Assembly (NCBI RefSeq): GCF_004010195.1
Contig: NC_057717.1
Span: 105,274,696 to 105,338,695 of the forward strand
DNA length: 64,000 nt
Reading direction: 5' to 3'
Source: Chiloscyllium plagiosum
Taxonomy: Eukaryota
The notes below the pieces were generated by a model. That model had not been told where the DNA came from. It saw only the letters and a program-made list of their open reading frames with translations, and ran no database searches. The first letter of the stretch is position 1, and each line of letters opens with the position of its first letter. Both the position numbers and the translations under genes were made by a program. This document shows positions 1 through 64,000 of this stretch, piece by piece.

Positions 1-205
1 CATATCTACCACATCTACCGCTTTCCCCTCATCAACCTCCTTCGTCACCTTTTCAAAGAATTCAATAAGGTTTGTGAGGCACGACCTGCCCTTCACAAAA
101 CCATGCTGACTATCCTTGATCACATTATTCCTATCCAGATGTGCATAAATCCTATCCCTTACAATTCTCTCTAAGACTTTGCCCACAACAGAAGTGAGAC
201 TCACC
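1..205 (-). mobile_element. CR1 (HER1-like) LINE ORF2 RT fragment, young subfamily
   Basis: Near-identical to 11655-11865, whose minus-strand translation is SLTSVVGKVLERIVRDRI..SQHGFVKGRSCLTNLIEFFEKVT, a CR1 RT motif. Confidence 0.9.
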
Positions 206-1156
206 GCCTTTTTTTTTACTTGACGTAATTTTATAGAGTGAGAGAAATAGACAGCTAATAAAACATCAAAAAGTAGATCAAAAGCTAATGAACAGGTTCA
301 GAGACTAAATTCACCCATTCAAGTCAAACATCTAATCCAGGCCCTTGACTAACAAGCCACACCTAGATTTGATTTGGATTTAGTTAAGTTTAACAAGATT
401 CTTTCTAGACTTTCTCTAGCATTAAAGATTTTAAGAAGAAAGGTGTTATTTGTAAAACTCAAACCCCAGCCCTATACCCAGTGTCCCGGTCTGGAAAAGA
501 GCCAAGTCTGAACTGTGGCCACACAGCTCCATCACCTTGGGGGGTGGGGGTGGGGGGTTAAATTAGGTCAAAAATTAAAGCTAGAACATTCACTACATTA
601 ATTCCTATAAATCACCACCTATTCCCCTCAGTCACAGTTCCAAAGGATAATTATTTTTAATCCACGAGAAATATTCGTCAATTCAGGAATCAAATATATT
701 CCCAGTTTTCATCAAAGTGAAGAAATGAGCATCAATTTGAATATTGAAATTAACAGCAAAACTACTTTCACTTGGTACACAAGGAAAAAAATTGGAATTC
801 AAATCCATCTTTTAATTTGATTTGTTTGAAGAAAATTCACAACAAAAATTGTGTTTCAGCTCATTTTCAGAGCAGATTTGTCTATTGCTCGGCTTTGTCC
901 TCCCTCTATTATACTTAAAATTAAAGGTTTATTGTAACATTTCTGTTTCCTGAGAAAGGTGAGATAATCAAGTGAGTTCCCAGTCTCTAAACCCTCCCTT
1001 GTCTGGCTGCTATTTCAGCATCTTGACCCTCAATAGAATCATTTAAGTCACACACAGCAATGTTCCTAATGACATGGCCAGATTCTAACCAACATACACC
1101 CGACACAACACATTTCTCTCTACTTTCCCCCACACTCCCCTCAGTAACTCTGTATA

Positions 1157-2963
1157 ATGCAGAAGTTGCAGAACGAGTTCATTCCAAAAAGGAAGAAAGA
1201 TCCTAGGAGGAGGCATGGGTGGCCATGGCTGACGAGGGAACACCGACATTCTCCCCGTGTTTGCATGGTTTTCCTCCAGGTGCTCCGGTTTCTTCCAACA
1301 GTCGAAGGTAAACTGGCCAATAATATAAAGGAGGATAGTAAAAGCTTTTTTAAGTACGTGCAAGGCAAAAAAAATGGTTAGGACTAAAATTGGGTCCTTG
1401 AAGACAGAAACAGGGGAATATATTACGGGGAACAAAGAAATGGCAGAAGAATTGGTACTTCAGATCTGTGTTCACTTGGGAAGACACAAGCAATCTCCTT
1501 GAGGTAACAGTGGCTGAAGGACCTGAACTTAAGGGAATTTATATTTGCCAGGATTTGGTGTTGGAGAGGCTGTTAGGTCTGAAAGTTGATAAGTCTCCAG
1601 GGCCTGATGGTCTGCATCCCAGGGTACTGAAGGAGTGGCTCGGGAAAATCGTGGATGCGTTGATGATTATTTTCCAGAGTTCNNNNNNNNNNNNNNNNNN
1701 NNNNNNNNNNNNNNNNNNNNNNNNNNNNNNNNNNNNNNNNNNNNNNNNNNNNNNNNNNNNNNNNNNNNNNNNNNNNNNNNNNNNNNNNNNNNNNNNNNNN
1801 NNNNNNNNNNNNNNNNNNNNNNNNNNNNNNNNNNNNNNNNNNNNNNNNNNNNNNNNNNNNNNNNNNNNNNNNNNNNNNNNNNNNNNNNNNNNNNNNNNNN
1901 NNNNNNNNNNNNNNNNNNNNNNNNNNNNNNNNNNNNNNNNNNNNNNNNNNNNNNNNNNNNNNNNNNNNNNNNNNNNNNNNNNNNNNNNNNNNNNNNNNNN
2001 NNNNNNNNNNNNNNNNNNNNNNNNNNNNNNNNNNNNNNNNNNNNNNNNNNNNNNNNNNNNNNNNNNNNNNNNNNNNNNNNNNNNNNNNNNNNNNNNNNNN
2101 NNNNNNNNNNNNNNNNNNNNNNNNNNNNNNNNNNNNNNNNNNNNNNNNNNNNNNNNNNNNNNNNNNNNNNNNNNNNNNNNNNNNNNNNNNNNNNNNNNNN
2201 NNNNNNNNNNNNNNNNNNNNNNNNNNNNNNNNNNNNNNNNNNNNNNNNNNNNNNNNNNNNNNNNNNNNNNNNNNNNNNNNNNNNNNNNNNNNNNNNNNNN
2301 NNNNNNNNNNNNNNNNNNNNNGTGTAGAAGGCTAATAGCATGCTGGCCTTCATAACAACAGGGATTGAGTATAGAGGTGAAGAGGTTCTTCTGCAGCTGT
2401 ACAGGGCCCTGGTGAGACCACACCTGGAGTATTGTGTGCAGTTCTGGTCTCCAAATTTGAGGAAAGACATTCTGGCTATTGAGGGAGTGCAGCGTAGGTT
2501 CACGAGGTCAATTCCTGGAATGGTGGGATTACCTTACACTGAAAGACTGGAGTGACTGGGCTTGTATACCCTTGAGTTTAGAAGACTGAGAGGAGATCTG
2601 ATTGAGACATATAAGATTATTAAAAGATTGGATACTCTGGAGGCAGGAAACATGGGTGAATGCCGAACCAGAGGACACAGCTTATAAATACGGGGTAGAC
2701 CATTTAGGACAGAGATGAGGAGAAACTTCTTCACCCAGAGAGTGGTGGCTGTGTGGAATGCTCTGCCTCAGAGGGCAGTGGAGGCCCAGTCTCTGGATTC
2801 ATTTAAGAAAAAGTTGGATAGAGCTCTCAAGGATTGTGGATTCAAGGGTTATGGAGATAAGGCAGGAACAGAATACTGATTAAGGATGATCAGCCATGAT
2901 CATATTGAATGGTGGTGCAGGCTCGAAGGGCAGAATGGCCTACTCCTGCACCTATTGTCTATT
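1157..2963 (+). mobile_element. 5'-truncated CR1 LINE spanning an N-gap
   Basis: Translations IPKRKK..PWLTRE, KLANNIKEDSKSFFKY, DKSPGPDGLHPRVLKE, LYRALVRPHLEYCVQFWSP; CR1 3' end ggcagaatggcctactcctgcacctattgtctatt. Confidence 0.92.
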
Positions 2964-2964
2964 A

Positions 2965-3302
2965 TTTTTAAAAAAAGGTTTATAGGTAGAGTTAATGACA
3001 GTTGTCTTTTCCCTAGGATGGGGGATTTCAAGACTATGGGCACTAGGTGAGAGGAGAGAAATTTTTAAAAAGACAAGGGAAATTTTTCTTTACACAGAGG
3101 TTGGTTGGCGGAATGAACTCCCTAGGGAAGTGGTGGACGTGACTACAATTACAATGTTTAAAAGACATTTGGATAAGTATATGAATAGGAAAGGTTTGGA
3201 GTGACATGGACCAGGAGCAGGCAAGTGAGACTGATTATGTTCAGCATGGACTAGTTGGACCGAAGGGTCTCGTTTTCCGTGCTGGACAACTCTGTGACTC
3301 TC
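2965..3302 (+). mobile_element. CR1 LINE 3' fragment
   Basis: FKRHLDKYMNRKGLE; 3' stem ggaccgaagggtct and ctctgtgactct tail. Confidence 0.85.
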
Positions 3303-3469
3303 TGGTGTTGATTTAGAATTTGCCCAACAATGACGTACCTCAAGCAAGAATAACGTCCACATAAAAAAATCTCTGAAAACAAAATTATGGTGAATATACA
3401 GTAAGACAAAAGTGGCTTGGGCTTCAAAGGCTGGATTTATTTGAAGACTGCACGTTCAACACTTCTGGC

Positions 3470-4280
3470 TTAACACACTCACGTTTACCAGTTATGCTGC
3501 AGGAGAACAGCCTTTGGAAAAAGCCTTTTTTAAAAATCGGAATCGGTAAGAAAATTGCACTTTAAAAACCCAACACCAACAACCTTGGATTAAGATTTTT
3601 GGGAATTACCCAACAAGTATCCAGGGAAAATGTCGACAAGCACAAACGAGAGGATTGTCTCCAAGGTTTAAAGAATGGACGGGCAGTTGGCTCTGAACAA
3701 ACAGTAAAAAACCGTTAGCGCCGATGGCGCGCGGGCTATCAGTTGGGAACGAGAGCTGCGCGTGCGCGGAAGCGGGCTGTCAGCTGAATGCGGGAGCAGA
3801 GCGTGCCCGAGGGAGCGGGCTGACAGTTGGGGACGGGAGGTGCGCGCGCCCGAGGGGGTGGGCTGACCGTTGGGGACATGATGTGCGCGTGCCCGAGGGA
3901 GCGGACTGGCCGTTGGGGACTGGATGTGCGCGTGGCCGAGGGAGCGGACTGGTCGTTGGAGGTGCGCGTGCCCGAGGGGGTGGGCTGACCGTTGGGGACT
4001 GGATGTGCGCGTGCCCGAGGGAGCGGGCTGACCGTTGGGGACGGGAGTGCGCGTGCCCGGGGGAGCGGGCTGACCGTTGGGGACTGGAGGTGCGCGTGCC
4101 CGAGGGAGCGGGCTGACCGTTGGGGACGGGGATGCGCGTGCCCGATGGAGCGGGCTGACAGCTGGGGACGGGAAGAGCGCGTGCGTGCGTTGGATACAAG
4201 GGCGATGAGAAGAAGCTGAGAGAGAGAAAGCGGCAATGAAAAGGTAGCCTGATCAGTTAAAGAAAGTCCTACTCGCAATG
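3470..4280 (-). promoter_or_regulatory. Candidate CpG-island promoter with putative minus-strand first-exon donor
   Basis: CpGs retained in a CpG-depleted window; NRF1-like TGCGCGTGCGC at ~3758; repeated MYB-type CCGTTR; acactcac at 3475-3482 reads AAC|GTGAGTGT on the minus strand. Confidence 0.45.
3718..4195. repeat. GC/CpG-rich minisatellite, ~43-bp unit, about 9 good and 2 degenerate units
   Basis: Unit gtgcccgagggagcgggctgaccgttggggactggatgtgcgc starts at 3803, 3846, 3889, 3932 (short unit), 3968, 4011, 4053, 4096, 4138. Confidence 0.95.
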
Positions 4281-5334
4281 TTTTTCATTTCCAGCAAACA
4301 GTGCATAGGCTTAATCTATATTAAGAAGCAAAACATCTGTTATCATTTTGATTGTAAGACACACCGCCACAGAGTAGAAATTGACATTTGTATGAAATTT
4401 GGAGCGATTTTTAAGATTTACATAATTGTAATAATGAGAAATATCTCATTGTAGTCTGGGTTAAAAGGTTTGTAGTCAAATTGGAAGAGGATTTCCAGAA
4501 TCCATTCAGGTGTGTTCTGAATCAATATGTCACTTGTTCAACCTGGAAGGATTGAGCCCTATATATGGTAAGTGATACCACGTCGATCAAACCAACAAAG
4601 ATGGAAGAAAAGCACGTTGGAAAATAGATTTTCAAAACCTATTTATGTACTTGGATATGAGATGTCACAGCAAAAGCGGTGAGGTCACATTGCATCTGAA
4701 CAGACTGATTAGGTCATAGAGAAGAAATTAAAACTATGGAAAAGACACAAGATTCGCCAGCATGACATGGAATGAGAGACAGAGACTAGTATAATTCAAA
4801 TGAGATTGAACAAATATTTTTTAAAAAGGATAGGAGGATTGCACTAAGAAGCCATTTGCTTGGACCAGCTACATTTCTACAAACGTATGAGGCTCAATGA
4901 ACATCCACTTCTAAGACTAAGGAAAATGTGTGTTTCTAAGGTATCCAGACCTTTTGGTTATATCACTCTCTGCTCCCAAGATAGGAAACAGTACAAATCA
5001 GAAGCAACATTTGCACAGCCCTCAGGCAAAATGTTTAATTTTAGATTTGTAAGCTAGCTGAGCCCTGCAGCAAATCTAAGTTGATATTTAATTTTAGTAT
5101 CAGTCAATCTATTTACGAAAAATATAGCTCAATGGTAGGATTGTGGTACTTTTAGTGCTAGCATCTGCTATTGCAGAATCACATTTTCCCTTGTTTAACA
5201 GTTACACAATTATATCTACTGGATACAGTTCAGTATTGCCTGGCATCTAATTGAGAATGTCATTTGATGCCATGAAATACCATAGAATCCCATCAGTACA
5301 GACAGAGGCCACTAATGGTGTTATTATCACTGAA

Positions 5335-6277
5335 TCCACCACTATCAACATGCTGGGAGGTTACCATTGATCCAAAACCGAACTGGACTCATCATAATTG
5401 ATGCATCAGGGTGGCTCAGTGGTTCGCATTGCTGCCTCACAGTGCCAGGGACTGGGTTCGATTCCAACTACGGGTGACTGTCTGTGTGGAGTTTGCATAT
5501 TCTCCCAGTGTCTGCATGGGTTTCCTTCGGGTGCTCCAGTTTCCTCCCACAATCCAAAGATGTGCAGGTTAGGTGAATTGGTCATACTAAATTGCCCATA
5601 ATGTTCAGGGATGTGTAGGTTAGTTGTATTAATCAGGGAAAATGCAGAGTAATAGGGTAGAGGACTGGGTCTGGATGGGTTACTCTTCAGAGGGTCGGTG
5701 TGGATTTGTTGGGCCAAATAGCCTGTTTCTACACAGTAAGGATTCTATGATTCATTCTATATAAAGTGGTTTCAAGAGCAGATAAGAGGCTAGGTATACC
5801 ACAGCTAGTAACTCACTTTCTGACACACCAAAGCCTGACACAAGGCACAAGTCAGGAGTGAGATGGAATACTGCCAACCTGCCTCGATGAGTGCAGCTCC
5901 ACAACACTCGAGAAGTTTGTCACCATCCAGGACAAAGCAGCCCACTTGATTGGCAACATATCCACAAGCATCCACTTCCTCCACCGCCGATGTTCAGTTG
6001 CAGTATTGTATGCTGAATGAAAGATTTACTGCAAAAATTTGCCAAAGATTCTTACATGGCACCTTCCAAGCCCATGACCATTTATAGCTAGAAGGACAAA
6101 TTTAGCAGATATATAGGACCATCACCACCTGGAAATTCCCCTCCAAGTACTCACCACCCCAACTCAAAAAGATAGCACCATTCCTTCACTGTCACTAGGT
6201 CAAACTCCTGAAATTGTATCCCTAAGGGTCTACATCCATTATGTGAACTGCAGTGGTTCAAGAAGGCAGCTCATTAC
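5335..6277 (+). mobile_element. L2/Crack-like (CR1-group) LINE 3' portion, interrupted by a SINE and then by an LTR; tail resumes at 9602-9688
   Basis: caagtcaggagtgagatggaatac..atccaggacaaagcagcccacttgattggc (QVRS.MEY..IQDKAAHLIG); tail gaaggcagctca|..|accaccttttcaag..aataaatgctggcc. Confidence 0.75.
5407..5752 (+). mobile_element. HE1-like tRNA-derived V-SINE (older copy)
   Basis: tRNA-like A/B boxes (gtggctcagtggtt, gggttcgattcc), V-domain gtgtggagtttgca..ccaaagatgtgcagg, CR1-like tail. Confidence 0.88.
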
Positions 6278-6401
6278 TGAAATAACTCCAGTGAAATATC
6301 CCATCACCAAGTCACCTTTTATTTACACATGGAGAGTCCTTGACACTGAACCAACTTCCTCAGAGCCAGCTCTCAGCATGAACAGACATTTAACAATCTT
6401 G

Positions 6402-7057
6402 ATTTTTTAATTTTATTAAACAGTACAAAATATAGTTAACAATAAACAGAAAGCAACAGTTCACAAAAAACAGTATATACAGGGAAAGGGCAGCAAAGCC
6501 AAACCCCAAACCCCACTGTTCAAACAGTTTTCAGGGAGATGAGGGCAAACCTCAAATCCCACTTCTATTCATCACAAAGATAACAGTCACAAACACATGC
6601 AAGACAGTGCAATCAAATGAGAAACAGTGCATAGAACACAGACCCAATGTAGTTATAAAAAAGACACCTGACCACACCATATACTGATTGGACCATCTTT
6701 GGTTAGCCTTCCTGAAGGACAGTCATTAACCTTCCTTTCTCTGGCCACCCTGCATACTGACTGGTGCTCCCCAGGTCTGCTTTCCTCAAGCTGGTCGTTG
6801 ACCACCCAGTTCCCAGTCGCCTCGCATATTGACCGGACTACCCTGGGCTACTTTCCTACAAGCTGGTTGTTGACCTTCCAGTCCCCGGCCGCCCTGTGTA
6901 CTGTCTGACCCTCCCCAGCCCACTTTCCTCCAGGTCGGATGTCAGCCATCAGCTCCTAGTCACCCCGCATACTAACCAAATCACCCCTGACCAGCTTTCC
7001 TACAGTTGGGCTGACGGCCTTCCAGTACCCGGCCGCCCGCATATTGACTGACCTTTT
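6402..7057 (-). mobile_element. Non-autonomous polyA-tailed element (type A) with internal degenerate repeats
   Basis: T-rich tail at left; core cagggagatgagggcaaacctcaaatccca shared with 7868-7897; no credible ORF. Confidence 0.6.
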
Positions 7058-7105
7058 AACATCATTGTTTATTTTATTTTTTTTTCTTTTAATGCTGTGT
7101 GATCA

Positions 7106-7730
7106 GACACTCTTGTTTATATTATTTAACCCCCACACTACCGCCTAACTGCGGTAGTGCTTATTTTTTCCCCAGAACCCATGTTGTGTATGTGCAGGTG
7201 TGAAACACAGTGAGAGACACAAAGTGCACGAATCTTTATTCAATTTCCACCACCAGGAAGATAGGAAAACACCCAAGTGGCCAGTGACAATCACTGCCCT
7301 TCACATGAAAGGGCAATACTGTGTGATCAAAACAGTGAAGGGGAGGGTAGGGACTAAATCAAAATAGANNNNNNNNNNNNNNNNNNNNNNNNNNNNNNNN
7401 NNNNNNNNNNNNNNNNNNNNNNNNNNNNNNNNCCAGGCCTAGGAGCAGACCCACGAGGAGGTCTTCAGACCTGCCCTCCTTCCTCCGTACCGGGTGCCCA
7501 AAGATCAGGAGCGTGGGACTGAAGTGCAGCCAAAAGCAGCGGAGGAGGTTTTTGAGAAAATCAAAAAGGGAGTGCAAACGCCCACACCCAATATACACGT
7601 GGTCCACGGACTCCACAGCACCACAGAACAAGCAGTTGGGCTAGGAGTCCGTGAACCACCGCAATCTGCGGTTGCAGGGGACTGCTGCGTGCACACCCTC
7701 CACCCCAGATCCCTGAGAGAAAGGGACATC
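7106..7730 (-). mobile_element. Tx1-like (L1 clade) LINE 3' end with ORF2 C-terminal Cys/His knuckle
   Basis: LRDLGWRV..CLFCGAVESVDHVYIGCGRLHSLFDFLKNLL..FSPTLLIFG..LLLGL; CpG-rich, so likely young. Confidence 0.85.
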
Positions 7731-7734
7731 CTTG

Positions 7735-9272
7735 TTTTTTTTTATTTTATTAAGCAAATTACAAACAGTTTACAAAAAACATTTACAGCTGTACACAAGA
7801 GCCAGCAATTTTACAAGGGAGAGGAGCAGCAAAGCTAGGCCCCAAACCCTACCATTCAACCATTTTACAGGGAGATGAGGACAAACCTCAAATCCCAGTT
7901 CCACATATGACAAGACAGTGACAATGACATTTATACATTAGACAATCCTGTTACATACAAAAGTGCAGACAATACAGACCCAGCAAGCCCCCGCCCCTCC
8001 CACCTTCCGACCACTCTAAGGCAGCCTGCCCCTACCCACCTTCCGGTTCTCGGTCCACCCCATGCCCCTTCCAGTTCTCGGTCCACCCTGGCACACCTTT
8101 CGGCCACCTCTAGGACAGCCCATCCCCTTCCCTGGGACGACAGCGAATCTCCAAGTTATTTTTGTTAATCAGGACCTCCTGATTGGGGTCTTCAAGCCCA
8201 GGCCAATCAGGGACCTTGTAGCACACAAATCCCCCCACCCTCCCCAGGGGACTGGGTCAGCTCCTCTTGTAGCTTTTCCTGTGACGTTTCCACCCCAGCT
8301 CCGGTCCCTCTGATGCGGACTCTGACACGGCCTGTACCGGACTGTAGTTCCTCTCCTTGTATCCGGAGCATCTCGAGAATTTTCTCCTCTTCCAGCAGTA
8401 ATGGTATCGAGGCTGCATCCATCTTAGACCCTGAGGTTTCCTCGACACCAGCCAGAGGGGAGAGCCCATGGTTTCTGACAGGCTATCTGGTTGTTGACAG
8501 GGGCCTAGTACGTTTTGCTCCTGCCCTGTTTGTGAGGGAACAGCTTTCAGGTGATCCACGTGTTGGTTCAGGACTGCCTCACTTTCCCCAAACTTTGTAA
8601 GTCACGGGACCTGACCTCACGGCAACCTCACCTCGTACCCATACAGAGGTGTTGCCATGGTTCTGGCACCAAACGTCATCCCCTCAATGAAATGGTCTCC
8701 CTCACTTCGAGGAGGCATGTGGCTGGCATTGGTGATCCTGCTGCTGTTTCACCCCAACAGCCCTCCCCCAGTTTGGGAAATATCAGGTTTAACCTGGGGC
8801 AGTGTCTTCTCCCCATCACCAACTCTGCTGGAACAATCCTGTCGTTGCGTTTGGGCTGGGCCCAGAATCGATCAGGAAATGGGACAGTTTGGTATCAAGT
8901 GGCACTGTAGGCTGCTGCTTTAATCCTGCCTTCAACATTTGGAACACTTTCCACCAGACCATTGGATGATGGTTGGCATGGAGTTGTCCTGATGAGGAAA
9001 ATGCCGTTTTCCCACAGAATGAGTGTATTCCCTGAGGTCAATGATGCTCCACTCTCTATGACTGATACTTCCTGGACTCTGTGTATCGTGAATGATGCTC
9101 ACAGCTTCTCCATCATTCTCATCCCTGAGTTTGCTGAATAAACTTTCTGCGCATCCAACCACTTAGTTCCTGGTCATTGTCAATGCCCATTGTGCCCATG
9201 GAAGGACCTGCATAATCAATGTGTAACCGAGCCATTCCCACAATGATGGGAGCTCAGCTGGTGGTAATTTTT
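7735..9272 (-). mobile_element. Chimeric unit: decayed Gypsy integrase (about 9265-8550), PPT, LTR remnant, type-A polyA tail
   Basis: My frameshifted minus-strand translation: RLHIDYAGPSMG..KWLD..ENGIFLIRTTPCQPSSNGLVE..LKAGLKQQ..LSHFL..PAELVMGRR..GDDVWCQNHG..SGPVTYKV..HVDHLKA; purine tract (cccccaccctcccc on +) at 8230-8245; LTR-like ctgattgg..ccaatcaggga at 8145-8227. Confidence 0.75.
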
Positions 9273-9279
9273 ATCCTTG

Positions 9280-9494
9280 GTACCCTGCGGCGCCCACCTC
9301 TCCCTGAACAACCCCAGGGTTTTGGTCGACACCGCGTGCTCCTTCTCCAAGGATACCCGGGCCCTAACGTAACCGCGGAAGAGGGGCAGGCAGTCGGCCT
9401 TAACGACCCCCTCCACGGCCCGCTGCCTGGACCTGTTGATGGCCAGTTTGGCCAGGCCCAGGAGCAGACCCACGAGGAGGTCTTCAGACCTGCC
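9280..9494 (-). mobile_element. Tx1-like ORF2 C-terminal fragment, same family as 7106-7730
   Basis: GRSEDLLVGLLLGLAKLAINRSRQRAVEG..LFRERWAPQG; overlap matches 7433-7474. Confidence 0.85.
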
Positions 9495-9734
9495 AACATC
9501 CTTGTTTATATCTATCAGCCAGGGCTCTCTGATTGGACTGGGTTTACAACCCCAATCAGGGAACTCCAATGGGTCCACCTAGCTGACCTCATTACACTAC
9601 AACGACCACCTTTTCAAGACCAACCAGGGATGGTCAATAAATGCTGGCCTAGTCAGCAATGCCCATGTCCCACATGAATAAATAAGCTAAAATATGGAAT
9701 ATTCACTTAGAACTGGTTGCAACACCAATTTCAT

Positions 9735-10442
9735 GTTGGACAGAGTGTTATGAAACTGACATTTATATGTATATAGTTTAATATACTTCACAACAAGTTT
9801 GTTGTGAAACTTGAAAGGATTCAGAAAATATTTACAAGGCTGTTGCCAGGTTTGGAGGGGTTGAGCTTTAGGGAGAGGCTAAATAGGCTATTTTTCCTGG
9901 AACATCAGAGGCTGAGGGATGACCTTATAGAGGTTTATAAAATTGAGGGACACAGATAGGGTAAATAGACAAGGTCTTTTCCCTGGGGTGGGGGAATCCA
10001 GAACTAGGGGGCATAGGTTTAGGGTGAGAGGGGAAAGATTTAAAAGGAATGTAAGGGACAACTTTTTCATGTAGAGGGGGGTGCTTGTATGGATTGAGCT
10101 GGTGGAGGCTGGTACAATTGCAACACTTAAAAGACATGTGGATGGATATATGAATAGGAAGAGTTTAGAGAGATATGGCAGAAGTGGGTAATGCAGATGC
10201 TGGAGATTAGAGTCAAGATTAGAGTGGTGCTGGAAAAGCACAGCAGGTCAGGCAGCATCCAAGGAGCAGAAAAATCGACAGTTTGGGCAATAGTCCTTCA
10301 TCAGGAATCTGATTAGAGGGATATGGGCCAAGTGCTGGCAAATGGGATTAGATTAATTTAGGATATCTGGTCGGCATAGACGAGTTGGGCCAAAGGATCT
10401 GTTTCCGCGTTGTACATCTCTATGAGTCTATGGCTCTATGAG
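9735..10442 (+). mobile_element. CR1 LINE 3' end with a Penelope-derived short insert at ~10178-10308
   Basis: gttgtgaaacttgaaagg.. to ctctatgagtctatg tail; insert has gatgctggagattag..ccttcatcaggaat. Confidence 0.85.
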
Positions 10443-10721
10443 TTTGAATTTGTGGAATTCTGGGTAAAGATTAAAGTTAATGTTTTTGAACTTGATGTTA
10501 GCTTTTTAAAGACTACAATTTCCACAATCCCAGGTGAGCAAATTTACCCAGAGCTCCTAAGGAATTTCCAGAGGGCTTAAGGACAGAACTTTTCAGATTT
10601 CTTCAGTCTGGGCTGAGAAGCCAAATTAGAACAATGCATGTATCAAGCTTTGAAGTGCTGAGAAGTCTTTCAAAAGAGTAAAATGTGTAAAGCAACATTC
10701 CTAAGAAAATGAGTTTAAAGT

Positions 10722-12055
10722 TAGAACATAGAACATAGAAGAATACAGCGCAGTACAGGCCCTGTGGCCCTCGATGTTGCGCCGATCCAAGCCCACCTAA
10801 CCTACACTAGCCCACTATTCTCCATATGCTTATCCAATGCCTGTTTAAATGCCCATAAAGAGGGAGAGTCCACCACTGCTACTGGCAGGGNNNNNNNNNN
10901 NNNNNNNNNNNNNNNNNNNNNNNNNNNNNNNNNNNNNNNNNNNNNNNNNNNNNNNNNNNNNNNNNNNNNNNNNNNNNNNNNNNNNNNNNNNNNNNNNNNN
11001 NNNNNNNNNNNNNNNNNNNNNNNNNNNNNNNNNNNNNNNNNNNNNNNNNNNNNNNNNNNNNNNNNNNNNNNNNNNNNNNNNNNNNNNNNNNNNNNNNNNN
11101 NNNNNNNNNNNNNNNNNNNNNNNNNNNNNNNNNNNNNNNNNNNNNNNNNNNNNNNNNNNNNNNNNNNNNNNNNNNNNNNNNNNNNNNNNNNNNNNNNNNN
11201 NNNNNNNNNNNNNNNNNNNNNNNNNNNNNNNNNNNNNNNNNNNNNNNNNNNNNNNNNNNNNNNNNNNNNNNNNNNNNNNNNNNNNNNNNNNNNNNNNNNN
11301 NNNNNNNNNNNNNNNNNNNNNNNNNNNNNNNNNNNNNNNNNNNNNNNNNNNNNNNNNNNNNNNNNNNNNNNNNNNNNNNNNNNNNNNNNNNNNNNNNNNN
11401 NNNNNNNNNNNNNNNNNNNNNNNNNNNNNNNNNNNNNNNNNNNNNNNNNNNNNNNNNNNNNNNNNNNNNNNNNNNNNNNNNNNNNNNNNNNNNNNNNNNN
11501 NNNNNNNNNNNNNNNNNNNNNNNNNNNNNNNNNNNNNNNNNNNNNNNNNNNNNNNNNNNNNNNNNNNNNNNNNNNNNNNNNNNNNNNNNNNNNNNNNNNN
11601 NNNNNNNNNNNNNNNNNNNNNNNNNNNNNNNNNNNNNNNNNNNAATGCCTTACTGAAATCCATTTACACCACATCAACTGCTTTATCCTCATCCACCTGT
11701 TTGGTCACCTTTTCAAAGAATTCAATAAGGTTTGTGAGGCACGACCTGCCCTTCACAAAACCATGCTGACTATCCTTGATCACATTATTCCTATCTAGAT
11801 GTGCATAAATCCTATCCCTTACAATTCTCTCTAAGACTTTGCCCACAACAGAAGTGAGACTCATCGGCCTATAGTTACTAGGGTTATCCTAGTACAACGG
11901 AACTACATTTGCTATCCTCCAGTCTTCTGGCACTATTCCTGTAGACAACGAGGACATAAAAATCAAGTCCAATGGCTCTGCAATCTCCTCCCTTGCTTCC
12001 CAGAGAATCCTAGGATAAATGCCATCAGGCCCAGGGGACTTATCTATTTTCACCC
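10722..12055 (-). mobile_element. Young CR1 LINE spanning an N-gap
   Basis: (agaacat)n tail at left; RT motifs SQHGFVKGRSCLTNLIEFF and VDVV.MDFSKA. Confidence 0.92.
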
Positions 12056-12159
12056 AAATAGTGGGTGAAATAGTTATTAAACTACCTTAGAAGAAGAAAT
12101 TATTATTAATCCCAGACTTGAATGTAGAGGATAATTCAATGGAAAAGTAGTTGTTAAAT

Positions 12160-12925
12160 AGAGTCATAGAATCATTTAGATGTACTGCACAGAAACAGAC
12201 CTTTCTGTCCAACTCATCCATGCTGACTAGATATCCCAACCTAATCTAGTCCCATTTGCCAGCACTTGGCCCATGACCCTCTAAACCCTTCCTATTCATA
12301 TACCCTTCCAGATACCTTTTAAATGTTGCAATTGTACCAGACTCCACCACTTCTTCTGACAACTCATTCCATACACGTACCACCCTCTGCGTGAAAAAGT
12401 TGCTCCTTCGGTCCCTTTCATATCTTTCCCCTCTCACCCTAAGCCTATGCCCTCTAATCTGGACTCCCCCACCCCAGGGAAAAGACTTTGTCTATTTATC
12501 CTATACATGACTTTATAAACCTCTATGCAGTCACCCCTGTTTTCAACGCTCCAGGGAAAACAGTCCCAGCCTATTCAGCCTCTCCCTCTAGCTCAAATCC
12601 TCCAATCCTGGCAACATCCTTGAAAAAAATTTCCGGATCCTTTCAAGTTGTGCAACATCCTTCCGATAGAAAGGAGACCAGAATTGCATGCAACATTCCA
12701 AAAGTGACCTAACCAACGTCCTGTACAGCTGCAACATGACCTTCCAACTCCCATACTCAAGGCTCTGACCAATAAAGGAAAGCATATCAAATGCCTTCTT
12801 TACTATCCTATGTACCTGCGACTCTACTTTCAAGGAGCTATGAACCTGCATTCCAAGGTCTCTTTGTTCAGCAACACTCCCTCGCATAAGTCCTGCTAAG
12901 ATTTGCTTTCCCAAAACCCCAAACC
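12160..12925 (-). mobile_element. CR1 LINE 3' fragment
   Basis: QRDLGMQVHSSLKV..LYRTLVRSLLECCMQFWSP; FFTQRVVRVWNEL. Confidence 0.9.
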
Positions 12926-12949
12926 TTTGAAGGGTCAGTTTTGCAGCAG

Positions 12950-15010
12950 ACACATCATTGCGTCTCTGTGACAGCTGCGTGCCAGGTGCATTGAGCCTTC
13001 TATATTACAACAGCGACTACATTTGTTGTGAGGTCGTGAAAAGTGCAGTTTTTTGGTTGGTTTCCAACTAAACGGTATCTTCAGATCACTCTGCCACGTC
13101 TGATATCGTTTTTGCAATATAATGTCATGATCTGTTTTGTTAATTGGTAAGTGACTGGATAGGATCAAAAATTATTCCCCATTGTGTTTCAACTGTATCT
13201 TCACATAAATCACGTCAACGTGGAGCACGTGTCTCGCGAAATGGGCAGCACCCCAACATTTACCAACATTTGCCACTGTTAAGTACAGTACGTCTGTACA
13301 GTATATCTGAGTAACTTGCATTGAGTTTGCGCATGTTCCCAATATGGTTACGCAACTGTCTCAAATACATTCACAGAAACTCAACGTGATAGCAAATTTA
13401 GTGGCAAAAAATCAATAGCCAATGCCATAATTTACCAATGCAAATTTTAAAAGTAAGACAGACTAACGTTCTTTTTTACATCTATGTCAAGACAACAACT
13501 ACACTTATCGTAATAATATGAACCGGGAAAAGGAAAATCAATCTAACTCAAATTTTCAATTAATGTTCAAATATTCTGTGACAATAAACCAGTTAAAGAT
13601 TTTAGCAAAACAGAAAAATAACGGCAGTAGTATCGACTATTTTCTATTGGGTTTTCTAGTCTGTCCTGATCTGAGAGATTTACCGACATCTGTCAATCCA
13701 CAGAATTTCCTGGAGCCATCAGCCTCCTGATACACGCATCTAAACCACTCACCTACAGAAAAGTTCCTCCAAATCAACATACCATGTTGATATTCTGAAG
13801 TCATATCGGACTCGAAACGCAAATCTCCACAGATGCTGCCAGACCTACTGCGTTTCGCTCGCATTTTCTGAGTGCATCAATTTAATTACAGCTTTATTTT
13901 AGCAGCTGCATCAACCTTGGTCCCGATAAACCCTATCTGGGAACAACATAGATTATCTATTTTTAAACGCAAATAAAATATGTTTTGGTCACGTGAAATA
14001 TTAAAGGACAGTACTTGAAGCACGTCAGGTCTTTAAGCACGATCGTCACTGTGGATTTAGCAGCACTCCTGACTGAAAGTTCTGTCAAAAATCCGAGCGG
14101 AAAACATACAACTGAGTAGGTACCACAGCCTAATCATGCAGCCGAGTGAAATCACCACGAATTGAGGGTTAAATGCTTCAGGACTCCTATATCTCCCTCA
14201 CGCATTTGTTCAATTTATGAAGCTGGGCTCGTTCTTCACACTAATTTTGAATTTAAGAAGAAATCCTCTGTAGCACATCTTCAAATCAATTAAATTCAGA
14301 GGATTCAAAGTTTTATCCCAGGAGTACTTAGATAAATGGCGTTAATTAAGATGTGAATTTACATTTTTATTCAAAATAGCAGATGTTAAAATATAATTTT
14401 TAAAAAAGCTCACCTGGAATCCATGCAACCATATAAGGGGTTAGAAAACAAGTCACTGTACTTTGAAATTTGATACGAAATAAAAGCAAAAATCAGGTTA
14501 TAGGCATTGGCTTGCAATCTTTCCGAAACCCGGGTTTCTCCACCCATCCCCCGCCCCCTCCGCCGTCTGTCTCGGCGACTACACAATCCACGGCCATTCT
14601 CAGAAAGAATCAGAAGATTTCGGCGACCTCAATACTCCACTCGTCCATCTTCAAAAATAATCAATCACCCCGCTGTATTCCACAAGCAAACAAATGTGAA
14701 CTGCCCCTGGCGCATAGCTAGGCATCTCGAATGATGTGAGGGATGGATGATTCGCGCTATTCCAAGCTGAGACTGTCAGACCCACTCGGGTCTCCTTAAT
14801 CTGCCTGGTAATGTCATTTTTAAAATTGAGTGTTAGTTCTCAAATTCATAACCCAAAGACATGTTCGTGTCATCAAAGTAAATGAAAACCCGTTGACCTT
14901 TCCGTAATTTAAAAAGATATTGGTTCAAAACTGTAAAACAAAAAGAGACCATTTCATTGTGATATCCTGGAAGGAAATAGTGTTTGGGTTTAACTTGATC
15001 GTGTGGGCTT
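12950..15010 (-). promoter_or_regulatory. Second CpG-enriched unique region, candidate promoter / first exon
   Basis: Raised CpG density; GC box ccccgcccc at ~14549; minus-strand donors CAG|GTGAGC (exon end 14414) and TAG|GTGAGT (~13753). Confidence 0.4.
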
Positions 15011-15096
15011 TCCGGCTATTTATGTGATCTCCACAGTATCACATAAAATATCACTGTTTATGTTTTTGCTTGAACATTTCTAATTTTGACATTGGT

Positions 15097-15404
15097 GGGC
15101 GGCACGGTGGCACAGTGGTTAGCACTGCTGCCTCACAGCGCCAGAGACCCGGGTTCAATTCCCGCCTCAGGCGACTGACTGTGTGGAGTTTGCACGTTCT
15201 CCCCGTGTCTGCGTGGGTTTCCTCCGGGTGCTCCGGTTTCCTCCCACAGTCCAAAGATGTGCAGGTCAGGTGAATTGGCCATGCTAAATTGCCCGTAGTG
15301 TTAGATAAGGGGTAAATGTAGGGGTATGGGTGGGTTTCGCTTCGGCGGGTCGGTGTGGACTTGTTGGGCCGAAGGGCCTGTTTCCACACTGTAATCTAAT
15401 CTAA
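15097..15404 (+). mobile_element. HE1-like V-SINE, young full-length
   Basis: ggcggcacggtggcacagtggttagcactgctgcctcacagcgcc head, B box gggttcaattccc, V-domain, tail gggccgaagggcctgtttccacactgta then (atcta)n; CpGs intact. Confidence 0.93.
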
Positions 15405-16234
15405 ACCTAGGAAGGCAGGTAAAAACGTTTTCTATCCGAAATCTGCACAATATTTCGTTTCAACTCTTGAGCAGAAGGTTGTTAGTTCAGACTGTATCAC
15501 ATTGTATTAGTACACAGAAGGCCATTCTGCCCATTGTGATTGTGTCAATTCGTTGAAAGAACAAATCGAATGTTCCTACTCTGCAAATGTTTCTTTCTCA
15601 AGCATTTGTTGAAATTCCTTTTGAAAGTTACCTTTACTTTTGAATTTGCTCCTAGCAGCCTTTCAGCGACTATATTATGTTTGATAAAGCATGCAAAATT
15701 ATCTCCTGAGCCCCCTTCTGTTTGTTTTAACCAATAACCCTCCTGTCAGTTTGTCCCTATTTATTCTATCAAAACTTTTCATTTTGAACACCTATGGTAT
15801 TTTTCCTTAAACTTTTCTGCTCCAAGGAGCGTAAGATCAATTTCTCCAGTCTCTCCTTGGAACTGAAGTTTCTCATCCAATTATCATTCTAGTAAATCTC
15901 CTTTGCACTGTCTCCAAATGACCTAACATTTTTCATAATTTATTGAATTTTGGGAGTCCCCATTTCAGTGAACAAAAACATGTCAGTTTTTATAATTTTT
16001 TTCTTAACTCCATAAAATATGTACTGACTATTTCATTTTCATTGTCATCAAGGATGGGCCATTAAAATTATTCAAGGCCAAATTAGATAGATTTTTGACA
16101 GGTAAGTGGCTCAAAGGTTATGGGAGATGTACAGGAAAATGGAGACCAGACCATTTTTTCCGATCAGCCATGAACTTATCAAAGGGCAGAGGAGGCTCGT
16201 AAAACTGAAAGGCTTATTCTTTTTATATTAATTT

Positions 16235-17695
16235 GTGGGAGGTGGATGTCACTGGCTGGCTGGCCAGGATTTATTTACTGTCCTTGTTGCTCTTGAGAAG
16301 GTGGAGGTGAGCTGTCTTCCTGAACTGCCGCAGACCATCTTCTGTGGGTTAACCCACAATACTCTTCTGGAGAGAATTCCAAGATTTGACCCAGTGAAAG
16401 TAAAGAAACAGCAATACATTACCAAATCAGAATGGTCAGTAGTTTGGAAAGGAACTTACAGTTGGTAGTGTTCCCATGTACTGGCAGCCTTTGGCCTTCT
16501 AGATGGAACTGGTTGTGCTATCTGAGGATCTTTGGTAAATTTCTGCAGTGCACATTGAATATAGTACACATTGCTGCTACTGAGCATATGTGTGGAAGGA
16601 ATGGGAATGTTTGTGGATGTGGTGCCAATCAAGTGGGCTGCTTGAATATTGTTGTAGCTGCACCCATCCAGGCAAGTGGACAATAATCCATTACACTCCT
16701 GACTTGTGCCTTGTGGATGGTGGGCAGTCTTTGGGAAATCAGGAGGTGAGTTACATTCCACAGTATTGATTAGATTAGATTACATTACATTACAGTGTGG
16801 AAACAGGACCTTCGGCCCAACAAGTCCACACCGACCCGCCGAAGCGTAACCCAACCATACCCCTACATTTACCCCTTACCTAATACTATGGGCAATTTAG
16901 CATGGCCAATTCACCTGACCTGCACAACTTTGGACTGTGGGAGGAAACCGGAGCACCCGGAGGAAACCCACGCAGACATGGGGAGAACATGCAAACTCCA
17001 CACAGTCAGTTGCCTGAGGCGGGAATTGAACCTGGGTCTCTGGCGCTGTGAGGCAGCAGTGCTAACCACTGTGCCACCGTGCCGCCTGCCTCTTATCTGT
17101 TCTTGTAACAACTGGGTTTATGTGATGGGAACAGTTGAGTTTCTGGTTAATGATAGCCCCAATGATGTCGATAGTGGGGGATTCGGTGATGGTAACGCCA
17201 TTGAATGTCAAAGGGCAGTGGTTAGATTGTTACTTATTGGTGTAGGTCATAACCTGGCACTTGTGTGTGCAAATATTACTTGCCACTTGTCATTCCAAAC
17301 CTGGATATTGTCCAGATCTTATTGTATTTGAACATGGACTGCTTCAGTAGCTGAGGAGTCATGAATGCTGCTGAACATTGTATAATCATCAGCAAACATC
17401 CCACTTCTGACTTTATGGTGGAGGGAAGGTCATGGCTGAAACAGCTGAGGATGTTTAGCCTTGCCTGAGGAACTACTGCAGAAATGGCCTGGAAATGAGA
17501 TGACTGACCTTCAACAACCATAACCATCTTCCTATGTGCCAGGTATGACTCCAACCAATGGAGAGTTTACTCCCGATACACACTGATTCTAGTTTTGCTA
17601 GAGCTCCTTGATGGCTTACCCAGTTGAATTCAGCGTTGATGTCAAGGGCTATCACTCTTACTTCATTTCTGGAATTAAGCTCTTTTGTCAATATT
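16235..17695 (-). mobile_element. L2/Crack-like LINE 3' portion (family of 5335-6277), SINE-interrupted
   Basis: EVRVIALDINAEFNWVSHQGALAKL; LESYLAHRKMVMVVEGQSS; tail matches 9602-9688 in reverse complement. Confidence 0.8.
16768..17086 (-). mobile_element. HE1-like V-SINE, young full-length
   Basis: Reverse complement of 15097-15404 with few mismatches. Confidence 0.93.
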
Positions 17696-17729
17696 TTGAT
17701 ATGCCCTAGATCACTGTCAAGCTTACATA

Positions 17730-18720
17730 GTAAGGAATTGGCTAGGGTACTATTCCTAAGATTGCCAAAAAGATTGATCTTACATCACTTATGCTGTAAG
17801 GATCCCAATATGTATATTGACCAGTGATTATAAGATTTTGTTGGACATTAGTTGAGAACTCAGTATCAGACTGTTCAACTAATACATCAAGGGAAGGGAG
17901 CTTATATGATTGCTGAATGTCAATGGTAAATTTGAGCACAGGATGTGGTTACTAAGCTAGATAAAGAACTTGTTTGATGCAGTTAATTATTCAAATACTT
18001 CAAACATGTCATCTGCATATTGGAAGTATGCAAGAGATAGAAGGCTAGTGGTATTTCCATTGAAGATGCATGTTTTATGGTAACCAATAAAGATGTTACC
18101 AAGGGCTGGGCCTAGAAGGAACCCCATGGGAATACCATCTAGTTGGGCATACACGGTTAAATTGAAGATGAACTCAACTGCCGGAGTTGCTAATTTCATG
18201 ACTATAAGAACACAGATTCAGGCACAGTAGTGACGTTCAAAATTAGAGGGCTTTTTTTTAGGTGACAGGAAAAAAATTTAAAGGGGACCTGAGGGTCAGC
18301 TTTTTCACACAGGAAGTATGTGGAATGAAATGCCAGAGGAAATGGTAGATGCAGCATTTAAAAGACATTTGGAGAGGTACATGAATAAAAGAGGTTTGGA
18401 GGGATATTGGCCAAATGCAGGCAAGTAGTACTAATTTAATTTGGGAAACTTGATTGGCATGGATGAGTTGGACCGAAGGATCTGTTTTATGCTGAATGAC
18501 TCTAATATTCTATTTGATTAAAACCTGTTTGTGTCCTCCCTAACTTTGACCAGGTTGACTAAATCTGTTCATTGATGGTACATTCATAAGGAACGGATAG
18601 ATGGTACGGTTTGTTCATCCGGTACGACAGGATGGTACAAAGCAGCTCCGAATTCTTAATTGTTCACATAATAATTTCCTGGTTTTAATTCCACTATTAC
18701 AATCACAATCCTCTGGGGAG
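17730..18720 (-). mobile_element. Penelope-like element RT relic, interrupted by a CR1 3' end at ~18225-18510 (+)
   Basis: FIFNLTVYAQLDGIPMGFLLGPALGNIFIG..YFQYADDMF; LKFTID..LPSLDVLV, PLE RT motifs. Confidence 0.75.
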
Positions 18721-18722
18721 AG

Positions 18723-20883
18723 TGTGATGAAGCTGCTCCTTTAACAAGGTTATGTTGTCCTTTTTTTTCAGAGACGTGATAAAATACACAGATTCCAAAA
18801 AGTCCAAGTTGAAAAGTTTTAGGAACAGTTTGATTATAGCCAACAGATACTTGCCTTAGGCAACAGGCTTTTAAGTTTTTGAAAAGAAAACTTGTACGAT
18901 GAAAATGGAGTGCCCAGTTCTCCCAGCTCAGCTTTTCTCTGGTTTGGTTTGGTTTTTAGCCTTTGGGTTTGGTTTTTAGCAGTAGTGTTAAAAAGCTGCT
19001 GGATCCAAAGAAGCAGATCCATGCTGATCTCTCTCTGACTTCTCTCTCCTGTAAGACCCTGTGTCTGATTTTACCTTTTGTGCCAAGTGGTGTTTAAGGG
19101 GATTGTAGCAAGTATTTGGAACAGCATCTTAAGTTGGGATAATCTGTTGGGTTTTCAGATAGGTTATGTTATTCTGTATTCTGTTCTCTTTTGTTCATGT
19201 TTCATTCAGTAATACATAGAGCATAGAACATAGAACAGTACAGCACAGAACAGGCCCTTCAGCCCACGATGTTGTGCCGACCATTGATCCTCATGTATGC
19301 ACCCTCAAATTTCTGTGACCATATGCATGTCCAGCAGTCTCTTAAATGTCCCCAATGACTTTGCTTCCACAATTGCTGCTGGCAACGCATTCCATGCTCT
19401 CACAACTCTCTGTGTAAAGAACCCGCCTCTGATATCCCCTCTATACTTTCCTTCAACCAGCTTAAAACTATGACCCCTCATGTTAGCCATTTCTGCCCTG
19501 GGAAATAGTCTCTGGCTATCGACTCTATCTATGCCTCTCATTATCTTGTATATCTCAATTAGGTCCCCTCTCCTCCTCCTTTTCTCCAATGAAAAAAAGT
19601 CCGAGCTCAGTCAACCGCTCTTCNNNNNNNNNNNNNNNNNNNNNNNNNNNNNNNNNNNNNNNNNNNNNNNNNNNNNNNNNNNNNNNNNNNNNNNNNNNNN
19701 NNNNNNNNNNNNNNNNNNNNNNNNNNNNNNNNNNNNNNNNNNNNNNNNNNNNNNNNNNNNNNNNNNNNNNNNNNNNNNNNNNNNNNNNNNNNNNNNNNNN
19801 NNNNNNNNNNNNNNNNNNNNNNNNNNNNNNNNNNNNNNNNNNNNNNNNNNNNNNNNNNNNNNNNNNNNNNNNNNNNNNNNNNNNNNNNNNNNNNNNNNNN
19901 NNNNNNNNNNNNNNNNNNNNNNNNNNNNNNNNNNNNNNNNNNNNNNNNNNNNNNNNNNNNNNNNNNNNNNNNNNNNNNNNNNNNNNNNNNNNNNNNNNNN
20001 NNNNNNNNNNNNNNNNNNNNNNNNNNNNNNNNNNNNNNNNNNNNNNNNNNNNNNNNNNNNNNNNNNNNNNNNNNNNNNNNNNNNNNNNNNNNNNNNNNNN
20101 NNNNNNNNNNNNNNNNNNNNNNNNNNNNNNNNNNNNNNNNNNNNNNNNNNNNNNNNNNNNNNNNNNNNNNNNNNNNNNNNNNNNNNNNNNNNNNNNNNNN
20201 NNNNNNNNNNNNNNNNNNNNNNNNNNNNNNNNNNNNNNNNNNNNNNNNNNNNNNNNNNNNNNNNNNNNNNNNNNNNNNNNNNNNNNNNNNNNNNNNNNNN
20301 NNNNNNNNNNNNNNNNNNNNNNNNNNNNNNNNNNNNNNNNNNNNNNNNNNNNNNNNNNNNNNNNNNNNNNNNNNNNNNNNNNNNNNNNNNNNNNNNNNNN
20401 NNNNNNNNNNNNNNNNNNNNNNNNNNNNNNNNNNNNNNNACACCTCCAACCTTTGTGTCGTCTGCAAACTTGCTGACCCATCCTTCAATCCCCTCATCTA
20501 AGTCATTAACAAAAATTATAAACAGTAGAGGCTCAAGGACAGAGCGCTGTGGAACACCACTCACCACTGACTTCCAGGCAAAATATTTTCCTTCTACTAC
20601 CACTCGCTGTCTTCTGTTGGCCAGCCAATTCTGTATCCAGAGAGCTAAGTTCCCCGTATCCCATTCCTCCTGACCTTCTGAATGAGTCTACCATGGGGAT
20701 CCTTATCAAATACCTTGCTGAAATAATGTTGTCAATAAATTCTGTTTTGTTTGAAACAAAGTGGTATGACCAGCGACATCTGTCCTGGAATATCAACTTC
20801 ACACCTGCTTAAAACAAGTCGTAAAGTTAGAGTCTGGGCTACTTCCTTGAAATGTTTTGAGAGGTCTGGCCTGGTCCATAACA
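18723..20883 (+). mobile_element. Solo LTR related to the Gmr1-type LTRs at 38275/43738, split by a CR1
   Basis: tgtgatgaagctgctcctttaacaagg..ggtccataaca matches the reverse complement of those LTRs; near-TSD agag/atag. Confidence 0.82.
19214..20722 (-). mobile_element. Young CR1 LINE inside the solo LTR, spanning an N-gap
   Basis: SGVPQRSVLEPLLFIIFVNDLD..KFADDTKVGG; (agaacat)n tail. Confidence 0.92.
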
Positions 20884-21087
20884 ATAGGCTTGGTACTCAT
20901 CTATCAGATACCGGGTCACAGTGAGGTTTCAGAATTGAAAAGTATAACTGAAACACATTCTGACAGATTTCTGAAATATTGGCATTGCTGACAATGCTCA
21001 ATGACCAAATGCTCAAACCTTCAGGGAAACTAAAATTGCATGAAAAGTTGCCAAAACAAAGAATGTCAAAATAATTGTGATCTCCAA

Positions 21088-21810
21088 GTCATAGAGATGT
21101 ACAGCATGGAAACAAATCCTTCGGTCCAACCCATCCATGCCGATCAGATATCCCAACCCAATCTAGTCCCACCTGCCAGCACCCAAACCCTTCCTATTCA
21201 TATACCCATCCAAATGTCTCTTAAATGTTGCAATTGTACCAGCTTCCACCACTTCCTCTTGCAGCACATTCCATACATGTACCATCCTCTGTGTGAAAAG
21301 GTTGCCCCTTAGGTCTTTTTTATATCTTTCCCCTCTCACCCTAAACCTATGCCCTTTAGTTCTGGACTCCCCGACCCCAGGGAAAAGACTTTGTCTATTT
21401 ACCCTATCCATGTGCCTCATAATTTTGTAAACCTCTATAAGGTCACCCCTCAGCCTCCGATGCTCCAGGGAAAAGAGCCCCAGCCTGTTCAGCCTCTCCC
21501 TGTAGCTCAAATCCTCCAACCCTGGCAACGTCTTTGTAAATCTTTTCTGAACCCTTTCAAGTTTCACAACATCTTTCCAATAGGAAGGAGACCAGAATTG
21601 CACGCAATATTCCAACAGTGGCCTAACCAATGTTCTGTATAGCCGCAATGTGACCTTCCAACTCCATACTCTGACCAATAAAAGAAAGCATACCAAACGC
21701 CTTCTTCACTATCCTATCTACCTGTGACTCCACTTTCAAGGAGCTATGAACCTGCACTCCAAGGTCTCTTTGTTCAGCAACACTCCATAGAACCTTACCA
21801 TTAAGTGTGA
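21088..21810 (-). mobile_element. CR1 LINE 3' fragment
   Basis: LYRTLVRPLLEYCVQFWSP..RRLRGDLIEVYKIM..FKRHLDGYMNRKG. Confidence 0.92.
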
Positions 21811-22344
21811 GACTAACTGTGTTAAACACTGGCCTTTACCTCTCTGTTCAGGGTTGATATCCAACTTAGATTGAACAGACAAAACTCTTTGCCATTTATG
21901 GTTATAAGGATCCTACAAGAAATTCATTTGACTGTCTCATCCAAATTTCCAACAGTCATAGAATAAAACTAAATCAAATGTAGTGTTCAAAAAACACAGA
22001 AACACCAATGGAATGACTAGTGTCAAAGATAGGGTGATTACATTGATGCAGTAGGCTTCCTTCTGGGCTATGTTATTGGGACACAGTAAAGAGAGCTTTT
22101 CTTTGGATCAATTCATTCTACCAGTCATCAGATTGCTTAATACTCTCACTTATTTCAAAAATGTAAAGACTTTTCATTTCCCCAGTACAAACAAGTAATT
22201 GGTTATAAAACACACTAACAATAATTGTTATAATCTATCAGTGTTAACATTAATCTTCCTGTCCTTTTATTGAATGAGGCTGTACAAAGCAGCTATCAGA
22301 TTGTAAATCTTAGAATTTTGTTGAAAGGAGCCAAATAGAAGCAA

Positions 22345-23992
22345 GGAGGACAAAGTGAGGATTGCAGATGCTGGAATTCAGAGTCGATAAGTATGGCACT
22401 GGAAAAGCACAGCAGGACAGGCTGTTTGTCCATTTGTGGTCTGTTGCATTAATGAGTAAAGATTTTAGGCATTTCTCTAAATATTCTGTGGCCGTTTTGC
22501 TCTGCTATTCTTTTAGGCGAAAGTGGGTACTACATTCCTGATGAAGGGCTTTTGCCTGAAATGTCGATTTTCCTTGAATGCTGCCTGACCTGTTGTGCCT
22601 TTCCTGCACTGCTCTAATCTTGACTCTACTATTCCTTTGGCTAGTGCAGTGTTAAGGGGAGGCTTGTATTTAAGACATTGAGATAGTACCTGTTTCCTTA
22701 GGCATTTGTGCAGGAAGTACAGTTGTTCACAGATAGCACTCTGTCAGATGGCATTGGTTTCCCATTTTCGGGCCAGTTTTAGCATATTGTACCCTTGGTG
22801 TTAGCAAGTTCTGAGAAGATTTATAGCTGAGGTTGAGATTCTGCATGTAGGTTTGCTCGCTGAGCTGGAAGCTTCATTTTCAGACGTTTCATCACCATAC
22901 TAGGTAACATCATTAGTTAACCTCCCCTTAACACCGCACTAGCCAAAAGAATAGCAGAGCAAAACGGCCGCAGAGTCCTTGAGAAATAGTTAATGATGCC
23001 CACAACAGATTCTGTAAATACAACGGGGAAATTTTGCACGAAAAAGTCTTCACTCACTAATGGCAACAGATCATAAATGGACAGACATAGTACAACAAGC
23101 CATAGATATTAGACAGCAACAAACGCAGAAAATGAAAAAACTAGACCTGCAGAAAAAACTAGACAAACTCACTCAAAATAACAACACAGAAACATGGATA
23201 AAAAACTTATCTGACTGATACATAACAGACACTGAAAAGGCAGTCTTAGTAAGAAGTTAAATTACAACTTCCTGGATGCAGACAAGAAAGATTTCCTAGC
23301 AGCATTAGAAACAACACTGAAAGACAACCAACTCACAGAAGAAACCCAGCAAACCATCAGACAGTCACACCAACATTAAGCAGGAAAAAGGAAGGAAACA
23401 AACTCAATACACAGAGAGGAAAGCACTAGAAAGACTAAAAAAAGACCCGATACAGACAACAAGCAAAACTAATGTCTTTTACAAAATACCTTGCAAGAAC
23501 TGTAACAAACACTGCATTGGACAAACTGGCAGAAAAGTAGCCACCAGGATACATGAACATCAACTAGCCACAAAACGACATGACCCACTCTCACTAGTAT
23601 CCTTACATACAGATGAGGCAGGACACCACTTCGACTGGGACAACACATCTATCCTAGGACAAGCCAAACAGAGACATGCATGAGAATTCCTAGAAGCATG
23701 GCATTCCAACCGGAACTCTATCAACAAACACATTGACTTGGATACCATTTAGCACCCCCTGAGAAAAAAGAACAGGAAATGACATCACCACAGGAATTGA
23801 CATCACCAACCCAAGGAAACCTAAACACATAAATAGAAAGCAGGCCATACTACCAGTGCTTCATCCGGAGGCTCATTGATGATGTTACCTAGAATGGTGA
23901 CAAAATATCTGAAAACGAACCTTCCAGCTCAGTGAGCAAACCTACATCCAGAACCTCAACCTGAGCTACAAATCTTCTCAAAACTCACTAGT
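22345..23992 (+). mobile_element. Penelope-like element with GIY-YIG relic and inverted pseudo-LTR
   Basis: ~23470-23750 reads NVFYKIPCKNCNKHCIGQTGRKVATRIHEHQ..HHFDWDNTSILG..EFLEAWHS; 22800-22917 is the inverted copy of 23875-23990. Confidence 0.85.
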
Positions 23993-24399
23993 CATTCTTC
24001 AGTTTCTCTCTGTTTGGATGTTGCTTGACTTGCTGAATATTTCCTGTATTGTCTTTTTTTTTCAGTTTTTGTTTATCTACTGTATTTTACTTTATGTTTT
24101 ATTTTGCCTGTTCATTTAAGATTTAAAAGTTTAATTGCTATAACCTGTAAGATACTGAGTTCAGTTCGAGACTAACTGCTGCTTTTGAAACGCCTTTGTC
24201 TATTAGAATCATTCTTGTAAATTCTTCCTCTAAGTCATTCTAAACAAGTATGAACAAGTAGAGGGAATTCAGTGGAGTACATATCTCTAACATTCATGTT
24301 AAGTCAATATTATTACAATTAAGCAACTCTTCCTTGCTTAGTTACATTTCTGTAGTAACACAGCAGAAAAACAAATTAAACATTTTATTCAGTACTTCC

Positions 24400-24720
24400 A
24401 AACCACGGAGGAGACCTCAGGCCAATCAGCACCCTACAACGTGCTTTGTAAACTCTGCACATGCACTGATATCTGTGATGAGATTCATTGCAGAAACTGA
24501 GTTAATCCATAATATTCTGAAAGTTAACAAAACTGAATAAATTAATCCACAACATCCTTTGAAAAAGTCAGTTCCCCCTTTCCCCAAAGTGAAAAATCTC
24601 TTCAAAATGTTACAAGGTCTGGATCTGAATCCACATCTTTGCATAAAGTTGATTAGTTGTTCCTTTTGCCATACCCTTTCTGTGTAGCACAGTTTGTTGA
24701 AATTAATCCATTAAACTTTG
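24400..24720. promoter_or_regulatory. Candidate enhancer with three TTAATCCA (K50 homeodomain) sites
   Basis: TTAATCCA at 24502, 24542, 24703; CCAAT at 24422; unique sequence. Confidence 0.3.
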
Positions 24721-24764
24721 AAACAACTGACTGTAGACAAACAGATAACAAATAGGGGTGAGAG

Positions 24765-26590
24765 ACAGAATCGGAGAATTGTTATGGTGCAAAAGCGGGT
24801 CATACGGCCCATTGTGTCTGCACAACTTTCTGAGTGAGTGACGTGACTTAGTTATATTTTCCTGCACCTTCCCATAATCCTACATACTATTTCTAATTAA
24901 ATAATCATCTCCATCTCATGTCCTCTTGAATGTTCCGACTGAACTGGCTTCCATCACACTTCATGTGTTGCAGACCCAAACGCACATGTGTCAAAAAGAT
25001 TTCTTTTCATGGTGCATTTTTGTCTTTTGCAAATTACTTTATATCTGTGCTGTCTCCTGATCCTTTTGTGAATGGGAACAGTTTCTCCTTGCCTCTTCTG
25101 TCCAGAACCCTCGTGATTTTGAAAATTACAATCAAATTTCCTTTAAAATTCTCCTCTCCAAAGAAGCATTGCGGTAAGAAGTTACTTGTGGTCTTTTTGA
25201 AACAAAATAACTGGGTGATATTCCAAATTAATACATAGAAGCAAAGCAGAATAGAGCAGGAGGAAGCCATTCAACCTTTTGAGCCCACTCCGCCATTCAT
25301 CACAGTCATGGCTGATCATCCAATTCAATAGCCTAATCCTGCTTTCTCCCTGTAACTTTTGGTCCCATTCGCCCCAAGTGCTGTGTCTAGCCAGCCCTTG
25401 AATACATTCAATATTTTGGCATCAACTACTTCCTGTGGCAATGAATTCCACAGCCCCATCACTCTTTGGGTGAAAAAATGTCTTCATCTCCTTCCTAAAT
25501 GGTCCACCCCAAATCCTGAGACTGTGACCCCTGGTTTTGGATGCACCCACCATCGGAACATCCTCCCTGCATCTACCCTGTCTAGTCTTGTTAGAATTTT
25601 ATAAATCTCTATGAGATCTCCCCTCACCTGTCTGAACTCCAGCAAAAACAATCCTAACTAAGTCAATCACTCTTCATACATCAGTCCCACCATCTTGGTG
25701 GTAAACCTTCTGGTAAACCTTCGCTGTGCTCCCTTGAGAGCAAGAGCATCCTTCCTCGGAAAAGGAGACCAAACTGCACACAATATTCTAGGTGTGGCCT
25801 CACCAAGGCCCTGTATAACCACAACAACACATTCCTGTTCCTGTACTCGAAACCTCTCGCAAATGAAGGCCAACATACTATTTGCCTTCTTTACCACTTG
25901 CTGCACCTGAATAAATACTTTCAGCGACAAGTGCACAAGGACACCCAGGTCCCGCTGCACACTCCCTCTCCCAATTTATAGCCATTCAGGTAGTAATCTA
26001 CCTTCTTGTTTTTGCTTCCAAAGTGAATAACCTCGCATTTATCCAAATTATACTGCATCTGTCATTGATTTGCCCACTCACCCAACCTGTCCAGATCACG
26101 CTGAAGGACCTCTGCATCCTCATCACAGTTCACCCGCCCACCCAACTTGGTATCATCTGTAAACTTTAAGATGTTACATTTTTCAAATTCTTAATAGATA
26201 TTGTAAATAGCTGGGGTCCTAGCACCAATCCCTGTGACACCCCACTAGTTACTGCCTGCCAATTTGAAAAGGACCCATTAATTGCTACTCTTTGTTTCTT
26301 CTCTGCCAACCAGATTTCTATCTATCTCAACACACTTCCCCGTATCCAATACACATTAATTTTGCACAATAACCTCTTATGCAGGACTTTGTCAAATGCT
26401 TTCTGAATGTCCAAATATACCACATCTACTGCCTCCCCCTTGTCAACTCCAATAGTTACATCTTCATAGAATTCCAACAGATTTGTCAAGCATGACTTCC
26501 CCTTCATAAATTTATGCTGACTCTGTCTGATTCTTCCACTGCTTTCTAAAAGTTTCCTATAAAGTCCTTGATGATGGATTCCAGAATTTC
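24765..26590 (-). mobile_element. CR1 LINE fragments (old 24765-25170; younger 25232-26590)
   Basis: KGKSCLTNLLEFYEDVT..VDVVYLDIQKAFDKV; QRDLGVLVHLSLKV. Confidence 0.88.
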
Positions 26591-26669
26591 ATATCTCTCC
26601 AATCGCACAAGTGAGTGAAAAATATATTAGATGCCTTTGGCCATGGAAAAAGTTTTGATGCATGAGGAG

Positions 26670-26995
26670 AATCATAGAACCCCTACAATGTGGAAGCAGG
26701 CCATTCAGCCCATCTCGTCAATGCTGAACCTTCAAAGAGTATACTGCCCACACCCACCCTATCCCTGTTACCCCAGATATCCCATAGCTAATCCGCCTAG
26801 CTAGCTCATCCCTGGATACCATGGGTAATTTAGCATGGCCACTCCACCTAACTTGCACATCTTTGGACTGTGTGAGGAAAAGCACACAGACATGGGGAGA
26901 ATATGCAAACTCCACACAGATAGTCAACTGAGGGCAGAATCAACCCAAGTGCCTGGTGCTGTGAATTAGCAGGGATAACCACTGAGCCACCATGC
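26670..26995 (-). mobile_element. HE1-like V-SINE (older, internally deleted)
   Basis: tgcaaactccacacagatagtc, ttgcacatctttggactgtg, ccactgagccaccatgc. Confidence 0.85.
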
Positions 26996-29900
26996 TCTTC
27001 ATTCCCTGGAATAGGACTTGAACATACAAATATCTGAAAGATATCTGAAATCTGACAGAAAACTGTATTCTCTTCATTTCTAAATTCTGCTTTCTTAAAA
27101 CAAAAATGGACAACATTGCTGGAGTCATAAAATGGATGACGTAATCATATTTCCAGAAGCTTCTGAACCCCTACATTGTATAGACATTCTAGCAAAATCT
27201 GAAATAAGAGACCTGACGTCCAGCCAGCTCTGGATAAAAGAGCCATTATGCTGAAATCAGCACTTATGCTTTTGCAGTTACTTCCATGTCAGAATTAGAA
27301 TTCTAATAGAGGAGGTAAATCCACCTTGTTAGGGTAATGACCTTCCAGTTAGGTCACTGAGAAGGCCTGTCAGCATCTGAAGTCTGTGTCTTTGATACAT
27401 GACTGAAATTAGAGCTAGCTGAACTGCTTAAATCTTTTCATACATCTGTGGAATTTGGGCATCATTGGCTGGCCAACATTTATTGCCTGTCCCTAGTTGT
27501 CCTTGAGAAGGTGGTGATGAGCTGCATTCTTCAACCACTGCAGTCCATGTATACAATTTGAGATTCAAAGTTAGTTGCTGTTTCACATCCAGAGGGACAG
27601 CAGGACTCCAGACTGAATTGGTAGCCTGCCTTAGACTTCTGTCTTTGTCTCCAAGTTGCTAACTGAAAAGAGGCCTGCAAAAAGGAAACCTAATGGGTTC
27701 AGCTCACTGAGGAGATTACTGTAGGACACTGATCTCCAAGAAGTTATCACTCATGTGTATTAATTCTTAATATCTCTGAATTCACCAAAATTTGTAGTTT
27801 ATAACCCACCTCCTCTCCTGTCCTGTCTTCCTTACTTTATAGTGTTCATAGTGTGTAAGACTAGTGTAGTGAAGCAATTCCTCTGTGTTTGAATGTTTTG
27901 TTAATAAACCCAACCATTCATCTCATCTTAAAGGTCTTTTTGCTGTCAGTTTATTGCAAAATTGGAATCTGAAACCAACATCTGGGGGCCACATACCAAC
28001 TGAAGCCAAGAACTTAGATGATAACCTGATCCTAGCCTAATCAACATTGATATCATAGAGTCGCAGAATTGTTACAGTGCTGAAATAAAAAACCCAGGTC
28101 AGCCCATCATGTCACCCTTTGAACTACCTCAGTAAAGGACAGCAGTAAAAAGGGAAAGGAGTAAATCAAACAACATCTCGTTGTCCTGGGCTTAAAGGAG
28201 GAAAACCAATCATAATTTAAATTTTCACCCTTTGTCCATGAGACCATCCTTTGACTTGGACTGCATTCAATTTGATTCATTTATTCAATTAACCACTACT
28301 TACCCATTTATGCCCACTTAAGGTTCAAGTGAATTTGAATGAAATTGAAAGGATATTTGCGGGCAACTTGCTGTTGACAAAATAGATACAGCTTCAGGTA
28401 CAATATAAGTTCAAATTCTGAATTGCTCCAATGAAGAAAACTCTCGCATGTTAAATAAGGAGTAATTTGATTTTTCTGCCATACTGATGAATCTTTAGCT
28501 GCCTCCTGGCCACATACCAACTGAAGCCAAGTAGTTAGATGATAAACTGATCCCAGCTTAACCATTATTGATGTCACAGAATCACAGAAATTACATTACC
28601 AAAAAATTGCCACAGCCCAACGTATCACCATCCGTTCTCTGAATGAGCAACTCAGCAGGTCTGGCAGCATCTGTGAAAAGAAGTCAGAATCAACGTCCCA
28701 AAATGTTAACCCGATTTCTCTCCACAGATGCTGCCAGGCCTGTTGAACTTTTCTAGCAATTTCTATTTTTGTCTCTGATTATTATTTCTTTCCTGAGTGA
28801 GTGTTTCTAGAATTTTTTCTCACTCATTGAGGTTAAACTTGAGGTTAAACATTGGGTTTATAATTGCAGGCTTACCTTTACATGCTTTTCTGACAAGAGT
28901 TTAAAATTTGCAATTCTCCTGTTCTCTGGCACCGTCCCTAACTTTGAAGAAGACTGAAAAATTATGGTCAGTACCTTCACAATTTCCATTCCCACATCTC
29001 TCTGTATCCTGGGTTGCATCTCATCCAGTGCTAATATCTTAGCGACTTTAAGTACAGACAGCCTATCTATTACCTCTTGCTTTTCAATTTTAAACTTGGT
29101 AGTGTCTGAATTACCTCCTATTTTTCCATAGCCTGTATAATATCTCCTTCTCTGGTAAAGACAGATGCAAAGAAGTAATTTATTATCTCACATGTGCTCT
29201 CTGCTTCCATGTGTAAATCTCCCTTTTTGATCCTCAATCTCTTGAGCATCCTTCTACTATTTAACTTTCCTACCAGCAGTTCACAATGTTAGTACATCAG
29301 GAGTCTATTCAGTTCAAAGGGGATATGCTAGTATGAACTCTACATATATCTACTGTAATCCCATTTCCCTTCTCTTTACCTTTAAATATTTTTCCAATAT
29401 AGTTTATTTTAGAACATGTTGTGGAAAATTGCCCTCCTTTTTTCCAGATTACAAAGTGACTCAATTTCAAAAGTACACCATTAGTTACAAAATGTTTGGG
29501 GGCATCCTAAGAATATGAAAGAAATTTTATAATTTATTTTTCTTTTTAAATCCTGTGACTCGACTTCATTAGCTCCTATGATATTATGTTCCACATTCTA
29601 ATAAATGCAAGAAAAATTTTCTAATTTTTACTTTTGTGATTTAATATTGTCATAGAGTAATAGAGATGTGCACCTGATTTATTCATTCATTGCTTAAAAG
29701 AAATAACTTCACTAATGTTACAAATCTTTTCATAACATTGAATGATTCCTTTAGCTTCTTCCTTAATCATCTCTGCTTAGTGCATACATACCTAGCGTAT
29801 TGAATCTCTTATCCTTCAAATTACAAATCACTTCAACATCTTTTCTTTCACAGTGTGTCAAAATCTGTACAAATTGCTGCTGTTTTAGTTTAACTAAAGT

Positions 29901-32282
29901 TTTCTACATTTGCAATATCAATCCTTGCCTTCTTCATATCAAACTCAGAATCTCATTTGTATTTTTATTATCTTTTTCCACCCTCAACCTTCTTTTAATG
30001 ATCTGTATACCTGTGCTGGTTTGTGTTTATTCCCCATTCTTCCCCATTTCATTCAAAATATTGTCATTTGTATTATTTCTGTTATTTTCCCCAGAATCTA
30101 TGTCATATTTTATATGTCGGTGTATGAATTATGTCTGTTCAATTTTCTGCCTCACCCTTTGTTCGAAAAGTGGCAACAGATGTAGCTTCCTAATTGCACT
30201 TGATATCAAAGCAATTGAATGTAGAAATTTAACAGAGGTAGGAAAAGAAATTAACCTTTCAGCACCCCCATATGAAGTAGCCATATCTTCTTGATACTGA
30301 GTCTTAAAAGAATCCACAGTATACTAAACTATAAATTGGTGGAAAAGCATTGAACTATATGTCTGCTGCTCTATCATATCATTTACTTTAGCAGACAATG
30401 AAAGGTTTAATTTGTCTGGAGTTTGTTGATACTTAAAGTCTGTACAGATGCAAAGAATTAATTTACTGTACAGATCATGCCCCTTGCTTGTTTACTGAAC
30501 TGAATCAGATCTAAGTGATGAAAAAGGAATTGTTTTATTAAATTGTTGTCATGCCAATGCATGACTTTGAAAGCTCTGACTTATCAGTACTTCATTCACA
30601 CTATTAACAGTGAGACTGCTATCAGTTTATTGCTGAGATACAAATCTTCATTAAAGATATAATGCAGGAGCTGCATTTACTAATGTCTTTGTCATAAATT
30701 CAAATGTTAGTTTCAGGATCAGTCCAGTTATACTTGTCTGACAAAGTATATAATTTGTTTATTTATACAATATTCCTGTGCAATGTCAGCTCCGATATGG
30801 CTGTGAAATACTGCACAGACTGAATAATTTAGTGTTAATTACAGAATATACCATGTGCAATTCACTATCAGTTCCTGAATATTTAAAGTGTATACTAAGC
30901 AAATCACCTTAATCTCCCCTGTAACTATATATATTGGATAGTTTAACATTAACCTCTATGTATGCACAGTATACATTGAGTAAGGAAGAGTCTTGTGGCA
31001 CAGTGGTAGTGTCCTACATCTGGGACAGAAGGCTTGGGTTCAAGTCCTACTTGCCCAAGAAATATACCATAACATGTCTGAATAGGTTGATTGAAATTTA
31101 TAAAATATAATGTGACACACATTATCTGTACTCCTAGTCTAGCAATATTATCACTAGGGCATCACTTCATCCAATTATAATTGGGGGAGGTGATGGCCTA
31201 GTGGTATTGTTTTGTACACTCCAGGAGTATACTAATCTTTGGTAAGCTGTAACTCCCATTTTTTGTTGCAATGCATCTTGACCACAGGTTAGAAACCCAA
31301 AGTACAATGGATATTTTAAACTTGTAATTCCAAAACATCCCTTTCTAAAAGAGGACTGACACAGCCAAAAAAAGAGACTGCAGAAGTACATTAAGTTGCT
31401 ATCTAGAGAGAGAGAGAGAGAGACTCATAGAATGTGACACCTAAAGATGTGAAAGGAACTTCAAACAATTAGCCTTTAAAAGTCAAGAGGCAAGATGAGC
31501 TGCAACTTAAAATATTAGAACACAAACTATTGGTTGGAGAATGGTAAATGCGTGGAGTTTGACTGCCTATAGAAGATTTTTCTCAGCCCATAAGATTAAG
31601 ATATCAGTTATTTATGACATCTCTGATGAGCAGAGCAGAAAAAGATTTTTTGCATCGATCTACACAGCCTCTCCTTTCCCCCATTCCCCCACAAACTCAT
31701 ACTCAGGCCTGAGGTTCATTCTTTGCCGGATGACTGTCCTTCATTTTGCTCACCTCTAACTCTTAACAAGCTGTCACAGGGTCTTCAGCTGCATTTCCCA
31801 GTCTGCATTAAATAGGTCATTATCAAAATATTGGTCATGATTCAGAAGATAATTCTCTGAGTCAAACGATCATGGGTTCAATGTCCCACTCCAGTGAATT
31901 ATGCATAACATTCGATGCTAACCTTTCAGGGCTGCAATGAGGAAGTGTTTAAGAAGGCAGCTCATCACCGTCTTGGCCAGGGCAATAGGATGCGCAATAA
32001 ATGCTGACGTAGCCAATGATAGCCATAACCCATGAATTTAAACAAAAGATGATATTGAGGTTTCCCTTTACTCAACAAAATAATATGTATCAACATGAAT
32101 TTTGGAATTAAAAAATAGTGAAATTGGATGCTGTTGCTGTCACTACAATTTCAAACTTACAGCAGCAGCTGGTGTTTACTTAATATTCTTCAGTTTGGAA
32201 ATCAGATGTTGCAGTTAGTGATTTCACGTTTCTCCAGGTGTTCCTTACAAAATGCAATCAATTAGAAAGCATTGCTTTGACA

Positions 32283-32500
32283 GGAGCTCTGGCTCAGTGG
32301 TTAGCACTGCTGTCTTACAGCACCAGGGACCTGGGTTCGGGCGACTGTCTGTGTGGAGTTTGCACATTCTCCCTGTGTCTGCATGGGTTTTCTCCGGGTG
32401 CTCCGGTTTCCTCCCATGATCCAAAGATGTGCAGGTCAGGTGAATTGGCTACGCTAAATTGCCCGTAGTGTTAGGTGCATTAATCAGAAGGAAATGGGTC
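32283..32500 (+). mobile_element. HE1-like V-SINE, 3'-truncated
   Basis: ggctcagtggttagcactgctg head and V-domain. Confidence 0.85.
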
Positions 32501-33412
32501 AGTGGGAAGGGTGGAGCAGATAGGTGGTGATGTGTTCAAGAGTTGGTCCTGGGATGAGAGGAGATTTAGAAACTAGTGAAATCGATGTTGATGCCATGTG
32601 GTTGAAAGGTCCCAAGGTGGAAAATGAGGCGTTCTTCCTCCAGTAGGCGGATGGCTTTGATTTGGTGGTGGAGGAGGCCAGGACTTGCATGTCCTTGGTG
32701 GAGTGGGAGGGGAATTAAAGTGGTTGGCCACAAGGCAGTGGGGTTGTTTGGTACGTATTTCCCAGAGATATTCCCTAAACTGCTCCGTGAGTTGGCATCC
32801 TGTTTCCCCATTGTAGAAGAGGCCACATCAAGAGCAATGGACACAGTAGGTGAGGTGAGTGTTAGGTGCATGACATGTAGGAAAATCTCTGCTGGTTGTG
32901 AACATATCTTTTGGGGCTTTTGACAGAGATGAGGGGGGAGGTGTGGGTGCAGATTTTATACCTTGTATGGTGGCAAGAGAAGGTGCTGGGTGTGGAGGGA
33001 GGGTTGGTGGCTGGGGAGGGGGTGGAGGTTAGCGGGGAAGGTGGCATGGACCGAAAAAGGGAGTTGCAGACGGAAAGTTATCTGCAGAACGCAGATAGGG
33101 GTAGAGATGGAAAATATCTTTGCTGGTGGGGTCTGACTGAAGTTCACAGAAATGGTGGAGGATAATGCACTGTATCCGGAGATTAATGGAGTGGAAGGTG
33201 AGGACCAGGGGATTCTATCCTTGTTGTGATTGGAGGGGTGGGGTTCGAGGGCAGAGGTGCAGGAAGTGGAGGAGGTGTGCTGGAGAGCATTGTTGATCAC
33301 GTGCAAGGGGAAATTGTGGTCTCTGAAATAGAAGGACATCTGAGATGTTCTGGACTGGAATTGCTCCTCCTGGGAGCAGATACGGCAGAGGCGGAGGAAT
33401 TGGGAATAAAGA
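32500..33412 (-). mobile_element. Penelope-like element C-terminal/GIY-YIG relic
   Basis: MSFYFRDHNFPLHVINNALQ; RLLEEERLIFHLGTFQPHGINIDF. Confidence 0.78.
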
Positions 33413-36019
33413 ATTGATGTTTTGTAAATGTTGCAAGAGTACCTGCCTTCACCACCTTCTCAGACAACATGTTCCATGTTTCTCCCACCCTCTGGGTGAA
33501 AAAATGTTTCCTCGGATCTCTCCTAAACCACTTGTTTCTTACCTTAAACTTATGCTCACAATTCATTCCTCCCTCCTCTCCAGTTTCTCACTGCAGCCGA
33601 CAGCAGTTTTTCCAGATTGTTGTCTGGGAAACCATGTAAGGAAATTCAAACAAAGCCCCTCCATTAATTAATTAAGTTATCCATCTTTCTGTTATTTTTG
33701 GGTTTTTAAACCTCTCACATTTGCCATGCTACATTCATCCACTCATTTTAAAAATCTGATGTGCCTGTGCATGTTTCAGAGGCAGTAATAGCTGTTGGTC
33801 TTTTGAAAAGATCATCAGGAATTTCTGAAAATGGTAGTTCTGTGGCGAGAGATAAATATGGTCTCTGTTTTAAATGAATATAGTTTTTATTTTCTAATTA
33901 TTTTCCTTGTCTTCATTGGGAACGACGGTGCTTGTAAAATTCAAAGAAACAAGTAGGGACATAATTTAACATGCAAAATTCTTGCTGCAATGTGTATTTA
34001 GATAAGGTTTTAAGTCAGTGAAATTCAATAAACATAGATGCTACTTGGACAGTTAAAGTCACAATTGTTGTATTATAGTCCCTGCCAAGGAAAATAATTT
34101 TAAATATATTTATGCTTGCATCTTTTACATTTTGAAGATTTCCAAATTGTTTTACAAATAGTCATTTCATTTTGTTCCCTGAGTATATACACTGCACTAA
34201 TTTGTGCAAACAAAACTGTCAACTTCCACACCAAAGTACCATAAAGAGCAAGTGAATGAATGATCAAATAATTTGTTTTGATAATATTGGTTGAAAGAAG
34301 AATATTGATCAGAACACTCTTCTCTTTTGGAATTGTTCCAGGAGATCTTTTTTATGTCCATTCACCCAAAATAGGTAGGCTCTTGACTTAACTTTTGATC
34401 CAAATTATGACAAAGAATTAATGTGAATTACATGATCAAGCGCATTGTGTGATTTTTAACACATGATTTATCAGTTAATCACGTTTTGTAATTGAAAGGT
34501 GATCATGCTAAGCAGATTATTCCAAAAGGGGCAAGGCAGGACTGGGTGAGACCATTTGGCATTTGTAGTCTGTTCTTTTCTCCACTACTTTGTCAGTGAG
34601 GCAACCGCATGGCAATTAGTTAGGAATCGTTGACCCTAAAATGTCAGATACAAGAGTACATTTTTTCCTATTGGGGTGAAAGTGTAGCACAGGGATTATA
34701 ACCTTAAAATCAGAGCCATGCTATTTAAGAGACAAGTTAGGAAATGCTTCGTCACATAATGAGTGGTTCCACAATAGTGGAACTCTTTCCCAGGAAAACC
34801 AATGGATAGTAGCTCAAATAATTTGAAATTGATGGATCTTTGCTGCTAGGAATGTTAAGCAGTATGGAGCCAAGGCAAGTCAGGATCCAGACTAGCCATG
34901 ATCTTACAATGAGAAGACAGGCTGGAGGTCCAAATGATCACCTCTTATTGCTATGTTCACATCTCTATAATTCGAGCTGGGAAACTAGCCTGTTTAGAAC
35001 AAATGGCATAATACAGCTGCTAAAAGAAGGAAAAGTAATTTCAGACAGATACTTGCTTAACTTTCCGTGCTGATCACCCAGTTTCAAGCAAACCTTTCCC
35101 ATCTATCAACAGTATTGCTCTAATCAGTATTCCGAATAAAAATAACTATTAATTTTAAAATCTGATACGTTTAATAAATTGTATTAAGTAGAGCACATTG
35201 TACATTGCAATATCTTCTTTCAGTTCCTCCAAATTCATGAGCTCTTGAGTGGTAGTATGTTTCCCTGTATTTAAATCTGGAAGGAACAGTAATTCAAACT
35301 GTCAAATGTCCAATATCCAGTCATGCTGAAGGGTGGAGGCAAATTCTTATCACACAATAATGGAAGCTATGACTGACCCTCTGTTGCTATCAGTGTGATT
35401 AATAGATCCTCGTCAGGGTCTGCCAAGTCCTCCTCCTTCAGGATCTGAAAGATTGTTTCAGGCTCAGTGGGTTTAATGATGGGTCAGATGTTGCGGATTT
35501 CTGCCCTGTTAATTCTGGTATCTGTTATCATAAGCTGTGGAACATGTAATCCTAATGTATTCTTTAAAGATGGAGAAAACGTAACCACAATATATTACTG
35601 TAAAACCAGACTAGAACAAGAGGATATAAATTAGAATTGTTTAAAAATAAGTATAAATCTAATAGAAATAATTGGGCTGTAAACAATTCAAATAACCTGC
35701 TGCAAAGGATGAGGGTGTCATTTGTTTTATTCATTAACAGTAGGCGAGCACCATTGGTTGGGCCTGCATTTATTGTCCATCTCTAGTTGCTCTTGAGAAA
35801 GTCTGAAATAAGTGGAGAGTCAAAAAACAAAGCTTTCATGGGAGGGTACACTAGGAATAATGAAATTGAATGGACTGATTAGCCTTTGTTTTACCCTCAT
35901 TTTACCCTCAACGAAGGGTACTCTATCATTTGTGTCCTATATCTGTCTTCTGAGGAGGTTGTTGTGACAACATAGCAGCAACAGTCTTAGTACTCAACAC
36001 CAACAACTGCCAATTTCCA

Positions 36020-37485
36020 GATACCATCCTATTATTCATCCGCTTCATCCACAATGTCTTCGCCTTTGACAATCAGCTCTTCATCCAGATAAATGGAACA
36101 ACTGGGGAAAGACTTTGCACTCCGATATGCCAACATTTCATGCACAAGTTACAGCAAGACTTCTTTGCTGCAAAGGACCTGTAATCAACGTTATACACCA
36201 GATATATCAATGACATTTTCTTCCGTTGGAGTCATGGCACGGAATCACTGCAACGACTACTCAACAATATCAACAAGTTTCATCCCACCATCAGACTTAC
36301 TATGGACTACTCTTCAGAATCAGTCTTATCCTCGGACAGATGATTTCCTCGGAGGACAGCCACAGGACACAACTGATAGAGTACCCTTGATCGTCCAATA
36401 CCTACCCGGACTGGACAAGCTTTGCCATGTTCTCTGCAGCCTTCAAAATGTCATCAGTGACAATGAACATCTCACCAAGATCATCCTACGCCTCCACTTC
36501 CTATGTTCAAACAACCACCAAGCCTGAAACGGACCAACATTTGCAGCAAACTACCCAGCTTCAGGACAACATCAACCACAACACCACACAACCCTGCAAG
36601 TCATGCCAGATCATCGACATGGATACTACCATCACATGTGGGAATACCACCCATCACATACATGGCAGATAGCCCTGTGACTCGGCTAATGTTGTCTACC
36701 TCATGCTGCAGGCAAGGATGCCTTGAGGCATGATATATTGGCAAGACCATGCAGATGCTACAAAAATGGTTAAATAGACACCATGCAACAATTGCCAGAC
36801 AGGAATTTTCCCTCGCAGTCAGGGAACACTTCAGTCTATTGGACATTCAGCCTCCAATCTTCAGGCAATCATCCTCCAAGGTGACCTTCGAGATGCACAA
36901 CAACGCAGAATCAACGAGCAGAAACTGATAGCCAAGTTCTGTACCTATGAAGACAGCCTCATGGTTCATGGGTTCATGTTGTGCTACATGTAACTCCCTC
37001 CATACTGTTCTGTATCTGTAAAACCTGCCTTACTGCCTTGTTTTGACACCATCACCTTGGTAACATGTTATGATCTCTGTACCTTAATTAATTTGTACAG
37101 TTTTGGATTACTTGTCACTTTGGTTAGATCCTCAGCATGCGACTCTTATACCTATCATGTTATTCCAGCCATTTGGCTTGTCTCTAGCACCACCCTATTT
37201 TTAGTTTTTTGTAATTATCTCTGTGCCTCAATTAGTTGAATGATAGGTCACCCCTTTCACTTGCTATTCAGTTGTTGACACTTTATTCACACCATCTGAC
37301 ACTTTTGATCACCTACAGAGACTTATTATTCAACCTGTCAACATTCCACTCACACCATTTCTATGATGTTTTGATCTCTCTGCTATAAATTCTGTGCCTA
37401 TGTGCCTCTCTGCACTTCACCTGATGAAGGGGCAGCGCTTCAAAAGCTTGTGATTTCAAATAAACCTGTTGGACTACAACCTGAT
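36020..37485 (+). mobile_element. Penelope-like element (RT, GIY-YIG, pLTR with hammerhead-like core)
   Basis: tttgacaatcagctcttcatccag (FDNQLFIQ); DRVPLIVQYLPG; tgtgactcggctaatgttgtctacctc (CDSANVVYL); cctgatgaagggg..aaagc at 37420. Confidence 0.82.
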
Positions 37486-38274
37486 GTCAAGTGACTTCTG
37501 ACCTTTTCCTTAGGACCAGCAGTGGAGACAATGACAGACCATGGCAGCCTAGTCCGAGGAGGCCATCCAAATTAAAGCTTTCTCAGCCGTCTGGAGACCA
37601 GTTAATGACCATCTCCATTCTGCCAACATAAGTGCAATCATCTTCCTTTTGATCTAACACATTTATTTGATCATTGTTCTAGTACCCATCAAGGCTTATG
37701 CTCTACTATTCTCACTATTGCCTGCAACAGCTTCCCCATTTGCCCTCAACCAACGGAACCCACAACACTACTAACCCTTTGCACTGCCTACACACTCATT
37801 TGGGATATCTACACCTGCATCAACCGTAACAGATGTGCCATCCACTTTTATCTTCCATCATACCTGTTTCTCTCATTCCAGGGGAAAAACAGCCTACATT
37901 GGAAAGGAAGAATCAAGATGGATGGTGTGCTGCTCATTATTCAGCTCCTGACCCCTCATGAGGACAGAATCCCTATTTTGACCACCCCCAGTAGGCCCTG
38001 GACTGGTATTAGAGGCTGCCCTCAACTTACTCCCATGAGCAAAGGGTATTCCCCTTGACTTGACTGAGACCTGCTGACAACTATGACAGGCTTCCTGGAA
38101 TTGTCTCTCTCCTTAATGGCTTGGCAAGACAGTAATAAAATGAGCCTGGTATTTCTGGATGAGGGGAAAAGCACAAAAAGCCATGGCCATCCAGGTCGGC
38201 TCAGAGTGAGTAAGCACTACGACAGTGAGTGACGGGCCTGGAGATGCAGCCCGTTCCGGTCCATGAGGTGGGTA

Positions 38275-41200
38275 TATTATGGACCAGGCTAGATTCGCAC
38301 AAAATATTTCAAGAAAGTAGCCCAGACCCTAACTCTGCTAGTTATTTTAAGCAGGTGTACAGTGGATATTCCAAGAGGGATGCAGCTGACCCAACCAGTT
38401 AGTTTTAAACAAAACAGAATTTACTTGCAAGATCACCGAATGAAACACAAACAAAAAAGAACAGAATAGAGAATAACTCAACCTATCTGACAACCCAACA
38501 GATTATCCCAACTTAATGATGCTATTCCAAATACTTGCACCAATCCCCACAAACACTCCTTGGCACAAAGGTAAAATCAAACACAGGAGCTTACAGTAGA
38601 GAAGAAATAGCAGCATGGAACACCTTCTTCCATGTAAGCTGTTTCTTGAACCAGCAGCCTCAAACTGACTGTCTGCTTTCAGTGAACAGCCAGACTGCTA
38701 AAACCAAACCAGAGAAAAGCTGAGCTGGGAGAACTGGCCACTCTCCATTTTTTTTTTAAACTTGAAAGCATTCTCAAGTAGATCAACATTTTGGATTCTG
38801 TGTCTTTACAACCTCCTGAAAAGAAACTAAGGAGAACCTAACCTTGTTAAAGGAGCAGCACCTTCACACCATCCCCCTTAAAAACAATAAACCATCAATA
38901 TTCTAAGATGACCTCATTAAAAAAAACCCTTAATCTTAAACTGCTAGTACTCTACAACACACCTATACATTACATTGACAATAATCATGCAAGCATGCAC
39001 TACTACATTTTGTTTCAGTCTGTTTTACTCCCACCACCAAATGCCTCCATTCCTCATTCAAGTCTCAACAATATATTGGCAATCATATTTTCTCGTCCTG
39101 CTCCATGCACAATTTTCAAAATGAAAGGCTGTAACAACAAGCTTATCTAAACAGCCTGGCATTTTTGTCCTTAAATTTCTCCACAAACTTCAATGGGTCA
39201 TGATCAGTGTGTATGATTGTCTCAGATACATTACTAGTAACATAAACATTGAAATGTTGTAACACCAACACCAAGCTCAGAGCCTCCTTCTCAACTGTCG
39301 AATGCTTCTGCTAATGAATGTTCAATTTCCTGAAGAAATACCCAATAGGTCTTTTTATCTTCTCATCGTGTTCTTGCAAGAGCACAGCGCTGACACCCAC
39401 ATCACTTGCGTTGATAGCCACCTTGAATGGCTTTGCATAATTAGGTGTGTTAATACAGGGGCAGAGGTTAACACAGCTTTCAGGCTGTCAAATGCCTTTT
39501 GACAGTCTGCTGTCCACTGAAACCTCTTGCCTTTCTTTAGCAATTCAGTGAGTGGAGCAGCCGTACTGCTAAAATTTGGTATGAATTTTTGATAAAATCC
39601 GCTCAATCCAAGGAATCGAAATACTGCTCTTTTTGTTGATGGTATAGGAAACTCCCCAATTACCTTTTTTTTTGCATTCTGTGCAGCCGTTTGTCCATGT
39701 CCAATAACTTGTCCTAGGAAGGTGACTTGGGCTTTGGCAAATTCACTTTTAGCCAGGTTTAGCCAGGTTTGTCTTCCGAAGTCGATCGAACAAGTCTGAT
39801 AAATGTTGCAAATGTTCCTTCCATGTGTGACTAAAAATCACCAGGTCATCGATATATACGACACAATTGGGAATCTGAAAATGACCTTATTAGTTAGTCT
39901 CTGAAATGCGGTTGGTGCATTTTTCATACCAAATGACATGACTTTAAACTGATACAGTCCATTTGGCATTACAAAAAGGTACCTGCCAGTATCCTCTGAG
40001 CAAGTCCAACTTAGAAATATAAGTTCCCTATCCCACTTTTTCAGCACAGTCTTCCAAATGTGGAATCAGGTGTGCATCAATCTTTGTAACTGCATTGATT
40101 TTACGATAGTCCACACATAACCATTGGGTTTCATCTGGTTTTGGCACCATTACTATGGGTGAGTTCCAGTCACTGTAATTCACTTTGATTATGGCGTCTT
40201 GGAGCATGAGTTCAATCTCCTTTTGAACCCATGCCACTTTAGAGGGTTTTACATATAATGATGTTGTTTAATCGGAACAGTATCTCCTGTGTCTACATCA
40301 TGCATAATTAGGTAAATACTGCCCAGCTTATTTCCACATATCTCCCCATGTGATAGTAATAACTCTTTAAGGTCATTTCTATTTTTCTCTGGAAGCTAAC
40401 TCAATAATTTATCCCAATTTTTGACAACTTCCTCATTGTCCAATTTAGTTTGAGGAATATTCAATTCAGAATCCTCTGATCTTGGTTCTTCACTCTGTGT
40501 TGTAACCGATAACACAGTCTCCTTTGGCTTTCCTATCCTGTCAAAATACCTTTTAAGCATATTCCCATGACACAATCTGAGATTCATTTCTGGCTGGAGT
40601 CTTTATCAAATAGTTAATGGGTCACTCAATTTCCTTTTGTCTTTATAAAGTCCACTAAACCTTGCTTTTAAAGGTTCACCTATCCCTGCAAGTAACACTA
40701 ACACCATACCTCTGAAAGCAAAATTGTGAGTTTTTGGTTTCTTGTTTGCTTCCTGTTTCATTGTCTGTTGTCATTCTAGCCAACTCCCCCGCTCTATCTA
40801 ATCATTTCTGAAAATTTGGCACATAATATAAATAAGTCGTCTCTGAATCATGACTTATTAATTTCTCCTTTATCAATTTTAGCTGTCTTCTCACTTCATG
40901 CCCCAAAAACTAATTCAAATGGACTGAATTTGGTCGATTCATTTGGTGCATCTCTGATCATAAAATTTACAAGCAGAATTCCCTTATCCCAATCATCTGG
41001 ATAGTCGTGACCATAAGTTGTCAACATGGTCTTTAATGTTGATGCCACCTTTCTAGTGCTCCCAGCGACTCTGGATGGTACGCAGTAGGTTTGAATTGTT
41101 TTATTCCTAAGCTGTCCATATGTTCCTTGAATAATTTCGATGTGTAGTTTGACCCTTGATCTTATTGTATCTCATGAAAAATTTAAGTAATTCCTCTATA

Positions 41201-44200
41201 ATCCTTTTAGCTGTAATATTGCGTAATGGAATGGTATCTAGAAATCTCGTGGGCACATCCATTATTGTTAACAAATCCTGATTCTCACTTTTTGTTTTAG
41301 GTGTGGATCCTACAAAATCAATTAAGATGCTTGTAAAAGGTTCCTCAAATGCAGGAATAGGTATTAAAGGTACAGGTTTTATTACTGCCTGTGGTTTTCC
41401 AATTACCTGACATGTATGACACGTCTGGCAAAATTCAACTACATCCAGGCCAGTAAAAATGATTTTGTATTTTACGTTGAGTTTTTTTCTCACTCCTAAA
41501 TGACTCTCTAATGGTAGTTTGTGTGCTACCCGCAACTGGCAGTATGACTTGATGAACATCTGCCTAAATATGTGATGGTCTCCATTTCCTCATTAAGACA
41601 TAATTTCTAAGATTGTAACATTCAGGGATACACTCAGATTCTTTTCCTGTGTATGTCTTTTGATATAACTGCTTTAAATTTTTATCTTTCTGCTGTAACT
41701 CAGTTAATTTAACTGAGCTAAAAATGTCTGCTTTGTCATCTCTCTGTTTCTGGCTTGTCTCAACCGTCTGATCAAGCAGGGTCTCTGCTAATTTTACTTC
41801 AACTTTCTTACGTGTACTCTTTGATCTCTCCTGTTCCAACTGGTGATTTTGTGACCTCATTACCATTGTCAGGAAAAATCCCAGGATGTGTGTCCTGCAA
41901 TAGTTCAGTTGCCTGAGTTTCCACTGGCATTTCAACCACAGTAGGTAGCATTCCTGCCTGTGAACCAGCTATATTGTTAGCAAGGACAAATTGTATTCCT
42001 GGAGCAGAGAGCTTGTCCAGTACTCCTACCATGACTTCCCCACTCTTCACTGGACACTCTAACCTCACTTTACATAATTGAACGCTTCTTGTCTCACCAT
42101 GAATTTCCATTACTCGCATCTTTTCTGGCAATAGTTCTTCAGAGGTACATATCTCCTCATCTTTCAACATCAAAGATAGACAGTATCCTGTATCTCTCAT
42201 ATGGTAACTTTTTTACCTGCTGCTCCTGGTCTATGCAAGTAAGTTTTACCTTCACAGGTACATGGTTTAAGAAAATCTGGCACTTCCTCCTTAACCAACA
42301 TCCGACCAGGTTGTACAATCTAATGTAGCTTTCTAGCCTCCACTGTGCTTTCTGTTCCCACTTCAAGAAAATTCACTGGCTTATCCTGTTTTCCAACCTC
42401 AAGCTTCCCAGTGCTTTTCTTAAGCCACCAACACTGTGATTTCATGTGGCCTGCTTTATTGCAGTGAAAACATTGGAGCTTTTTAACTTCTCTTTCCCCT
42501 TCAAGGGTTTCCTTTTTACCCTGTGGTAATTTATCCTTATGATCTTCACCAAGATTTACCTTTCCCTTTCCATGTGAGGATTTCTCTTTTCCTCAATTTC
42601 TATCCCTCACAGATTGAAATTGATTTTGAAAGCCAAACTTTCAAATGGATCAACTCATAATCATCAGCCATTTCAGCTGCTCATCTTGCCATTTTAACTG
42701 CCTGCTCTTCTACATGAGTTCTCACTACTTCAGGAAGTGAATTTTTGAACTCCTCCAAAATAATCGTCCCTCTATGAGTGTCATAGGTTTACTCTAATTT
42801 TAATGCCCTTATCCTCCTGTCAAAATTATTTTGTTTGATCCTTTCAAACTCAATGTTGATTTGACCAGGCTCCCTCCTTAGATTCCTGACACGTTGTCTG
42901 TTGGCTTTTGGTACATGTTCATATACCTTAAGATGGCTTTCTTCACCTCCTCATATGCCTCAGATACCTTCTCTGATAGGGATGCAATTACCTCACTAGC
43001 TCTACCTACATGTTTTGTTTGGATCAACAAGACCCATGTGGTCACTGGCCACCACATTTGTTTCGCCACCTTTTCAAATTAGATGAAAAAGGCTTCCACA
43101 TCCTTCTAATCAAATTTAGGCAAGGCTTGAATATATTTAAATAGTTTCTTACCAGGCCTTTGGCTACCTTGGGTTTACTCATCCTCACTCTCTTCCTCAC
43201 TAAGCTTACCTACCTTTTAAGCTGACTTTCCCGTCTAAGTGACAATTTCTGAAGTTCAAAGTCCCTCTCTTTCTTACTTTACTCATTCTCCTTTTTTCTC
43301 TCCTGCTTTTAATCATAATTCAAACAGTTTCATTTCTGTTGCCCTTTCCTTGTATTTTGCCTCTAATTCAAGCTGCTTCATTTACCAATTGAATTTTCAC
43401 CATCTCTTAAGATTCTGACCACATTTCCAGCAAATTTAACTGCTGAGCTATTGCTGTAATTACCTCTTCTTTCCTCACAGAAGGAGGCATCTCCAGCGCC
43501 AACGTGTCTACTAATTCCAGTAGCTTGGCCTTAATCACCTTTTGCAAGTCACTTCTTCCACCCCCAGAAAACTCTTGGTGACTAAAAGAGCCATTACTAT
43601 CCCAAGCACTGTTTAAACCAACCAAATTCAACACCTGTAACAAAAGACACTATCACCTACCCCTTGCTGCTTTCGGGTACAGCAACCCTAACCCCAAATT
43701 GGAACTGTAGAACAAACCCTGCCAAGAGCTCCTAATCTATTATGGACTAGGCCAAACCCCCCCCTCAAAACATTTCAAGAAAGTAGCCCGGACTCTAAGT
43801 TTGCTAGTTGTCCTAAGTAGGTGTACAGTGGATGTTCCAGGAGGGATGAGTTAGCCCAACCACTTAGTTTTAAACAAAACAGAATTTACTTGCAAGACTA
43901 CCAAATGAAACACAAACAAAAGAGTACAGAATAGAGAACAACATAATCTATCTGAAAACTCAACAGATTAACCCAACCTAATGATGCTGTTCCAAATACT
44001 TGCAACAATATCCATAAACACTCCTTGGCACAAAAGGTAAAATTAAGCACAGGGGCTTACAGGAAATAGAGAGATGGCAGTATGGAACACCTTCTTCCAT
44101 GTAAGCTGTTTCTTGGGCCAGCAGCTTCAAACTGACTGACTGCTTTCAGTGAACAGCCAGACTGCTAAAACCAAACCAGAGAAAAGCTGAGCTGGGAGAA

Positions 44201-44357
44201 CTGGCCACTCCCCTTTCATTGTATAAGTGTTTTATTAAAAACTTGAAAGCATCCTCAAGTAGAACAACCCCAGACATTTCAGAATCTGTGTCTTTCCAAC
44301 CTCCTGAAAAAAAAACCAAGGACAACCTGACCTTGTTAAAGGAGCAACATCATCACA
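38275..44357 (-). mobile_element. Decayed near-full-length Gmr1-type Gypsy LTR retrotransposon
   Basis: LTRs 38275-38868 and 43738-44357; PPT 38869-38885; degenerate tRNA-Pro-like PBS left of 43738; gag knuckle CFHCNKAGHMKSQC at ~42430-42472; protease RDTG ~42195; integrase H..H/C..C and EPFTSILIDFVG ~41550-41000; RT SPIVMVPKPD..LCVDYRKIN and YIDDL ~39850; RNase H ~39500-39050. Confidence 0.93.
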
Positions 44358-45430
44358 ATTGCATGTCACTCAGTGGATAGTGTCCTGCCAGCAGCATTGA
44401 AGTAATTTGCTGGACCAATACTGAAGTGCAGAACACCCTGTGGGTGGATTGAAAATGTGCTATAAGGGCTGTTAAAGGCTGGTACGTGTCATATACCAAT
44501 GTCCATTGACATGGGATGAGTGTGATCAGTGCCCATTGAGTGTGCCCTGAGATAGTGGTGCCCAAGGAAGCCATCGGAGCAGGCAACAATCTCAACCAAC
44601 CAAGCACCCATTCTGGTTTCCCAATTTCTAGTTTGTTGGGGCAAATGTGGTATGGTCACAACAAAATTATTGATGAGGTAAGTTTAGTCATCAACAAATG
44701 TCAATCACTGACAATTGGCAACTCACTGCTGCCTGGCGAGAATGTTACCACATTGCTTGTGGCAAGCATAAAACATGGAGTGAGATGATCTTAACATCAA
44801 GATGCACTTTGCCAAATTTCTTGCCTAATTCTGCCACACATCTCGCCATAGCCCTTGACACTCAATCCCTTTAAGATTCCACCCTATGTACTTTGTCAAT
44901 CACAATCTGTGTAGGTTTAGGGCACTGCAGGTTACTATTAATCCCTCCCACACACAAATTACTGTGTCTATGTACAATCATAATATAAATTTTTAAAATA
45001 ATTTTAATGTCATATCTGCTTTTCCTTTCTTGTCTGTGTGTAATGGATCCCTTTGGCTGGCTGCAATTTGTAGTTCCACTTCACATGTTTCAGAGATTTG
45101 AGCTAATCTTTTGATTGATGGCTGCAAGTCTTTTATCTGCTTAGTGGGCTTGTGATTGGCATTGTACCTTTCGTAATCTCATTGCTTGTACGGCCACTGT
45201 GAATTTGAATCCTGAACTTGTTTAAATTGGAGTTTACATCTTGGTCACTCTGCAGTTAAAACCATTGCCTTTATCAAAAATTATTGCCTCATCCTACTTC
45301 TGCAACCACTGTATGCTATCTCTTCTCCTGTATTCTCCACCTGTGGCCTTTAATATATCTTTCCCTCTGTCATGATTATAAGGAGGTCAGCATCATAGAA
45401 TATGAGTTCCCTGATTTGGGCTGTTAATCT

Positions 45431-45770
45431 GGGCGGCACGGTGGCACAGTGGGCGGCACGGTGGCACAGTGGTTAGCACTGTTGCCTCACAGCGCCGGAG
45501 ACCCGGGTTCAATTCCCGACTCAGGCGACTGACTGTATGGAGTTTGCAATTTCTCCCCACGTCTGCGTGGGTTTCCTCCGGGTGCTCCGGTTTCCTCCCA
45601 CAGTCCAAAGATGTGCAGGTCAGGTGAATTGGCCATGCTAAATTGCCCATAGTGTTAGGTAAGGGGTAAATGTAGGGGAATGGGTGGGTTGCGCTTCGGC
45701 GGGGCGGTGTGGACTTGTTGGGCCGAAGGGCCTGTTTCCACACTGTAATGTATTATAATCGAATCTAATT
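45431..45770 (+). mobile_element. Young HE1-like V-SINE with duplicated 20-bp 5' end
   Basis: gggcggcacggtggcacagt twice; TSD-like ttaatctg at 45424 and 45770. Confidence 0.92.
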
Positions 45771-45786
45771 TAATCTGGTCCAATCG

Positions 45787-46037
45787 TAGAATCATCATGT
45801 TTGGAAGCAGCCCATTTGTTCCAATGAGTCCACATTGAACCTCTGAAGAGCATCCCATCCAAGCCATGCCTCCTCATTCTCCCAACCCTATCCCTGTAAC
45901 CCCGCATTTCCCATGACTAATCCACCTAGCTTGTACATCTTTGGACTTTGGGAATAAAGTGGAGCACCCAGAGGAAACCCACACAGACATGGAGAGAATG
46001 TGCAAACTCCACACAGATAGTCACCCAAGGCTGGAAT
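45787..46037 (-). mobile_element. Older HE1-like V-SINE
   Basis: ggagcacccagaggaaacccacacagacatgg..tgcaaactccacacag. Confidence 0.85.
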
Positions 46038-48039
46038 GAGGGAACCTTGACTGACAGATATAAACGAGAGTGTCAGGGATTCTATTCATTCTGAGACCTG
46101 GCTCTGAGGAAGCTGGAACATCGTAAAGGAATTTCCATGTATAAATGAAGGATAATTTGGTAATGGGATACCAGCCGATGTGGAGTTTTTTCACCCTCTA
46201 TTCTACTCAATCTGAACTGGCAGAACCATTGGCTTCCTTTACCTCTGATTACTATGTGGTGGCTTATGTCTCTTGCTGGAAATGGCCATGATTGCTCTCT
46301 AAGTCAGTGGCTACTTCAGACAGTAAGTGGTCTCAAGTATATGAATTGACAATTTCAATAGAGAGGATTGAAAAAAAGTTGAATAAAATAGTAATCATCT
46401 GAGGCATGCCCATAAACTCACATCATATGCTGATCTCTCATATATGAATAGTGGTAAATGTATTTCTGTGACTCTTTCCATGGTCTACCCACACTGTGGT
46501 TTTGCCTGAAGGAAATGTATTTCTTTCCTGTTTGGGCTCTTGGGAATTGTACAATACATGGACTGTGTATAGTTCATCTTTATTTTTAATTGATTGCGAG
46601 AGATAGGCCAGGAAATCTTGAGAATTCATTTTTCTTTAAATTGTGCAATATAAAATAAAGATAAAGTTACTGTAATAACTCAGAGAAAGACAATTGGTGG
46701 TGAGTTTAACCTGAGAGTCACCACACATAAGGAAAGGGATGAGGTTGAGAAGGCAGGAGCTTTGTGGTTAGTTCAGCTGTTCAATTCCCACGTTGGCATT
46801 ATTCTGCATCACAAACCAGCCATCCAGCCAACTGAGCTAGTTAACCCCCAATTGTGTAATGAACTCCTTCATATCAACAGGAACCACTGAATCAGGTTGA
46901 TAGACCATTGATCAATGTATCATCAAAAAGAAAACCTCTCTCCCTCCTTGCTGCAGTGGAGTGTCAGCCACATTAATGTACTCATAACCTGAAATGTGAC
47001 GATAAAGGACTAAGAAGACAGATGTTATTCCATCATCTATAACAACTGAAACAGCAACTATATAAATTGATTCAACTAAATTTAAGAGCTCACCAAATGA
47101 GGAGTAACTGCGTTTAAATCATAATTTCACAATCCAACCTGATGAACTATCCCAATAAGTGGTACATTAACAGAAAATTGGTGAGTAGCACTGATTTGAG
47201 GAAACTGACTGAATTAAAACCGTCTATCGTGTTTTCTGCCATTCTTGAATTAAACTTTGGATGTTAGTTCATGTTCAGAATGTAATGCTCCAAATCACAT
47301 TTTCTCTTTTTAAACTAACAGAAATTACTTTGAGACAATACAATCATCATCATTTATTGTGCTGAAGCATTGAAATGCAATCAATGCAATCTCCGTTGGG
47401 ATTTTAACAAGTTAATCAACCTATTAAAAGACTAACTTTTAACTCCCTGATAGCTTTGGAAGCATGGCCTCTTAAATATAATTGTAGTTGCCCATAGATT
47501 TCAAGTGTTGACTATCGTCTTGCTGTTCTGAGGACTGAGAATCACAGAAGGTCATTTCCAAAGCATAGGTCTGCAGCATGCTATTAAAAGGAAAGGACCT
47601 TTGAGAGGAAGTATGCAAGAATTACTGCAGGGAAAGGCTTGCTCTACCTACATGTTTTGTTTGGATCAACAAGACCCACATGGTCACTGAGCTCTTTTTA
47701 AAGAACATTAATTCTGGCCATTTTCTATTCCATTGGGTGGACCTAAAACACCTATTCCATGGGTACGATCCTAAAACACAGTGGTATTGGAAACCTAACT
47801 ACATTGAAGGACCACATAATTACATAATTAATACGTACCTGTCTGCTTTAAAAGGCCCATTTAAAAATAGTGGTGGTGGGGGGGCAAGTTAGATTTGTAA
47901 TTTTAGTCATACAGTTACTGCATTATTTCTAGGATGGTATAGAGTCCAAAATTAGGGCTACTTAATGTTTGTAAATAAACTGAAAACAATTTATTAAATT
48001 TGCCCATCTTTGTGAATGTTACATTTTTAATATATAGAG

Positions 48040-49435
48040 GAATAGAGTCATACAGCATGGAAACAGACCTATTGGTCCAACCAGTCCATGCCAATCAGAA
48101 TCCCAAATTAAACTAGTCCCACCTACCTGCACCTGGCTGATATTTCTCCAAACATTTCTTATTCATGTACTTATCTAAATGTCTTTTTAATGTTGTAATT
48201 GTACTCACATCCACTACTTCCTCTGGAAATTCATTCCACACACTGACCATACAGTCATAGAGTCAGAGAGATGTACAGAATGGAAACAGACCCTTTGGTC
48301 CAACCCATCCATACCGACCAGATATCCCAACCCAATCTAGTTCCACCTGCCAGCACGCGGCCCATATCCTTCAAACCCTTCCTATTCATATACCCATCCG
48401 AATGCCTCTTAAATGTTGCAATTGTACCAGCCTCCACCACTTCCTCTGGCAGCTCATTCCATACACATACCACCCTCTGTGTGAAAAAGTTGCCCCTTAG
48501 GTCTCTTTTATATCTTTCCCCTCTCATCCTAAATCTATGCCCTCTAGTTCTGGACTCCTGACCCCAGGGAAAAGAATTTGCCTATTTACCCAATCCATGT
48601 CCCTCATAATTTTGTAAACCTCTATAAGGTCACCCCTCAGCCTCCGATGCTCCAGGGAAAACAGCCCCAGCCTGTTCAGCCTCTCCTTATAACTCAAATC
48701 CTCGAACCCTGGCAACATCCTTGTAAATCTTTTCTGAATCATTTCAAGTTTAACAATATCTTTCCGATAGGAAGGAGACCAGAATTGCACGCAATATTCC
48801 AACAGTGGCCTAACCAATGTCTTGTACAGCCACAACATGATCTCCCAACTCCTGTACTCAATACTCTGACTAATAAAGGAAAGCATACCAAACGCCTTCT
48901 TCACTAGCCTATCTACCCACGACTCCATTTTCAAGGAGCTATGAACCTGCACTCCAAGGTCTCTTTGTTCAGCAACACTCCCTAGGACATCCATGGCTTT
49001 TTAAAATCTTTCTCCTCTCATCTTATAAATATGCCTCTAATCTTGAAATCTCTCATCCTAGAGAAAAGACACTTCCCATTCACCTTATCTACACCACTCA
49101 TGATTTTATAAACCTCTACAAGGTCACCCCTCAACCTCCTACGCTCCAGTGAAAAAAATCCCAGTCTATCCAGCCTCTCCTTATACTTTAAATCCTCCAT
49201 TCCTGGCAATATCCTGGTAAATCTCCTCTGAAACCCCCTCCAGTTTAATAATATTCTTCCTATAACAGGGTGACAATAACTGGACACAGTACTTCAGATA
49301 AGGCCTCAACCAACGTCCTGCACAACCTCAACAAAACATCACAACTCCTATACTCAGAGGTCTGAACAATGAAGGCAAGTGTGCTAAACTACCTTCTTTA
49401 TCACCCTATCTATATGTGACGCAAATTTCAAATAA
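48040..49435 (-). mobile_element. Three abutting/nested CR1 3' fragments (about 48040-48250, 48254-48990, 49000-49435)
   Basis: Repeated CR1 tails and LYKTLVRPLLEYCVQFWSP / RRLRGDLVEVYKIM motifs. Confidence 0.9.
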
Positions 49436-50069
49436 TTTTATTTAGGGTAAATTGAAATTAATCCTGACTAATGTGAAATACAAGCGAGAGTTTCAAAGGA
49501 ACTAATACAGTTGGAATTATGAATGAGCTGGATACCTTGTGACTGATTATTTCCTGAAGGTGTTGACACATACTTATTTAAAGTTTGCTGAACACTGGCA
49601 GTTCTCCAGTATCTCGCCCAAATGGTCACTTATTATTTTTGCTTCAGAGATCATCACTGTTGACAGGCTATTTAACTGTGAATGGGGTGGGTGTGGAGAG
49701 TGGGAGGAGATAGTATCAGAGCCAGACCTGACCCGACCTTATCCTTATTTTGTCCCTAAATGTGCACTTCTAAGCTCAAGTTACTGGTTGATCATTTGGA
49801 TAAATCACTTGGCTGCAAATGGCCAATGAAATGGAATTGAAAATCAAGACAGTAAGAGGGATGTTAATTTGCTGTGAGCTCATTTTGTACCCACTAATTA
49901 ATACAATACCTTATATTTACATGAGACCAGGTGATTCTATTTTCATATCTAAAAGAGCATTAAGACAGAAAGCAACATAAATGACCCATCGATTGTAACA
50001 AAGTAAACTCAAAGTAAATTGATAAGTCATGGAGGGAGATACCTGTAGTATACCAGAAATTCAAGAGAG

Positions 50070-52000
50070 TCAAGGAAAAGAGGTGAATGTAGTGGCCATC
50101 ACTAAGGAGAAGATGCAAAGGAAGCAGAAAGGTCTGAAAGTGGATAAGATATTAGCCCACTGTCTGAGGTCTTTCTGCTGAAGTTAAATCGGAACCCCCC
50201 CCACCAGCCAGTGCCTCAAATGCATGTAAATATAGTCTTGGAAGCAGAAAGGTCTGAAAGTGGATAAGATATTAGCCCACTGTCTGAGGTCTTTCTGCTG
50301 AAGTTAAATCGGAACCCCCCCCCACCAGCCAGTGCCTCAAATGCATGTAAATATAGTCTTGAATAAGTAAGAGATGCCTTTGATTTGTTGAGATAGAGTC
50401 ACACTACAAGGTTTGTTTGTTTTCTTGATTTGCTACTGTACAGAACCTAACTATGTTTGTGACTATGTATGTACATGAAGATTTTTTTATGAATAAAGTA
50501 TGCTTTTGAAATAAAAATCTTTAAAAAGTGGATACATCACCCAGACTAGAAGGACTAACCTCAGGGTTCTGAAAGTGATAGTTGAGGAGCTTGTGGAGGC
50601 AATGGTGGTGATTTTTCAGGAATCACCAGAGTCAGGGAAGGTCCCAGGAGACTGGAAAATGGCTGGTATAACGCTTCTATTTAAAAAGGGAGGGAGATAG
50701 ACGATAGAAAATTATGGGCCAATTAGTCCGACCTCAGTCAATGGAAGATTTTAGAATCCACTATTAATGATGACATTACAGAATATTTGGAAGTGCATGG
50801 TAAAATAGGGCTGAGTCAGGGGTTGAGAAAGATACCAGGCACTAGTAGATTTCATGAAGGAGAAGTCATGCATGGCAAATCTTTTGGAATTCTTTGAGGG
50901 CAGAATGAACAAGTTGGACAAGGGAGAAGCAGTGGACGTGATTTATTTGGATTTCCAGAAGGTCTTCAACAAGGTGTCGCACAGGAGACTGGTAAATAAA
51001 ATCAGAGCTCAGAGGTTTGGCCAATTTACAAAAAGCAGGCAGTAGTGCTAAAGGCAGTTGGTGACTAATGTAGTTCCACACGGGTCAGTGTTGGGACCAT
51101 TGGAAAAAGGAACTGAGGGCATTGGAGCTAAGTTTGCAGATGACACAAAAATAGGTGGAGGGACGCGCTGTGACGAGGAAGAAGGACTTGCACAGGGTAG
51201 GAGAGTAGGCAAAAAGTGGTGGATGAAATACAATGTGGAAAAACATGAGGTTATCCACTTTGGTGGGAAGAATAGTGGTTCAGACCATTTTCTAAATGAG
51301 GAAAGGCTTCAAAAATCTGAAGTGCATAGGGATTTAGGAATCCTAGTCAGAATTTTCTTGGGGTTACTCTGCAGTTACAGTTGGCAGTTAGTAAGGCAAA
51401 TGCACTATCGGTATTCATTTCAAGAGGGCTAGAATGCAAGAACAGGGATGTAGTCCTGAGGCTATATTTGGAATACTGTAAGCAATTTTAGACTCCTATC
51501 TAAAGAAGGATGTGCTGGCCTTAGAGGGGTCCAGAGGAGATCCAGAATAATCCCGGGAATAAAGGGCTTGTCATATGAGGGGTAGTTGAGAACTCTTGGT
51601 CCATACTCAATGGAGTTTAGAAGGATGAGGGGTGATCTGGTGGTAAAATACAAAATACTGATTGGCCTCAATAGAATGGATCTGGAGAAGATATTTCCAC
51701 CTTTATGAGAGTCTAGGACCTGAGGGCACAGTCTCAGAGTGAAGGGACAACCTTCTAGAACTGAGAGAAGGGGGAATTTCTTCAGCCAGAGGGTGGTGAA
51801 TCAGTGAATCTCATTGCCATAGAAAGCTGTGGAGGCCAAGTCTTTGAATGCATTTAAATCAGACATAGATAGGGAATGAGGGGCTAAGAGGAGAAGTCAG
51901 GAGAATGTGGTTGTGAAACATATCAGGCATGATCGAATGCAGAGCTGTCACAATGGGCCGAATGGCCTAATTCTGCTCTTCTATCTTACAGTCTTATGAT
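50070..52000 (+). mobile_element. Decayed CR1 LINE with an internal insertion at ~50148-50525
   Basis: KSCMANLLEFFE..VDVIYLDFQKVFNKV; KFADDTKIGG; 3' stem aatggcctaattctgct. Confidence 0.88.
50121..50361 (+). repeat. Near-perfect 120-bp tandem duplication
   Basis: gaagcagaaaggtctg..atagtcttg at 50121 and 50241; the only difference I saw is C-run length. Confidence 0.95.
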
Positions 52001-52269
52001 CTAAGTTACTATTATCACCATTCACATAATGAATCAGGTGGAAATGTTTGAATCAACAATTTGTGAAATGTCAGTTTGATTTTGGAATGTTTCAAAATAA
52101 ATCAATATGTACATTCATGCTGCGTCTAGCTTGTTCTTGATGTAAATAAGTAGAGAAAATCCCATATCCCATAGATACATCAAGGGAAAATGGATAACTA
52201 CTGCTTGAATGAATTAGAAGAACAAATCAGGGTTCTGTTTCTGCATTGACAGCCAGTTTTGATCCTCAT

Positions 52270-52520
52270 GACCTGTCCGACCTGCCAATCTTCCTTCCCA
52301 CCTATCCGCTCCACCCTCCTCTCTGACCTATCACCTTCATCCCCATCCACCTATTGTACTCTGTGCTATCTTCTCCCCACCCCCACCCCTCTCATTTATC
52401 TCTCTACCCTGGAGCTCCCTGCCTTCAGTCCTGATGAAGGGCTTTTGCCCGAAACATCGATTTTCCTGCTTCTCAGATGCTGCCTGACCTGCTGTGCTTT
52501 TCCAGTACCACTCAAATCTA
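52270..52520 (+). mobile_element. Penelope-derived short element with minimal hammerhead core
   Basis: agtc CTGATGA agggcttttgccc GAAA catcgatt at 52427-52462. Confidence 0.7.
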
Positions 52521-52779
52521 TACCTAGTTTTGATCATGAGTCATGACTCTCTAATTATTCCTCAAGGCAGGATATCAGCATCATTGGTCAAATTTGAATT
52601 TGGACTCAAAGCAATATTGATGTTATTGTGAAATCATTTTAAAAACAGTTTTTAAACCTTGGCAAAATCCTGTAACTTATTTGGCTCTTTTTCAGGAAAG
52701 TATTTATTAATTTTGCATTAAAGCTGAGACAAACACTCCAGAATCGTAACATTCATATTGTTGTCCTTAAAAGGAATAG

Positions 52780-53175
52780 AAAAAGAGACTTGCATTTATA
52801 TGTGCCTTTCACAACCTCAAGATGTTCCAAAGTGCTTTATAGTCACTGATTCAATTCTGGAGAATTAGTCCTTGTTCTAAAGTAAGAAATGCAGCAGCCA
52901 ATTTGTGCACAAAGGTTCCACAAACATGAATATGATAATGGCCAGATCATCCAATTTTGCAAGGTTAATTCAAGGATAAACATTGACCAGGGCCATAAAT
53001 ATTGGCTCTTATTCAAACGATACATGGGAGATTTTTACAACCATTTTGGAAAATAAATGGGCCTCGATTTAACATCTCATCTGAAAGTTGGCACCTCTCG
53101 TAGAGCACCACTCTCACTAATATACTGCAGTGTTAGTGTAAATTTTGTGTTGACGTTTCTGGAGCAGAGGTGGAG
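52780..53175 (-). mobile_element. Deu-domain SINE (SacSINE1/AmnSINE1-like) relic; similar relic at ~34105-34400
   Basis: Reverse complement gaggtgccaactttcagatgagatgttaaatcgaggcc resembles the Deu core; tail gacttgcatttatatgtgcctttcacaacc. Confidence 0.65.
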
Positions 53176-53199
53176 CAGGGAGTGGCACTCTCATATGCT

Positions 53200-54290
53200 T
53201 GGTTTCTGCCTCATCTTAGTGATATGCATGTCTCAATTTTTAATGCATAATCCAGACTTCCCAGTCATTTGCCCACCACCTTCAGGTAATCTGACTTATA
53301 ATATGTATGAAGAATCAGTCAGTGCACCTTCCAATTAATGCGGCTTCAATCTTGCCCCAATTTATTTTGGTTCCCGATACCAGTTTGAATTGGTCGCAGA
53401 TGCTCATGGTTGCACACACCAATCACGGATCTGAGCTGAAAACGATAATGTCATCTATGTACAGGCAAGGACTTGACCTGCAATCCACGACTGCTGGGAC
53501 AGTTATTGCCAGCAGCCGGAGCAGGGACTCCAGTGACCAGAGACTGGAGCAGGGAGCAGGGACTCCCCTCCCTCCCCCAAAAGGTCTGCTGTGGAAAGCC
53601 CTTTTAACCATTTTTTCTGACCTGTATAACGAAGGATTGTACCTAGGTACTCTACTTAAGATGGTGCTGTAAGTGGTGACTTATAAACTTTTCATTGTAC
53701 TTGTTTAAATACTTGTGACAAGAAAGCTAATTCAAGAAAGCAATTTCACTCTCAAGTCCCATCCTCCCCAATGGACTTGTCAAATGATCTCTACAATACA
53801 CAAACAAGGCAGGAGAGAGAGGGCAACCGTTCCTGGGTTTGAGTGGGAAGTATTTTGATTCCCATCCATTGAGGCTGCAGTACTGGTGTTTGTATAGAAC
53901 AGTCAGATCCAATTGTGGATTTCTTCCCAGAGCCCATTGCTGAGAACACATCCATCATGTAGGTGTACAATATTCTGTTAAAAGCCTTCTCCTGGTCCAG
54001 ATTAAAAGGCACCCCTTCCTGCTACAACTCCCCTTTCCCAACCCCTCCCCCCCCTCATTTTTCACATAGGTGATTGTATCCCTGAGTAGTGTGTGGCTGT
54101 CCAAGATCTTCATGCATGATACAGCACAGGTTTGGACAGGGTGAAGCACTGACCCCAGAGCACAGCCGATCTGGCTGGCAGTGACCTTGGACAGAATTTT
54201 GAAACCTGCATTCAGCAGTGAAATTGTCGCCAATTCCTAAGTTCCTCCTTCTCCTTTCTGCTTGTGATGATGTCCTCCCCTCATGAATCC
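53200..54290 (-). mobile_element. Old Tx1/L1-clade RT fragment
   Basis: ISLLNAGFKILSKV..LHPVQTCAV..LLRDTI; NLDQEKAFNRI; GCPLSPALFV; LYIDDIIVF. Confidence 0.82.
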
Positions 54291-55584
54291 ATTCACTGGA
54301 CCAATATGTAGGCCTGAGTACATTCTTTACTTTTGTGTTGAACCATCTGTTGGAACCTTTTTCATTCACACGGTAACAATAACAACACTGTTTTCCCTTA
54401 GTTTTTATCATCATAATGGTTGAACGGTTAATTTGTTTATTACCTTAAAGATACTGAAGAAAAATTAATAATTTGTTACTGCTGATTTCATTCTGTACTA
54501 ATTGAATGTAAATAGGTTAAAGCTTATGTCCAACAGCTACATGGCCCTTGGTATTGTAACAGCAAACAGCAGCCTGAGAAGCAGATGTGTTATCATGTTA
54601 ACCATTGACAATCTACTATCTGATTGTCTCTGTTTAATGAAGGAGCAAGTCATAAAACCAGGAGAAAAGTGCTTCTCAAACAACCTGCTGGAGATTAAGC
54701 TTAAATGAAAGATTTTACAGATAACAAGGCTTCTGTTGAGCTTCATTTTAACTGCCTGTACTCCCTTGGCTTCCTTTAATTTGACCACAGATTTGTTTTG
54801 GATTGTTGCTCTGTGTGTCCATCAATATCTATCCGCCTTTTTCCAATTCTCCAAGTGTTCTTAGGTTTTCCTGCGCCATTCTGTTTTATCTCCCTTTGAA
54901 ATACTGACTGTAAGCATCTCGATGATTGAAAACTCTCTGTTTGATTCAAGAGAAGTATAGTACTGAGCTAATCCAAAAGTACTTTTCCATTTACTCTTGA
55001 GGAACATGCTGCTTTCATTTGGCATTATAGTGAACAATTTGCATTATGCAAACAATCAGAGCTGATTACAGAAATGTTTTGGGACATCCATAAAATCAGG
55101 AAATAAGAAATATGAGGAAAACGTCCTTTAGACCCGAGAGGCCTACTGTACATATCTGACCTCTCCTACACACTGCCTGCCTGCCTATATATACACACAC
55201 ACACTCACACACACACACATAGCCTTTAACATAAAAATCTCAAGATGCTTTCAAGGAGAATTAGAACACAAGATATGAGAGGAACATATCATGTTACCTC
55301 TGGAATGCTTGATAGTTATTCCATATATTACTAACAGAATATTTTTATTGAAAAGTAATCTTTTTCTCCCCACCCTGTAATATCCTTAGATCAGCTAGAG
55401 CTAAAAAATCTGGCAAGTGTCACCTCCACAATTTAAAGGTAAGGAGACACTGGAATTATTTCGTTAAAATGTATGAGACGTGGATGGCATATAGCTAAAG
55501 GAAACAGATAGACCAGAGTAGGAGGAATAGTGGGAGAGAACAGGTTAATTGGTATTGGTTATGTTATGTACAATTTTGCTCCCT

Positions 55585-56070
55585 TTATTTGAGGAGGGTT
55601 GTAGTTGTTTTGGAGGCAGTACAGAGGAGGTTCAGGAGATTGATTCCAGAGATGAGGTGTTTATCTTATGCAGAAAGATTGAGCAGAGATTTAGGTCTAT
55701 ACTCACTGGAGTTTAGAATGAGAAGCGGTGAAAAGATACTAAAGGGGATTGATAAATTAGACATTTCCTCGTGGGAAACGAGAAGTCATAGGTTTAGGAT
55801 AAGGGGTAGCAGATGTAAAATGGGGATGAGGAGAAATGACTTCTCTCAAAGCAAAGTAAATCTGTGGAATTCACTACCCCAGATTGTGGTGAATGTTGTG
55901 ACGTTGAGTAAATTTAAGGAATAAACAGATAGATTTTTAATTAGTAATGGCTAAAGGGTTATGGAGAGTGGCAAGAAAATGAGATAAGATCAGCCATTAG
56001 GGTTAGTGTTAGGGTGATCGGGTCAAGGGGCTGAATTGCCTACTCCTGCTCTTCTTCTTATGTTCTTATT
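55585..56070 (+). mobile_element. CR1 LINE 3' fragment
   Basis: LEAVQRRFRRLIPEMRCLSYAERL; NLWNSLPQ; tail cctactcctgctcttcttcttatgttctta. Confidence 0.85.
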
Positions 56071-57529
56071 GTTCTCATGTACCAAAATGTATATTAAACC
56101 TAAGGAAGGATATATTGCTCTTGTAGGGAGTTGGACGCATAGTTTTGTGAAATTTATACAGTACTTGGACTTCAAGGATTAAGTTACTTAAGAGATTATA
56201 CAAACTCGGGGTTAGTACATCTGAAATTACTTTCTCTATCACAATGTATTATTCTGTCGCAGTAGTCGTTATCTAATTCTTCCAATTGTTCTGTAAGAAG
56301 TAAGTATTCAGGACAAGAGGAGATAAAAAATCTGTGTCAGATGACTGAGCACTAAACAATTGAATAAGATTTGTTCAACTATTGTCCCCACAAGTTCTGT
56401 TCTGAGCATATTTGGTAGCTTAGAATTAATGCCATAAGCCTGAATGTACAGTTTTAACTAATTCAAAATCTCCACTTATCTGATTAGGATGACTGTGACC
56501 TAGAAATTAACTTTGTGGATTCTAATGTTGTGCAGACTGAAGTATTGTGATCATATGTAAATATTTGTACACCCAGTGTGCACTCAACCTTCCAATTCGA
56601 CTCATTTGTAAGTTTGTTCATGATTGATCCAATGTGTGTGTGGTATGAAATAATGTGAACAAGGAAGAATTCGACTTTTACCAGGGTTATTTAGATATTG
56701 TTTTGATAATTGGCAGTGGGGTAATGACAAGCCACATTATGGCTTAAAAAGAATGGATTTAAATGATCCACAATCAAACGAATAAAGCAAATCACAGAAA
56801 ATCCAGTCTGCCGCCTGAATTGTTACTTGTGCACATCAGTAGGTGCTGGGCTGCACAGTGAAAATGATAAATGTATTAGTCCTTTGTCATTTATGTTTCT
56901 GTAATAGTCTGCAGTAGCTAAGTGTGATAGATGGCTCTATGCAAATACAGCATTTTACTTAGAGACAAGAAACTTGAAAAGTGCATTGGATTTAATGAAA
57001 ATTAGCCAACATTTGCGTAACTTTTGCATAATGTTCTTATTGTAAGAATCCTTCATCAAGATTTTTCAAAATTATGAAACATTTTTCAAATTTTCTTTGA
57101 GCTATGTGAAAACTGGCCACCTCCTGTTCTGCAGCATCATGTACAGATAAAAACTTTGATAGTGATAAATTTTAGTTCACTGAAACCATTTTATTTCTTG
57201 TTATATATTTCATCCTCTGCTAATCACCAAACAGTAAATTGATTTCTGCTTCTGACATTTGGATACACTCATGGCAATGACAATCATACTAATCATTTTG
57301 TCCTAATCCTCCCACACATTTTCACAAAAATCTATCAGATTACCAGCCCCCTTCAAATGTTCAGATGAATAATGTGGTTGGAATGCTAAGGAATAAAAGG
57401 TTTATTTTCCATTTAGTGAACACTTCTAATCCATTCAACAAACCATACAATTGCTTCTTCAATATAGTTTAGACTTTGATTTTTTAAAGTTTTTTATTTA
57501 AGTAGTAGTTATGGACCTACATGTCGCAA

Positions 57530-57715
57530 TGTAGAACTGACCCATGCAGAGTAGAAAGATCTCATGCTTTGAGCTAACTGGTCTTAGATGTAGGGATAGT
57601 AGGGTCAATACATTAGCTCACAATGATGCTTATCTAGAGAGGGGAAATTAACGAATGTTGTGGCTTGTGCTTACTATTCCATGACTGTTGCTGGAAAGTA
57701 ATTATATATGGATAT
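57530..57715 (+). mobile_element. LF-SINE-like ancient SINE relic (second copy ~59990-60180)
   Basis: gaactgacccatgcagagtagaaagatctc..gagctaactggtctt..gaggggaaatta..tgactgttgctggaaagt resembles LF-SINE as I recall it; heavily diverged. Confidence 0.45.
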
Positions 57716-59339
57716 TGGTAAAGATTATTTCAAAGATTAATAGGCTATTCATAATCATGCCTAAAGCTCAGAAATGATCACTGACACTTGATGATAAGAA
57801 AAAACTCCCATATTTATTCATCTATTCTCATTCTCCACCTATCGTCACTAAATCTTAAGGAGAGAAGAAATAACTATCTTCAAAATGATTATCACAATAT
57901 ACACTTGCCATTTCGACAGGAAAAACAGTGGCATTGTTGTGCATCATCTACTTAATGTGCTGTGGTATCTTGACAAACCTCCTTCAACATTTAGAAGGAC
58001 AAGGACAAAAGTTAAATGGGAACACAATTACCTTCCCCTTCCCCTTCAAGGCAGCACAATGTGTGTGTGTGTGTGTATGTGTAAATCTGGAACTCCCTTC
58101 CTAACAACACTATAGATTTCCTTATAGTACATGACCAGTATTTCAAAAACATGACTCATCGCCACTTTTTCAAGTGGTTAGGAATGAACAACAAACATTG
58201 GGCTAACTTATGATGTCCACATCACATAAATACTCTTTATAAAGATAATGCAATAAGAATTTTTTTTCCATTTTGCTTTTGAAGTTTTGAAATTGCTTTT
58301 TGTAAAATGGCACATCTATAGTTTCTCAGAGAACCAAAGGAAAGGAGGTCAGAATCAGAAGAGGTGCTGAAAAGCTGAAAGCATGATTTATGAGGCAGGT
58401 TTTCAGGATGCTCTTGAAAGTGTGGTGACAGACCACTTCACCGTGGTAATTTTAAATAGTCTCCTGTCCTATAAAACATGTACCACTAGGCATTGTGTTT
58501 TATGGTAACAGCATTCACAATAACTGCCAAAGCATTCCATCTCCTTGATGTACAATGACGATTGTGTCATTGACATCTTTGCTATCATTGCTCTCAAGGT
58601 TATCAATAAATCATTTGTGACTTAATTAATGAAAAAGTCTAAGGAATACCCAGATCGAAAGACAAAGTTTAATGTAGAAGGACGTTGTACACTTGGTTAA
58701 GGAACCACAGATTGATACTTGTGATAATGTTAGCTTCCTCATGTCCTCTTTGCAACATTTATTTTCTCCCCAAATTAATTGCAATTAAGTCCTATTGATG
58801 AACACTTTCAAACACTTGTTTCTCAGCCTGTGAGTAGGAACACACTAGAGTGTCAGGCGCAAATTGAAATTAGGTGATGACTGAGTGGAGAATGATCTCC
58901 AATACCACTTCTCATAAATTTCCCCAAGGATAGAGCAGCTTTCAAGATGCAAGTATGTCTAACTCACTGATGTCTCACTGATGCCTCTGTTTTTAATTAA
59001 AATGTAAACCATGCTTTTGGATCAATAAGGAAAATTTTAGTTACTAAGTAATCTACTTAGTATCTTGTTTCGAACTGAGTTTCTGAAATGTCAGTGGTGT
59101 CTGCTGCATTATTTCTTTTATCCAGTTTATTTCATATTTTCATATTCCTATTTTGTGGGGGGAAATCACTAGCCTTGGAATCAGAGTCGGGGTTCAATGA
59201 CAGAGTTTATTGTACAAGGAAATACCAGAGCTCTGGGGAGAGAAAGACACTAATAACAGTGATCAGCTGTGAGTGTTTTCTCAACCTAAAGCACATGTCA
59301 AGATACGTTTATACATTTTGTGATATAATAGGCCAGTGA

Positions 59340-59900
59340 TGAGGTTATTGTCTCTTCAGCAAAGTTTGTTTATTGTAAACATTGCAGTATCATGCAGTCA
59401 TTGTCAGTTCCAGCGCATCCTTTTGTTAATTTCAGTGTGGTCATTGTCAGTTTCAGTGCAGACATTGTCAGTTTCAATGTCTGCGGGAAAGTCCATTGCT
59501 ATAATAATGGACACTAATCGCTCTTCTTGAAAGAGATGATGACTGCAGCGCTGGCTATTATCACTTTGTATTTGGTCCATATCAAACAGTTAACATTTCT
59601 ATCAAAGGTGTTGGTTGGACCCAGACACTTCAGCGAGCAGTCTACGCTACTCATGTGTATTCTCTCCCCCCACCCCCCCGCCCACCTTAAACTAATCAAC
59701 TAGGTTGTGAGTGCATTCTGTTGGCCGCAGACAGCATTTGTGTTTGCTCTGCTGTCTCTCTCTCTCTCCATATTGTGGTCCGGTGGCAATCTTGTGTGTC
59801 AAGTGGCCAACTGATGGCACAGTAGCCATCTTGTGTGTCCGTGTGCCTAGTGTCACCCTGCCCCGTGCCATTTCCCACTTTACCTATTACACTTGAATGT
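59340..59900. promoter_or_regulatory. Candidate conserved non-coding element / enhancer
   Basis: Unique and CpG-retaining; three CATTGTCAGTT; ATCAAAG at 59601; YY1-like GCCATCTTG at 59825; several inverted repeats. Confidence 0.5.
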
Positions 59901-60409
59901 CTTTGAGAAATGAAATCAGTCTGGATTGTTCCTAATGACAAATTGATTGTTCCTCTGATAGTTCACTTGTATTGACAACGACGTGTGTGAAATTGAGCAT
60001 AAAGAACAGGTGAGAGACCTAGGTTAGATCTCCAGTTTATGCTAAGGTAGGCAATTTCTTTGCTGTGACCACAGTGTGTGCTATTAATAGCTCCAATGCC
60101 CTTGAACAAACAAGGAAAATTACCGTAGGCTCCTACTGATCATTTTCCATGAACACCAGCCACCAGCATGTGGGAAGCATATGTTTATTGATATGTTATA
60201 CAAGTATCTATTATTGACTCTATGTTATTTGAGTAAGTCCAAGCTATGAATTATTTCTTCATCTTCTGTTTGTCCTCTCATAACTGAAGATTCTGATTCA
60301 GGATTGATGTCAATCCTTTAAGATCATAAATTAACTGTTAATGCTGAGTTCAATTATAATCACTGGCCATACAAGTTTGAAGAATGGCAGATTCTTCTGC
60401 ATCATCAGC

Positions 60410-60752
60410 TTTTGGTCCTAGCTGCCAACATAATCAAAGACCCCTCCCACCCCGGTCATATTCTCTTCCACCTTCTTCTATCAGACAAAAGCTACAAAAG
60501 TTGTGAAAATGCATACCAACAGATTAAAGGACAATTTCTTCCGTCCTGTTATCAGACTTATGAACGGACCACTCAGATATTAAGGTGAATCTTTGTCTGC
60601 ACCTTCTCTGTAGCTGTAACACTATATTTTGCATTCTGTTCTATTACCCAGATGTACTTATGTAAATCATGATTTGTCTGGTTAGCACACAAAACAATAC
60701 TTTTCACTGCATCTTGGGACATGTGACAATAATAAATCAAATCAAATCAAAA
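60410..60752 (+). mobile_element. Rex1/Babar-like LINE 3' end
   Basis: atcaaagacccctcccaccccggtcatattctcttc (IKDPSHPGHILF); tail aataaa(tcaaa)n. Confidence 0.65.
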
Positions 60753-61814
60753 AATGTTACTCAAGTAAGTCCAAGCTATGAGTGATTTCATCATCTCCTG
60801 GTCATCCTCTCATGACTGAAGATTCCAATGCAGAAGTGGCATCAACATCACCACTTTTGGCCTTCCTCTATACATCAATTATTAAGCCTTGGTATTTGAA
60901 ACACAGTAAACTAAGTTTTGATGGTTGCCCCAACACTGACCAGTTGGCTACTATGTGTTTACAAGAGAGGAGTTCCGCAATACAAAGGATTATAAGGCTT
61001 TCTTTTAGGCTTGCCAGCTTCAAACCAGAATATTGAAAGGTTTAACTTTTGTTTTCTTTATGTTTATACATCTCCAGCTTGAAGTAGGACAAATAGGATG
61101 CAGAACATTATGTAGTAAATCCTCTACTACATTTTATCAAGTACCATGTGATGGCAATGTAGCTTATCGGGGGTAATATCTAAAGAATTCTTGAATGGCG
61201 GTTGCTCATAATGTGCCTAACAGTTTGAAACATTTCTTACAAACAAGCCATTTTGGAATTTTTAATCTTCTAATTCCACATTATGAATTGTCTGTATTTT
61301 TCATCTGTATTTTTAGAGCAAATCTACATGAATATAAATCCAGTCTTCTGTGAGGTAGAGGAGTCAGTGATGGCTGGTTCTGTGCTGCATAGATTAAATA
61401 ATGCAGTTATAGTGCTGAGGTTATAAAGGTAATGCTTCTATTTTCTTTAATATGCTCATTATCTGCATTGTAAGTCTTCATGCTCAAATAAGTTGAACAT
61501 AAGCTAAAAACACTTTGTCTTCAAGAGACATTATTTGGAAAGATCATCCAGTGTATCAGGAGGTAAATATATGAAGTTGTGTGACATATTTTCAGCAAAT
61601 TTGTAGTTTAATCTACAACCTATGGTGGCATTGAAGTTGTAGTGAGGGGTCTGGGAGATTCTACAGTTAGCGTTTCACAACCAGGCTAAAACAGAGGAAG
61701 GAGTGTCCAAATGAATTTTCCTTTTCCACAAGATTTCCACACCCTTTGTGGATGTGTTAATTGTTTTAAAAAGTCACAAGCTAAATTAAGCACTCTCAGT
61801 TTGTTCTTTAAGTT

Positions 61815-63260
61815 AGCCACAGGTGAGGTACCAAAAGATGGGTTGTTGGCTAACATGGTGACTTTATTTAAGAAAGGTGGTAAGAAGAAACAGGGAACTA
61901 TAGACCGGTGAGCCTGACATCAGTGATGGATAAGTTGTTGGAGGGGATTCTGAGAGATAGAATTTATAGGTATTTGGAAAGGTAAGGACTGATTAGGTAA
62001 AGTCAATGTGGTTTTGTGCATGTGAAATCATGTCTCACTAACTTGATTGAGTTTTTTGAAGATGTGATGAAGAGGATTGATGAAGGCAGAGCAGTGGACA
62101 TAATTTATGTGGACTTCAATAAAGTGTTCGACAATGTTCTGCATGGGAGAATAGTTAACAATGTTAGATCATGTGGAATACAGGAAAAACTAGCCATTTG
62201 GATACAAAAGTGGCTTGAAGATAGGAAACAGAGGATGGTGCTTTTTGAACTGGAGGCATGTGATGAGCGGTGTGTTACAAGGATCAATGCTGGGTCATTT
62301 ATATAAATGGTTTGGATGTGAATATAGGAAATATTGTTAGTAAGGTTGCAGATGACACCAAAATAGGTGGTGTAGTGGACAACAGAAAAGGTTACCTGAG
62401 TAAACAGGACTTTGATTAGATGGGCCAAAAAGCCAAGGAGTACCAGATGGAGTTTAATCTAGATAAATGTGAGATGCTATGTTGTCGTAGGGCAAATAGG
62501 GGCAGGTCTTATACACTTAATTGTAAGATCCTGTGGAGTGTTCTGAAACAAAGAGACCTTGGAGTGCAGGATCATAGTTCCTTGAAAGTGCAGTCGCAGG
62601 TAGACAGGATAGTGAAGAAGGCTTTTGGTACACTTGCTTTTATTGGTCAGTGCATTGAGTATAGGAGTTGGGAGGTCATGTTGCAGTGGTATAGGACATT
62701 GGTTAAGCCAGTTTGGAATACTGTGCTCAATTTCTGCTATAGGAATGATGTTGTGAAACTTGAAAGGGTTCAAAAAAGATTTACAAGGATATTGCAGTGA
62801 TTGGAGAGTTTGAGCTTTAGGGAGAGGCTAAATAGGCTGGGGCTATTTTCCCTGGAGCATCGGAGGCTAGAGGGGTGACCTTATGCAAATTTATAAAATC
62901 ATGAGGGACATGGATAGGGTGACTAGTGAAGTTCTTTTCCTCAGGATAGGGTGTCCAAAACTAGAAGGCATAAGTTTAAGGTGAGTGGTGAAAGATTTAA
63001 AAGGTACCAAAGGGTCGACATTTTCATGCAATGGATAGAGCACGTATGGAGTGAATTGTCAAAAAAAGTGGTGGTGGCTGATAAAATTACAAAATATAAA
63101 AGGCATCTGGATGGGTGCATGAATAGGAAGGGTTTCAGAGGGACATGGACCAAATGCTACCAAATGGGACTAGGTTAATTTCAGATATCTGGTCAGCATG
63201 CATGAGTTAGACCAAAAGGTCTGCTTCCATGCTGTACATCTCTATGACTGTATGACTCTA
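61815..63260 (+). mobile_element. CR1 LINE, 5'-truncated
   Basis: GEVPKD..ANMVTLFKKG; KSCLTNLIEFFEDV; QRDLGVQDHSSLKV; (ctatgact)n tail. Confidence 0.92.
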
Positions 63261-63789
63261 TATGTGAATTAAGTTAGATAAAAGAGGTTGAAGAAGGTTT
63301 GTGTAGAGCACAAAGATTGGTATAGATCTGTTGGACTAAATTTCCTGGAATTATGAATACTATGTAATGGTGCCAGGGACCCTCCCGACCTAAGTGAGAA
63401 CTCTATTAGGATCAGTTTGTGATGATTGAATCCCCTGCTAACCTTCAACAATCAAACCTATCTCCCAGGTGATAGTATGGTCCACTGAGTGGCTGGACTA
63501 TCTGGAAGTTGCTATAGGAAACTCCAGCCATTTTGAACACTTGAGTTTCATTTGTGTCACATTAGCCAAATAAATGATACTTTGGCAGATCATGTTGCTG
63601 TGTTGAAATATCAGTTTCAATGTGGCACGGTGCAGTTTCTGATGGAAATTTAGGTAAAGTGCCATGAATAAGATTCTTTCATTCTATAAAAGGATTTTAA
63701 TAACAGGTGACTCTTCAGATTGCTAACATTAATCAGGCAACAAGGTTTTAAAGTGTATCTAATAACAAGAAGAAATATTCAAAAGAAAA

Positions 63790-63895
63790 GAGTTCTGAGG
63801 AAGGGTCACTGGACCTGAAACATTCACTCTGCTTTCTCTCCACAGATGCTGCCAAACCTGCTGAATTTTTCCAGCAATTTCTGTTTTTGTTTCAA
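63790..63895 (+). mobile_element. Penelope-derived short relic (related pieces at ~13793-13870 and 28650-28775)
   Basis: ctgaggaagggtcactggacctgaaac..tctctccacagatgctgcc..acctgctg. Confidence 0.6.
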
Positions 63896-64000
63896 AAGCC
63901 ATTGTGTGATTTTTGCAATCCAGTGATTTGAGACATCAGTCTCCTTCTTGGTGACAGATCAGAACAGTCCTTATTTGTTATTTGGGGTCAGTCATAAACA

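Follow-up and report, generated by a model that had tools for sequence, protein, structure and literature searches.

Some Tx1-clade LINE families target transposons, LTR retrotransposons included, and their tandem copies sandwich a target site duplication (TSD), as described by Kojima 2015 (PMC4494074). For the crocodilian pair Tx1-Mar and SINEU, inserted in Mariner-N4_AMi, the same study explains the sandwiched TSD by sequential insertion, discusses co-transcription with the target and mentions a template switch for SINEU (PMC4494074). The shark system analyzed here is alike in that a Tx1-type LINE and its partners occupy one transposon site, in the 16-bp class of its TSD and in partners whose targeting is looser than that of the best-targeted family; it differs in that the target is an LTR and not a Mariner element, that the partner has no snRNA-derived head and that the site lies at the TATA box of the LTR, in sense orientation. 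The LTR-targeting families Tx1-8_Crp and Tx1-4_AMi, from another host lineage, resemble it in their kind of target, and Tx1L of Xenopus laevis, like the shark LINE, inserts site-specifically into another mobile element, in its case Tx1D (PMC4494074). The C-terminal ~500 residues of Tx1L ORF2 (P0008) show 41-57% identity to the shark LINE. In Xenopus a piggyBac-type DNA transposon serves as target, in the shark an LTR.

The kind of target is already known, and the present case is a new example of known Tx1 behavior. The particular LTR site was not found as a Tx1 target in the literature searched; the assertion of an initial annotation that the target was undescribed thus stands for the site itself and falls for its kind, given the LTR retrotransposon targets in PMC4494074. 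In all likelihood, target-primed reverse transcription inserts the copies of a Tx1-clade LINE family into one short site within an older family of LTRs; the duplicated site is reused so that arrays form, a second element, type A, shares the machinery, and composites arise by read-through or template switching. The core of this reading, a Tx1-clade LINE with a non-autonomous partner that regenerates the TSD at an LTR site and so builds arrays, had been put forward in the initial annotation and is supported genome-wide.

The window, the whole analyzed stretch of 64,000 nucleotides, contains the following features. The sense direction of the split LTR is the minus strand of the window.

6278-6402, minus strand: R-U5 part of the split LTR, with an AATAAA signal within and the site word aacaatcttg (6392-6401) at its end
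6403-7057, minus strand: event 1, an old or divergent, 5'-truncated type A copy; A-rich tail (T-run on the plus strand) from 6403
7058-7067: local target-word copy aacatcattg, a local ..TTG variant of the genome-wide ..CTG word
7068-7115, minus strand: 3' extension brought in with the Tx1 copy, made up of an A-rich tail, 15 nt from a Tx1 3'UTR (7091-7105) and the foreign word gacactcttg (7106-7115)
7116-7724, minus strand: event 2, a 5'-truncated Tx1-family copy; 3'UTR with conserved hairpin (7117-7368), N-run (7369-7432) and C-terminal coding part of ORF2 (7433-7724)
7725-7734: local target-word copy gacatccttg
7735-8145, minus strand: 3' part of event 3, a young type A copy with AATAAA; poly(A) tail visible as a T-run at 7735, 5' truncation at 8145
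8146-8245, minus strand: piece of a second, related LTR; site word aatctccaag (8146-8155), U3 (8156-8229) and, in minus-strand reading, polypurine tract (8230-8245)
8246-9287, minus strand: low-copy, 5'-truncated 3' end of a Gypsy-like pol with broken integrase-like frames, e.g. RLHIDYAGP
9283-9494, minus strand: C-terminal fragment of Tx1 ORF2 without 3'UTR or tail, frame GRSEDLLVGLLLGLAKLAINRSRQRAVEGV...RERWAPQG, compared with the Tx1 copies of locus L005
9495-9601, minus strand: target word aacatccttg (9495-9504), then the U3 part of the split LTR
45368-46193, minus strand: sister LTR with empty site, gacactctcgtttatat uninterrupted at 46074-46058, and SINE-like insertions elsewhere

The split LTR with its fill of one orientation, the six motif copies at 6392, 7058, 7106, 7725, 9273 and 9495 and the uninterrupted site of the sister LTR were all found as first annotated. 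The SINE-like insertions of the sister LTR are unrelated to the stack of Tx1 and type A at the site. Tested as solo LTRs, members of the family show TG..CA ends and 5-bp TSDs, GCTTG in L060 and CCTTC in L050, with near-matches in L053, L057 and L059; the TSD of the window's own split LTR is poor, ATTAC versus ACGAC. An internal flank common to four of 17 LTR copies (L035, L042, L047, L054) begins with a TGG word of primer-binding type and an ATG-led ORF; relatives of this ORF contain PNMA, Retrotrans_gag, zf-CCHC and RVP, supporting the gag-pro of a retroelement. The gag-side frames gave a single sub-threshold zinc-finger match in Pfam, the gag-side ORF yielded no matches in a word-index protein search, and an Atlas search on the superfamily of the LTR element returned nothing firm, only leads <0.9.

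The target site reads GACACTCCTGTTTATAT on the plus strand of the window, which is ATATAAACAGGAGTGTC in LTR sense. Clean single insertions are flanked by TSDs of 13-17 bp, with the local sequence variant present on both sides:

L088: GACATTCCTGCTTATAT
L078: TGACATTCCTGTTCT
L066: ..CCCTGTTTCT
L022: ACACTCCTGTTTCT
L014: ATAyTGCTGTTTAT

The duplicated target is thus longer than the ~10-bp site originally proposed and includes TTTAT(AT). We also considered the junction word as a terminus of the elements themselves and rejected this, since empty LTRs carry the word once and the TSD variants are locus-specific; the word is therefore the target.

For a genome-wide assessment only the best 40 of more than 2,000 candidates were scored per query and 30 loci were read, so that the sample leans toward young copies and all fractions are rough. 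At least 2,444 candidates matched the Tx1 query, those scored being 93-95% identical, and at least 2,042 the type A query (94-97%). A query with the left half of the LTR gave 31 copies in 30 loci: ten have their insertion at precisely this position and in one orientation, and 21 are empty, which for this sample answers the proposal to count filled against empty sites; when the window is left out, nine of 30 are filled. Eight of the filled copies hold a Tx1 3' end (L036, both copies of L039, L040, L044, L046, L056, L058) and one a type A (L045), the tenth being the window's own. Each of the nine outside the window has its own tail or 3' start, indicating independent events. Seen from the elements, an LTR half lies within 1.5 kb of 14/29 Tx1-seeded and 12/29 type-A-seeded loci (26/58), in all 26 cases in the expected order and orientation. 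Among 122 element 3' ends, 16 directly abut the LTR left half, none in the opposite orientation; in 11 of these the LTR alignment extends to the final base of ..CTCCTG, and in five it stops 1-17 bases short of it.

The flanks beside the tails, whose tabulation had been suggested in the initial annotation, are enriched for the LTR-site motif. Allowing one mismatch, the core CTCCTGTT occurs within the 75-nt flank of 72 of the 122 sampled ends, against 6-9 expected (shuffled flanks, mean 8.7; random window pieces, 6.2; opposite strand, 8). Counting seed copies only, it is present in 22/29 Tx1 and absent by the strict test in 7/29; 17/29 type A seeds fail the same test. Some of the failing Tx1 and type A seeds are true LTR sites with local variants, and by eye the flanks are unrelated in 3/29 Tx1 (L016, L018, L028) and ~11/29 type A seeds. 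Site specificity is strong but not absolute, and type A is the less strict of the two elements. Inside the window, the loose pattern RACANYNTTG is matched 17 times against 16.4 expected, and on the plus strand of 6278-9601 five times against about 0.4; as this pattern was defined after the fact, the weight rests on the genome-wide data.

The residue of non-canonical sites raises the question of whether the LTR is recognized as such. An endonuclease might merely prefer T-rich or TTTAT stretches, along with tails left by earlier copies; the LTR word would then be no more than the good match that the genome offers most often, and arrays would grow wherever a first copy had landed. Several arrays do have a private junction word at non-LTR places, agccctatttct in L011 and caattagactta in L084, with further cases in L015, L069 and L071, and they indicate that an existing junction or tail can be used again where the LTR word is absent. 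Many type A flanks are unrelated to the LTR, and the type A site in the non-LTR satellite L062, CCTGTG(C/T)TTTT, resembles the word. The frequency of the core before the tails, however, constitutes information beyond T-richness; moreover, 16 of 16 direct LTR junctions share one position and one orientation, and about a third of the sampled LTR copies are filled. We therefore consider a simple T-rich preference quite improbable.

Judged by the C-terminal part of its ORF2 sequence, the LINE is Tx1-like. Within the region of homology, L092:3626-4000 is 51% identical (E = 2e-30) to residues 1120-1242 of Xenopus Tx1 ORF2 (YTX2_XENLA) and had no match to Polypterus L1 ORF2; L030 shows 41% identity (E = 9e-70) to residues 835-1172 and L010 57% to residues 795-897. 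P0001, a 72%-identical relative of 622 aa, aligns with Tx1 ORF2 along 99% of its length at 41% identity. The APE-type endonuclease domain PF03372 was located on the Xenopus reference P0008. An apparent open frame of 2,083 aa in L092 was rejected as a full-length LINE, the frame being an N-run, and the 8 kb of L091 contained no long frame.

Type A has no coding capacity, and its copies either break off after 260-410 nt or continue into degenerate repeats of ~60 bp that lack ORFs; homology among the copies stops at query position ~411. Examined as a SINE-like partner, it combines 5' truncation and a poly(A) or A-rich tail with the target and the TSD of the LINE, the TSDs at the LTR site measuring 14-17 bp in L066, L070, L078 and L088. 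It thus appears to be a short, poly(A)-tailed, ORF-less element that uses the machinery of the LINE, less strictly.

Turning back to the stack, the tail region of event 1 is ~77% identical to other type A copies, and its junction with the left part of the LTR (J1) is of a type that recurs in seven other loci. Event 2 reads PNCLFCG...GRSEDLLVGLLLGL and is 49% identical to residues 1142-1212 of Xenopus Tx1 ORF2. The composite unit that contains the word at 7106 (junction J3) is also present in L014 (92.6% over 7073-7368), L019 and L080, so this word was inherited and not formed at the window locus. Contigs from three public runs match 9154-9287 and diverge from the assembly at 9287/9288, and the atccttg at 9273 is consequently native Gypsy-like pol sequence. 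As regenerated target, the words at 6392, 7058, 7725 and 9495 hold, those at 7106 and 9273 do not, and a further junction at 8146-8155, the site word of the second, related LTR, had been overlooked. Instead of five or six local insertions we count about three events in one LTR, 6403-7057, 7068-7724 and 7735-9494.

The integrase-bearing module is not the body of a partner element but a read-through or template-switch chimera in which a pol 3' end and the U3 of a related LTR were co-transcribed with type A. The assignment of 8146-8245 is based on alignment with the right halves of LTR copies and on the sequence itself, and the integrase-like frames of 8246-9287 belong to this second LTR; short integrase-like frames of the window matched no Pfam family at E up to 10. 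The pol piece has a depth of ~1.5-7x that of unique flank, with contigs running past 9287 into other sequence, and shares a 5-nt overlap, CCCTG (9283-9287), with the Tx1 fragment. Tandem Repeats Finder returned 0 rows for 5000-11000; the stack is thus not a simple tandem repeat. No reads of the poly(A) single-cell run X22 aligned, and in run X15, guessed to be RNA, element depths were not above flank.

Part of the stack could be an assembly artefact, with repeats collapsed or mis-ordered around a gap, in which case the genome-wide targeting would still be real. The N-run inside the Tx1 copy counts 64 bases where other copies have ~215, the order of modules is not fully fixed, a contig of run X5 joins 8146 to the Tx1 body (9453) instead of type A, and the window-specific junctions are spanned by no contig among those listed, which are the longest pieces (3,429 more exist). 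Against this, both sides of the N-run are collinear with one Tx1 copy, and a private ..TTG variant is found in four local junction words, as expected from an origin at one locus. On balance we judge an artefact of this kind to be improbable.

The composites also bear on how copies multiply. In L1 3' transduction, read-through to a downstream poly(A) site brings flanking DNA along, and chimeric retrocopies generated by template switching are joined at short microhomologies. In L002, L027 and L039, Tx1 copies are followed by LTR R segments that end 15-25 nt after AATAAA and carry an A-tail, retrocopied pieces in which use of the LTR poly(A) site is seen. Some junctions are inherited in this way, via read-through (3' transduction), or are made by template switching. 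Unlike in L1 transduction, the carried flank is the R of the target LTR itself or an upstream Gypsy-like pol with its U3, and for this reason the composites re-create target words.

At the DNA level, the arrays and the filled LTRs could have arisen by unequal crossing-over from one junction word to another, or by multiplication of an LTR element with an insert already in place. The recurrence of composite units at several loci and a 5' truncation point common to three Tx1 units in L005 are compatible with this. From one LTR copy to the next, however, the inserts vary in their family, tail, 3' start and point of 5' truncation, the outer flanks of 45 sampled copies have no mutual matches except for one overlapping same-locus pair, TSD variants are locus-specific, the window array mixes three different units, and neighbors that differ in truncation point and age were partly seen within arrays. 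A DNA-level origin is accordingly very improbable. Note that younger copies did not lie significantly closer to the U3 side (21 versus 13 among adjacent pairs, p = 0.23), and the comparison of age left versus right of the seed was not significant either (p = 0.07).

For retrotransposition into the LTR, the sequence of steps may be envisaged as follows. The predicted endonuclease of the element would nick the antisense strand of the LTR just after TTTAT(AT), and with a second nick 13-17 bp from the first, each insertion would end up between two complete copies of the site. Later insertions could reuse these copies and generate head-to-tail arrays. Composite units would stem from transcripts that continue into the R region as far as the LTR poly(A) site, from read-through out of an upstream Gypsy-like element and from template switching, and would afterwards be recopied as one piece.

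In LTR sense, the order of elements is CCAAT, TATAAA, insertion point and R region with AATAAA; in the window, TTTATAT (9505-9511) is the TATA box in minus-strand reading, with the CCAAT motif upstream of it. As the TSD ATATAAACAGGAGTGTC duplicates the TATA box, each unit follows a TATA box, U3-backed or duplicated, at a distance of 10-15 nt and precedes the LTR poly(A) signal. It is conceivable, if rather unlikely, that the site was chosen for expression and not only for safety, making LINE and passenger promoter-less parasites of the core promoter and terminator of the LTR. On such promoter borrowing, each insertion might also uncouple the LTR's own R from its U3, a suggestion we hold equally tentatively. 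The terminator half is in use, as evidenced by the 3'-transduced R segments.

The system provides a well-documented vertebrate case of a LINE living inside another retroelement, with defined target word, TSD length, occupancy and by-products. These by-products of a site-specific LINE, namely arrays, transductions and chimeras, give annotators a reason not to label such arrays as satellites or new composite families. A target of 13-17 bp for a predicted APE-type endonuclease may be of some interest for programmable insertion. The insertion point, which in the LTR falls after the TATA box and before the transcript start, makes the borrowing of promoter and terminator a testable idea and is the one feature worth following.

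The initial annotation had described an LTR split in two and filled by modules of a single orientation, and a second copy continuous over the break point. Both descriptions were borne out. Within 6278-9601 of the window the fill between the halves measures about 3.1 kb, and the LTR and all fill modules have their sense on the minus strand.

6278-6402 and 9505-9601, LTR sense on the minus strand: short LTR-type repeat, split in two
46193-45368, minus strand: second LTR copy, site uninterrupted, reading gacactctcg and then tttatatct across the break point

Read on the minus strand, the LTR has a CCAAT word followed by TATAAA and then the break point; next come a presumed R of about 100 nt, in which an AATAAA lies close to the end, and a short U5. 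Members of the genomic family have TG..CA ends and 5-bp target-site duplications (TSDs; GCTTG in locus L060, CCTTC in L050). Among 17 sampled copies, four have a common internal flank, which opens with a TGG word of primer-binding type and an ATG-led ORF; PNMA, Retrotrans_gag, zf-CCHC and RVP domains are present in database relatives of this ORF. The split repeat is therefore a true LTR of a retroelement, likely belonging to 'Gypsy'. Note that it is itself nested in another common interspersed repeat (5860-6277 and 9602-9690; ...cagtggttcaagaaggcagctcattac on one side, ...ccaaccagggatggtcaataaatgctggcctag... on the other).

We queried the genome with the left (R-U5) half of the LTR alone, which is unbiased toward filled or empty copies, and read 31 copies in 30 loci, the sample for each query being the best-scoring 40 of >2,000 candidates. 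Twenty-one copies are empty and run on as ...CTGACACTCCTGTTTATATCTGTCAGCCAGGG, some with small deletions, whereas 10 are filled: an insert of the same orientation, with an A-rich tail, breaks them precisely at the end of ..CTCCTG or of a variant. The fills are Tx1 3' ends (n=8), the short ORF-less partner element type A (n=1) and the window itself (n=1); in the nine outside the window, tail and 3' start differ in every case. The outer flanks of 45 LTR copies show no kinship with one another, and these are thus separate loci. In the reverse test an LTR half lay within 1.5 kb in 14/29 Tx1-seeded and 12/29 type-A-seeded loci, with the order LTR-left, elements, LTR-right in all 26. Of 122 element 3' ends, 16 border immediately on the left half of the LTR, and none does so in the opposite orientation; the alignment to the LTR reaches the final base of CTCCTG in 11 of the 16 and stops slightly short of it in 5. 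The core CTCCTGTT (at most one mismatch) is present within 75 nt beyond 72 of the 122 ends, compared with 6-9 in controls and 8 on the opposite strand.

Site specificity is not absolute, and by eye 3/29 Tx1 seeds and about 11/29 type A seeds have unrelated flanks. In several arrays built of Tx1 or type A units (L011, L084, L015, L069, L071), the junctions repeat a private word that is not the canonical one; L011, for example, has agccctatttct four times. Further insertions thus seem to be drawn to a junction or tail already in place, a preferred landing site. A type A copy at L062:1750-2330 lies inside a ~40-bp satellite (gggcctgtgttttatagtctg...) whose unit holds a look-alike of the target word.

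Where a clean single insertion is flanked by both halves of the LTR, the TSD is 13-17 bp long and contains TTTAT(AT), and the variant particular to the locus stands on either side.

Target-site duplications by locus
L088: GACATTCCTGCTTATAT
L078: TGACATTCCTGTTCT
L066: ..CCCTGTTTCT
L022: ACACTCCTGTTTCT
L014: ATAyTGCTGTTTAT

The proposal that Tx1 and its partners target this site and regenerate it as a TSD was essentially right. That the junction word might be the terminus of the elements was ruled out by the locus-specific variants on both sides. The four local words in the window all end in ..TTG, the genome-wide word in ..CTG. In the proposed mechanism, the LTR antisense strand would first be nicked past TTTAT(AT), reverse transcription would be primed from the A-rich 3' terminus of the RNA, and a second nick would follow 13-17 bp from the first. 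A complete site would then stand at either end of the insert, which would yield arrays of 5'-truncated units spaced by the word, TTTAT and a T-run; L005, L019 and L011 are examples of such arrays.

The window is a record of three insertions. Of the serial insertion postulated initially, repeated insertion at one site stands, but the six junctions reduce to three local events.

6403-7057, minus strand: insertion 1, a type A copy only ~77% like other type A copies
7068-7724, minus strand: insertion 2, a Tx1 composite
7735-9494, minus strand: insertion 3, a chimera
8146-9287, minus strand: site word (aatctccaag) and U3 of a second related LTR, polypurine tract and integrase-like pol end

Similarity of the three to their own families increases toward the U3 side; a general test of this trend was not significant. 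Block 7068-7115 is made up of a tail, a 15-nt piece of Tx1 3'UTR and gacactcttg, the word at 7106 that had been taken for a local junction. As the same block and the adjoining Tx1 3' end recur in L014, L019 and L080, it is a 3' extension brought in with the Tx1 copy and no local event. Similarly, the 'atccttg' at position 9273, a supposed junction, belongs natively to pol: in three public runs, contigs track the low-copy pol sequence through 9273-9287 and leave the assembly only beyond it. The pol piece and a Tx1 fragment without UTR or tail (9283-9494) overlap by 5 nt (CCCTG), an arrangement most simply read as a template switch, within one reverse transcription, from a pol-containing RNA to Tx1 RNA. 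Homology between type A copies ends about 410 nt from the tail, and the integrase-bearing stretch is thus not part of type A. Together, 8146-9287 and type A would represent the transcript of a Gypsy-like element with type A already in its 3' LTR, ending at the poly(A) signal of type A. The LTR poly(A) signal is also in use: behind Tx1 copies in L002, L027 and L039 lie R segments that end, with an A-tail, 15-25 nt past AATAAA. Within the array, an N-run of 64 bases stands at a place that takes up about 215 bases in other copies. In one contig of public run X5, 8146 is linked to a Tx1 body and not to type A, but as the pol piece occurs in a few copies, it may come from another locus. Elsewhere in the window, 3750-4216 is a GC-rich tandem array of 43/85-bp periodicity with 7 copies of an 89-nt unit.

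In the 3.56-Gb genome, candidate copies of the Tx1 3'UTR (7117-7360) number at least 2,444, and those scored are 93-95% identical. When translated, the coding remnants in the window give the zinc-knuckle end of a LINE ORF2. L092:3626-4000 matches residues 1120-1242 of the Xenopus 'Transposon TX1 149 kDa protein' (51% identity, E = 2e-30) and gave no match to an L1 ORF2. Longer copies are collinear with Xenopus Tx1 ORF2 residues 795-1292 (41-57% identity), and a 622-aa relative with 72% identity to the LINE here aligns along its entire length with Tx1 ORF2 at 41% identity. Judged by these residues and the match of the relative, the LINE is Tx1-like. A weak match (31-38% identity) to the RT region of Xenopus Tx1 ORF2 (residues 528-619) at 53920-54224, minus strand, is a separate LINE remnant with no relation to the array.

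At its 3' end the 3'UTR carries a conserved 10-bp hairpin, then GGGGGUUAAAUAA, then the A-rich tail, 9-14 nt from the hairpin.

7131-7160, minus strand: 3'UTR hairpin, arms GCACUACCGC / GYGGUAGUGU, also in 60 other copies

One pair is G-C in 20 copies and G-U in 39, a second C-G in 52 and U-G in 6, an alternation consistent with base pairing within the sense RNA. The hairpin may serve the reverse transcriptase as a recognition element; by eye, type A has none comparable. Tx1 copies in LTR sites at L040, L044, L046 and L058 are missing the final 20-80 nt of the 3'UTR, hairpin included, yet have an A-rich tail, which may reflect alternative polyadenylation or internal priming. Truncation points at the 5' end of Tx1 copies cluster at ...cagacctgcc(ctccttcc) (L005:1380-2530, L089, window 9485-9494); the resemblance of this stretch to the target word (CCTCC/CTCCT) suggests microhomology-guided 5' joining.

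Kojima 2015 (PMC4494074) describes crocodilian Tx1-Mar LINEs and SINEU partners that insert at a common site in Mariner-N4_AMi, where a TSD of 16 bp is expected, ascribes tandem copies 'sandwiching a TSD' to sequential insertion, counts LTR retrotransposons among the transposons that Tx1 families target, names Tx1L/Tx1D, Keno, Kibi and Koshi, and raises co-transcription with the target as a means of dispensing with a promoter. The shark Tx1/type A system is of the same kind. Full-text searches found neither this LTR target nor target-specific Tx1 elements in cartilaginous fishes, Repbase reports lying outside their scope. The kind of system is already known; this member is new, and the finding is real. 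The site lies between the TATA box and the transcript start of the LTR, in sense orientation and with the TATA box within the TSD, a position that suggests borrowing of both promoter and terminator of the LTR. Use of the terminator is observed, that of the promoter is only an idea, and the position between TATA box and transcript start is the one feature that could raise the significance of the finding.

Follow-up and report, generated by a model that had tools for sequence, protein, structure and literature searches.

A dead Gypsy-type integrase and LTR-like end copied from elsewhere into a retroposon stack within a solo LTR of Chiloscyllium plagiosum

Within the 64,000-nucleotide stretch of contig NC_057717.1 of Chiloscyllium plagiosum analyzed here (hereafter the window), the minus strand reads a broken integrase of the Gypsy type, a polypurine tract (PPT), a short LTR-like piece, and the poly(A)-bearing tail of a retroposon. 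The locus raises the question of whether the integrase is the in-situ remnant of a provirus or a unit brought in from another locus by the machinery of a LINE. The first-pass annotation had favored the latter, picturing a read-through transcript that became a non-autonomous element copied back into LTRs of the same family. We find that the integrase-LTR unit is real and that it is copied in from elsewhere. The features of the stack in which it lies, all on the minus strand, are collected in Table 1.

Table 1. Layout of the retroposon stack within the host LTR, in minus-strand order
Feature	Position	Strand	Remarks
Host solo LTR, 5' half	9496..9601	-	TG start; TATA-like box and two inverted CCAAT boxes; the upstream target copy is CAAGGATGT (9504-9496)
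LINE ORF2 C-terminal fragment (piece a)	9283..9494	-	212 nt; truncated at both ends; without 3' UTR or poly(A)
Broken Gypsy-type integrase	8246..9282	-	end of zinc-finger linker, core, and C-terminal region
7-nt partial target match	9273..9279	-	shares the codon register of the integrase; may be microhomology at the junction; falls short of a full target duplication
Polypurine tract (PPT)	8230..8245	-	15/16 purines; from the sequence
Diverged LTR-like (U3-like) piece	8146..8229	-	84 nt; inner loop inverted; final base homologous to where the target copy ends
Tail A1	7735..8145	-	non-coding, 5'-truncated retroposon end (retroposon very abundant); includes poly(A) and a GC-rich repeat part
Downstream target copy CAAGGATGT	7726..7734	-	
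LINE ORF2 piece b, ORF2 end, 3' UTR (tail B), and poly(A)	7068..7725	-	assembly gap 7369-7432 inside
Degenerate target copy after tail B	7067-7059	-	
Tail A2	6402..7058	-	72-nt internal periodicity; poly(A)
Degenerate target copy and host LTR, 3' half	6278..6401	-	target copy at 6401-6393; LTR half ends with CA

The frame of the stack is a single LTR of about 220 nt, with a TG start and a CA end, of which 9601-9496 and 6401-6278 are the two halves. The flank at 9605-9674 matches an uninterrupted copy of the host repeat elsewhere in the window (27447-27515), and the flank at 6244-6277 continues the same repeat at 27514-27547. Since these outer flanks adjoin in the uninterrupted repeat (27447-27547), everything between them is one LTR insertion with later additions. 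The 5-nt duplication of the host LTR has decayed, with three of its five letters agreeing as read from the alignment. Its 3' half matches a second LTR copy at 46081-46170 at 80% over 90 nt, and this second copy (46035-46170) is partial, with an empty target site. Across 45950-46170 this other family member lies on the plus strand with its target empty and the site diverged, and a SINE-like piece (45906-46037) replaces its 5' part. The assembly gap in piece b starts 43 nt inside the portion shared with piece a, where an assembler facing two nearby copies would be expected to break off.

Four of 24 public runs were compared with positions 7601-9700 at 85% likeness, namely X1 and X5 (contig sets of organism A from different studies), X9 (organism B, 64% of the run), and the RNA run X21; the contig tables list 24 pieces beside 31373 others. 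Over the edge of the host LTR, a contig of organism A in X1 covers 9509-9656 without a difference at a depth of 6.45, which we use as the locus-unique flank. A contig of organism B (X9) covers 9507-9700 with 14 differences and 3 gap letters, and the LTR insertion thus predates the split of organisms A and B.

Insertions into this LTR recur at one site: four target copies, two full and two degenerate, stand in the stack, and independent joints to 9503-9540 are present in X5 and X1, which together indicate a preference for a single site within the repeat. The integrase unit carries the marks of target-primed insertion at its 3' end, where the type-A tail with poly(A), correctly recognized by the first-pass annotation, runs from 8145 to 7735 (poly(A) at 7751-7735) and is followed at once by CAAGGATGT at 7734-7726. 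At its 5' end no full target duplication directly abuts the unit, and the integrase adjoins the LINE ORF2 fragment (piece a) that lost its tail. The annotation had placed the unit between two copies of atccttg, the upstream one being 9273-9279. We rejected this 7-mer as an upstream duplication: it lacks the A-run that precedes and the GT that follows the copies at 9504-9496 and 7734-7726, and it stands in codon register with the integrase linker, with a near-invariant proline column in place and mixed column scores. The full upstream copy is that at 9504-9496, past piece a, and from its sequence the 7-mer is likely better read as integrase coding that perhaps served as microhomology.

A stop-to-X frame of the integrase recovered 84 relatives at E<=0.001, and Pfam rve lay above cut-off in six of the seven relatives tested. 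The long relatives P0008, P0017, and P0042 carry RNase H, H2C2, and rve domains, and we take their set to be Gypsy. A frameshift-aware read-through with X across 9232-8542, which bridges five frameshifts (near 9168, 8948, 8832, 8765, and 8590) and three stops (9101, 8704, and 8686), scored 188 bits against a 17-relative profile; this score is optimistic, as the frames were picked against that very profile. The read-through had been proposed as a check by the annotation, which had an rve HMM in mind in place of the profile of relatives. Pfam returned 0 families for three single integrase frames, and a word-index search returned 0 of 80 candidates. The motifs from which the annotation had recognized the integrase (LHIDYAGP, PSSNGLVE, and SGPVTYKV) are all present, and its remark that the ORF track misses the core is true of the list of ORFs of at least 100 aa. 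Homology to the rve core and the C-terminal region, followed by a PPT, identifies a Ty3/Gypsy integrase remnant, and the gene is dead. One description of the coding sequence, that it keeps many CpGs, failed: CpG observed/expected is 0.29 in the core as against 0.28 in the window, TpG/CpA is up at 1.51, and the core holds 14 CpGs where 13.6 are expected (P=0.49). We therefore rejected CpG retention as a sign of youth, the core being at background level.

The polypurine tract claimed to follow the integrase is indeed there (8245-8230, 15/16 purines), and so is the diverged LTR start said to end near the target site at about 8145: its last base, 8146, is equivalent to the base where the target copy ends. 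The LTR piece (8229-8146) is identical to the host LTR half in 50 of 69 aligned columns, a value reached by 0/300 shuffles, and its end aligned with the end of the host target copy agrees at 19/33 positions (18/5000 shuffles). The piece has no TG start, and its upstream part is shorter than that of the host LTR. Moreover, the loop enclosed by the two inverted CCAAT boxes runs opposite to its counterpart in the host LTR, with 11/15 letters agreeing as the reverse complement (4/5000 shuffles); its agreement in forward orientation is reached by 4761/5000 shuffles. This loop of 15-16 nt, at about 8200-8187 in the LTR piece and about 9551-9537 in the host LTR, resembles a small hairpin inversion in the promoter region. 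An inversion of the whole LTR piece was considered and rejected, the arm after the second CCAAT box fitting in forward orientation (18 and 0 of 5000 shuffles). Given the 50/69 identity and the inverted loop, two near-identical LTRs around an internal region, as in an intact or in-situ provirus, are not found here.

Near-identical counterparts of the unit are present in organism A. X1 holds gap-free contigs over 8161-8396 (depth 55.4, 3 differences), 8591-8814 (87.4, 1), and 8947-9146 (63.5, 5), and X5 over 8146-8396 (52.6, 1), 8591-8743 (107.9, 0), and 8947-9212 (115.2, 6). These six listed contigs differ from the window at 9/660 letters in X1 (1.4%) and 7/670 in X5 (1.0%), and part of this ~1% would be species divergence should organism A be a close relative and not the same species. 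The six cover two of the five frameshifts (near 9168 and 8765) and all three stops, and the frameshifts near 8948, 8832, and 8590 lie outside them. The integrase contigs stand at 8.6-13.6 times the locus-unique flank in X1, the flank value of 6.45 being close to the median of 6.6 of 13 hand-picked single-contig values (from which 24.3, 44.6, and the three integrase contigs were left out), and at 3.2-5.1 times on the most cautious baseline, 17.3. The ratio in X5 is 2.2-4.9 to the median (23.5) of eight unique-looking junctions, that is, eight of nine joint rows with the row at 105.5 left out, the rows being biased to high depth. Several copies sharing internal lesions, as in a retroposon family, are thus present at about 2-14 times single-locus depth, contig depth being a rough proxy and no copy number. 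The window copy has private letters at 8383, 9022, and 9024, found in no listed contig.

Depth does not fall towards the 5' end and even rises in X5 (52.6, 107.9, 115.2), which argues against a ladder of 5' truncations. Were the sequences past the joint single-locus, the depth of the shared part would be about 76 in X1 and 62 in X5. The parent family is present in organism B as well, with a contig over 8318-8537 (depth 157.9, 9 differences, 1 gap); in the 64% of the run covered, X9 has no depth over 8161-8230 or at 9022-9024. Along the integrase, at six listed sites between 8538 and 8991, the window has G where the family contigs have T (plus strand), and, among the listed sites of the integrase region, there are 10-12 G>T sites per contig run as against 5-6 T>G, a nominal excess.

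The depth over 8161-8230 consists of one contig each in X1 and X5, and the other family contigs lose their match within 8231-8300 in the contig depth table. The 319-nt contig of X5 (depth 52.6) follows the window over 8146-8396 with one difference and is joined at 8146 to the LINE ORF2 at the base equivalent to 9453, by 68 letters. The X1 contig departs at 8161, 15 nt from 8146, into 93 unplaced letters. Hence, the module is repeated, with a different 3' partner in the window, in X5, and apparently in X1, and two of these joints share the target-equivalent base. Among the listed contigs of X1, X5, and X9, which drop rare variants, none bridges 8146/8145 into tail A, and no listed piece bridges 9283/9282 between piece a and the integrase; because assemblers drop rare branches, a single copy with tail A would be invisible. 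The test proposed by the annotation was a set of near-identical copies sharing frameshifts, junction, and poly(A) with variable 5' ends. The shared integrase breaks were recovered; a shared junction with tail A and a 5'-truncation ladder were not seen among the contigs listed.

Both partners at this site are abundant retroposons. Tail A1 and the tail at 6403-6646 are 72% alike across 256 columns, the summed contig depth of tail A is 1e4-6e5, and contigs of the tail-A family run past 8145 with other letters. Tail A alone is also joined to the LTR target (7851 to 9503, and 7897 to 9503). The former joint, of a 5'-truncated tail A to the LTR target, has a depth of 105.5 in X5, about 4-5 times the other junctions, and none is listed in X1 or X9; such LTR-plus-tail junctions may themselves be amplified in some individuals. 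The two tail-A copies in the window have a 3' end of about 250 nt in common and differ upstream (6715-7060 and 7985-8145), where the one has a 72-nt periodicity and the other a weak one of 28 nt, which suggests subfamilies with different internal repeats.

Piece a of the LINE has 17 homologues at 66-80% identity, shark gene models among them, and piece b matches LINE homologues by tblastn, with zf-RVT at E=0.029, below cut-off. The LINE relatives carry RVT_1, endonuclease, and zf-RVT matches; in one of them, P0088, the RVT_1 and zf-RVT matches lie below cut-off. Family reads depart from the window sequence, as loose ends, at 9283 and 9494. We take this partner LINE to be Tx1, a putative label given that the stack holds only C-terminal pieces of its ORF2. 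One of 17 gene models, P0093, passes from the LINE end to the 3' half of the LTR (E=4e-5), and in the whale-shark model P0097 the C-terminus of this integrase is continued by the same LINE end. Both are predictions that may include predicted introns, and show neighborhood, not mobilization; P0097 indicates, at the level of a gene model, that this integrase is followed by LINE ends elsewhere in sharks as well.

Three observations support the view that the unit did not arise in situ: it ends at a target-equivalent base, it is followed by poly(A) and a target copy, and it has near-identical multi-depth counterparts with the same breaks. Here the interpretation of the annotation is supported; the other part of it, a family united by a tail-A junction with variable 5' ends, finds no support among the listed contigs. 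The reading that we tentatively favor, as a possible and at present the best account, is a single LINE-type (target-primed) insertion, or one of a few, that carried upstream sequence by 5' transduction from a low-copy dead Gypsy group. The stack shows that the old ~220-nt solo LTR is a landing site for an abundant LINE and for tail-A retroposons, which have piled up there. Elsewhere, the contig depths roughly indicate a few dead Gypsy copies, nearly identical to one another, that have these integrase breaks and this altered LTR piece in common, and in one run the LTR piece is joined at 8146 to a 5'-truncated LINE end, so that its target is used too. A copy or allele of this group may then have taken a tail-A insertion at the same cut, and a read-through RNA comprising integrase, PPT, LTR piece, tail A, and poly(A) would have been reverse-transcribed into the stack by the LTR-targeting LINE. 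Its 5' end would have been joined inside the neighboring piece a, which would have lost its 3' UTR and poly(A) in an insertion-associated deletion; deletions at LINE insertion sites are known. The integrase would accordingly be a dead passenger of the insertion. The poly(A) and host-type target copy, in a stack flanked on both sides by sequence collinear with an uninterrupted repeat, speak for this account, as do the target-equivalent end of the LTR piece, the X5 joint, the near-identical contigs with shared breaks, and gene model P0097. Against it, none of the listed contigs contains the donor junction of LTR piece and tail A or the joint of piece a and integrase at 9283, the X1 contig departs at 8161 instead of 8146, an extra deletion is needed at the 5' joint, and the depth lacks a fall towards the 5' end.

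The first alternative, which we consider unlikely though viable, is copying at the DNA level: a break in the stack would have been repaired from another locus, by one-sided invasion through tail-A or LINE homology with microhomology at 9283, and the multi-copy signal would stem from a 1308-bp unit (8146-9453), amplified segmentally or as a tandem in place and collapsed in this assembly. The X5 joint can be read in just this way, going back 1308 from 9453 to 8146 as a local tandem repeat does; the depth is flat or higher upstream; and a single event would account for the loss of the tail from piece a. However, the breakpoint is the target-equivalent base, which random duplication would rarely strike, X1 is without that joint though its contig has a depth of 55.4, and LINE truncations at 9303-9390 are common in other joints, making a hit inside piece a unsurprising.

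A more far-reaching possibility, which we rate as rather unlikely, is that the module is a self-renewing passenger. Ending in the LINE's own target, it would let different tails (the LINE ORF2 end, tail A, and a third, unplaced one) dock at the same base, each docking giving a new poly(A)-tailed transcript to be delivered to further LTRs.

Template jumps within one insertion, from tail-A RNA to Gypsy RNA or cut DNA with its end at the target base, and on to LINE RNA (piece a), are in our view decidedly unlikely. They would need neither a donor with the tail-A joint nor a deletion, they fit the differing continuations of the module in the window, X5, and X1, and the part of PMC4494074 consulted names them as a source of 5' extensions in Tx1-mobilized elements. 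Yet two jumps are required, one of them onto the middle of the LINE ORF2, and X21 gives no sign of a Gypsy RNA ending there. In this RNA run (about 2% of the run, poly(A) single-cell), depth is 0 over 8161-8510 and below 1 in two integrase bins; by comparison, tail A reaches 83 and the LINE piece 116. A probable 3' bias of the library makes this a weak test.

We regard as improbable an established non-autonomous family comprising integrase, PPT, LTR piece, and tail A, with a common junction and variable 5' truncation. The near-identical multi-depth copies with the same breaks are what such a family would yield, and it could be young and confined to the lineage of the assembled individual, but the listed contigs of X1, X5, and X9 show neither its junction nor a truncation ladder. 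Even less do we credit an assembly mis-join in the repeat stack. The gap at 7369-7432 does lie where piece b would repeat piece a, and neither internal joint is among the listed contigs; however, neither joint contains a gap, each lies at a base that makes biological sense, and the private letters of the window copy set it apart from a mere collapse of the common form. Finally, a provirus remnant in situ with its two LTRs struck independently, although suggested by the proviral order of LTR, integrase, PPT, and LTR-like piece, is very improbable, as its supposed LTRs agree at 50/69 with an inverted loop whereas the integrase is only ~1% from copies elsewhere, the host LTR is common to organism B where the LTR piece is without coverage (64% of the run), no remainder of an LTR follows piece a, and the target copy after tail A is of the host type.

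The 5' transduction that we favor has precedents. Kojima (2015; PMC4494074), in the part consulted, reports that Tx1-Mar, Tx1-8_Crp, and Tx1-4_AMi prefer other transposons as targets, that two of these families prefer LTR retrotransposons, and that tandem insertions sandwich the target duplication. The same part describes SINEU-2B_Crp, with a 5' extension from its target transposon Mariner-N4_AMi. As in that element, the mobilized copy here carries upstream target-derived sequence; unlike it, as far as this part of the paper describes it, the extension is not one of 42 nt defining a subfamily with a master copy but one of about 1.1 kb, with integrase and PPT, the common tail junction being absent from the listed contigs. 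The 5' transductions of SVA and SVA_F1, in the portion of PMC12593883 consulted, involve read-through RNA from an upstream start, mobilized in trans by a LINE from source elements, and the MAST2 case of SVA 5' transduction is cited in the consulted part of PMC4494074. As portrayed there, SVA uses L1 and has no fixed target repeat, whereas here the passenger contains the target and lands in the same LTR family. In the HERV-W processed pseudogenes (the consulted portion of PMC5537654), RNA of an LTR element is copied by LINE machinery with poly(A) and target duplication; as described in that portion, those end in U3-R with their own poly(A) site, in contrast to the LTR piece here, which stops at the LINE cut and has a foreign retroposon tail. 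Passenger capture by 5' transduction is already known, and the present case departs from these examples in how long the passenger is, in its inclusion of an integrase, and in a tail that changes at a single base. A literature search over the titles and abstract starts listed, with Repbase Reports and most subscription papers outside its scope, found no description of a Gypsy-integrase/LINE-tail chimera in sharks.

As it stands, the locus is one dead insert produced by an already-described mechanism. It nevertheless offers a small, checkable example of how an LTR-targeting LINE can make passengers of provirus ends, one route to composites such as SVA. Should the tails indeed be swapped at the target-equivalent base, the module would be an LTR-derived non-autonomous element whose copy number still differs between individuals, and would display the first steps in the birth of a composite retroposon with a built-in target.

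At least 119 metagenome-contig loci from a pattern scan were rejected as chance matches, 0/119 matching 6200-9700 at E<1e-3, and a search of viral contigs gave two weak 22-residue matches. Elsewhere in the window, the minus strand at 39355-42212 carries pol fragments of another LTR retrotransposon, from a different family (RT/RNase H-like, E=9e-5; H2C2, E=0.005), and 3771-4184 is a GC-rich 43-nt tandem repeat of about 10 copies.
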